Source of the DNA: a virus | Lineage: Duplodnaviria > Caudoviricetes | Strand: one strand, 5' to 3' | Virus record (IMG/VR): IMGVR_UViG_3300004240_000045 | Location: 1 to 28,562 of that record | DNA: 28,562 nt | Shown here: one piece after another, positions 1 through 28,562 of the stretch | Layout of the letters: every line of letters starts with the position of its first letter | Position numbering within the stretch: the first letter of the stretch is position 1 | Position numbers and translations under genes: made by a program | The notes under the pieces: generated by a model | Databases searched by the model: none | Seen by the model: only the letters and a program-made list of their open reading frames with translations | Told to the model about the DNA's origin: nothing

Positions 1-354
1 GACAGGGGCGAAGGCCTTGTAGGAAATCGTGGCCAGGGAGCTACCAAAGTTGGTCGGTGCAGCGGTAGCTGCAACAGCGGTACCACCAACGGTGCTCGCA
101 ATAGTCATGATGCCGGTGGTGGCATCATAAGTCTTTACGAAGTAGTTGCCGGCGGGGATGGCACCAGTGACAGTCGCGCCAACTGGATACGCCAAAACAA
201 CGGGATCATCAACCCTGAAGCCCAGGAAATCACCAACGGTGATGTTGGCTCCAGTCGAAGGAAAGGCAGAGGCAGCGAGGCAGACTTCCGTATTCGCCGG
301 CTTATACCAGAAAGCGCCCGACGAGCCGGTCAGTACCGTGGATTCACAGGACAT
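1..354 (-). CDS. Major tail tube protein, 5' part (runs off the window edge)
   Basis: Not in ORF track. Manual translation from ATG at 354: MSCESTVLTGSSGAFWYKPANTEVCLAASAFPSTGANITVGDFLGFRVDDPVV..., open to base 1. Follows the tail terminator gene. The LTGxSGAxxYKPA start resembles cyanosiphovirus tail tube proteins. Confidence 0.7.
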   Translation of the reverse strand, partial: MSCESTVLTGSSGAFWYKPANTEVCLAASAFPSTGANITVGDFLGFRVDDPVVLAYPVGATVTGAIPAGNYFVKTYDATTGIMTIASTVGGTAVAATAAPTNFGSSLATISYKAFAPV

Positions 355-404
355 GGACCTTGAAGAAATGAACAGCAGTGCGGGCACTGCCCGATACACC
401 AATC

Positions 405-836
405 CTAGCCACAGGCTGTTGCGTCCCAAGAAGCCGCGAGCCTAGCCATGAAATGCGGCTGCGCTTCATCCATGTAAAAGCTGGGGCCAGAAACGTCTTT
501 TACGCGCACAAATGTTCCGCTGGCGGGCCTTTGAGTTGCGCCGAGATCAGTGAGAACTTGTGACGCAACTCCTGCAAGCTGTCTGGCCCTTCTGCCGCCT
601 CTGCCCTTTTCCGTGAAGATCCTGACAATGATCGCGCCGCGAGCGCGGTCAAGCGAATTGGCCAGAGTCGATTCACTTGTGAGGCCGAAAGTGATATTGA
701 CCATCACGTATTCACCCGGCGGATCGGGCGGCATGACAATCAGGTTGTCAAAGAAAACCTTGACAGGTGGAGTCAGCGCAATGAACGCATTGTTCAATGG
801 GGACTCAAGGGCTGCGCAGATTGCTTGGTAGTTCAT
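405..836 (-). CDS. Tail terminator-like protein
   Basis: 143 aa; pattern VFFDN..PP...YV.VNITFG...GAIIVRIFT.KG.G; sits directly before the tail tube gene. Confidence 0.7.
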   Translation of the reverse strand: MNYQAICAALESPLNNAFIALTPPVKVFFDNLIVMPPDPPGEYVMVNITFGLTSESTLANSLDRARGAIIVRIFTEKGRGGRRARQLAGVASQVLTDLGATQRPASGTFVRVKDVSGPSFYMDEAQPHFMARLAASWDATACG

Positions 837-842
837 GTATTG

Positions 843-1475
843 TTAGCGCCCCTGCTGGAATTCAAATGATTTTTTGACATCAGCGGACAGGCCGCCGCCC
901 CTAACGTAATTTTCGTACCAATCCTGTTCTGCAGTTGAAATACCAGATCCCTTTTCTCCTGGCGTGACATCCCAGCGGAAAGAGGGGCTGTCGCCGCGCC
1001 TTCCGTAAAGCACCCCGAACTCAATACCGCCAAGCGGGTCTTCCGGCGGTTTGCGCCACCTGCCGGGAACAAGATCCATTGCCTCCGCCGCATACTCAGA
1101 TGTGTTAAAAATGGAAAACACTCTGACCTTGTTAAGTGAGCTGGCCGTAATTTTTAGCTGCGGAATGTCGGCAGTTTGATAAGGATAGCTTGCCCCCTCG
1201 GTCGTTCCGGTTCCGGTCAGTGAAATCGCTTGCCACTCATTGATAAATTTGCCTGTATATCTAGGCCCCCTTTCCGCAAGTCCATTCATGACCGCGGCAG
1301 CAGCCCTCCTCGTCTTAAGATTGAGATCTTTGCGAATATTCTCGGGGACTTGAAGCCAGCTCTTGTAGCCAGCTTTCTTGAGTGCTGCAGCTCCCCTGGC
1401 AGTAGGATTCTTGCGCCCGAAGCCTCTACCAGAGCTGGAGCTTGCTCGTCTTGTGGGGCGTCTGCGTGGTGCCAT
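843..1475 (-). CDS. Neck/tail-completion protein (HK97 gp10-like) with basic N-terminal extension
   Basis: 210 aa; GP.YTGKF.NEW and IFNTSEYA motifs typical of gp10-like proteins; position in the connector block. Confidence 0.55.
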   Translation of the reverse strand: MAPRRRPTRRASSSSGRGFGRKNPTARGAAALKKAGYKSWLQVPENIRKDLNLKTRRAAAAVMNGLAERGPRYTGKFINEWQAISLTGTGTTEGASYPYQTADIPQLKITASSLNKVRVFSIFNTSEYAAEAMDLVPGRWRKPPEDPLGGIEFGVLYGRRGDSPSFRWDVTPGEKGSGISTAEQDWYENYVRGGGLSADVKKSFEFQQGR

Positions 1476-1476
1476 A

Positions 1477-1863
1477 TTAAGCGAGCCTCGCGATGACAGA
1501 ATGAAGAACAGGGGCTGAACCGCGATGGGTCAGCGGCTGGATGATCTTTGCAGTGCGCTGGATACCAGCCTGATCATACTTGATCCAATCGGCTGTCTTG
1601 GGATAGTAGTCACCAAGAGCATCACCAGAAATCAGAATCTTCAGATCCGTGACTTGGATCTCACCTTTCACCTCTTCAGGTTTGATGCGAAGCGGAATCA
1701 TCTTGATTGCCACTTCCGTTGCAGCCGTCTCCGGCGTAGCAAACGTGCCCATTGTCGGATCATACGCGGCATTCTCCACCTTTTTTACATACACGCCATC
1801 AATCCCCCACTGATCAATCAGCGGACCGGGGATCGAACCAAAAACGTCATCAACAAGTGACAT
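1477..1863 (-). CDS. Head-closure / head-tail joining protein
   Basis: 128 aa; AYDPTMG...IQVTDLKILI pattern; lies between the adaptor and neck genes. Confidence 0.6.
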   Translation of the reverse strand: MSLVDDVFGSIPGPLIDQWGIDGVYVKKVENAAYDPTMGTFATPETAATEVAIKMIPLRIKPEEVKGEIQVTDLKILISGDALGDYYPKTADWIKYDQAGIQRTAKIIQPLTHRGSAPVLHSVIARLA

Positions 1864-1865
1864 AA

Positions 1866-2522
1866 TCAGAAGCGGTTATTCCAAGAACCACCATACGGCC
1901 ACAGCTGGCCATTGATCATCCGAACACCGCTTGGCTTTTGACGAGTGACAAAGCCCCTGTAGCCAACGCGAGCCGTTGATTCACGACGCACTCTTGGCTG
2001 CACAAAGTCACCACGAATCATGTACTTCTGGAAGATGTCCATCGAATACGGTGGGATGAACAGCGCTCCGGTTTGCGCCATCCCACTCTTGTCAAACTTG
2101 ACCCTCAGATCACCGTCGCCAAGCTCAACCTCTTCGTACTCGCTGTTCTTCTGTCTTTTGACGCCACCATCGGCATCACGAATTCCCGTGTAGCCACCGC
2201 TGATACCAAGAAACGCTGCCATGTAGGCAACGCCCATCTTGAAGTCAAGCGGCAACTCGTCAATTTCAGAGTAGTAGTAGTCGGCGATCATCAACCTGGG
2301 CCATGCAAGGCTCTGATCGGGTCCAGCAGGCTTGCCCTTCCATTGCAAAGGGTTGATCGCCATTGTTGCAGCAACTAACGTCTGCTGCTTTTGCGGATCA
2401 GTCAGTGCAAGCCATTGCTGGATGCCATAGCTTGCAGGGATTTCACCAAGAAGAGCCGTGGCCTCGGCCACCGACAGGTAGGAATTGGCGTCAGGCGCCC
2501 CCAGTGTCGAGACAAAGGCCAC
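1866..2522 (-). CDS. Head-tail adaptor (DnaT-like phage family)
   Basis: N-terminal GAPDANSYLSVAEA and W.G......Q.LAWPR motifs; first large gene after the capsid gene. Confidence 0.7.
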   Translation of the reverse strand: MAFVSTLGAPDANSYLSVAEATALLGEIPASYGIQQWLALTDPQKQQTLVAATMAINPLQWKGKPAGPDQSLAWPRLMIADYYYSEIDELPLDFKMGVAYMAAFLGISGGYTGIRDADGGVKRQKNSEYEEVELGDGDLRVKFDKSGMAQTGALFIPPYSMDIFQKYMIRGDFVQPRVRRESTARVGYRGFVTRQKPSGVRMINGQLWPYGGSWNNRF

Positions 2523-2531
2523 AGGTCATCC

Positions 2532-2711
2532 TCAGGCGGCGGGAGCGGTGGTCGTGGCGACAGGCTTGGGCTTCGCCTTCGTCACGGTAGGGGCGGGCTT
2601 CTCGGCCGGCTCCGGGGCCTCTACGGCAGCTTCCTCGGCAGCCTCCTGGGCCTTGGCTTCCTTGGCGGCAATGGCGGCCTCACGCCGCATACGGAAAGTT
2701 CCAGCACTCAT
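2532..2711 (-). CDS. Small Ala/Glu/Lys/Pro-rich protein after the capsid gene
   Basis: Not in ORF track (59 aa). MSAGTFRMRREAAIAAKEAKAQEAAEEAAVEAPEPAEKPAPTVTKAKPKPVATTTAPAA; fills the gap between the MCP terminator and the adaptor. Confidence 0.65.
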   Translation of the reverse strand: MSAGTFRMRREAAIAAKEAKAQEAAEEAAVEAPEPAEKPAPTVTKAKPKPVATTTAPAA

Positions 2712-2724
2712 GGTTCTTGTGGAT

Positions 2725-2750
2725 AAAAGGAAGCCCCGGCGAACCGGGGC
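2725..2750 (-). terminator. Intrinsic terminator after the major capsid gene
   Basis: Minus strand GCCCCGG-TTCG-CCGGGGC followed by TTCCTTTT. Confidence 0.8.
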
Positions 2751-2771
2751 ATTTGCAGATCAACTCAGTGA

Positions 2772-3755
2772 TCAGACGAAGCAACGCATCCGGGTGATAC
2801 GGATGTTGCGGTCGTCATCAAACACCTTCGTCCAGTTGGCAGCGGTAGCCAGCTCGGTGTTGCTGGGAGCAGCTTTCGCCGAAGTACCTTTCCAGCTGAT
2901 GCCGTTCGGGTGCACAAGGTAGTGCGTACGGTTGATCAGATAGTCGATGCCCAGGAAGCGATCACGATCGGTTTCCACCGGGGTCTTGGCGGGAGCAGTC
3001 GCATAAGCGAAAGCGCCAGGGCCGAAGAAGTAGGTGTCGTGAACGTCAGTGCTACCAGTGCCGGCGCCAACAGCAACCGGCAGCTTGTCATCAACAAACA
3101 CCGGGCGGCCCAGGTAGGTGCCCTTCTCCAGCGATTCAGCCGACAGGCGGGTGTCAAGCTGAGAGGTGGAGGAAGACGGGACGATGAGGTCCATCTTCAT
3201 CAGGGCGTAGTAGACCGGCGAACGCATCATGATGCCGGTCAGCTCGTCACCAGCATCACCAAGCTTGGCGATACCGTCCACCATCAGGGACTGGGACAGC
3301 TGCGAGGAAGTGCCGCCGACAGCGTGGCTGGTAGCCAGGGGGCCGCCGGTAGCGAAGATGCCCTGCAGGATCGACACACAGGTCTTCTGCATGTCGCGGA
3401 TCCAGTAGCGACCGGTGCTGCGGGCGATGGCCTGCATCGGGTCGGAACCGGACAGATCGGCTGCAAGGTCACTGGACTTCCAGCTCTTGCGGCGCATGTT
3501 GCGCACACCGACTTGCAGGTCGCCTGCGATGTCGGTAGGGGTGGAGGCCTCGGTGTCGGAATCGATCTCGGAATCACCGGACAGATCGCCGAAGAAAGGA
3601 AGGTCGATCGTCTTGCCGCCCTTCTGGAACTCAGACTGGATGGCAGCGTTCGTGACCATCAGGCCGGAAGTGACCAGGGCGTTCTTGTCCTGGATCTCTT
3701 CCTGCTGATACTCAAGGAACAGCTCGGGAATAAGGGGGACACCTGCGAGAAGCAT
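2772..3755 (-). CDS. Major capsid protein
   Basis: 327 aa; IPELF..Y, GG.TI.LPFF.DLSGD, DLAA.LSGSDPM.AI, TYLGRPVFVDD, VETDRD and HP.GISW motifs of a common siphovirus coat family; strongly biased codons; followed by a terminator. Confidence 0.9.
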   Translation of the reverse strand: MLLAGVPLIPELFLEYQQEEIQDKNALVTSGLMVTNAAIQSEFQKGGKTIDLPFFGDLSGDSEIDSDTEASTPTDIAGDLQVGVRNMRRKSWKSSDLAADLSGSDPMQAIARSTGRYWIRDMQKTCVSILQGIFATGGPLATSHAVGGTSSQLSQSLMVDGIAKLGDAGDELTGIMMRSPVYYALMKMDLIVPSSSTSQLDTRLSAESLEKGTYLGRPVFVDDKLPVAVGAGTGSTDVHDTYFFGPGAFAYATAPAKTPVETDRDRFLGIDYLINRTHYLVHPNGISWKGTSAKAAPSNTELATAANWTKVFDDDRNIRITRMRCFV

Positions 3756-3794
3756 TGTCTTGAAGCGAGTTTGCGGGAATGTTGTTCAGCTTCA

Positions 3795-3860
3795 CAGCAC
3801 TGCTGCCAGACCTTGCGGTCGCTGCTGCGAGGCACTGCCTCTCTTGCCAAATAGTAGCCA
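3795..3860 (-). promoter_or_regulatory. Capsid gene promoter (-10 GGC-TACTAT at 3851-3859) and structured 5' leader with three small hairpins
   Basis: Minus strand GAGGC-AGT-GCCTC (3829-3841), GACC-GCAA-GGTC (3809-3820) and CAGC-AGT-GCTG (3795-3805), downstream of TGGCTACTAT. Confidence 0.5.
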
Positions 3861-3886
3861 AAGAAAAAGCCGGGGTTTCCCCCGGC
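3861..3886 (-). terminator. Intrinsic terminator
   Basis: Minus strand GCCGGGG-GAAA-CCCCGGC followed by TTTTTCTT. Confidence 0.8.
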
Positions 3887-3984
3887 CCGTTTACCTCATG
3901 ACATCAACCAACGTAAGTTCGTTTGGTTAGGGGCAGACGCTATGTTGTCAGATCAACAAGTTGACTCGTAGCCTGCGATACAAA

Positions 3985-4272
3985 TCAGTTCAGCGTGTAG
4001 CCCTTGCCGGTCAGCACGGCTTTTTCGCCAGAGTCAAGAGCGGCCCAACCTGCGCAACCACTGGCGGTGATGACTTTGGTGCCAGTGACGGCAGGAGCAG
4101 CTGCAAACAGAGCGTTGAGCTGGGCTTCAGTAAAAGCGTCGGGCAGGATGAAAGTAAAGTTCTTCAGGGCCTTGACGCCAACGACGATGGCCGAAACAAC
4201 TTCGTCAACCTCGGTGGCGGACTGGACGCCGCGCATGTTGACACTGGAACGATAAGCGCCGGAGACAGTCAT
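3985..4272 (-). CDS. Small putative virion protein (possible capsid decoration protein)
   Basis: 95 aa, Ala/Gly/Val/Thr-rich, codon bias similar to the MCP gene, immediately upstream of MCP, with its own candidate promoter and terminator. Function inferred from context. Confidence 0.6.
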   Translation of the reverse strand: MTVSGAYRSSVNMRGVQSATEVDEVVSAIVVGVKALKNFTFILPDAFTEAQLNALFAAAPAVTGTKVITASGCAGWAALDSGEKAVLTGKGYTLN

Positions 4273-4330
4273 GGTCGTTGAAAAGGTGTTCTGCAGCTAT
4301 CTTAGGTGGGCTGGGTGGCGGTGATCAGGC

Positions 4331-4525
4331 GTGGAGCGGCGCACCTGGGACACACCCATAAGGGAGCACTGGAACCCAGTCATCCATCAAATGCTTCGTG
4401 CCATAGACAGGCACAATACCTGTTACTTTGCAACAGGAGACGAGTGGCACATCCTGAAAGCGGCAGAGCTTCGGAGGTACGTGGTTGAACTGAAGGACTG
4501 GATTAAAAGTCAGGAGAGCAAGTAA
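4331..4525 (+). CDS. Conserved cyanophage-type hypothetical protein
   Basis: 64 aa; W.TP.RE.WN..IHQ.L.AID.H...YF.TGD.WH..KA..LR.Y..ELK.WI pattern recalled from cyanophage hypotheticals; candidate -10 GC-TATCTT at 4296-4303; convergent with the 4528 gene. Confidence 0.7.
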   Translation: MERRTWDTPIREHWNPVIHQMLRAIDRHNTCYFATGDEWHILKAAELRRYVVELKDWIKSQESK

Positions 4526-4527
4526 AG

Positions 4528-4821
4528 CTACCATTTTACTTTATGGCTCCAATATCGAGCCGAAAGTTTTGATGGGTTTGGATCCTGAGCATTGTGACGA
4601 GCGTAGTATTCTCTGCGTCTAGCTTTTTCAGCTTTTGTTTTTGGATTTTTTCCGGCACCTTTCACGCCTTGCTGTCCAAAGCGAAGAAGCTTGTATGTAT
4701 CACCCTCTTTTGCCATCACCACATGCGACTTGGTTTTGTGGCTTGGCGTTGCCTTGGGTTTGTTGACACCAGAAAGGCCAAGCTCCTTCATTTTGTTCTT
4801 GACTCGCCCTGGAACTGCCAT
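4528..4821 (-). CDS. Small basic phage protein (DUF6321/DUF5754-like)
   Basis: 97 aa, Lys/Arg-rich; K.LRFGQQG...ARR..YYARH......KLSARYWS.KVKW motif. Confidence 0.7.
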   Translation of the reverse strand: MAVPGRVKNKMKELGLSGVNKPKATPSHKTKSHVVMAKEGDTYKLLRFGQQGVKGAGKNPKTKAEKARRREYYARHNAQDPNPSKLSARYWSHKVKW

Positions 4822-4846
4822 TGCTCCTGTCCTTTTGGAAATAAGT

Positions 4847-5161
4847 TTAGCGACTAGGCTTGCGCTTTCTTGTTCCTTTGCCTGGAGTCAGTCTACCAGC
4901 TTTTCCGTGGCCGTTTCTCGCTCGATTTCTTGACGAGTCTTCCATCTTAAAGCCACCGCCGCTGGCATGGCTTACGTCTTTGCCGCCCTTGCCAGCAACG
5001 CCACGGGCCTCGCGCTCAGCCCACAGTTCAGCCCGATACTTGCGACGCTCCTTTGTAGAGTGATACTTCTTGTCGTAAGCGGCTTTCTTTTTGCGTGCCT
5101 CAGGGTTGGCCGCGTAGTAGGCAGCGGTACGGCGCTTGTTTTTAACAGGACGAGGTGCCAT
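4847..5161 (-). CDS. Small basic protein with degenerate HNH-like motif
   Basis: 104 aa, very Lys/Arg-rich; GKGGKDVSH.......E..S.NRARNG resembles a reduced beta-beta-alpha motif. Confidence 0.6.
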   Translation of the reverse strand: MAPRPVKNKRRTAAYYAANPEARKKKAAYDKKYHSTKERRKYRAELWAEREARGVAGKGGKDVSHASGGGFKMEDSSRNRARNGHGKAGRLTPGKGTRKRKPSR

Positions 5162-5184
5162 ACTTCTCCAGCGGCTTCTGAATA

Positions 5185-5448
5185 CTAGGAGCGCTTTTTT
5201 CTTTTGTGCTGATAACCAATACGTTTGGAGCTTGTCTTTTCACGCTTGAACTTATCCTTTTCCTTCTTGGATAGTTCGCCAGAAGTTTTAGGCGTTGCAG
5301 CTGATACACGTCTGGATGGCCTGCAAGCTGGATAGCTACGACGCTTTTCGCCTTCCTGTCTTCCACATGGCTTGCCAGTCTTTACGTCAATCCACTTTTC
5401 AGCGAACCAGCGGCCAAGTCCACCTCGCGGCTTTTTACTTTTTGCCAC
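5185..5448 (-). CDS. Small basic protein (DUF5872-like, C-terminal-type module)
   Basis: 87 aa; GGL.RWF.EKW.DVKTGKPCGR...YPACRPS.RVS..TPKT motif. Confidence 0.7.
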   Translation of the reverse strand: MAKSKKPRGGLGRWFAEKWIDVKTGKPCGRQEGEKRRSYPACRPSRRVSAATPKTSGELSKKEKDKFKREKTSSKRIGYQHKRKKRS

Positions 5449-5605
5449 GCTTCACCTCTTGTGTTCTGTAGCCGCCGCCACGCTTTTTGTATTCACGAAC
5501 GAGCCAGCCATTGGCGTAGGCACTTGGGTAGACCTTGAACCTACGCTTTGCTTCTGCCTTGACCCGAGCGTAAAGCGCCTTGTCAGTGGGAACGTTCTTT
5601 TTCAC
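5435..5605 (-). CDS. Small basic protein (DUF5872-like, N-terminal-type module)
   Basis: Not in ORF track (56 aa). GTG start overlaps the upstream TGA (GTGA): [56 protein letters not shown]. Confidence 0.75.
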
Positions 5606-5787
5606 TTCATCTTGCCGTACTTCTTGCCCTTGCCCTTGCCCTTGCTTTTGGACTTTGGTTTTTTCTTGCTCATACCAGCTTCGCTCATTGCAATCGCAAC
5701 AGCTTGCTTTTCGGGATAGCCCTCACGACGCAGCTTACTGATATTGGCCGAAACGGTCTTCTGCGATTTACCTTTCTTCAGCGGCAT
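5602..5787 (-). CDS. Small basic protein (DUF6496-like)
   Basis: Start moved to ATG 5787: [38 protein letters not shown]...KGKGKGKK; -10-like C-TACAGT at 5811-5817. Confidence 0.75.
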
Positions 5788-5821
5788 GGGTCCAGCTCGT
5801 ACCTGCCCGAACTGTAGACAC

Positions 5822-5848
5822 AAAAAAGCGCCCGCCGAAGCGGACGCC
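5822..5848 (-). terminator. Intrinsic terminator after the scaffold gene
   Basis: Minus strand GCGTCCGC-TTCG-GCGGGCGC followed by TTTTTT (C-UUCG-G tetraloop). Confidence 0.85.
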
Positions 5849-5885
5849 TAGTGCCCTATTCATCACCACAAAATGGTAGCAGGGA

Positions 5886-6734
5886 TCAGCTGACAGCGCG
5901 AGCAAGGATCGGATCGAGATCACCACGGGCGCGGGCCTGCTGCACAAGCCGCTTTGCAAGCGCCCGATCACGACCGATAATCTCAGCCGCTCGTGTTGCA
6001 TTTGCAGTGGACTTCGCGAACGGGTTATCAGTCGTCGGCATGGACGAACGATAAGAAGGCAGACCGCTCCCGCTTGGCACATTGCCAGGGAAGTAGATGC
6101 TATAGTCATCGTCCTGTTCGATCTGAGCAATGCCATCGGCGACATTGATCGGATTTTCTTCAGGACCGTAGACAACAGTGACGCCATCTTCAAGAAGGCG
6201 GAACTCACTGCCACGCAATGCAAAGACATGCGAGGACCGGTTGCACTTCGCCTTGTCCAGCTCTTGGATGACAACCGACTTCACGTACTCTTGTTGGCGA
6301 GCACGGCGTTCGGCTTCTTTCTCCTTCCGCTCCTGCTTCAGCTGTTCCTCCATCTTGGAAAGCTGGGTTTGTAGCGTCGAGAGCTGGACCTTCATCGCCT
6401 CCTCAATGGCGCTGGAGGGCGTTCCACCGCTGTCCGGCTGTCCTTGGGGCTGGGCCTGGGCCTGGGGCTGCTGCTGGGGCGCAGGAGGCTGGGCAGCGGG
6501 CGTCCGCTCACCCTTGGCGGCACTCAGCAGTTCGGCAATCCGATCGTCAGCATCATCACCAGACAGGTCGATACCAGCAGCCTTCGCCAGTCGCTCGATA
6601 TTCTTCCGCTTCACAAGATCAGCTTGTAGGCCGATCTTTGCGCGTTCAGCGGCAAGGCGCTGGCTCTCGCTTTCCTGCAGCTTCTGCTGAAGCTCCTCAA
6701 TCGTCAGTTCAGCTTGGGCGTTGGATTGATCCAT
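5886..6734 (-). CDS. Capsid scaffolding protein
   Basis: 282 aa; coiled-coil Glu/Gln/Lys-rich, Pro/Gln linker, C-terminal F....SGSG......NPF motif; lies between portal and MCP. Confidence 0.8.
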   Translation of the reverse strand: MDQSNAQAELTIEELQQKLQESESQRLAAERAKIGLQADLVKRKNIERLAKAAGIDLSGDDADDRIAELLSAAKGERTPAAQPPAPQQQPQAQAQPQGQPDSGGTPSSAIEEAMKVQLSTLQTQLSKMEEQLKQERKEKEAERRARQQEYVKSVVIQELDKAKCNRSSHVFALRGSEFRLLEDGVTVVYGPEENPINVADGIAQIEQDDDYSIYFPGNVPSGSGLPSYRSSMPTTDNPFAKSTANATRAAEIIGRDRALAKRLVQQARARGDLDPILARAVS

Positions 6735-6774
6735 AAAGGCGGGGGAGTCTTCTTGTGACTGAGCAAATTGTAGC

Positions 6775-8478
6775 TCAAGCTTCGCTTACTTCAGGGGATG
6801 CCTCGTTGGGCTCACGCTCGATCGCGGCAAAGGCCGATGGCTCGATCCCGCTCTGGATGTTGTTGGTCCCTGGCGTCAGGTCGCCGCTTGGCTGGCCGGG
6901 CCTGCCGAAACGTGCAACCAGCTCGGAACGCATCTCAGATCCGGTGAGCCCGATCTTGTCCAACAGGGACTTGACGTTGAAGCCATGGACACCTTCAAAC
7001 ATCTCGCCAGCTTCCAGCATTTCAAGCATGGTGCCAATGGGGATCACCTCAGCATCCTTGTAGAGCGAATTGATCGACATGACCTGCTGGCTATGAAGCT
7101 TGGCGGGGATGAAGTTCTTGCTGATGCTGATTTCAACTTTGGGATACGTGGTGGTTTCGTAGCCAGACGCATACCACAAGGCACGGTTAATGCAGTCTTG
7201 CAGCGAACCAACCAGTACGGCAAGCTGTGAATCAGACTGCGAACGATCAAGGAGCTTGGCAAAGCCGGATTCAACCTGACTCTTACCTGGTGCCATTGCA
7301 ATAGCGGCCAGCCTGTCCATTGAGGCTTCGATACGTGCAAGTTCTTTCAGGGTCGTTTCGGCGCCATCCATGCCAGGAGAGATCATCCCGAACTTTGCTT
7401 GCTCGTTCTGGCTGAACAGGCTACGACCGGATCCGCTGTAGATCTCCTCGTCTGGCCTGATGCCGGTTCCGGTCAGCAGCGGAGAGGAGTTAAGGTGGAT
7501 GGTTTCTGACAGGTCAGCGCAGGTTGCCCAGTGATGCAGGTTCAGCCGTGCAATATCAAAGAGCAGTGGCCTTGCGCGACAGAAAGCCTCCTCCTTGCCG
7601 CCGTAGCACGGCACGAAAGGAATATAGTCAATTGACAGGTAAGAAATATTGTCATCCGACAGGATGTATGAGTTGTTGCCGGCCGTCATGTTTTTTTCGT
7701 AGACCCTGACGCGAACACGACGGGGCTGACCAGGATCTTCCTGCTCTGGAATGTCGTAGACAACGACGGTCGGCACCACTTCTTCGTAGTGCTCATTAAC
7801 AGCGCTTGCACGTCTGATCTCAGACTTAATGCGAAGGTAGGTGACGCGAGCCTGGTAGTAGGTTTCTCCGTTGATTGTTACCGGGCCGTTGTCATGGCGG
7901 CAATCCAGCACGTCATCAACCTTAATGGTTGAAAAGTATGGACGGTATCCACGCTTGCGCACCTCAACCTTTGAAAGCTGCTCGTTGACCTTAGGATATT
8001 CGGCCATCAGACCTGCAACACCGCCATTCAAGGCTTCGGTGAATAGGGTTTTGGCAAAGGATGTGATAGACTTGCCTTCAAGATTGGCGTTCTTGAAGAA
8101 CTCTTCCCATTCTTCCGGCAGCTCCTGCGGCAGAATGACACCCTTTCTCAGGGCTGTACCAACAATAATGTCAACAAGGTGAGAATAGAACGGCTCAAAA
8201 CATGACATCGCCCGCGTCTTGCGGACGTTGTAGCTATCTGGGTGTTCCTGAAAGTCTTGCGGAATATAGTCGCTGATCGCTTCATCAAGATAGAACTCAG
8301 GCAGTATGCAGAACTTGATCGGAGCAATTCTGGCGATCTGCTCAGCCTGGTCAATCGAGTAGCTATCTACATCCGTGACTTCCGAATAAACCTTTTCAGT
8401 TTCAGGTTCTCGCCGTTCAAAAGGAATCGGCAGATCGTCCGAGCTAAGGATGATTGAATTCGGTACGTCAATGGCCAT
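6775..8478 (-). CDS. Portal protein (DUF4055-type)
   Basis: 567 aa; E....Y..R..RA, NANLEG.SI..F, RPYF, IPFV..Y and PLL.DIA.LNL.HW motifs; follows the terminase. Confidence 0.88.
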   Translation of the reverse strand: MAIDVPNSIILSSDDLPIPFERREPETEKVYSEVTDVDSYSIDQAEQIARIAPIKFCILPEFYLDEAISDYIPQDFQEHPDSYNVRKTRAMSCFEPFYSHLVDIIVGTALRKGVILPQELPEEWEEFFKNANLEGKSITSFAKTLFTEALNGGVAGLMAEYPKVNEQLSKVEVRKRGYRPYFSTIKVDDVLDCRHDNGPVTINGETYYQARVTYLRIKSEIRRASAVNEHYEEVVPTVVVYDIPEQEDPGQPRRVRVRVYEKNMTAGNNSYILSDDNISYLSIDYIPFVPCYGGKEEAFCRARPLLFDIARLNLHHWATCADLSETIHLNSSPLLTGTGIRPDEEIYSGSGRSLFSQNEQAKFGMISPGMDGAETTLKELARIEASMDRLAAIAMAPGKSQVESGFAKLLDRSQSDSQLAVLVGSLQDCINRALWYASGYETTTYPKVEISISKNFIPAKLHSQQVMSINSLYKDAEVIPIGTMLEMLEAGEMFEGVHGFNVKSLLDKIGLTGSEMRSELVARFGRPGQPSGDLTPGTNNIQSGIEPSAFAAIEREPNEASPEVSEA

Positions 8479-8511
8479 GGTTTGTGGCGGGAGCTGTCAC
8501 ATTCTAGTTTG

Positions 8512-8544
8512 AAAGCACGAAACCCCAGATTATGAGTCCGGGGC
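8512..8544 (-). terminator. Probable intrinsic terminator after the terminase gene
   Basis: Minus strand CCCCGGA-CTCATAA-TCTGGGG followed by TTTCGTGCTTT. Confidence 0.5.
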
Positions 8545-8636
8545 TCCCAACGAAGTTGCAATAGCCGCCGTCATTAGCCCCCGCCGAGACGCTGCTATTG
8601 GTGCGCTCAGAGCCTAGCAGCGATTGAAAATCAGGC

Positions 8637-11117
8637 TCATCTCCAGCGACCGCCATGACCAGCCCTGGCGCCAGCTCTCGGGAAGACCTGCCAGATCAAA
8701 TAACGCAAGGCATCCCCAGCGTGCGAATAATCGGTCGCGCCACCCTTACTCGGTTTCAGTGTCTTCGGATCATAAGACCAGCGCTCAGCAGAGCTAATAG
8801 TATTGTGACAAGTGGTTGGATTCAGTAGAATCAGTCCACGGTGCATGTGAACATTGGCGTGCGCAAGGGTTTCTGAGATCGGTGGATTGCGCCGTTCTGC
8901 AACAACTTGAACACCAGCAGACGCAAGGATTTCATGATCGCTTTGCGTGGATGAGGTGGAATCATGCTTGCCGCTTGCGTCTGGATAGCAGGTGATCAGC
9001 CTGTTGGCAAGATGATGTGGGTATTTTTCGCGAAGATGCGCAACGAGTGCAAACGTATCGGAAACCTTGGATTCAGCAAAGCCATGTAGCTGCTGGCCGG
9101 ATGGACCCGGCCTTACAACTCCGTAAACCGCATGGCATTGGCCAATGTTAAAGTCAGCGCCAAATACGATACGCTCATTGCGCTCAGGTAGGAAGATCCC
9201 AGTTGTGTGCAGACTTCTGTCAAATTCGTAGAAGACAGTAGCGGACTCAAGATTAACAAACTCACCGTTAAGGTAAGCTTTGATGAGCTGAGGATGGTAC
9301 TTGAGCTTAAGGTCTTCGACGAAGCCCGGATCAAGGTGAGGGTTGTCCTCTGATTTGCCGCGATACAACTTTTTGTTGTCGGCCTTTTGCTCCTCAAAGA
9401 AGGTGTACATCCAGCCATAGCCTTCCGGTGTTGATGCGGCTGCAATTTGTGGACAGTTACCAACACGAACGCGACCCTGCAGCTTGATCATCGCCTTTTC
9501 GGCGGTTTCAGGCCTGGTCGTATCAGTTTCGTCTGTTGCAATGCTTGCGGCGTTGACACCGATGAGACGTTCGTAGTTCTCCATCGAACGGAGAAGCACC
9601 GGAGTTTCGCCGCCTGGGAGCATTAACTTGAAGCTTGGCCTAGGAGATGCCTTGAAAGTGTGCGGAATTGCGTATCGCTCCAGCATCTCGTTCCACTTTG
9701 GCAGTGCAACGTCGTCGATTAGCGGAATGGTTGGCTCAAGAAAAAGGTGTGTAAAACCTTGGGAGCGGAAGCACAAAAGCAGTTGCTTTGCGACAAGGCT
9801 GTGGGTCTTGCCCGAGTTGTGATGAAGAATTCCGTGCGCTTCGTAATGATTCCATAACGGTACATGAATATCATAGAAGTCGTCAGTACGAACATACTCT
9901 ACGTTTTCCAGGCTTGCCCATGTATAGTGGGAATTCAATGAGCTTGATTGCCATGCCGGGGACAACCGTGACCGAAGCGGAGAGGAGCTGGATCGTCCAG
10001 ATGCACAAGGCTGGAGTTGATCCAAAGAAAATTGCTGCACAGGCTCAGCGAAATTACGGGACTGTGCTAAGGATCCTGAAGCAAAGCCGTATTGAAACAA
10101 CCAGGAGGGGTCCATGGGACCTTCTGACAGATGAGCAAAAGGATCAGTGCAAGAAGGATTATCAACGAGGTTATTGCACCTCGTACCTGAGCAAGGTTTA
10201 TGGGGTGACCCCACAGCGGCTGCTCCAAGAGTTTCAAAAGTCGAACTTACAGAGCCCAACGAATCGCGTAACGGGCATAGAGAAACTTTATGACTGCAAG
10301 GAAGCGGTAATTCACGATTACACAACAGATTCAATTGGAATGAGGGAGGTTGCTCGTCGGTTTGGCGTTCACGAAGGGACAGTCCGTGTATTTCTTGATC
10401 AAGAAGTTGGTCTGAAGAATCGGGGTGGTCAGCCGGGCGAAATGAACGGCATGAATAAAGGTCGGCAAATTGATCAAACTGATAGAGATCACGGAAAATA
10501 CTGGGCTCGCCGAACTGTTGAGATTGCGATTGGCAAAAAACTTCCCAAGGGCTGGGTAATTCATCATATGAACGAAAATCCGCGTGATCAAAGGCACTCA
10601 AATCTCTGGTTGTTTCCGAACTCGGAATCTCACGGGACGTATCACGCACGGCAATTAGATCGCCTGGCTGCAGGTGGCCTAATTCCCGCCAGCCAAACGG
10701 CGTCAGAAAACGATGGGCTTTGGTTGCCAGAACTTCTTGCCCTAATGAAGTCAGAACCCGATAAAGCGGAGCAACTCCTTTCTTGTACGCAGGCGTAGCA
10801 ACTGCTTCGCCGCAAAGCGTCTGAACTTTAATAGGCGTGCTGGTCAACTCCTTGATTGGCACGCCATTTATCAGTGTTTCACCAGCGACGCAGCCATACC
10901 CTCCACAGAAGCCGACGTACTTATTTTCAAAGTCCTGGACGAAGGCTCTCTGATATGGCAGCAGATCCTCAAGGATCTTGATCTCGGCTGCCTGTACGTC
11001 AAAGCCGGAGTTGGAGCGCTTCTTCAGCCTTGTTAGTATTCCGCTGTCATGCAAAAGGCCGAGAGAGCGGACTGATGCTCGGTCGGCGTAGTAGTTGCCC
11101 TTCGTTCTGGCTGGCAC
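8637..11117 (-). CDS. terL: Terminase large subunit precursor containing an intein (826 aa; 467 aa after splicing)
   Basis: LLPYQ adenine motif, Walker A GGYG|SGKT split by the intein, Walker B ATDETD, motif III ASTPEG, nuclease FGADFN, YPDASG and C-terminal HAGDALRY. Confidence 0.95.
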   Translation of the reverse strand: MPARTKGNYYADRASVRSLGLLHDSGILTRLKKRSNSGFDVQAAEIKILEDLLPYQRAFVQDFENKYVGFCGGYGCVAGETLINGVPIKELTSTPIKVQTLCGEAVATPAYKKGVAPLYRVLTSLGQEVLATKAHRFLTPFGWRELGHLQPGDLIAVRDTSREIPSSETTRDLSAFDHADFRSYDELPSPWEVFCQSQSQQFGEPSIFRDLYQFDQFADLYSCRSFRPADHPDSSDQLLDQEIHGLSLRERQTDEQPPSFQLNLLCNRELPLPCSHKVSLCPLRDSLGSVSSTFETLGAAAVGSPHKPCSGTRCNNLVDNPSCTDPFAHLSEGPMDPSWLFQYGFASGSLAQSRNFAEPVQQFSLDQLQPCASGRSSSSPLRSRLSPAWQSSSLNSHYTWASLENVEYVRTDDFYDIHVPLWNHYEAHGILHHNSGKTHSLVAKQLLLCFRSQGFTHLFLEPTIPLIDDVALPKWNEMLERYAIPHTFKASPRPSFKLMLPGGETPVLLRSMENYERLIGVNAASIATDETDTTRPETAEKAMIKLQGRVRVGNCPQIAAASTPEGYGWMYTFFEEQKADNKKLYRGKSEDNPHLDPGFVEDLKLKYHPQLIKAYLNGEFVNLESATVFYEFDRSLHTTGIFLPERNERIVFGADFNIGQCHAVYGVVRPGPSGQQLHGFAESKVSDTFALVAHLREKYPHHLANRLITCYPDASGKHDSTSSTQSDHEILASAGVQVVAERRNPPISETLAHANVHMHRGLILLNPTTCHNTISSAERWSYDPKTLKPSKGGATDYSHAGDALRYLIWQVFPRAGARAGHGGRWR
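9922..9928 (+). promoter_or_regulatory. Candidate -10 element (G-TATAGT) for the intein-nested HNH gene
   Basis: 24 nt before ATG 9953, the same spacing as TGG-TAGAAT to ATG 12686 of the second HNH gene; no clear -35. Confidence 0.4.
9953..10798 (+). CDS. HNH homing endonuclease with three N-terminal HTH modules, nested antisense inside the terminase intein
   Basis: 281 aa from ATG 9953 (alternative ATG 9938). HTH-like units: VTEAERSWIVQMHKAGVDPKKIAAQAQRNYGTVLRILKQ, LTDEQKDQCKKDYQRGYCTSYLSKVYGVTPQRLLQEF and VIHDYTTDSIGMREVARRFGVHEGTVRVFL. Linker GEMNGMNKG. HNH_3-type core VEIAIGKKLPKGWVIHHMNENPRDQRHSNLWLFPNSESHGTYH. Confidence 0.88.
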   Translation: MPGTTVTEAERSWIVQMHKAGVDPKKIAAQAQRNYGTVLRILKQSRIETTRRGPWDLLTDEQKDQCKKDYQRGYCTSYLSKVYGVTPQRLLQEFQKSNLQSPTNRVTGIEKLYDCKEAVIHDYTTDSIGMREVARRFGVHEGTVRVFLDQEVGLKNRGGQPGEMNGMNKGRQIDQTDRDHGKYWARRTVEIAIGKKLPKGWVIHHMNENPRDQRHSNLWLFPNSESHGTYHARQLDRLAAGGLIPASQTASENDGLWLPELLALMKSEPDKAEQLLSCTQA

Positions 11118-11270
11118 TTAGCGGGAGCTGGTATGTGATTGTAGTGAAGGGGTTTCGTAGGTAGCAATTTCCGCCTCCACCCTGGAGCGATACACCCGGC
11201 CGCTGACGCCGGTGGTGTCCGCCAGCTCGACGGCTATGAAGGCGAGGATCTGTTCGCGGCGGGTGGTCAT
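11118..11270 (-). pseudogene. Truncated 5' remnant of a foreign tail-terminator-like gene (50-codon ORF)
   Basis: Not in ORF track. MTTRREQILAFIAVELADTTGVSGRVYRSRVEAEIATYETPSLQSHTSSR; the first ~32 aa resemble the N-terminus of lambda gpU-like proteins. ATGA-coupled to the upstream gene; its TAA abuts the terL GTG. Confidence 0.55.
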
Positions 11271-12091
11271 GGGATCGCGGCGGCGATGGCGTTGATCAAG
11301 GTGGTGACGCGGGCGTCGAGGAGGGCGAGGTCCAGGGCTTCGCCGATGCTGTAGAAGGGCAAACGGGCATTGCTAAGGAAAGCGGGAGATCCGTTGTCGT
11401 TTTGCGCAAAAATAAAGTGGCTTCGTGTGCCCGGATTTACCGCCGCATCTGTTAAACCACTTGTAAAAGCGTTGTCAGATCTAACCACAAAGCTGGTGCT
11501 AGATGTGCGGCTGGTTCCATAAAGCCCGGCCGCTAGCGTGACATTTGATGCCGTGTCGCGACTTCTGTTTCGCAAGTCTCCTGCGCTTTCGAGAAAATCA
11601 TCAGCAGTTAGGTAGCCACTAAAAGCACCAACATACCTCCTCGCTGCTATACCAATACTTGCCAAGTATACCGAGAGGTGCATATTACTTGTTGGATCAG
11701 CGTTTGCAGCTCGATTACTGTTCAAGTATTTCGTGGTGCCATTCCCAATCAATCCCGTCTTCCTGTTGAAATCAGCACTCACAAAGTTGTTATTCGTCGG
11801 CGCTGCCCCCACCAGCGGCACCAGCGCCCCGATCAGTGTGCGAGCGCCGGCCAGGATGCAACTTGCCTTGATTGCGCTCCAGATGCCATCTTGCTTACAA
11901 CCGATGACGAAATTATTGATGGCGTAACGAGTGGCAGTTTCAAGCGTTTGACCATCAGCCGCCTCAACAGCGGTGATGTATGCAATGGCATCGGGGTCGA
12001 AGCTGAAAGTCTTGGCAAGCACCAACTTCGCCCCGGTTGGCTTGGCAAGCACCAACTTCGCCCCGGTTGGCTTGGCGATGGCCAGCGTCAT
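11267..12091 (-). CDS. Putative virion appendage / lectin-like protein
   Basis: 274 aa; DPDA.AYITAVEAADGQ.LE...GCK.DGIW.AIKASCILAGART and FYSIGE.LDLALLDARV motifs recalled from freshwater phage proteins; AT-richer middle. Confidence 0.6.
   Translation of the reverse strand: MTLAIAKPTGAKLVLAKPTGAKLVLAKTFSFDPDAIAYITAVEAADGQTLETATRYAINNFVIGCKQDGIWSAIKASCILAGARTLIGALVPLVGAAPTNNNFVSADFNRKTGLIGNGTTKYLNSNRAANADPTSNMHLSVYLASIGIAARRYVGAFSGYLTADDFLESAGDLRNRSRDTASNVTLAAGLYGTSRTSSTSFVVRSDNAFTSGLTDAAVNPGTRSHFIFAQNDNGSPAFLSNARLPFYSIGEALDLALLDARVTTLINAIAAAIP
12011..12076. repeat. Perfect 30-bp tandem duplication (2.2 copies)
   Basis: CTTGGCAAGCACCAACTTCGCCCCGGTTGG twice plus CTTGGC; encodes AKPTGAKLVL twice. 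Confidence 0.95.
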
Positions 12092-12225
12092 GCCGCACCT
12101 CCTGTAGAATCGTCCACTACAGGGACGACCGTATACGCCTCATTGATGTGCGGCGTACTCGGATCATCGCCGACGTACTGCCCCAGCGCATTGCGGGCTC
12201 TGATCAGCAACTCAAAGCCCGCCAT
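12088..12225 (-). CDS. Small protein with RAR..G...GDDPSTP..NEA motif
   Basis: Not in ORF track (45 aa): MAGFELLIRARNALGQYVGDDPSTPHINEAYTVVPVVDDSTGGAA; TGATG and ATGA coupling on its two sides. Confidence 0.7.
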   Translation of the reverse strand: MAGFELLIRARNALGQYVGDDPSTPHINEAYTVVPVVDDSTGGAA

Positions 12226-12629
12226 CACTCCCCCTCGGGCGCCTCCGGGCGGTCATAGGCCACGAGTTCAGCCACACGGGCCTCGTCGATCAGCTCAGCA
12301 GCCACAAGCTGCTCCAGGCCCTCCTGCAGGCGCAGATCATTCAGGGCCACGTTCGGGGTTGCCGTCAGCTCTGCCACCAGCGCCGCAATCTCCGGTGAGC
12401 CCTGCGCAGCGCCCACGATCGCCCCGTACTCGGCCGGTGTGAACCGCGCCATGAAGGCCGCAGAGGTAATTACCCCGATCTTGAACAGCTCGGCGTAGGA
12501 GTTGCCTTGCTGGGCCAAGAACTCACCGGCAATCGCCTGGGGCGTGGTGCCGTTGCGGTTGGCAGCCTCGACCCAGCCGTCGATGATGTGCGGGTCGGTG
12601 ATGGTGATGGTCAGGGATGGAAGGGGCAT
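12225..12629 (-). CDS. Putative fibre assembly/chaperone protein
   Basis: ATG 12629; IT.AAFMARFT.AEY.AI and GL..LVA..LI...R..EL motifs typical of proteins encoded after tail fibres. Confidence 0.55.
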   Translation of the reverse strand: MPLPSLTITITDPHIIDGWVEAANRNGTTPQAIAGEFLAQQGNSYAELFKIGVITSAAFMARFTPAEYGAIVGAAQGSPEIAALVAELTATPNVALNDLRLQEGLEQLVAAELIDEARVAELVAYDRPEAPEGE

Positions 12630-12652
12630 GGCGGTCAAGCTCCGGTGATAGT

Positions 12653-12661
12653 TGGTAGAAT
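12653..12661 (+). promoter_or_regulatory. Extended -10 promoter for the free-standing HNH gene
   Basis: TG-G-TAGAAT, 24 nt before ATG 12686. Confidence 0.55.
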
Positions 12662-12685
12662 ATGGCGGACCCGTAGAGAGTGGGC

Positions 12686-13408
12686 ATGGCCGAAATTGAA
12701 GAATGGCACGAGGTTCTAGGGTGGGAAGGCTTTTACGCCGTTAGCACTTTTGGCAGAGTCAAGCGCTTGGCTGGTAGTCCAAGGTGCAGAGAAGACCGTC
12801 TGCTTAAACCCAAGAAAAACACACGCGGCTATCTGACGGTCGCTCCTGTTCGCAGTGGCGTCAAGCAAACGAACGTTGTAATTCACCGATTGGTGCTTGA
12901 AGCTTTTGTTGGCCCACCTCCAAGCGACAAGCCGTACGCGAATCACATCAACGGTATCAAGACGGACAATCGACTTAAAAACCTGGAGTGGGTTACGCAA
13001 GCGTATAACGTTAAGCACGCGTACGACAGCGGTCTGCATGGCCGATATGCCGGATCGGCGGCCTCTGCTGCGTTGCTGACAGACACTCAAGTTCGGGAAG
13101 TGCTGAATATGTCGGCAAGTGGCATGAAGCACAAGCAAATCGCTCAGACCATGGGAATAGGCGCTCGCTCTGTGGCTGATATTGTCAACGGAAAGACTTA
13201 CCAAAACGTACCAAGGCCATCTGCTAGCAACTTTCTTTGCCGCAGTCGAAAGCTCAATCGTGAGCAGGTCCTTGAAATCAAGTCTTTGCTGGCCAAGGGC
13301 GAGCTTGTGAGCAGGGCTATCGGTGAACGTTTTGGTGTCACCACAGCGATGATTCAATTGATTAAGCACGGGAGGAGTTGGAGTCATGTCATCCCGCCGA
13401 AATCTTGA
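12686..13408 (+). CDS. Free-standing NUMOD4-HNH homing endonuclease (I-HmuI-like architecture) with two C-terminal HTH modules
   Basis: EEW..V.GWEGFYAVSTFGRVK (NUMOD4); HRLVLEAFVG....YANHINGIKTDNRLKNLEWVT..YNVKHA (HNH_3); LTDTQVREV... and KLNREQVLEIK...IGERFGVT..MI..IK.GRSW.HV (HTH). 3' end overlaps the fibre gene stop by 20 nt. Confidence 0.92.
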   Translation: MAEIEEWHEVLGWEGFYAVSTFGRVKRLAGSPRCREDRLLKPKKNTRGYLTVAPVRSGVKQTNVVIHRLVLEAFVGPPPSDKPYANHINGIKTDNRLKNLEWVTQAYNVKHAYDSGLHGRYAGSAASAALLTDTQVREVLNMSASGMKHKQIAQTMGIGARSVADIVNGKTYQNVPRPSASNFLCRSRKLNREQVLEIKSLLAKGELVSRAIGERFGVTTAMIQLIKHGRSWSHVIPPKS

Positions 13409-15011
13409 GAGTGCCGCCATCATTCCAAAGCTGCCCGGAGACACTGGGGTTTGATGTTGGCAATCCTGAGAACAGAATTGCTCCATCGGCCTTCACCGTG
13501 ATGCGCGTCGCGCCGTCTGTTTGCAATTCCATATCGCGAGCGGTTCCGCCACCAGCGCCTTTCTCAGTGCCAATGCGAAGCACATTGCTGCTCCACTCGA
13601 TCTTGGCACGCTCAAACGAGGTAGCCGAGGTAAATGTGTTGTAGACGCGCAGGGTTTGGGCGTTGGTGCCACGTCGCTGCGCAAAAGTATCAGCTGCATC
13701 GCGGCGAAGAACGGTATCAAACGTGCCTTGATTTGGGTTTGCATTGTTAAAGCCGAACGCACTATCAACATGTAATTGATAGGTATTGCTGCTCCATCCA
13801 GCGCCAATAGACGTGCCTGTATTGGTTACCGACAAACTGCCCGTACCCTTTGAGAACCCAGGCTGGCCGCTCCCAAAGTCAATAGCAGTAGCGTTGATGC
13901 GCAGATTCCCGCTTTGTGTTACTTCTCCTACTGAATCAATTTTGTATCGACTCGTACCATTAACCTGCAAGTCCAGCAGGTTCCCCGCAAACCCACTTGG
14001 CGCATTCACCCCCAGCCCCGTGCCGCTGGTGCTCCAGGCCGTGCTGGTAGCACCAGCCGGCTCGATCAGCACCTGAGGCTTGGTCGTCGTCGCCGTGCCG
14101 CCCGTGAACCACGTCCCGGTGGCGGTGATAGGCGGAAGGGATGCGGCGCCTGCGGTGCTGCTAATCAATCGTGCGCCGATTGTGATATTGCCGCTACTGT
14201 CAACAGTGGAATTCGCAACTCCGGCATAGGCCCCAGCATTGTTCCAGACGAGGTTGCCGCCGCTGCCGCCAACCAGACCGATCGTGCCGGTCGCATCAGG
14301 GAACGAAATCGTCCGGTTTGCAGTTGGCGTGACACACTGGAGCGTAGTGGTGTAGGTGCCGCCATCATCCAGGCTAATGTCACCCTTATTGGTAAGCTGC
14401 TTGGTGGTTTTGTCAAAGGTCAGGTCAGCGCTGCCGCCAAAGCCACCATCATCATTGAACTGGATCTGGGTATTGCTACCAGCAACAGGCTCCTTCTTTC
14501 CAACGGCAACAACAATCGTGCCAGTCGAAGCATGAACACGGCCAACATGGCCAACAATCTGCCGATAACCGGTGGTCGGCCGAACATTTGTCAGCCCACC
14601 AGCCGTGCTGACAAACAGCGCGTCGTTTGTCGCCCAGCCAGGGGTCGCAGTATCGTAGTTATAGATTTCACCAATGATGACGCCATTGCCTTCGCCATTG
14701 ACTGCAAGCGTCGATTCGACAAGGCCAATAGCAGGCCCAGTACCAGAGCCATCGGCATCCGCACGCTTGATCTCAACCCGATCACTGGAGCCTACGGTTC
14801 CAGAAATGTAGAAAGGTGTCCCCTTCTCAAGCGGTGCAACATCCAGGTTTTTGACGTGGATGTAGACATTGCCTGCAAGGCTGCCATGAATATGCGCGGC
14901 AGTCAGCAGTGTATTGACGGTCAGATTGTCAACCGTAAGCGGATCAGGAACTGCCGCACCAGCGCCGACAAAATCAAGATTGCCGGTAAATGGATTAAAG
15001 GCTACTGTCAT
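13389..15011 (-). CDS. Tail/virion fibre protein
   Basis: 540 aa, Gly/Thr/Ala/Ser-rich; FNPFTG.LD start, GSNTQIQFND, PTANRTISFPDATGT, L.RDAA.T.AQR.G and terminal LPTSNP.VSGQLWNDGGTLKIS fibre motifs. Confidence 0.75.
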   Translation of the reverse strand: MTVAFNPFTGNLDFVGAGAAVPDPLTVDNLTVNTLLTAAHIHGSLAGNVYIHVKNLDVAPLEKGTPFYISGTVGSSDRVEIKRADADGSGTGPAIGLVESTLAVNGEGNGVIIGEIYNYDTATPGWATNDALFVSTAGGLTNVRPTTGYRQIVGHVGRVHASTGTIVVAVGKKEPVAGSNTQIQFNDDGGFGGSADLTFDKTTKQLTNKGDISLDDGGTYTTTLQCVTPTANRTISFPDATGTIGLVGGSGGNLVWNNAGAYAGVANSTVDSSGNITIGARLISSTAGAASLPPITATGTWFTGGTATTTKPQVLIEPAGATSTAWSTSGTGLGVNAPSGFAGNLLDLQVNGTSRYKIDSVGEVTQSGNLRINATAIDFGSGQPGFSKGTGSLSVTNTGTSIGAGWSSNTYQLHVDSAFGFNNANPNQGTFDTVLRRDAADTFAQRRGTNAQTLRVYNTFTSATSFERAKIEWSSNVLRIGTEKGAGGGTARDMELQTDGATRITVKADGAILFSGLPTSNPSVSGQLWNDGGTLKISAG

Positions 15012-15013
15012 GA

Positions 15014-15358
15014 TCAGCTCTTAGTGACAGAAACCAGATTGCCACCGCTATAAGCAAGCGTCAGCGTGGCAACAGTGGTTCCGCCCGAGCCACCGGTCTT
15101 GTAGGTAACGCTGGTCAGGTCGCTGCCGGTATACCCAAGTGCAATGTAGTCGTGATCAGGGATCTCAAGACCAGTCAGCGTATTGATAACACCACTTACG
15201 GGAACTGGATTGCCGACATCATTCTTGATTTCAACGCCGCTTGCATTCAGCTCAAGACTTGCACCTTCAATATCAACTTTTACCGCACCGTCATCTGTGA
15301 CGGCAACGGGGATGTCTTTCCCGTCCTCCCGGCGGCCGATGAGAAAGGCACCAGACAT
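15014..15358 (-). CDS. Putative virion structural protein
   Basis: 114 aa; VEIKND.GNP.PV and IP.HDYI.L.Y....LT.V.YK.GG..GT.VATLTL.Y motifs. Confidence 0.6.
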   Translation of the reverse strand: MSGAFLIGRREDGKDIPVAVTDDGAVKVDIEGASLELNASGVEIKNDVGNPVPVSGVINTLTGLEIPDHDYIALGYTGSDLTSVTYKTGGSGGTTVATLTLAYSGGNLVSVTKS

Positions 15359-15434
15359 GGCGACCGAGAGGCACTGCTACCCCCATGGTAGTGAGGGCCT
15401 GGCCAGTGCTCGATAAGGCCTGGGGCTACCTGCC

Positions 15435-17699
15435 TCAGGGATTAGGGGAGCGCATCGCGCCTTCTACAATATCAGCAACTTCCTGGGTTGTTGCAGTATT
15501 GACTGCACGACTTAGCTCAGTAGCAAATTCAATGCGAGCTTGATCTGCAATTTCTTCGGGTGTCGGAACATCCGGTGCATTCACCAGATTGTCCACTGTT
15601 CCACCGGTAACTGTGCGACTTGCAGCACCCCAGACCGCTACTGCATTAGCACTTGCAGTTGGAGGCGTTGTATAGGCACTGGAGGCGAGGCGTGTCTGCA
15701 GTGTGCCACCAGTGCGCTCAAGATCTGCGCGAATTGCGGCTACCAATGCTACCTGGTCGATATTTTGGTTACCGATCGCATTGACGATTGCATTCAGGAT
15801 CTGCTGGCCATCGGATTCATTCAAGATGCCGGCTTGAACTGCAGTTGCGATTGCGGTGCGTTCTGCTTCTGTAAGCGAATAGCCGACTTTATCGGCAGCA
15901 GCCCAGACAGCAGTTGCAATTTCGGAAGCAATGGGCAGTGCATCAAGCTGCGTATCAAGGTTGGCGGATGTCAATCCAACTGCCGCTCTAATACCTGCGG
16001 CATCCAGGGGTGCGTCGTAATCGGTGGCCGCCAGTCGTGTCGCCAAGGTGCCGCCGGTACGTTCCAAGTCGGCGCGGATCGCAGCCACCAGCGCGACCTG
16101 ATCGACGTTGGTGTTACCGATGGCGCCGACGATCGCATTGAGGATCGCCTGGCCGTCGCTCTCGTTCAGGATCCCGGCCTGCACGGCGGTCGCGATGGCG
16201 GTGCGCTCGGCCTCGGTGAGGCTGTAACCGGCCTTGTCGGCGGTGGCCCAGACGCGAGACGCGATGGTGTCCGCCGATGGCACGCTCGGCGCGTTCGTCA
16301 GCGTGTCCACCGTCCCCCCTGTGATCGTTCGCCCGCTGGCGTAGGCCCACACCGCAGCGGCGATCGTGGCGCTGTTGTCGATGGCGGTGGTCAGCGTGCG
16401 GGTGGCAGCGGCCCAGACGGCGGTGGCGATGTCCGCAGCGGTGGGGCGGCTGCTCACCGTGGCATCGAGATTGTCCAGATTCCCGGCCCGGCCACTGGTG
16501 AGGCGGCTCAGCAGGGTGGCGGTGCCGGAGGTGTCGGCGCCCAGCTTCGTGCTGTTGCTGTCCATCTCGATGCGGACCTCTGCAGCCGTGGGCAATGCCG
16601 CAAGCTGCGTGTCCAGGTCGGCCGCTGCCAGGCCCATGGCGCTGCGGATGCTGGCCGCTGTGATGGCTGCTGTGCCGGTGGTGTTGTCCACGGGGACACC
16701 GACGCCAACGGATGCAGCGGGGGGCACGGCGCAGGTGCCGGTCAGCTCGCCAGCAGGGCCGTAGACAGTGCCGCTGCGGACGTTGCCCACGGCAGGGTTG
16801 CCGCCTACGGAGTCGGCGGTGTAGAGGGGGCGGATCGTGGCGAGGTTGGCGCTGCGGATCTGGTAGTAGGTGGCGGGTGGTGTGGTGTTTTGCCAGAACC
16901 AGCGAAGGGCGTAGACGGGATTAACTCCATTCGCTGATGCAAGAAACGGCCCGGTTAGAATGTTTACGGCGGTTGCGTTGATAGAGTAAAGTCCAGCGTT
17001 GGCGGTGCTCGCAATAATTTGGCCCGTAACTACAACTGTGCCGGATGCTTGACTGTAAACAGCGGGACCGGTTGATGCGGTGCAGTCTCCAGTGATATTA
17101 ACCGTTCCTGCAGCGAGGTTGGAAACGCCGTAGGCATTGGCATTGGAACCTCCAAGCACCGATCCAGTAATGTTGACTGTTCCGCCGGCCGCGTTGACTA
17201 CGGCTGGACCATTAAAACCTCCGGCGGAGGCTGTTCCTGTAATGTTAATCGTCCCTGTTGATGCGTTATCAACACCTGGGGAGGTTCCGCCACCACCGTT
17301 ACCCCCGCCCGAGCAGTTTCCAATGATATTAAGTGTTCCAGTAGAGTTATTTCTAACCGCCGGAAAGATCGCACCCGCACCGACAATATTGCCTTGAATC
17401 GTACATGACTGACCGGTTGTAAGGTTTGACGTTAGTGCTGGATTTGTGACACCACCCGCCGCCACAACAATGCCGGAGCCGGTGCAAGTTACTGTAATGT
17501 TGTTATTTGGAGTAAATGTGCCACCGGCCGTCACGCCGGTTGCACTTGAGTTTCTTACGCTCAGCACCGTAGGCGACGTATCAATCGTCACCGTAAACGT
17601 GTTGCTATACACATCATCCGCAGCCGTCGGCAGCGCACCCGTGGACCACAGCGTCGGGTCCGACCAAACCCCCGTCTTAATCGCCCGAACAATCGCCAT
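15435..17699 (-). CDS. Large fibre/spike protein with N-terminal beta-helix-like repeats and a duplicated helical segment
   Basis: 754 aa; repeated GT(V/I)NITG..GG units; P...NVRSGTVYG....TGT..VP.A.SV..GVPVD.TTG motif; I..AVW repeats. Confidence 0.7.
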   Translation of the reverse strand: MAIVRAIKTGVWSDPTLWSTGALPTAADDVYSNTFTVTIDTSPTVLSVRNSSATGVTAGGTFTPNNNITVTCTGSGIVVAAGGVTNPALTSNLTTGQSCTIQGNIVGAGAIFPAVRNNSTGTLNIIGNCSGGGNGGGGTSPGVDNASTGTINITGTASAGGFNGPAVVNAAGGTVNITGSVLGGSNANAYGVSNLAAGTVNITGDCTASTGPAVYSQASGTVVVTGQIIASTANAGLYSINATAVNILTGPFLASANGVNPVYALRWFWQNTTPPATYYQIRSANLATIRPLYTADSVGGNPAVGNVRSGTVYGPAGELTGTCAVPPAASVGVGVPVDNTTGTAAITAASIRSAMGLAAADLDTQLAALPTAAEVRIEMDSNSTKLGADTSGTATLLSRLTSGRAGNLDNLDATVSSRPTAADIATAVWAAATRTLTTAIDNSATIAAAVWAYASGRTITGGTVDTLTNAPSVPSADTIASRVWATADKAGYSLTEAERTAIATAVQAGILNESDGQAILNAIVGAIGNTNVDQVALVAAIRADLERTGGTLATRLAATDYDAPLDAAGIRAAVGLTSANLDTQLDALPIASEIATAVWAAADKVGYSLTEAERTAIATAVQAGILNESDGQQILNAIVNAIGNQNIDQVALVAAIRADLERTGGTLQTRLASSAYTTPPTASANAVAVWGAASRTVTGGTVDNLVNAPDVPTPEEIADQARIEFATELSRAVNTATTQEVADIVEGAMRSPNP
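15685..16252 (-). repeat. Two copies of a ~74-codon segment 345 bp apart (about 16030-16252 and 15685-15907)
   Basis: Both encode VWA.ADK.GYSLTEAERTAIATAVQAGILNESDGQ.ILNAIV.AIGN.N.DQVALVAAIRADLERTGGTL.TRLA but use different synonymous codons. Confidence 0.9.
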
Positions 17700-17701
17700 C
17701 C

Positions 17702-17995
17702 CTACAACCCCTTCGCATCAATGAACGCCTGCGCCGCCTGCTCCAGCGCCATCAGGAATGCCGCCACCGCCGGATCCGTCTGCGCCTCCTGCGTGGCATC
17801 GCCATAGACCACCGCCCGCGCCTCAGCATCCAGCCGCTCCGGCCCACCAGGCCCCATGCAATAGGGCGTCAGCCGCACCGCGATCGAGGCCCCGAACCCA
17901 TCGGCGTGCTGCATAGGCGACAGCGCCAGGTTCGCCGCCAGCTTGTCGTAACGCTTGCCGTTCAGGGTGATGGGCTGGTTCGTTCTCAGGGCCAT
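17702..17995 (-). CDS. Hypothetical fibre-associated protein
   Basis: Start moved to ATG 17995 (MALRTNQPITLNGKRYDKLAANLALSP..., 97 aa), which avoids overlap with the 18000 gene. Confidence 0.6.
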   Translation of the reverse strand: MALRTNQPITLNGKRYDKLAANLALSPMQHADGFGASIAVRLTPYCMGPGGPERLDAEARAVVYGDATQEAQTDPAVAAFLMALEQAAQAFIDAKGL

Positions 17996-17999
17996 GGAT

Positions 18000-18335
18000 C
18001 TACGGGGCGTAGGTGTGACTCGTGCGGCCCGTCCAGGTGACGGCCGTGGCGGTGCCTTTGCTGGTGCGGATGCCGGCGGGGCTGTAGGTGCTGCGGGTGA
18101 TGGTCCAGACCGCTGCACTTTCTTGGGTGCCGGCTGGGGCGCTACCGACATAAATAGTACCGGCCGTACTTGCGTCAATGAGAGTAGCGGGAAAAGGTGT
18201 TATCGGGGCCTGTGGCCCTTCGGTGATAACCTTGATAACTGCAGGTGCGGTGGGCGCTGTAACCTTGATCGCATTCGTGGCAATCTCCCTGACGACAACC
18301 TGCTGCGTTTCGGTGACTTTTACAAGATTACTCAT
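18000..18335 (-). CDS. Putative virion structural protein
   Basis: 111 aa; VI.V.TEGPQ and YVG.A..GT.ES.AVW.I.R......W..R....Y motifs; ATGA-coupled. Confidence 0.6.
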   Translation of the reverse strand: MSNLVKVTETQQVVVREIATNAIKVTAPTAPAVIKVITEGPQAPITPFPATLIDASTAGTIYVGSAPAGTQESAAVWTITRSTYSPAGIRTSKGTATAVTWTGRTSHTYAP

Positions 18336-18673
18336 GGTGCTGTATATCCCTCCGACGCTTGGATCACGCCCTCAAGATAGTATTCCCTAAGGAGGCTTGG
18401 GTTGATCAGCATTACGTCATAACGAGACTCGAACGGGAGCATCGTTGTCACTGCATACGGAATCCTGAGCTTCGTCTTTCCAAGTGCAGCGCTGACAACC
18501 GTGACCACAAAGTCACCGATCTTCTGTGTTCTATTCGGATTCCAGACCTGAGCAATGATCTGCCAGCCCGTCAGATTGATCGGGTTCCCGCTCGGGTCTT
18601 CAAAGTCAGCCTCAAACTCATAGTCAGCGCGTCGCTGAACTACAAGATCATATCTGGCCGGCGAGATTGCCAT
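18332..18673 (-). CDS. Fibre-attachment / BppU-N-like Ig-fold virion protein
   Basis: Start ATG 18673; YDL.VQ..AD...D..G.PINLTG...AQV...YDV.L.......YLEG motif. Confidence 0.6.
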   Translation of the reverse strand: MAISPARYDLVVQRRADYEFEADFEDPSGNPINLTGWQIIAQVWNPNRTQKIGDFVVTVVSAALGKTKLRIPYAVTTMLPFESRYDVMLINPSLLREYYLEGVIQASEGYTAP

Positions 18674-18733
18674 CCTTCTCGGTTGTAGCGGCGAGATGAT
18701 GGCAGAGCCGCCATATCGCAATGGTAGCCAGCC

Positions 18734-19285
18734 CTATCTGGCCCCCCAGATTGCAGACACTGCCCTGCGAACACGCTTCAGGCCACCCGACGACAAACTG
18801 TTTGCGCCCTTGACCCAGGTGAACCTTATGCCACGAATCAAAAAGCCTTCACGCGAAGTAAAGATAGACGTGATCAACCTGGAAAGCGATTTAATCGTAA
18901 GACTATCGCCAAACAGGGATGCAAGCCTGATTGCCTGATGAACATCCTGCAGCTCAATGGAGATTGGTGCGTTCAGGCCATTGCGTTGCATGGCGGCCTT
19001 CAAGGTGTCAATCGCAGCGCTGATTTCGTTGATGGCATCGGAAGACTCTCCGGTGCTCAGTTGCATCGCTGTTTCAAGGTTGATTCGCCTGATTCGACCA
19101 TCAAATCTACCGATGGAAACAATCTTGGCATGAACCGGGATGTCACCAACCTCAACAAGCTCTTGCCTGCAGCTTACAGGCGAGAAACAAATTGGACTGT
19201 GCGTAATCTTGGACAGATCAGGGGTGTCTTCAGAAAGCACGTAGAAGGTTTCGTGCTGGATTGGCTCAATTCTGTAAAATTTCAC
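18734..19285 (-). CDS. Hypothetical protein
   Basis: GTG start at 19285 preceded by SD AAGGAGGT and GTGA-coupled to the upstream small ORF; 183 aa. Confidence 0.6.
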   Translation of the reverse strand: MKFYRIEPIQHETFYVLSEDTPDLSKITHSPICFSPVSCRQELVEVGDIPVHAKIVSIGRFDGRIRRINLETAMQLSTGESSDAINEISAAIDTLKAAMQRNGLNAPISIELQDVHQAIRLASLFGDSLTIKSLSRLITSIFTSREGFLIRGIRFTWVKGANSLSSGGLKRVRRAVSAIWGAR

Positions 19286-19446
19286 GGTTCTTGCACCTCC
19301 TTTACGCAAGGTCTGATAGCAATGATCCGGTGCTTACCGCCGCTATTTTTGTATCTCATCCGTGCATCATAAGCGCAGGGTGCCTCAACGCGAATATCCA
19401 TTGTCCGCTGCGGGTCCAGCTGCAGCGTCAGAAAGTATTCAGTCAT
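19282..19446 (-). CDS. Small hypothetical protein
   Basis: Not in ORF track (54 aa): MTEYFLTLQLDPQRTMDIRVEAPCAYDARMRYKNSGGKHRIIAIRPCVKEVQEP; ATGA/GTGA coupling at both ends. Confidence 0.65.
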   Translation of the reverse strand: MTEYFLTLQLDPQRTMDIRVEAPCAYDARMRYKNSGGKHRIIAIRPCVKEVQEP

Positions 19447-19646
19447 AGATTCAGGGATTTAACAAGTGGCTCAGTCTTGACGTTCTGGCGCATCAGCCAG
19501 CTGATCACCGATCGCTGAGTCATCCAAGCCTTGACCAAGACCTTCAATGTGTTTTTCAGCTTTTCAGGATCCGTTTCACGGTCAACGGCTCGATTGATCT
19601 TTTCGATCTCAAAATGCTGAGATGCCGAAAGCTCGATCCTTTCCAT
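19443..19646 (-). CDS. nblA: NblA-like phycobilisome degradation adaptor
   Basis: Start moved to ATG 19646 (TAATG coupling); 67 aa MERIELSASQHFEIEKINRAVDRETDPEKLKNTLKVLVKAWMTQRSVISWLMRQ. Matches the NblA pattern L(S/T)xxQxF-helix-loop-helix and its size. Confidence 0.65.
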   Translation of the reverse strand: MERIELSASQHFEIEKINRAVDRETDPEKLKNTLKVLVKAWMTQRSVISWLMRQNVKTEPLVKSLNL

Positions 19647-19960
19647 TAGTTCATGCTCACGCGACGAGGAAGCGGCCCCTCTTGGGGGAACCTCTTCGCT
19701 GAAAACGTTGCTTCTGCGATGCCGAGACGCATAATCGCCTCTTTGTGTTCTTCCTGCAGCATCCTGGTGATGTAACCAATAAAGTGGCTGACTAGCCAGC
19801 AAAGTCCAGCAGTGGCAATGATCTTATTGCCAGTAAAAACACCAACAAACGCGAAGGGAATTGCAATAATGCCGCTGAAGGATGCGATGTTGCTCAGGAG
19901 GCTCGCCATTCGCATTCTTTCACGGAGGCTCTCAAGAGTTTTTTTATCTTCTTGATCCAA
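19646..19960 (-). CDS. Small two-TM membrane protein
   Basis: 104 aa; hydrophobic segments IASFSGIIAIPFAFVGVFT and IIATAGLCWLVSHFIGYI with charged termini; -10-like G-TAGAGT ~24 nt upstream. Confidence 0.6.
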   Translation of the reverse strand: MDQEDKKTLESLRERMRMASLLSNIASFSGIIAIPFAFVGVFTGNKIIATAGLCWLVSHFIGYITRMLQEEHKEAIMRLGIAEATFSAKRFPQEGPLPRRVSMN

Positions 19961-20011
19961 GGTTAAGCGGCGGGGACACCAGCACTCTACTGCATCCCCG
20001 CTGCATTGCAG

Positions 20012-20416
20012 TCAGTCGTCAAAGATACCGGCTTTTGCGCGACCAAGCTCGGCCCACAGATTGATAAAAGAGTTTTCAATCCACTTTTTGTGCTGTTTGG
20101 AGATACTGTCAAGCCTGCGGCCCAACGACTCAAACCTGCTTGCAACCGCAAGTTGCAGCTCGTCTTGCACGACAACGCCTGACCTCATCGTAACCGTAAT
20201 TGGCAGGGCAAAAAAGGCTTCAACCTTCATCCCTCCGCCCATGCCAATAAACTCACCAAACTTCCAGTGCTCCGGCCAGGTATCAGGTCGGTCAAGATCC
20301 ATAAAGACAAGCGCCTCACCGGTACTTGTTTCGATCTCAATGCAGTTTTTGATTGCTTTTCCATTTCCATCTGTCAGATTGACATTGTGGTTGCCGTTGC
20401 CTGCGTTCAGGAACAT
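20012..20416 (-). CDS. Hypothetical protein
   Basis: 134 aa ORF in a co-oriented run. Confidence 0.6.
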   Translation of the reverse strand: MFLNAGNGNHNVNLTDGNGKAIKNCIEIETSTGEALVFMDLDRPDTWPEHWKFGEFIGMGGGMKVEAFFALPITVTMRSGVVVQDELQLAVASRFESLGRRLDSISKQHKKWIENSFINLWAELGRAKAGIFDD

Positions 20417-20434
20417 GATTTTGTGAATAAATGA

Positions 20435-20674
20435 TCAGGCGGTGGTCTGGTTGGGTTCCGGCTGCTGGGCGGCGACGCCATCCAGCCAGTCTCCGGCCAC
20501 TGGGAGGCCCTGCAGGCGGGCTTCGGTGGCCAGTCGCTCCAGCATTGCCGAGGCGTCCCTGCGGCAGGCCCTGCAGGCTGTAGCGCACTTCCAGCCAGGC
20601 TCACCCAGGCCATCGCTAAACAGCTCGGGACAGAGCTGCAAGGCCAGCTGTTCAAGGAGGGGACGAGCTTGCAT
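20435..20674 (-). CDS. Hypothetical protein with C..ACxxC motif
   Basis: Likely start ATG 20674 (MQARPLLEQLALQLCPELF...CATACRACRRDA...). Confidence 0.55.
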   Translation of the reverse strand: MQARPLLEQLALQLCPELFSDGLGEPGWKCATACRACRRDASAMLERLATEARLQGLPVAGDWLDGVAAQQPEPNQTTA

Positions 20675-20810
20675 GGTTGGTTGAGCGGCTGGTCTTACGG
20701 AAACTGCGGTTACCTGAACTGTTGCGTTTGCCGATAGGGACAACCGATTCTATTGAAGGATTGGCCGGTCGTCAAGTTGCAGGTGACAATCGTTCAAGCT
20801 GAACAGCTGG

Positions 20811-20837
20811 TTGACAGTTGGGTGAAGGTGCTACACT
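20811..20837 (+). promoter_or_regulatory. Promoter of the plus-strand accessory operon
   Basis: TTGACA (20811-20816), 15-nt spacer, extended -10 TG-C-TACACT (20829-20837), 22 nt before ATG 20860. Confidence 0.6.
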
Positions 20838-20859
20838 GGGGCTCCCCCGCCAACCGAAG

Positions 20860-21120
20860 ATGCTTGACGAGCTGAACGAACGGATCAGCTTCAAAGAACT
20901 TACTGTTCAACTAACGTACTTCAAGAAAAGTGGGAAGTTTTACGATAAAGCTGAGTTTCAGGTTTATGCCGACTGGGATCTGCATCAGGTCTGGTATCTA
21001 GTGCGCAAGCTTCGTAGCGGAGGTAAGCTTCCGGGTCTTGTTGACGGAGCTGGCAGGGAATTTATGATCCTCGTCAACGTACCAGGCCATCGCCACGAAC
21101 ATCCTCACCTGATTGTCTGA
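20860..21120 (+). CDS. Hypothetical protein
   Basis: ATG 20860; V.LTYFK.SGKFY...GKLPGLV.G...HPHLI pattern; TGATG-coupled to the next gene. Confidence 0.7.
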   Translation: MLDELNERISFKELTVQLTYFKKSGKFYDKAEFQVYADWDLHQVWYLVRKLRSGGKLPGLVDGAGREFMILVNVPGHRHEHPHLIV

Positions 21121-21440
21121 TGACTGAAATTACTCCCAAAAGTTGGAGTGTATCGCTCCTTGCTAAAGAAATCGAAATCGCTTCCGCTGGCTCGGAAAAT
21201 TTCAACACTGTTTTGGTTCACCCTGAAATTATTAAAAGAGATTTCAGGTTATGCTGCAAGGAAGAATGCGAGCACGACTGGAAATCGCTGTCCACCACCT
21301 ATCGGGTTACATGCAAAAAGGGATTGTGGATGGTGGAGGGGACAGACAGGGAATATGTCAAAAGCCAGGCAAAGCACTACTTTATTCAGTATTGGTCTGA
21401 TGGTGAGTATGATGACATTCTTGATGCTGTGAAGGAGTAA
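21120..21440 (+). CDS. Hypothetical protein
   Basis: 106 aa; C-terminal C.KGLW.V.G....A.HYF.QY..DGEY; coupled operon. Confidence 0.65.
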   Translation: MTEITPKSWSVSLLAKEIEIASAGSENFNTVLVHPEIIKRDFRLCCKEECEHDWKSLSTTYRVTCKKGLWMVEGTDREYVKSQAKHYFIQYWSDGEYDDILDAVKE

Positions 21441-21441
21441 A

Positions 21442-21654
21442 ATGTCAAAAATTAACTGCGCCTGCTGCGGCAAGCAGATTGTCAGGCATCAGGTTCCTCG
21501 GCACGACAAATATTGCGCACCGGCTAAAGGCGCAAAACCGCTCGGCACTGGTCGGTGGTGCTGCGGTTACTGCGGAGAAGACCTTGATGAACATGGTCTG
21601 TTTCCCGAGGAAAGGCATCTTGCCTATGAGCTTTATGGAGTGCCACTGCCATGA
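21442..21654 (+). CDS. Small Cys-rich, probably zinc-binding protein
   Basis: CACC...CCGYC pairs; SD AAGGAG upstream. Confidence 0.6.
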   Translation: MSKINCACCGKQIVRHQVPRHDKYCAPAKGAKPLGTGRWCCGYCGEDLDEHGLFPEERHLAYELYGVPLP

Positions 21655-22007
21655 GAGTCATCATCGCCGGATCCCGTGACATCACAGATCCCCAAGCACT
21701 GCTAGATGCGCTGCGGGAAGTCGATTGGCAAATCACGCAAGTCGTCTGTGGCATGGCCCGTGGTGCCGACAAGCTTGGATATGACTGGGCCAAGGCCAAT
21801 AACGTCCCGATCGCTGAGTTTCCTGCAGATTGGAATCGTTACGGCAAAAGCGCTGGCTATAAGCGCAATGCCGAGATGGCCAAGAATGCTGATGCGTTGC
21901 TTGCGCTATGGGATGGCCAGAGTCGCGGGACCAACAACATGATCTATCTCGCAGCGTGTCGCAACCTGCGTGTTCACATTTTTAATCCATTTGACAAGGA
22001 GGAATGA
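21651..22007 (+). CDS. SLOG-family (YspA/DUF2493-like) protein
   Basis: MRVIIAGSR...VVCGMARGAD..G..WA......FPADW.RYGKSAG..RN.EMA..AD.L.A.WDG.SRGT..MI. Confidence 0.88.
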   Translation: MRVIIAGSRDITDPQALLDALREVDWQITQVVCGMARGADKLGYDWAKANNVPIAEFPADWNRYGKSAGYKRNAEMAKNADALLALWDGQSRGTNNMIYLAACRNLRVHIFNPFDKEE

Positions 22008-22270
22008 TGAATCAAGTTGAAATCCTGCTCCCAAGGCCAATTGCGTTTGCGGAGCGCCAACCAAGTCTCGCTGATTGCGACCCGAATGGAAGGATATGGG
22101 CAGGTCACTGGAATCAATCCATTAGTCACAATAGATGGATTTGGACACTGATTGAACTAGGGAAGCTTGAGATGTGGAGGTCATCAATGCTGGTGACTCA
22201 CTTTGTTCCCGGCTCTGCTAGAGCCCTGCCAACAACGCTTTTCAATCCATTTGACGAGGAGGAGTGATGG
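21979..22270 (+). repeat. Pair of 32-bp direct repeats at consecutive gene junctions (21979-22010 and 22239-22270)
   Basis: TTTTTAATCCATTTGACAAGGAGGAATGATGA vs TTTTCAATCCATTTGACGAGGAGGAGTGATGG; 28/32 identical, 260 bp apart. Confidence 0.9.
22004..22267 (+). CDS. Hypothetical protein sharing a module with the 25351 and 26410 ORFs
   Basis: PI...ER.P...DCD..GR.W...THF.P...ALP; SD AAGGAGG. Confidence 0.65.
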   Translation: MMNQVEILLPRPIAFAERQPSLADCDPNGRIWAGHWNQSISHNRWIWTLIELGKLEMWRSSMLVTHFVPGSARALPTTLFNPFDEEE

Positions 22271-22527
22271 CCGGCTTTATCGAGCTTCAGGTTCAGCACG
22301 TTTATGCCATCGGCAGTCGACAACGCGAATGCCATGGTCACGGAGATTATTCTGATGAGCTTGCCATTCGTCAGTGCGTAACCACTGACTGGCCTGCTTG
22401 TGATTTTGCTCCTTTATTTGCAAGTGAAGAGGCTGCAAGGAAGTGGATCAGACATAATCCACAGTTTGGGCCAGGGCTGGAACCTGTCAGGCTCAGCTAC
22501 ATTGCCACAATTAACAAAGAAGAGTAA
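22264..22527 (+). CDS. Hypothetical protein
   Basis: 87 aa; ECHGHGDY and PLF.S.E.A motifs; SD GAGGAGG. Confidence 0.65.
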   Translation: MMAGFIELQVQHVYAIGSRQRECHGHGDYSDELAIRQCVTTDWPACDFAPLFASEEAARKWIRHNPQFGPGLEPVRLSYIATINKEE

Positions 22528-22529
22528 CC

Positions 22530-22778
22530 ATGGACATTATGTCGGACATCGTGGAAGACCTGCGTTTTTACGCGGGGATGAATCTAACGCCGATCAAGAT
22601 TGAGCTTGGCCCATCAGCTTACGCAGAAGCGCTCAGGCAAAGCATGGCGCATTTAAGGCCAGGGAATCCACCCTGCTTTACGCTATTTGGAATTCCAGCT
22701 GAAGCAATTCAGACGAGTAACGGCTGGGCACGTGGCTACAGGTTCAAGGAAACCAGTGCTTCTGTCTATACTGTTTAG
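22530..22778 (+). CDS. Hypothetical protein
   Basis: 82 aa; last gene of the plus-strand operon, converging on the tRNAs. Confidence 0.6.
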   Translation: MDIMSDIVEDLRFYAGMNLTPIKIELGPSAYAEALRQSMAHLRPGNPPCFTLFGIPAEAIQTSNGWARGYRFKETSASVYTV

Positions 22779-22782
22779 TTGA

Positions 22783-22855
22783 TGCTCACTGCGGGAATCA
22801 AACCCGCCTTACTCGGCTTATGAGGCCGGCGCATTCATCAGATTGCTAAGTGAGC
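22783..22855 (-). tRNA. tRNA with CAT anticodon (elongator Met or Ile2), atypical D and T loops
   Basis: GCTCACT/AGTGAGC acceptor stem, discriminator A; anticodon arm CCGGC-CTCATAA-GCCGA; T arm GCGGG-TTTGATT-CCCGC; lacks initiator features; no encoded CCA. Confidence 0.75.
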
Positions 22856-22858
22856 CAA

Positions 22859-22933
22859 CACCCCAGGTTGGATTCGAACCAACGACCAGCAAATTAGAAG
22901 TTTGCGGCTCTTATTCCACTGAGCTACTGGGGC
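22859..22933 (-). tRNA. tRNA-Arg(TCT)
   Basis: GCCCCAG/CTGGGGT acceptor; D arm GCTC-AGTGGAATAA-GAGC; anticodon arm GCAAA-CTTCTAA-TTTGC; T arm GTTGG-TTCGAAT-CCAAC; no encoded CCA. Confidence 0.93.
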
Positions 22934-22941
22934 ATCTTGCA

Positions 22942-22970
22942 AGATTGGCACAAGAAAGGCCCGTTGTCAA
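22942..22970 (-). promoter_or_regulatory. Sigma70-type promoter for the tRNA pair
   Basis: TTGACA, 17-nt spacer ending TGC, then CAATCT; predicted start ~22935, just before tRNA-Arg. Confidence 0.55.
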
Positions 22971-22983
22971 GACGGGCCGTTTT
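22952..22983. terminator. Hairpin, possibly a bidirectional terminator
   Basis: GGCCCGT-TGTCAAG-ACGGGCC with AAGAAA on the left and GTTTT on the right. Confidence 0.6.
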
Positions 22984-22993
22984 GTGTCTTGGC

Positions 22994-23641
22994 TCAATCT
23001 GTAAGCCGCTCCCAGTCATCAATCCACTTTTCAGGCCAGTAGACGTTCGTGTGAATCCATAGCTTTGCAAGCTCTTGCTGAGTGTAGTCGAAGCCCATCA
23101 GTAGCTCACGAAATCCCTTCACATATTCGTCAGGCATGAAGTTTTCCAATAGCTTCAAGGCCTTCGTTCGGTCCTTGGTGGCCGCTGCGCGTTGCTGCAC
23201 CATCCGCCGCCAGCGGCTGCACAGTGCCTTCAGGGCCTTGTCGTTGATGCTCGGGGCCTGGGCCTTGGTCAGCGCCTCTGGAACGTCCTTCCGGCCCAGG
23301 TAGCAGGCGATCAGATCGACCGCATCCCATGGCTGACCGTCCATGTCGCAGATCGGCTGGGAGCCCTCCACCCGCTCCCTGGTCAAAGGATCGGTGATAG
23401 CGCCGTAGTCCTTCATGTAGAGCCGATGAAATAGCTCCTCAAACTGCAAGAAACTTGCAAATCGCAGCTCGCCAGACTTGCCAGATTCAATAACTGACCA
23501 GTTACCGTAGCTGATTGTGTCAAAACCGGCTTCTCTGGCCCAGTTACCAGCCGTGTACTGCGTCCAGCCTTGCTGAATTCGCCAGTTGCGGATCATGGAG
23601 CCAAAACGCTCCTTGTTTGCTTGGATTTCAGCTTCTGTCAT
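22994..23641 (-). CDS. XRE-family HTH transcriptional regulator (repressor-like)
   Basis: FG.MIRNWRIQQGWTQ...ISYGNWSVIESGK N-terminal XRE HTH; 215 aa. Confidence 0.7.
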   Translation of the reverse strand: MTEAEIQANKERFGSMIRNWRIQQGWTQYTAGNWAREAGFDTISYGNWSVIESGKSGELRFASFLQFEELFHRLYMKDYGAITDPLTRERVEGSQPICDMDGQPWDAVDLIACYLGRKDVPEALTKAQAPSINDKALKALCSRWRRMVQQRAAATKDRTKALKLLENFMPDEYVKGFRELLMGFDYTQQELAKLWIHTNVYWPEKWIDDWERLTD

Positions 23642-23832
23642 TGGTCGAGTTCGTTGGCGATGTCGAGAATGTCTTGGCGGATGTCATCAGCGCCCTTGAT
23701 TCGGACGGCCAGTGCCCGGAAAGCAGCTGCAAGCTTGTTGCCGTAATCAACGAAGACTCCGGCATCCGCTTCATTGAATGCTTCCCAGACTGCTTCAGCT
23801 ACTGGGCTCAGTGGCTTTTTGTTGTCAGCCAT
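23638..23832 (-). CDS. Hypothetical protein (family A)
   Basis: Likely start ATG 23832; LSP.AEAVWEAF...LAAA.RALA...ILDIANEL. Confidence 0.65.
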   Translation of the reverse strand: MADNKKPLSPVAEAVWEAFNEADAGVFVDYGNKLAAAFRALAVRIKGADDIRQDILDIANELDQ

Positions 23833-24196
23833 CGGGAAGCGAGTCAATGAGGGCGCGGAGCTTATTGTAGGTTTCTTGTTTTTCGTGCATTGTCAGATTG
23901 TGGTAGATACCTGCATCGAGAAGATTGCGAGCCTCGTATTTTGTTGGCAGTAATTTTGGTGCGAGAATTGCGCGAAGCTGCTTGACAAGGAAATGCTTGT
24001 CTATCAGCCTCGGATCGCCAGTTGCTGCTCGATCGGAATAGGCTTCCTGTATTAGGTCAAGGCAAGCGTTGAGCATTTGATTGGCGCCCCATTGAGCAGC
24101 CTTGATCAAGATCAGATCAACACGGTCGCCGTTGGCCTTTAGCTCTTGGCACCAGTTGTGGATTTTGTCGGGAGGAGGCGTGATTGGATGGGTCAT
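23825..24196 (-). CDS. Hypothetical protein (family B)
   Basis: MTHPITPPP....W...AAQWGA.Q.L.AC...LRA...PK. Confidence 0.7.
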   Translation of the reverse strand: MTHPITPPPDKIHNWCQELKANGDRVDLILIKAAQWGANQMLNACLDLIQEAYSDRAATGDPRLIDKHFLVKQLRAILAPKLLPTKYEARNLLDAGIYHNLTMHEKQETYNKLRALIDSLPDG

Positions 24197-24229
24197 GATT
24201 TTGAATTGACGGGAATAAAGATGTAGCTG

Positions 24230-24541
24230 TCAGTCATCAGAAAGTGCCTCCAGCGCTTGACGAATGATTGGCAAAGCAGGGGACTGCGTAATGCAATCAC
24301 CACGGCTTACTGCGGCATCCAGTGCTTTAATGGCCTTCTCCTTCGGGGTCGGTGGCTTTGGGCGACAGATGGCCCGAAGCTCATCACAAGCACAGTCACC
24401 CTCCATAAGACGCAGCTCCTCACAGCATCTATCAAGCTGCCAGTCAGCTGCTGCCTTAATGATATCTTCCCCGCTGGAGGCTTCACGGCACCATTCTTGA
24501 ATAAGCTCGTCAGGTGGATAGCCGTTGCTCGATTGAGTCAT
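24230..24541 (-). CDS. Hypothetical protein (family B)
   Basis: PPDELIQEW...AAD.QLD.CC...LRA.CRPKPPT.KE.A...IRQALE.L.D. Confidence 0.7.
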   Translation of the reverse strand: MTQSSNGYPPDELIQEWCREASSGEDIIKAAADWQLDRCCEELRLMEGDCACDELRAICRPKPPTPKEKAIKALDAAVSRGDCITQSPALPIIRQALEALSDD

Positions 24542-24573
24542 GACTTGGTTTTTGTGGATTTGCGTTGATGCAG

Positions 24574-24897
24574 TTAGCCTTTCATCGGCCAGCCCATTTT
24601 GATAAGCGCCTCATTGAGTGAATTGCCATCATACCAGACATTTGCAAGCCAGCGACCGAAAGAATCCTTGCGGACGGTGTGGACGACGATTTCATTGGCA
24701 GGCAACAGGCGAGATGCGGTAGCGTGGGTGGCTCCAACGTATCCAGCCTCTCCCTTTTCAGGAGTGTCAACGCCAAGCAGCCGTAGGCGCTGCCTGGTTC
24801 TGATCTTGTCAAATCCGAGGTCAATGTCAACGTCAATCGTGTCACCGTCAACAACACGCACAAGCTCGACGCGGTAGTGGTAAAGCTTTTCGTTCAC
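24574..24897 (-). CDS. Thermonuclease (SNase-like) family protein
   Basis: RVVDGDTIDV.IDLGF...RLRL.GVDTPE...KDSFGRWLA...SLNE.LI..G. Confidence 0.9.
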   Translation of the reverse strand: MNEKLYHYRVELVRVVDGDTIDVDIDLGFDKIRTRQRLRLLGVDTPEKGEAGYVGATHATASRLLPANEIVVHTVRKDSFGRWLANVWYDGNSLNEALIKMGWPMKG

Positions 24898-25100
24898 AGT
24901 TTTACCTCAAGAAAAACGATGTGATTGACGGTAAGGGAGTTTTGACCGTATTTTTGCACGGCCTCAATAGAAATGGAATCAACGGATAGGCCGGTCTGGT
25001 CGTAAAAGTGATTCAGCGCATCTGCAATAAGCGCCTCAAGTTCGCGTTTCTTGGTTGAAGCATCTTTCAGGCGAATGGGAGACTGTGTGTGCATTGTCAT
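24894..25100 (-). CDS. Hypothetical protein
   Basis: 68 aa; K..LE..I...L..F...TGL.V..I.....V.L; GTGA-coupled. Confidence 0.6.
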   Translation of the reverse strand: MTMHTQSPIRLKDASTKKRELEALIADALNHFYDQTGLSVDSISIEAVQKYGQNSLTVNHIVFLEVKL

Positions 25101-25105
25101 GGCTT

Positions 25106-25354
25106 TCAGATCAACTTGATTTCAGTGGTGGCTCCCGTGTCTTGATTGACAAAGGAAAGCCGTTGGTTGGTTTCTTCGCAACGCATTGCCATCAGATAAA
25201 TAGCAATGCCCTTGCGGATGCTATCTGACATGCTGATGCCGTACTTGTTTTTCAGTTCATGCAGTGCGGTGATGGTTGTACGGTTGGCGCGGAAGTGAAT
25301 TCGTTCATTAAGGCGCTTAGTGTCAAGCGTTGCGGGAATGTCGCCGTTGGTCAT
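25106..25354 (-). CDS. Ribbon-helix-helix DNA-binding protein
   Basis: Start ATG 25354 (ATGA coupling); ERIHFRA....ITALHELKNKYGISMSDSIRKGIAIYL. Confidence 0.7.
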   Translation of the reverse strand: MTNGDIPATLDTKRLNERIHFRANRTTITALHELKNKYGISMSDSIRKGIAIYLMAMRCEETNQRLSFVNQDTGATTEIKLI

Positions 25355-25896
25355 TTGCTTTCCGGGTTTTGATGTGGAATTGGCAGCGCCCAGTGAGGAA
25401 GGCAGTAGCCAGTCCCAGGCAGCCACTTTTGTTGAGGCCAGAGATGCCAGAAATGCCCTCCAACTGCGTGTGCAGACAGCCAGCACCTTCCCTCCGCATC
25501 GCAGAATCCTTCGCGCTCCCATGGCCGCTCGCTCACCGGGATGGGGGTGATGGCGGGGCGGCCCCAGCGGGCGACAGCTCGCAGTCCTGAGAGCCAGCTT
25601 TCATCGGCGCCGCAGGAAGCAGCATCCACGAACGCTTCCCAGTAGGCCGCCTTCAGCTCCTCATCCGTCGCCCCCACCGGCTCCGGCTTGGCCCACACAG
25701 CGCCGCACACAGCACAAGGCGAATTTTCCGGCGCAGGAGAACCATCGCAAGCCACGCACGCCGGCTCCGGCTGGGCCAGGGCGGCGCGGGCGCGGTGGCG
25801 CAGTAGGCCGCCGTCCGCTTCGGGGTCGCTGGCCGCCTGTCTGTCCAGCGCAGCCAGCAGCTCAGCGCACAGGGCGCGGTAGTCGGGGTGGGTCAT
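25351..25896 (-). CDS. Hypothetical modular protein (family C)
   Basis: DYRALCAEL...RARAALAQPEP, CxxC...CxxC insert, TDEEL...GLRAV.RWG, PIPVSERP...CD.EGRCW...LPHWALP; GC-rich. Confidence 0.7.
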   Translation of the reverse strand: MTHPDYRALCAELLAALDRQAASDPEADGGLLRHRARAALAQPEPACVACDGSPAPENSPCAVCGAVWAKPEPVGATDEELKAAYWEAFVDAASCGADESWLSGLRAVARWGRPAITPIPVSERPWEREGFCDAEGRCWLSAHAVGGHFWHLWPQQKWLPGTGYCLPHWALPIPHQNPESK

Positions 25897-26180
25897 GGCG
25901 TGTCGGTGGTGGGTTGGCCGTTCTCCATGGCTGGAGGATCGTCAAACTGGTGCGGGAACTCACGCTCAAGGATTGCAAAAGCTGCACGCTTAGCAATTGC
26001 CTCCATATCTAAGACTGTAAAACTGGAGCCAATGCTGGTACGCTCTTTCTGAGCCAGCTCACGCATTTTGCAATCGCCGATGCTTCCGGTTTTCTTGAAC
26101 TTAGCGTAATCACGCACAATTTCCCACAAGGTTTCTAGTGGGTAGTCTTCTGGACGAAAAATGTAAACAGTGTCGGCCAT
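25893..26180 (-). CDS. Hypothetical protein
   Basis: 95 aa; TAATG/ATGA coupling. Confidence 0.65.
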   Translation of the reverse strand: MADTVYIFRPEDYPLETLWEIVRDYAKFKKTGSIGDCKMRELAQKERTSIGSSFTVLDMEAIAKRAAFAILEREFPHQFDDPPAMENGQPTTDTP

Positions 26181-26413
26181 TAGCGTGTTTCAGGTTGAGA
26201 TTGATGTTGTGCGGCAGCGTGAGAGCAGCCCGCAAGAAATGCCTCTCTCAAGGCCCAGCCAAACCAAAGGGGACCACCGAGCTTGCTAGATGGTGCATCA
26301 GCAGAATCAAGCACGCTTTTGACATAGCGATAGGCAGCTTGTATTTCGGGGTGAAGCTCTTTGTCGTCGCCTTGGCGGCGAGCAGTGTGTTCTGGCGTCA
26401 GATCAGTAGTCAT
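26180..26413 (-). CDS. Hypothetical protein
   Basis: 77 aa; PLWFGWALREAFLAG motif; coupled. Confidence 0.65.
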   Translation of the reverse strand: MTTDLTPEHTARRQGDDKELHPEIQAAYRYVKSVLDSADAPSSKLGGPLWFGWALREAFLAGCSHAAAQHQSQPETR

Positions 26414-27009
26414 GAGTTTTCATCAGCAGTGGGAAGTGGAAGCGCCCAAAGTGGCAGCCAGTATTGATAGCCGAACCTGCCAATAAGTCGCCAATGAGTT
26501 CGTTTCCAACTCAGATGAGCATCAAGTCCCCATACAAGACTGTCCTCATCGACATCATCTGCTGTTGGTGGTTCTTCGTTGAAGGGCTTGGGTTTTTGCA
26601 GCGCGGTTGAGCTGACACGTGGATCAGTCGCAACCTGCATGTCCCAGGCAATCAGGTCATTCAACGCCTTGCGCGGATTTGAGTAATGCTCTTCTTGCAG
26701 GATGTGACTGCAAACAAGTGCATCAATCAGTTCGGCCTTCCAAGAATTGAGCTGCTCGGATTCAACGGCAGTTTTAATACCAGCACCCCAGCCAGCGGTA
26801 TAGCCCTCTTTGTAGACAAAGAAAGCATCGCCACGGTGATAGGCGGGAACTTCCACTTCGTCGCAGTCAATGGTCGGTGGCTCCGGCTCAGGTTTTGCGA
26901 GTTCAGCCAAGGCGCGATCAACAAGCTTCCTGGCTGGGTCTCCATACGAAGCGCGAATATCAAGTGATGCCGTCAATTCAGCACAAAGAGAACGAAATAC
27001 GTCAGTCAT
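26410..27009 (-). CDS. Hypothetical modular protein (family C)
   Basis: FRSLCAEL...RALAELAKPEP; WK..LIDAL...H...PRKA...LI.W...VA.DP.VS; C-terminal YWLP.WALPLP. Confidence 0.7.
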   Translation of the reverse strand: MTDVFRSLCAELTASLDIRASYGDPARKLVDRALAELAKPEPEPPTIDCDEVEVPAYHRGDAFFVYKEGYTAGWGAGIKTAVESEQLNSWKAELIDALVCSHILQEEHYSNPRKALNDLIAWDMQVATDPRVSSTALQKPKPFNEEPPTADDVDEDSLVWGLDAHLSWKRTHWRLIGRFGYQYWLPLWALPLPTADENS

Positions 27010-27337
27010 CGGTTTCCTCCGGCTTGTAGGGACCAGTCAGTTGACCGTTTTCATCAATTACGCCCATTTCCATCAGGAACTGCTTGGCGGCAGCTTTATC
27101 GCCAGCCAGGGCGCGGTCCAGCAGGGTCGGGGCTTCCAGCTCAAGCACAAGATCTTCAAGCGTTGAAACCGGAACACCAGTCAGGCTCTCGCCTTCACCA
27201 TCGCAGTAGCTTTGAAAGGCGTAGGCAATATGTCTTAGCACATTGGCAATGCCATGGCGAACATCTTCACCTTCTCCAAACTCTTCAATCAGGCGCTGAG
27301 CGCGGCTTGTCAGGTGGTCCGTGTTACTGTCGGTCAT
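27002..27337 (-). CDS. Hypothetical protein (family A-related)
   Basis: LT.RAQ.L...F...IANVLR.IA...L..L..ELE; C-terminal GVIDENGQLT.PY. Confidence 0.65.
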   Translation of the reverse strand: MTDSNTDHLTSRAQRLIEEFGEGEDVRHGIANVLRHIAYAFQSYCDGEGESLTGVPVSTLEDLVLELEAPTLLDRALAGDKAAAKQFLMEMGVIDENGQLTGPYKPEETDD

Positions 27338-27582
27338 TTTGTTTCAGTACGGGTGTTCCAGCGCTTGACAGCAGATTGACGAAACTGCTCCCAGTATTCA
27401 TCAGGAAAATCACGGTCGGGTTCTGGAGCGCGTTCACCAAGCACAGAGGCGCTGCAGCTTGAACATCTGACGATCCAGATCAATCTGTGATCTTCAAGCG
27501 TTGCTGCGTTACCACAGAACGGACATGGCTTGAGTAGATGCTGTTCGGCTGATTCAAGTCGATCAGCCCTGCTGTAAGTCAT
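27334..27582 (-). CDS. Lar-family restriction alleviation-like zinc-finger protein
   Basis: LKPCPFCG...VRCSSCSA...A...WNTR signature. Confidence 0.8.
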   Translation of the reverse strand: MTYSRADRLESAEQHLLKPCPFCGNAATLEDHRLIWIVRCSSCSASVLGERAPEPDRDFPDEYWEQFRQSAVKRWNTRTETK

Positions 27583-27803
27583 TTTGCTTCAACGCGAAGA
27601 TCAAGAAAAAGTGCATCCATGATTGTTACCTTTGGACCTGTTGTCAAACGATTGAAAGCATCGGCCTCAAGCTTTGCTGAGATAAATGTGAACAGAAGGA
27701 CGACCAAGAGAAATCCGACTGGGACAATAATAAAGCTGTAAGGCAATACTCCATCCCATATTTCGCTCAGCTCCGGCACTAGCTTGCTTTTGTGTTTTGT
27801 CAT
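27579..27803 (-). CDS. Small single-TM protein
   Basis: FIIVPVGFLLVVLLFTFI followed by EA.AFNRLT...V...DA.F..LRV. Confidence 0.65.
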   Translation of the reverse strand: MTKHKSKLVPELSEIWDGVLPYSFIIVPVGFLLVVLLFTFISAKLEADAFNRLTTGPKVTIMDALFLDLRVEAK

Positions 27804-28066
27804 GAGCTGATTTCCGGGTTTCGTGGAGTAACGGCTAATTGACTATTTCTGCTCCATTCTTTTGACGATGGCTGTATCCATTCGATTTCATCACCATCCC
27901 CGTCCGTCATGTATCCACCTAAGGGATCAGGTGATTCGACTTCCATTAAAAATGGACTGCCGCAGCATCCGCAGCCACCAATAGCAAGTCCATGCTTAAG
28001 CGTAAGTTCACGTAGCTCAAGCAGGAACTGTCGGTGCGCTGGGTTTAGATTCTTTGGCTCTGTCAT
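27800..28066 (-). CDS. Hypothetical protein with GGCGCCGSP motif
   Basis: Start moved to ATG 28066 (MTEPKNLNPAHRQFLLELRELTLKHGLAIGGCGCCGSPFL); TGCTACAAT promoter ~40 nt upstream. Confidence 0.7.
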   Translation of the reverse strand: MTEPKNLNPAHRQFLLELRELTLKHGLAIGGCGCCGSPFLMEVESPDPLGGYMTDGDGDEIEWIQPSSKEWSRNSQLAVTPRNPEISS

Positions 28067-28105
28067 GCGTTGGTTGCAGGTGTCCACCGGTCTCCCGGCA
28101 CCAGA

Positions 28106-28114
28106 ATTGTAGCA
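28106..28114 (-). promoter_or_regulatory. Extended -10 promoter of the leftward accessory operon
   Basis: Minus strand TG-C-TACAAT. Confidence 0.55.
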
Positions 28115-28268
28115 CCTCTTGTACGCACAGGTGTCCGCACAGAACCGAGGCCCCTCACCCCCGGCGCGGCTGGGACAACAGCCCAAGCCCTTGACAAGGA
28201 AAGAGAGTTTGACTTGCCACCTGGCTACAAAATGAAGTAGCCTAGGCTTGATCACTTAATCCCTAAGC

Positions 28269-28529
28269 GTGTCAACAAACAAGCACGGGCAGGCAATGGC
28301 TGGTAATTGGAGTGGTTGTCGCTGGTGCGAGGTATGTGGTCGTCCTCATGGCTGCATGTATGTGTGTCCACACTACCCAAATGATGTAAAAGCCGAAATT
28401 GAACAGTTGTCTGAGGCTACGCAAAGATCATTAGCTGACCAAGTTTGGTGCGCAGAACAGGCAAGAAAAAAATTACCGCAGATTGGTGCTCATGTCTTCC
28501 GCTTCCTTGCCAGATTTGTAGCAAATTAG
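28269..28529 (+). CDS. Hypothetical Cys-rich protein
   Basis: C.WCEVC..PH...YVC.HY; start may be the internal ATG (MAGNW...). Confidence 0.45.
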   Translation: MSTNKHGQAMAGNWSGCRWCEVCGRPHGCMYVCPHYPNDVKAEIEQLSEATQRSLADQVWCAEQARKKLPQIGAHVFRFLARFVAN

Positions 28530-28562
28530 CCAGCGGGACCTTCTCTTGGGGATGGAAAAAAA

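Follow-up and report, generated by a model that had tools for sequence, protein, structure and literature searches.

A phage terminase intein with a predicted HNH homing nuclease gene on the opposite strand

Introduction

Unsplit inteins with a nuclease ORF on the opposite strand have been described previously. In non-canonical inteins of actinobacteriophages this antisense ORF is of the LAGLIDADG or VSR-like type, and Gosselin et al. (bioRxiv 10.1101/2025.01.02.630785), who also refer to antisense cases reported before theirs, name terminase large subunits as one type of host protein and put forward an invasion model. Phillips et al. (bioRxiv 10.64898/2026.09.14.751524), citing Gorbalenya 1998, report a DnaX intein from cyanobacteria whose LAGLIDADG endonuclease is encoded out of frame; the second ORF of the Synechocystis intein is inconsistently assigned to a strand, being a +2 ORF in Phillips et al. 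and anti-sense in Gosselin et al. In fractured genes, a free-standing nuclease lies between the halves of a split intein (Dassa et al. 2009).

We have analysed a 28,562 nt stretch of viral DNA (the window) in which terL contains a contiguous intein whose opposite strand encodes a predicted HNH nuclease. The locus shares with the inteins of Gosselin et al. a contiguous intein, an opposite-strand nuclease ORF and an unstructured in-frame linker, as well as TerL among the hosts, phylogenetic signs of continued homing and a suggested origin in which a free-standing nuclease invaded the intein. It differs in that the nuclease combines HNH_3 with three HTH units, HNH being listed in frame only in the available text of that preprint, in a fixed -10-like box, the word 'promoter' having 0 occurrences in the same text, and in hosts that are not actinophages. 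As in the DnaX intein, the second ORF is under purifying selection, intein-frame dN/dS is raised and full, mini and empty alleles coexist, although LAGLIDADG and a chromosomal gene are involved there (Phillips et al.). In fractured genes, too, the nuclease has a gene of its own that lies between the splicing halves (Dassa et al. 2009), whereas one continuous intein ORF is found here in 14/14 complete elements.

Other comparisons are more distant. The ShiLan insertion also conceals a His-Me/HNH-type nuclease in another frame of a stop-free insertion, but on the same strand and with no splicing domain, whereas the nuclease here is antisense. In inteins with in-frame HNH_3, the nuclease is again situated between the splicing halves but is part of the spliced-out intein, made only upon translation of the host gene. 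Phage HNH homing endonucleases of the I-HmuI family (PDB 1u3e) join a beta-beta-alpha-metal core, the fold predicted for the present nuclease, to extra DNA-binding modules; here, in contrast, the HTH units precede the core, no intron is involved, the metal site is His-rich and an extra helical tail is overprinted on the intein. Terminase-associated packaging HNH proteins (PF01844, zinc-binding) differ as well, there being no PF01844 match in the window and no CxxC pair in the nuclease.

An earlier note on this DNA knew of no unsplit intein with such a layout, a statement overtaken by the antisense LAGLIDADG and VSR-like cases (Gosselin et al.). The layout itself is therefore already published. 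A literature search, with most subscription journals and the table of 784 inteins of Gosselin et al. outside its scope, found no antisense HNH gene in an unsplit intein, and the HNH version, its breadth and the embedded promoter-like box appear to be unpublished.

Results

The terminase gene and its intein

8637..11117, minus strand: terminase large subunit (TerL) precursor, 826 aa (ORF; Pfam Terminase_6N; PHROGs terminase large subunit)
6775..8478, minus strand: portal gene of the head and packaging module, directly downstream of terL (PHROGs portal, E 1.4e-58)
9816..10892, minus strand: contiguous class-1 intein in the Walker A motif, GGYG/C...HHN/SGKT (Pfam Intein_splicing; empty site in 12 distinct alleles)
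10647..10892, minus strand: intein residues 1-82, forming the N-terminal splicing region (Cys1 encoded at 10890-10892, block B with TKAH at 10713-10724)
9816..9929, minus strand: C-terminal splicing region, intein residues 322-359 (block F FYDIH at 9864-9878; block G HHN at 9816-9824)
9813..9815, minus strand: +1 Ser of the C-extein, the splicing nucleophile and the Ser of SGKT (Ser or Cys in all alleles compared)
9930..10646, minus strand: stop-free Ser/Pro/Leu/Gln-rich linker in the intein frame (no Pfam match; stop avoidance)

The TerL precursor comprises a 75-aa N-extein, the 359-aa intein and a 392-aa C-extein. Among cultured phages, cyanophages KBS-S-2A and S-H1 are the top matches to TerL (42%), and the element is probably a mobile intein of a tailed phage infecting picocyanobacteria. 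The intein occupies 1077 nt, or 359 codons, with 0 stops in the minus frame, beginning with Cys immediately after FCGGYG and ending in His-His-Asn before SGKT. All class-1 residues are present, C1, T57-K-A-H60 in block B, the block F Asp (FYDIH), the terminal HN and the +1 Ser, and the insertion is in frame at a conserved motif, the 12 distinct empty alleles joining GGYG to [SC]GK[TS]. Intein_splicing (PF14890; E 1e-10, 42 bits, above cut-off) is the sole Pfam match in the intein frame, the linker matching no domain. The closest PDB sequence, the DnaB mini-intein 4o1r (E 9.5e-9), aligns to the two ends only, and other solved inteins also match by sequence; judged from these sequence matches, both ends are homologous to the Hint fold. 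The contiguous 359-aa intein with intact blocks that the earlier note recognised in the terminase Walker A motif is borne out by these results, as is its motif-free Ser/Pro/Leu/Gln-rich centre, the central 250 aa containing 16% Ser, 11% Leu, 9% Pro, 7% Gln and <1% Lys.

Two conventional arrangements were rejected. A canonical bifunctional intein with an in-frame endonuclease does not agree with a linker that has no domain and an intein-frame dN/dS >1.5, nor does a split intein or fractured gene agree with 0 stops in each of the 14 complete elements and no split form among close relatives.

The antisense nuclease gene

9953..10798, plus strand: antisense endonuclease gene, 281 aa, with three HTH units, GxxN linker, HNH core and helical tail (Pfam, PHROGs, AlphaFold2, dN/dS)
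9971..10405, plus strand: DNA-binding region made up of three HTH-like units, each of three helices, residues about 7-48, 60-96 and 116-151 (AlphaFold2 helices; Pfam)
10520..10645, plus strand: HNH (beta-beta-alpha-metal) core with H204, H205, N217, H227 and H231 (residue conservation; structural matches)
10646..10795, plus strand: residues 232-281, forming the nuclease tail, in DNA shared with intein residues 33-82 and under double constraint

Pfam assigns HNH_3 (PF13392) to nuclease residues 190-225 (E 4.5e-8, 33 bits against a cut-off of 24.8) and HTH families (HTH_23, HTH_58, HTH_28) to residues 7-53 and, weakly, 130-157, while PHROGs identifies an HNH endonuclease (E 6.9e-10). The AlphaFold2 model places three three-helix units before the nuclease core, the first resembling HTH domains in structure comparison with Z up to 7.9, and the linker GEMNGMNKG corresponds to residues 162-170. 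The coherent 281-aa protein with three HTH modules, a GExN.M.KG linker and HNH_3 claimed by the earlier note is recovered here, and of the checks it had suggested, profile searches of both frames yielded the splicing domain alone on the minus strand and HTH plus HNH on the plus strand, with no domain in the minus-strand insert and both frames intact in homologues.

H204, H205, N217, H227 and H231 are invariant in 10/10 close homologues; in a set of 83 sequences, H205 and N217 are invariant and H204, H227 and H231 are conserved at >=90%. An Asn of more distant relatives is replaced in the nuclease family by Gln (DQR/DQT). The core is modelled in strand-loop-strand-helix order (model pLDDT 83.6), and its best four structural matches are all HNH nucleases, at a low Z of 3.3-3.7. 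I-HmuI (1u3e) aligns with Z 3.4 and rmsd 3.2 over 61 residues, with a weak profile sequence match (E 0.042). Foldseek searches of the PDB with both nuclease models returned nothing at E<=0.001, structural matches to the full-length model all fell on the first HTH, and PDB sequence searches gave mostly HTH and designed-repeat matches with the nuclease and none with the core alone. Neither Pfam nor PHROGs produced a LAGLIDADG or Vsr match at E<=0.1. Several relatives are named 'transposase' or 'transcriptional regulator' in databases, names which track the HTH repeats. Two upstream starts were rejected, ATG at 9938, missing in element L002, and TTG at 9788, other elements having stops in that stretch.

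Overprinting and selection

The earlier note had placed the HNH ORF within the central region, which holds for the part lying in the linker but not for residues 232-281, whose DNA also encodes intein residues 33-82 including block B. Summed over four close pairs, intein-frame synonymous divergence is 0.064 in this overlap compared with 0.25 where the DNA encodes the intein alone, and the tail is modelled with a pLDDT of 93-96 over residues 231-270.

Between the window and L002, HNH residues 1-231 have accumulated 93.5 synonymous but 15.5 non-synonymous changes, an HNH-frame dN/dS of 0.02. HNH-frame values are 0.02-0.32 in nine of the 11 pairs, the other two being saturated, while the same DNA read in the intein frame has values of 1.5-6.4. 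Intein-frame dN/dS is 0.09 for the N-terminal residues past the HNH stop (window against L002) and 0-0.27 for the C-terminal splicing region. No intein-frame stop occurs in any of 14 distinct full inteins, where 3.2-12.0 are expected, with P(0) from <0.0005 to 0.019 for each, values which are non-independent; synonymous-codon permutation of the window HNH gene predicts 7.9 stops, a zero-stop outcome arising in 0/2000. Thus, the nuclease frame is under purifying selection and the intein frame is kept stop-free; selection on the splicing regions is purifying and on the linker merely forbids stops. The linker is a passive read-out of the antisense gene.

The same antisense phase in eight ordinary window genes contains 1.8-5.9 stops per 100 codons. 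In this phase, the window's scaffold gene can be read through 155 codons without a stop.

A promoter-like box within the intein

9923..9928, plus strand: TATAGT, a -10-like box in the DNA of the C-terminal splicing region and 24 nt ahead of the ATG of the HNH gene (fixed-position conservation)

TAnnnT is present at the box position in 15/15 full elements and at any other position within 170 nt in at most 2/15; among mini-inteins, it is found in none of five older forms and in the one with a recent deletion (1/1). The intein residue over the box varies (Y, F, A), yet its third base is T in 15/15, an argument not decisive alone because another nearby Tyr/Phe column is also T-rich (13/15). Seven of 16 distant elements have TATAAT, TACAAT or TAGAAT at one fixed offset, followed 6 nt later by ATG in five, while a hexamer matching 5 of 6 is absent in 6/16 and L088 has one only inside the ORF. 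No canonical -35 lies upstream of the box, and a generic two-hexamer sigma-70 scan missed the box, giving no plus-strand promoter and two minus-strand sites, the chance level. We infer from the conserved sequence that the box may drive an antisense transcript of the HTH-HNH gene. It would answer how a hidden ORF could be expressed, a point left open in the available texts of the prior papers.

Distribution of full, mini and empty alleles

The survey of homologues suggested in the earlier note detected all three allele types. All 11 loci found with the HNH protein have it antisense within a TerL intein at the same Walker A site, while close TerL relatives lacking the nuclease at the site comprise 12 distinct empty and six distinct mini alleles. 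Full, mini and empty alleles are intermixed on the terminase extein tree, on which the empty label clusters no more than in shuffles (179/500). Extein DNA is about 96% identical in the sister pairs L003 (full)/L036 (empty) and L060 (full)/L039 (empty). The inteins of L003 and L060 are about 93% identical and their exteins about 80%, and L004 shares 79% splicing-domain but 38% extein identity with the window. Judged by these comparisons, the distribution is incongruent with the extein tree and is that of a homing element. Precise intein loss is an alternative source of full/empty sister pairs.

In mini-intein L023, the nuclease core has been cleanly deleted at a short CTTCA-containing repeat, so that the start of the HNH gene now runs in frame into its tail and the element is 210 codons shorter. 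In mini-inteins L014 and L034, the antisense strand of the 5' half continues to encode the HNH tail known from full alleles; L014 matches the window with 86-100% identity for the initial 180 nt and with 43-53% thereafter. These mosaics suggest that full and mini alleles recombine inside the intein; they could also stem from conversion that was cut short or from ordinary recombination within conserved sequence.

Breadth of the layout

The same layout, in the same phase, occurs in 16 distant elements, and the layout is seen in a helicase intein (L157). Distant relatives of alignment A4, which was too diverse as a search query, are outside the DNA-context counts, as is L170, whose long antisense ORF comes with no intein match. 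An HNH tree contains an antisense-only group of 23 rows (SH-aLRT 86) and a mixed group of eight antisense, two free and one in-frame row; having only 91 columns and this mixed group, the tree accommodates one origin or several. Cultured phages contain no close relative of the HNH protein, with one weak match and 13 weak records for a distant relative, and none of 42 candidates was confirmed in species-representative genomes scanned with the close-family alignment. The earlier note's suggestion of an intermediate in endonuclease gain or intein splitting fits poorly because the layout, in one phase throughout, is stable among elements about 45% identical in the nuclease and among more distant relatives.

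Discussion

We propose, with a probability of roughly 0.8, that splicing rescues TerL while a separately transcribed HNH nuclease drives homing. TerL mRNA would be translated through the whole element, the splicing halves forming a Hint domain that loops out the linker, splices and restores Walker A. Splicing is predicted because the class-1 residues are intact and under purifying selection and the host gene is essential. The sigma-70-type -10 box, of the host type, in the C-terminal intein DNA would start the opposite-strand HTH-HNH transcript, and the nuclease would bind a long site through its three HTH units, nick or cut the intein-free terL of a co-infecting phage in or close to its Walker A codons, and have the whole element copied in by repair. 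Target cutting and copying are suggested by known HNH homing enzymes and by the allele distribution. Selection maintains the nuclease sequence and only bars intein-frame stops, and in-frame deletion of the nuclease, as seen for L023, would leave a mini-intein. Since promoter and tail both overlap splicing sequence, the two genes would travel as one unit. The composite mobile element envisaged in the earlier note, with splicing masking the insertion and an antisense nuclease homing, is supported to this extent by comparative evidence (selection, stop-free frame, patchy distribution, antisense -10-like box).

For HNH nickases such as I-HmuI, occupied alleles are substrates as well as empty ones, and the L014 and L034 mosaics suggest recombination between full and mini alleles within the intein. 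The nuclease could on these grounds be a parasite of the intein, converting mini-intein or any near-site terL alleles to full, with a target that is not just the empty junction. We consider this unlikely, as the nuclease cannot move without the splicing regions that its promoter and tail overlap, full alleles have near-identical empty sisters and the mosaics have the other possible sources given above.

Alternatively, the phage itself could profit from the nuclease, either in packaging, as a cofactor resembling the HNH proteins encoded beside cos-phage terminases, or in attacking co-infecting relatives, and homing would then be incidental. This would be consistent with the location within terL and strong purifying selection, and HNH proteins assisting terminases are mentioned in the available part of PMC11855218. 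This explanation is improbable, given the empty and mini alleles of close TerL relatives with no nuclease at the site and, against a packaging role, the lack of PF01844 and CxxC signatures noted above and the same layout in a helicase intein. Interference competition could coexist with homing.

Still less credible is an inactive HNH-derived DNA binder, for example a regulator, in an intein moved by ordinary recombination; the database names, the Asn-to-Gln change near the active site and the weak fold scores are in its favour, but the five core residues are invariant or nearly so in 83 sequences, the names follow the HTH repeats and the distribution is that of a homing element. Chance, with the antisense ORF arising from a decayed linker or the open intein frame from HNH codon usage, is already refuted, for although long antisense ORFs do arise by chance, as in the scaffold gene, here the plus strand has Pfam and PHROGs domains and a dN/dS of 0.02 and both frames are intact in 14/14 distinct elements.

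More tentatively than splicing with antisense homing, and as a reading that is less likely than not, antisense HNH inteins may be a stable, widespread design, neither a rare accident nor an intermediate, forming a lineage with no free-standing member, in which a promoter and tail overprinted on the splicing halves lock the genes together and the gain is early nuclease timing. If so, a host-polymerase promoter would give the nuclease early, during replication and recombination, rather than late with terminase, and many inteins now classed as 'decayed' or 'long-linker' would in fact be active in homing.

With HNH, the few inteins known to carry an antisense homing gene now span three nuclease types. 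The results suggest that the design is common in uncultured phages; gene callers usually keep one of the two ORFs. With full, mini (recent and old) and empty alleles in one terminase clade, the homing cycle and endonuclease gain and loss are testable on natural variants. In the 50-codon overlap, the two strands of one natural stretch of DNA each encode a structured region of a protein.

The TerL intein and its antisense ORF

The window is a linear virus record of 28.6 kb with an estimated completeness of 29%. A picocyanobacterial host appears likely because the best cultured matches to the C-extein of its terminase large subunit (TerL) are the cyanophages KBS-S-2A and S-H1, at 42% identity. 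The features relevant here are:

2772-3755, minus strand, major head protein (head and packaging module)
6775-8478, minus strand, portal (head and packaging module)
8637-11117, minus strand, terL (head and packaging module)
9816-10892, minus strand, intein of 359 codons with 0 stops, from the Cys after GGYG to the His-His-Asn before SGKT
9953-10798, plus strand, HNH ORF of 281 aa, with Pfam matches to HNH_3 (E 4.5e-8) and HTH

An earlier note had described a contiguous 359-aa intein in the TerL Walker A motif, which is confirmed by the stop-free frame and by Intein_splicing as its sole Pfam match (E 1e-10). Profiles of the two frames separated as that note had anticipated, with Intein_splicing alone on the minus strand and HTH plus HNH_3 on the plus strand, and solved inteins align to both intein ends only, not to the centre. 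The antisense HTH-HNH protein also stands; its confinement to the central region does not, as the ORF enters the N-terminal splicing region by 50 codons. In an AlphaFold2 model, the protein has three units of three helices each, then a nuclease core, then a helical tail.

Nuclease activity of the putative HNH protein is suggested by its core residues H204, H205, N217, H227 and H231: none of them varies within the close set, and across 83 sequences each is conserved in 90% or more. The residue four before N217 is Gln in the window's family and Asn in distant relatives. The HNH domain model (pLDDT 83.6) aligns best with four structures, namely the Gme HNH nickase, a Cascade-HNH subunit, I-HmuI and GVE2 HNH, at Z scores of only 3.3-3.7; Foldseek with the HNH models returned nothing significant.

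Elsewhere in the window, the ORF at 11267-12091 (minus) carries an N-terminal tandem repeat, AKPTGAKLVL x2, at 12020-12091, followed by a phrog_17104 domain of unknown function. The ORF at 15435-17699 (minus; 754 aa) is without a significant family match, and the opposite strand at 15540-16937 (plus) is open for 465 aa.

Close relatives and TerL alleles

In each of the 11 viral loci found to encode the HNH protein, its gene lies antisense within a TerL intein that is free of stops and occupies the same Walker A position. Profile searches gave 14 viral loci (13 strong) and 14 metagenome loci (12 strong), the strong matches all being nested likewise and the three weak ones not. Deduplication, which also discarded exact copies of the window, leaves 14 distinct complete elements (309-360 aa), with nuclease identity down to ~45%; two further distinct elements (L008, L070) are truncated by contig ends. 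Three shorter full elements (L009, L010, L011; inteins of 309-311 aa) encode a nuclease without the first HTH unit, with both frames intact, a loss which would alter target length.

A C-extein search gave 33 loci, 4 of them without a readable site. Combined with other loci and deduplicated, the alleles of all three kinds that the earlier note had proposed to look for were found: 14 full (intein with HNH), 7 mini (intein without HNH; 6 distinct inteins of 149-159 aa) and 12 empty, with 1 partial.

Selection on both strands

Intein codon position 2 lies opposite HNH codon position 3. Between the window and the related locus L002, HNH residues 1-231 differ by 93.5 synonymous and 15.5 non-synonymous changes (dN/dS 0.02), and HNH-frame dN/dS is 0.02-0.32 in 9 of 11 pairs, the remaining two being saturated. 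Over the same DNA, intein-frame dN/dS is 1.5-6.4, the mirror image expected for a passive linker. The pattern is reversed in intein-only regions, where intein-frame dN/dS is 0-0.32. The tail, HNH residues 232-281, is constrained in both frames, with an intein-frame synonymous divergence of 0.064 versus 0.25 in intein-only DNA (four close pairs summed).

The intein frame is actively held open. Stops are absent from it in 14/14 elements, which are related and not independent trials, versus 3.2-12.0 predicted by permutation of synonymous HNH codons; for the window 7.9 are predicted and 0 of 2000 permutations were stop-free. The same antisense phase in eight ordinary window genes contains 1.8-5.9 stops per 100 codons. 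The element is real and selected on both strands.

Within the 'junk' linker, window 10520-10556 (intein residues about 113-125) encodes an SPW-x-x-F motif and a helix-like stretch in the intein frame. HNH third positions 187, 189, 192, 193 and 197 are unusually fixed beneath it, and the stretch is retained in four older mini-inteins without the nuclease; it may be a co-opted structural piece.

A promoter-like box within the intein

A TAnnnT hexamer (TATAGT at 9923-9928 in the window) occurs on the antisense strand 107 nt from the intein C-terminal end. This -10-like box, a candidate start for antisense transcription, is fixed at that position in 15/15 full elements, other positions within 170 nt reaching at most 2/15, and an in-frame ATG follows after 21-33 nt in all 15. 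It is missing from 5/5 older minis and retained in the mini L023. The intein residue over the box is Tyr in 11, Phe in 2 and Ala in 2, with a third base T in all, and three Ser codons beside it are AGC. Nearby two-fold columns mostly favour C; the third-base argument is weakened because one other is also T-rich (13/15). No canonical -35 was found at the box, and a two-hexamer scan gave no plus-strand site. Many cyanobacterial promoters are -10-only.

Among 16 distant elements, TATAAT, TACAAT or TAGAAT occurs in 7, always at a single offset that lies two codons deeper; in five of these an ATG comes exactly 6 nt after the hexamer, a leaderless layout. Two others have a hexamer elsewhere upstream and one has it inside the ORF alone, while six contain none matching 5 of 6 positions.

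Mobility and mechanism

Distribution of the element is patchy. The full label changes at least 4 times across starred branches of the C-extein tree; the empty label does not cluster significantly on that tree (179/500 shuffles as low). The sister pairs L003 (full)/L036 (empty) and L060 (full)/L039 (empty) share ~96% DNA identity on both flanks. Inteins of L003 and L060 are ~93% identical and their exteins ~80%, and the relative L004 shares 79% of splicing residues and 38% of the extein with the window. Judged from these alleles, the distribution appears to be a homing pattern, and precise intein loss could be the source of some full/empty sisters.

The +1 Ser codon (window 9813-9815) is TCN in 11/11 distinct intein-bearing alleles of the window's TerL clade, and AGY or TGC in 7/12 of its empty alleles. 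The three empty alleles that are sisters to occupied ones (L036, L039, L018) all have AGY. Co-conversion of a short tract, or resistance of empty sites to the endonuclease, may explain this split.

Deletion to a mini-intein has occurred. The antisense reading of L023 runs from the HNH start straight into the HNH tail without a shift of frame; 210 codons are missing, and the junction falls at a short motif, CTTCA, that is repeated. This mini, at least, is descended from a full element. A starred group of four older minis adjoins the full L003/L060 inteins, and antisense stops are present in five older minis. Two mosaic minis (L014:642-1106, L034:3524-4000) have a 5' part from full alleles, a breakpoint near block B, and an antisense reading that is still HNH tail.

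The element is probably an active homing element, and we give an overall probability of roughly 0.8 to protein splicing, antisense transcription, cleavage of the empty allele and homing. That the nuclease targets mini-intein alleles is unlikely. A phage-benefit role is less probable still. A dead DNA-binding protein would not agree with the conserved core and is very improbable. Chance can be dismissed beside the stop-free frames.

Relation to published elements

The earlier note knew of no described unsplit intein with this layout. Gosselin et al. (bioRxiv 10.1101/2025.01.02.630785) report unsplit inteins whose opposite strand carries a LAGLIDADG or VSR-like endonuclease ORF, credit earlier antisense cases to Gorbalenya 1998 and Gogarten 2002, and propose invasion by free-standing nucleases. 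Phillips et al. (bioRxiv 10.64898/2026.09.14.751524) describe a DnaX intein with an out-of-frame LAGLIDADG and the same dN/dS pattern as the HNH element, and Arsenault et al. (PMC11855218) an out-of-frame HNH within a methylase, without an intein. The unsplit antisense layout is therefore already known. The Synechocystis DnaX nuclease is given as anti-sense by Gosselin et al. and in the +2 frame by Phillips et al., both Gogarten-lab preprints. No publication of an antisense HNH version was found in literature searches, which covered few subscription papers and no preprint supplements. Relative to the published rare architecture, the HNH nuclease, the embedded promoter-like box and the overprinted tail appear to be new.

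Distant elements

When 1.84 billion representatives were searched with a profile, 5 proteins matched at E<=1e-30 and 236 at E<=1e-10, many of them in the HTH part alone. Most of 49 proteins picked from the matches listed because they align with the nuclease region share a tail whose ENGG/ESGG-like motif is what block B His-Arg-Phe reads as on the opposite strand, and more nested elements were therefore predicted. Distant-alignment scans covered the best 80 of 174 viral loci plus 34 genome loci, and 117 loci were classified, including three weak earlier matches and L070. The HNH is antisense in a complete intein in 18 of these, with 2 more by hand (L088, L070); same-strand out-of-frame in 10; close to a same-strand intein in 27, where the layout was left unassigned to a class; without a nearby intein match in 58; and without a usable core in 2.

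The antisense set among the classified loci represents 16 distinct distant elements, all in the window's phase and mostly hosted by TerL. L088:399-4775 (minus) has its antisense HNH intein at a different TerL site, and its terminase seems to contain several inteins; in L157:918-5579 (minus) the layout is found in an intein at the Walker A motif of a helicase; the hosts of L097, L122, L128 and L155 are without a domain label of their own. A tree built on the short core places 8 distant elements together with the close family in a group of 23 rows, all antisense (SH-aLRT 86); the other 8 are mixed with free and in-frame rows.

Same-strand out-of-frame HNH ORFs in stop-free inteins (L095, L098, L099, L101, L103, L104, L105, L129, L159, L173, and likewise L138 and L175) hide the nuclease in yet another way, comparable to the published endonuclease VII-like type. 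Pfam-checked hosts are DNA polymerase A (L095, L101, L104, L105, L129, L159) and terminase (L138, L175).

Follow-up and report, generated by a model that had tools for sequence, protein, structure and literature searches.

The large terminase gene (terL) of the virus record studied here very probably harbours a mobile intein with its homing endonuclease encoded separately, antisense to terL, and with the tail of that nuclease partly dual-coded. The layout itself is already known, as antisense LAGLIDADG and Vsr-like nucleases in inteins have been published; what this case adds is selection measured on both strands over block B, together with an embedded promoter candidate. To our knowledge, phage and bacterial genomes offer few cases of antisense dual coding in which selection can be measured on both products, and here it passes through a catalytic splicing motif.

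A class 1 intein in the Walker A motif of terL

The virus record that forms the window (the whole stretch of DNA analysed) is 28.6 kb long, and its minus strand encodes a head module comprising the major head protein, a scaffold-like protein, the portal and terL. The top isolate-phage matches of terL were cyanophage terminases (41–42% identity), and because these are its closest matches among isolated phages, a cyanobacterial host is likely for the window virus. The terL ORF (8637–11117, minus strand) contained no stop, its frame being stop-free across 9600–11117, and the precursor divided into an N-extein of 75 aa, an intein of 359 aa and a C-extein of 392 aa. The host gene and the parts of its insert are:

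8637–11117, minus strand: terL precursor gene, 826 aa; Pfam Terminase_6N, PHROG 2 and 10250
9816–10892, minus strand: intein, terL aa 76–434, inside Walker A between GGYG and SGKT; Cys1 to His-His-Asn, with Ser at +1
10641–10892, minus strand: N-terminal splicing half, intein codons 1–84, alignable with HNH-less mini-inteins
9930–10640, minus strand: by-product loop, 237 aa, 17% Ser and 9% Pro, kept stop-free
9816–9929, minus strand: C-terminal splicing half, last 38 codons, with variable third positions, as under intein-only selection

Class 1 inteins carry Cys or Ser at position 1, TxxH in block B, a penultimate His, a terminal Asn and Ser, Cys or Thr at +1. The insert showed C1, T57-K-A-H60 in block B (Thr57 at 10724–10722, His60 at 10715–10713), an HHN end and Ser+1, and matched Pfam Intein_splicing at 42 bits (cut-off 35.8). 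A profile of mini-inteins searched against solved structures matched DnaB inteins (best E 4e-14), and the loop, translated in the terL frame, matched no Pfam family. The insertion was in frame at a conserved motif: a terL search returned 29 loci, of which 3 were full, 10 held a mini-intein (149–159 aa), 13 were empty with an uninterrupted Walker A, reading GGYG(S/C)GK at the insertion site, and 3 stopped short of the junction. These results indicate that the insert is, by its sequence, a class 1 intein, which would be expected to splice.

An HNH nuclease gene on the opposite strand

Antisense to the intein, and inside it, lies an intact nuclease ORF:

9953–10798, plus strand: antisense nuclease gene, 281 aa, with three helical (HTH-like) repeats, a linker, an HNH domain and a tail
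10562–10645, plus strand: HNH core, with H204, H205, N217, H227 and H231

The ORF matched Pfam HNH_3 at 33.4 bits (cut-off 24.8), together with HTH families; no other family was matched, and the nuclease is of neither LAGLIDADG nor Vsr-like type. The protein had 39 homologues at E ≤ 6.5e-76, and the five core residues were invariant in 40/40 sequences. They resemble the colicin E9 pattern H102/H103/N118/H127/H131, as given in the available text of PMC2816704, by pattern and not by superposition. The name "transposase" is attached to four of the homologues. The nuclease frame was open upstream as far as 9755, with a second ATG at 9938, and the start at 9953 was shared with a 95% identical allele (L002).

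The HNH domain with its tail was modelled at pTM 0.78, with pLDDT 90–94 over most of the tail. Foldseek with the whole nuclease model returned nothing at E ≤ 0.001, and a wide structure search with this model matched the first HTH alone. The C-domain model gave weak matches among solved structures (Z 3.5 or less), and its best matches among viral structures were HNH nucleases, again weak (E 0.03 and above); none of these fold searches showed a new fold. A 40-row profile matched HTH-type and designed proteins only among solved structures. The nuclease HNH alignment found no relative among genome contigs, and a single weak match (E 9e-4) was obtained among isolated phages.

A shared register and an antisense frame free of stops

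HNH codon positions 1, 2 and 3 lay opposite terL positions 1, 3 and 2, the register described in the earlier note (HNH positions 2 and 3 opposite terL 3 and 2). Four other long antisense ORFs, and an ORF opposite a NUMOD4-HNH gene, lay in the codon-aligned register. In a first HNH search, the terL-intein frame was open in 11/11 loci, with the register seen in the window. Further searches gave 67 intein loci, reduced to 21 distinct sequences when identical-DNA duplicates were dropped: 14 complete and HNH-bearing, 1 partial and 6 mini-inteins. Two alleles cut by contig ends (L008, L066) were left out of the 14-allele sets. Loci L055, L191 and L192 represent the window itself. A profile search reached distant HNH proteins, nearly all of the approximately 50 inspected having a related tail, and 12/12 distinct distant tail-bearing loci were antisense, in the same register and inside terL Walker A inteins, with exteins 26–38% identical to that of the window (one 62%). 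The register was the same in 26/26 distinct full-length alleles, with zero terL-frame stops and host terminases mostly 26–42% identical; since the alleles are related and recombining (L014 and L032 are mosaics), these are not 26 independent events. Left out of the 26 were L159, whose protein equals that of L088, and L099, a helicase-like host whose intein holds an antisense HNH gene without the tail. Apart from L099, the tail-less HNH loci examined had no opposite-strand intein. All tail-bearing loci were retrieved with HNH queries, so that the sample favours intact loci.

The nuclease ORF held 45 NTT, NTC or NCT codons, and 28% of its codons started with A, yet no antisense stop was present; the stop-making codon pairs never occurred, as the earlier note had observed. 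Within-gene synonymous shuffles produced a mean of 7.9 terL-frame stops, resampling by window codon usage 8.7 and codon-order shuffles 12.8, and the frame stayed open in 0/20,000 under each scheme. When only the loop (9953–10645) was shuffled, it stayed open in 1, 1 and 0 of 20,000, respectively. Nine other window genes read in the same register had 1.8–7.0 stops per 100 codons and a longest open run of 155 codons. Within-gene shuffles were weaker in GC-rich alleles, with P0 up to 0.07. The proposal that the terL frame is not open over the HNH overlap by chance thus withstood the shuffling, and the results support removal of antisense stops from the nuclease gene by selection, with the loop of about 237 aa as a by-product, a view to which the low terL-frame identity of the loop (below) also points.

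Selection on both strands across block B

The nuclease gene continues beyond its core in two segments:

10646–10753, both strands: dual-coded segment, 36 codons, read as the HNH tail on plus and as block B with adjoining intein codons on minus
10754–10798, plus strand: distal read-through tail and TAG stop, with little sign of HNH-frame selection

Pairwise divergence was measured by position class (HNH2/terL3 and HNH3/terL2) in 14 alleles, with four zones separated. In the loop, HNH third positions were the most variable (HNH2/terL3 0.22–0.35; HNH3/terL2 0.47–0.58), and terL third positions were so in the non-overlapping parts of the splicing halves (0.46–0.60 and 0.20–0.22, respectively). Neither class led in the dual-coded segment (0.23–0.29 and 0.26–0.30), and divergence at 10754–10795 was intein-like (0.43 vs 0.10). 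The 14 close alleles shared 51–71% identity over the loop in the HNH frame compared to 26–42% in the terL frame, and five close pairs showed 267 HNH-silent/terL-changing substitutions there against 53 that were HNH-changing/terL-silent. The same five pairs showed just 12 changes in the dual-coded segment (7 HNH-silent, 4 terL-silent), and over the 14 codons that precede the stop of the nuclease in the window 9/9 changes among close pairs were terL-silent and HNH-changing. These patterns indicate selection in the HNH frame only over the loop, and purifying selection in both frames confined to 10646–10753, excluding the loop and the distal tail. The earlier note had predicted plus-frame selection in the loop, which agrees with this, and minus-frame selection alone over 10650–10892, which fails at 10646–10753, where both frames appear constrained.

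At fourfold-degenerate intein sites, variability was 0.365 in the dual-coded segment (11 sites) compared to 0.62 and 0.61 outside (17 sites); with regions drawn after the data had been seen, permutation matched this in 297/100,000 cases, or in 758/100,000 with 10 non-redundant alleles. The third base was A at block B−1 (HNH Leu258) and G at block B+7 (HNH Ala250) in 26/26 alleles, and each in 2/6 mini-inteins. A Val/Ala exchange in the intein left an HNH Leu unchanged. Openness of the HNH frame over the tail was weak evidence per allele (P0 0.02–0.43). The block-B Thr57 codon ACC (HNH Trp257) was rejected as proof of dual coding on its own, as 5/6 mini-inteins also carry ACC and the codon varies in distant alleles.

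The nuclease ORF reached into the splicing domain in 26/26 alleles. The earlier note had the nuclease run opposite TKAHRF before its stop; that motif (10707–10724) does lie within the overlap, but another 25 codons separate it from the TAG (10796–10798), which faces intein codons 32–33. Across the 26 alleles the stop lay 11–51 codons beyond the block-B Thr and was TAG, TGA or TAA, and because its position and type vary it is incidental. The results support an interlock of the two genes, and more strongly than the earlier note proposed, but a stop codon borrowed from the intein was rejected as the interlock.

It is improbable that the tail is mere read-through, with only the stop borrowed and the conservation reflecting either the protein sequence of the intein or a block-B signal at the DNA or RNA level. 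The distal 14 codons do behave in that way, stop positions float, and the ENGG motif of the tail is what the usual block-B His-Arg-Phe-Leu gives when read antisense. Against this, third bases at which the intein is degenerate are invariant where the HNH gene is present and vary in mini-inteins, four older mini-inteins have 2–3 HNH-frame stops over the segment, exchanges in the intein take HNH-silent routes, and the tail is modelled at pLDDT 90–94. With confidence slightly better than even, we favour an old antisense overprinting, in which a helical nuclease subdomain arose from the reverse complement of block B and is now necessary, and in which the promoter arose in codons at the other splicing half. 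On this account the nuclease could be neither expressed nor functional outside the intein, the pair would have spread as one unit through terminases 26–40% identical, and the ENGG-type tail would mark a large hidden family.

A candidate promoter for the nuclease gene

A conserved hexamer upstream of the nuclease start, which the earlier note had not pointed out, resembled a −10 element:

9923–9928, plus strand: TAnnnT, a candidate −10 promoter element of the nuclease gene, within the codons immediately ahead of the conserved Trp of the C-terminal splicing half

The hexamer was present in 15/15 close HNH alleles and in 1/6 mini-inteins, and of 1,074 positions on either strand it was the sole one at which 60% or more of the alleles had TAnnnT. 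In 15/15 close alleles it was followed by an in-frame ATG after 21–33 nt. The intein residues vary at this site and alone would yield TAnnnT 12–38% of the time. Among the distant alleles, 11/12 had the hexamer, two codons further on in 10 and at the close position in 1; it was absent in 1 (L095 lacks it). The distant form was often TATAAT or TACAAT. In 7 distant alleles the hexamer starts 12 nt before an ATG, the promoter-to-start spacing described for leaderless genes in the available text of PMC3160421. A two-hexamer promoter scan gave no plus-strand site and no −35 element, and did not call the hexamer. The one plus-strand terminator-like hairpin (11010–11028) was within shuffle expectation. 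The hexamer is a candidate promoter-like signal from which the nuclease may be transcribed.

Horizontal spread and decay of the element

Full, mini and empty alleles were interleaved on the extein tree, where the starred branches require the full state to have changed at least 4 times. Full and empty exteins were sisters with strong support in two cases (L003/L034 and L056/L037). These pairs differed at approximately 4% of extein positions overall, but at 4/7 and 4/4 of the bases nearest the junction, as would be expected from gain with short co-conversion. Intein and extein identities were discordant: the splicing halves of L004 were 78% identical to those of the window, and its extein 38%. 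The allele distribution is that of an element spreading horizontally, presumably by homing.

Empty and mini-intein alleles also occurred in near-identical hosts. The mini-intein of L019 kept the hexamer, the start and the tail, and lacked 209 codons relative to its homologue P0004, between two similar short repeats. Four older mini-inteins had 2–3 HNH-frame stops across block B. The motif "PSPW..F" in three mini-intein types was considered as an HNH relic, for which nhmmer returned no rows and short blastp searches gave E 0.007–0.3.

HNH genes commonly adjoin terminase genes (PMC3592412), and the protein has several HTH repeats, as might suit a packaging helper or terminase regulator in place of a homing enzyme. 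We regard such a role as very unlikely, as near-identical terminases lack the intein or hold HNH-less mini-inteins, and the element moves between exteins less than 40% identical.

Proposed mechanism

In the mobile-intein reading, terL would be translated through the whole insert, and the splicing halves would excise with the 237-aa loop and rejoin Walker A, as the intact splicing motifs and the open frame suggest. Removal of the insert at the RNA level, or a TerL made in two pieces with the open frame not translated through, is extremely improbable: protein splicing is here read from sequence and the loop has no family match, but 26/26 alleles have zero terL-frame stops where several are expected, Cys1, TxxH and the closing His-Asn pair are retained, and indels preserve the frame. 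For the mobile intein, motif conservation suggests that a −10-type promoter at the C-terminal splicing half would give a short antisense mRNA, which would be leaderless in the distant clade but have a short leader in the window. The HTH-HNH protein may then cut or nick empty terL alleles near Walker A, with repair copying the element, as its patchy spread and invariant catalytic residues suggest. The nuclease gene probably came to extend into the N-terminal splicing half, antisense to it, where about 36 codons including block B would have become a selected part of the nuclease domain, and the intein codons over that stretch would be fixed for this reason; the rest of the tail, with the stop, would be incidental. 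Mini-inteins would arise when an in-frame deletion removes the HNH core.

Comparison with known systems

The available text of a preprint on non-canonical actinobacteriophage inteins (Gosselin, Arsenault and Gogarten; 10.1101/2025.01.02.630785) describes in-frame HNH, antisense LAGLIDADG, antisense Vsr-like and frame-3 EndoVII nucleases. Those inteins share with the present one a contiguous intein, an opposite-strand endonuclease ORF, terL among the hosts and a patchy spread, and mini-inteins are expected there as decay products, as here. The antisense HNH found here is, however, not among the four types, and the ORF enters the splicing domain, whereas a secondary ORF outside it is typical in that text. 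The word "promoter" does not occur in the available preprint text. It also cites antisense LAGLIDADG ORFs in the Synechocystis DnaX and Chloroflexus SpoVR-like inteins, which likewise have an opposite-strand endonuclease in a full intein and, as far as described there, differ in nuclease family and in their cellular hosts. In the literature searched, mainly openly accessible and including the available preprint text, no description of an antisense HNH over block B was found.

A same-strand hidden HNH gene (PMC11855218) is similar in that the HNH lies in another frame of a stop-free insert, with disjunct spread and proposed leaderless translation; it differs in lying on the same strand (third frame), without a splicing domain, and in having zinc-finger flanks instead of HTH repeats. 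Fractured genes, according to the available text of PMC2677866, combine split inteins with free-standing GIY-YIG or Vsr-like genes and have 6–69 bp overlaps of the endonuclease 3′ end. They resemble the present case in an endonuclease gene between intein halves, an own promoter (a candidate here) and terminase among the hosts, and differ, in that same text, in using one strand, splitting the intein over two genes and having a shorter overlap, with the C-terminal half. The HNH core is held in common with HNH_3 (PF13392) phage endonucleases, and I-HmuI (PDB 1u3e) was a weak structural match (Z 2.2, rmsd 2.8, 54 aligned) to residues 1–56 of the modelled C-domain. Compared to I-HmuI and HNH_3 enzymes, the nuclease has N-terminal HTH repeats instead of NUMOD4, and none of the free-standing HNH loci retrieved showed its helical tail.

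The family spans empty and full alleles, one recent deletion and mini-inteins of greater age, a complete series in which the origin of a protein part by overprinting can be tested. The candidate promoter proposes an expression route for a separately encoded intein nuclease, a point left open in published cases. Because gene callers keep one strand only, such terminases or nucleases are mis-annotated, and from the tail motif an intein hidden opposite the nuclease gene can be predicted.

Nuclease remnant and mosaics among the mini-inteins

Traces of the antisense HTH-HNH nuclease gene and of full, HNH-bearing alleles were identified in three HNH-less mini-inteins from related loci:

3226-3672 (+), mini-intein of L019, which still encodes an 86-aa antisense ORF
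642-1106, mosaic mini-intein of L014
3214-3690, mosaic mini-intein of L032

The L019 ORF consists of the start of the HNH gene joined to its tail (the 3' part opposite the N-terminal splicing half) through an in-frame deletion of 209 codons, and the TAnnnT hexamer, a candidate -10 element, is also retained. In L014 and L032, near-identity to full alleles (of the window type and the L003 type) was confined to the first 120-180 nt, indicating crossovers inside the N-terminal splicing half. Additionally, the linkers of L016, L020, L024 and L032 carry a PSPW..F-like motif that weakly resembles (E 0.007-0.3) the amino-acid sequence read in the terL frame across from the HNH active site, and this faint sequence likeness may perhaps reflect a fragment of the by-product loop retained by the intein.

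Variants of the antisense nuclease

An antisense HNH gene in the same register was also present in the intein of another gene:

1962-2642 (+) of L099, antisense HNH gene in the intein of a helicase-like gene

This gene lacks the conserved tail, and L099 is possibly a separate origin of the antisense-HNH-in-intein layout. A sub-clade (L009, L010 and L011) lacks the first HTH repeat (~48 codons), with the hexamer and both frames intact. The protein sequence of the family member P0043 retains the tail, and its catalytic pattern appears degenerate.

Other features of the window

The window contains a second HNH gene, located on the strand opposite to the genes around it, and a duplication within an ORF next to terL:

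12680-13408 (+), free-standing NUMOD4-HNH gene
12716-13486, 256-aa ORF antisense to it, in the codon-aligned register
11267-12091 (-), ORF encoding a protein of PHROG 17104, immediately upstream of terL

Family searches returned no match for the 256-aa ORF. At its N-terminus, the PHROG 17104 protein carries a 10-residue unit twice, owing to a short head-to-tail duplication (~12012-12076, minus strand).
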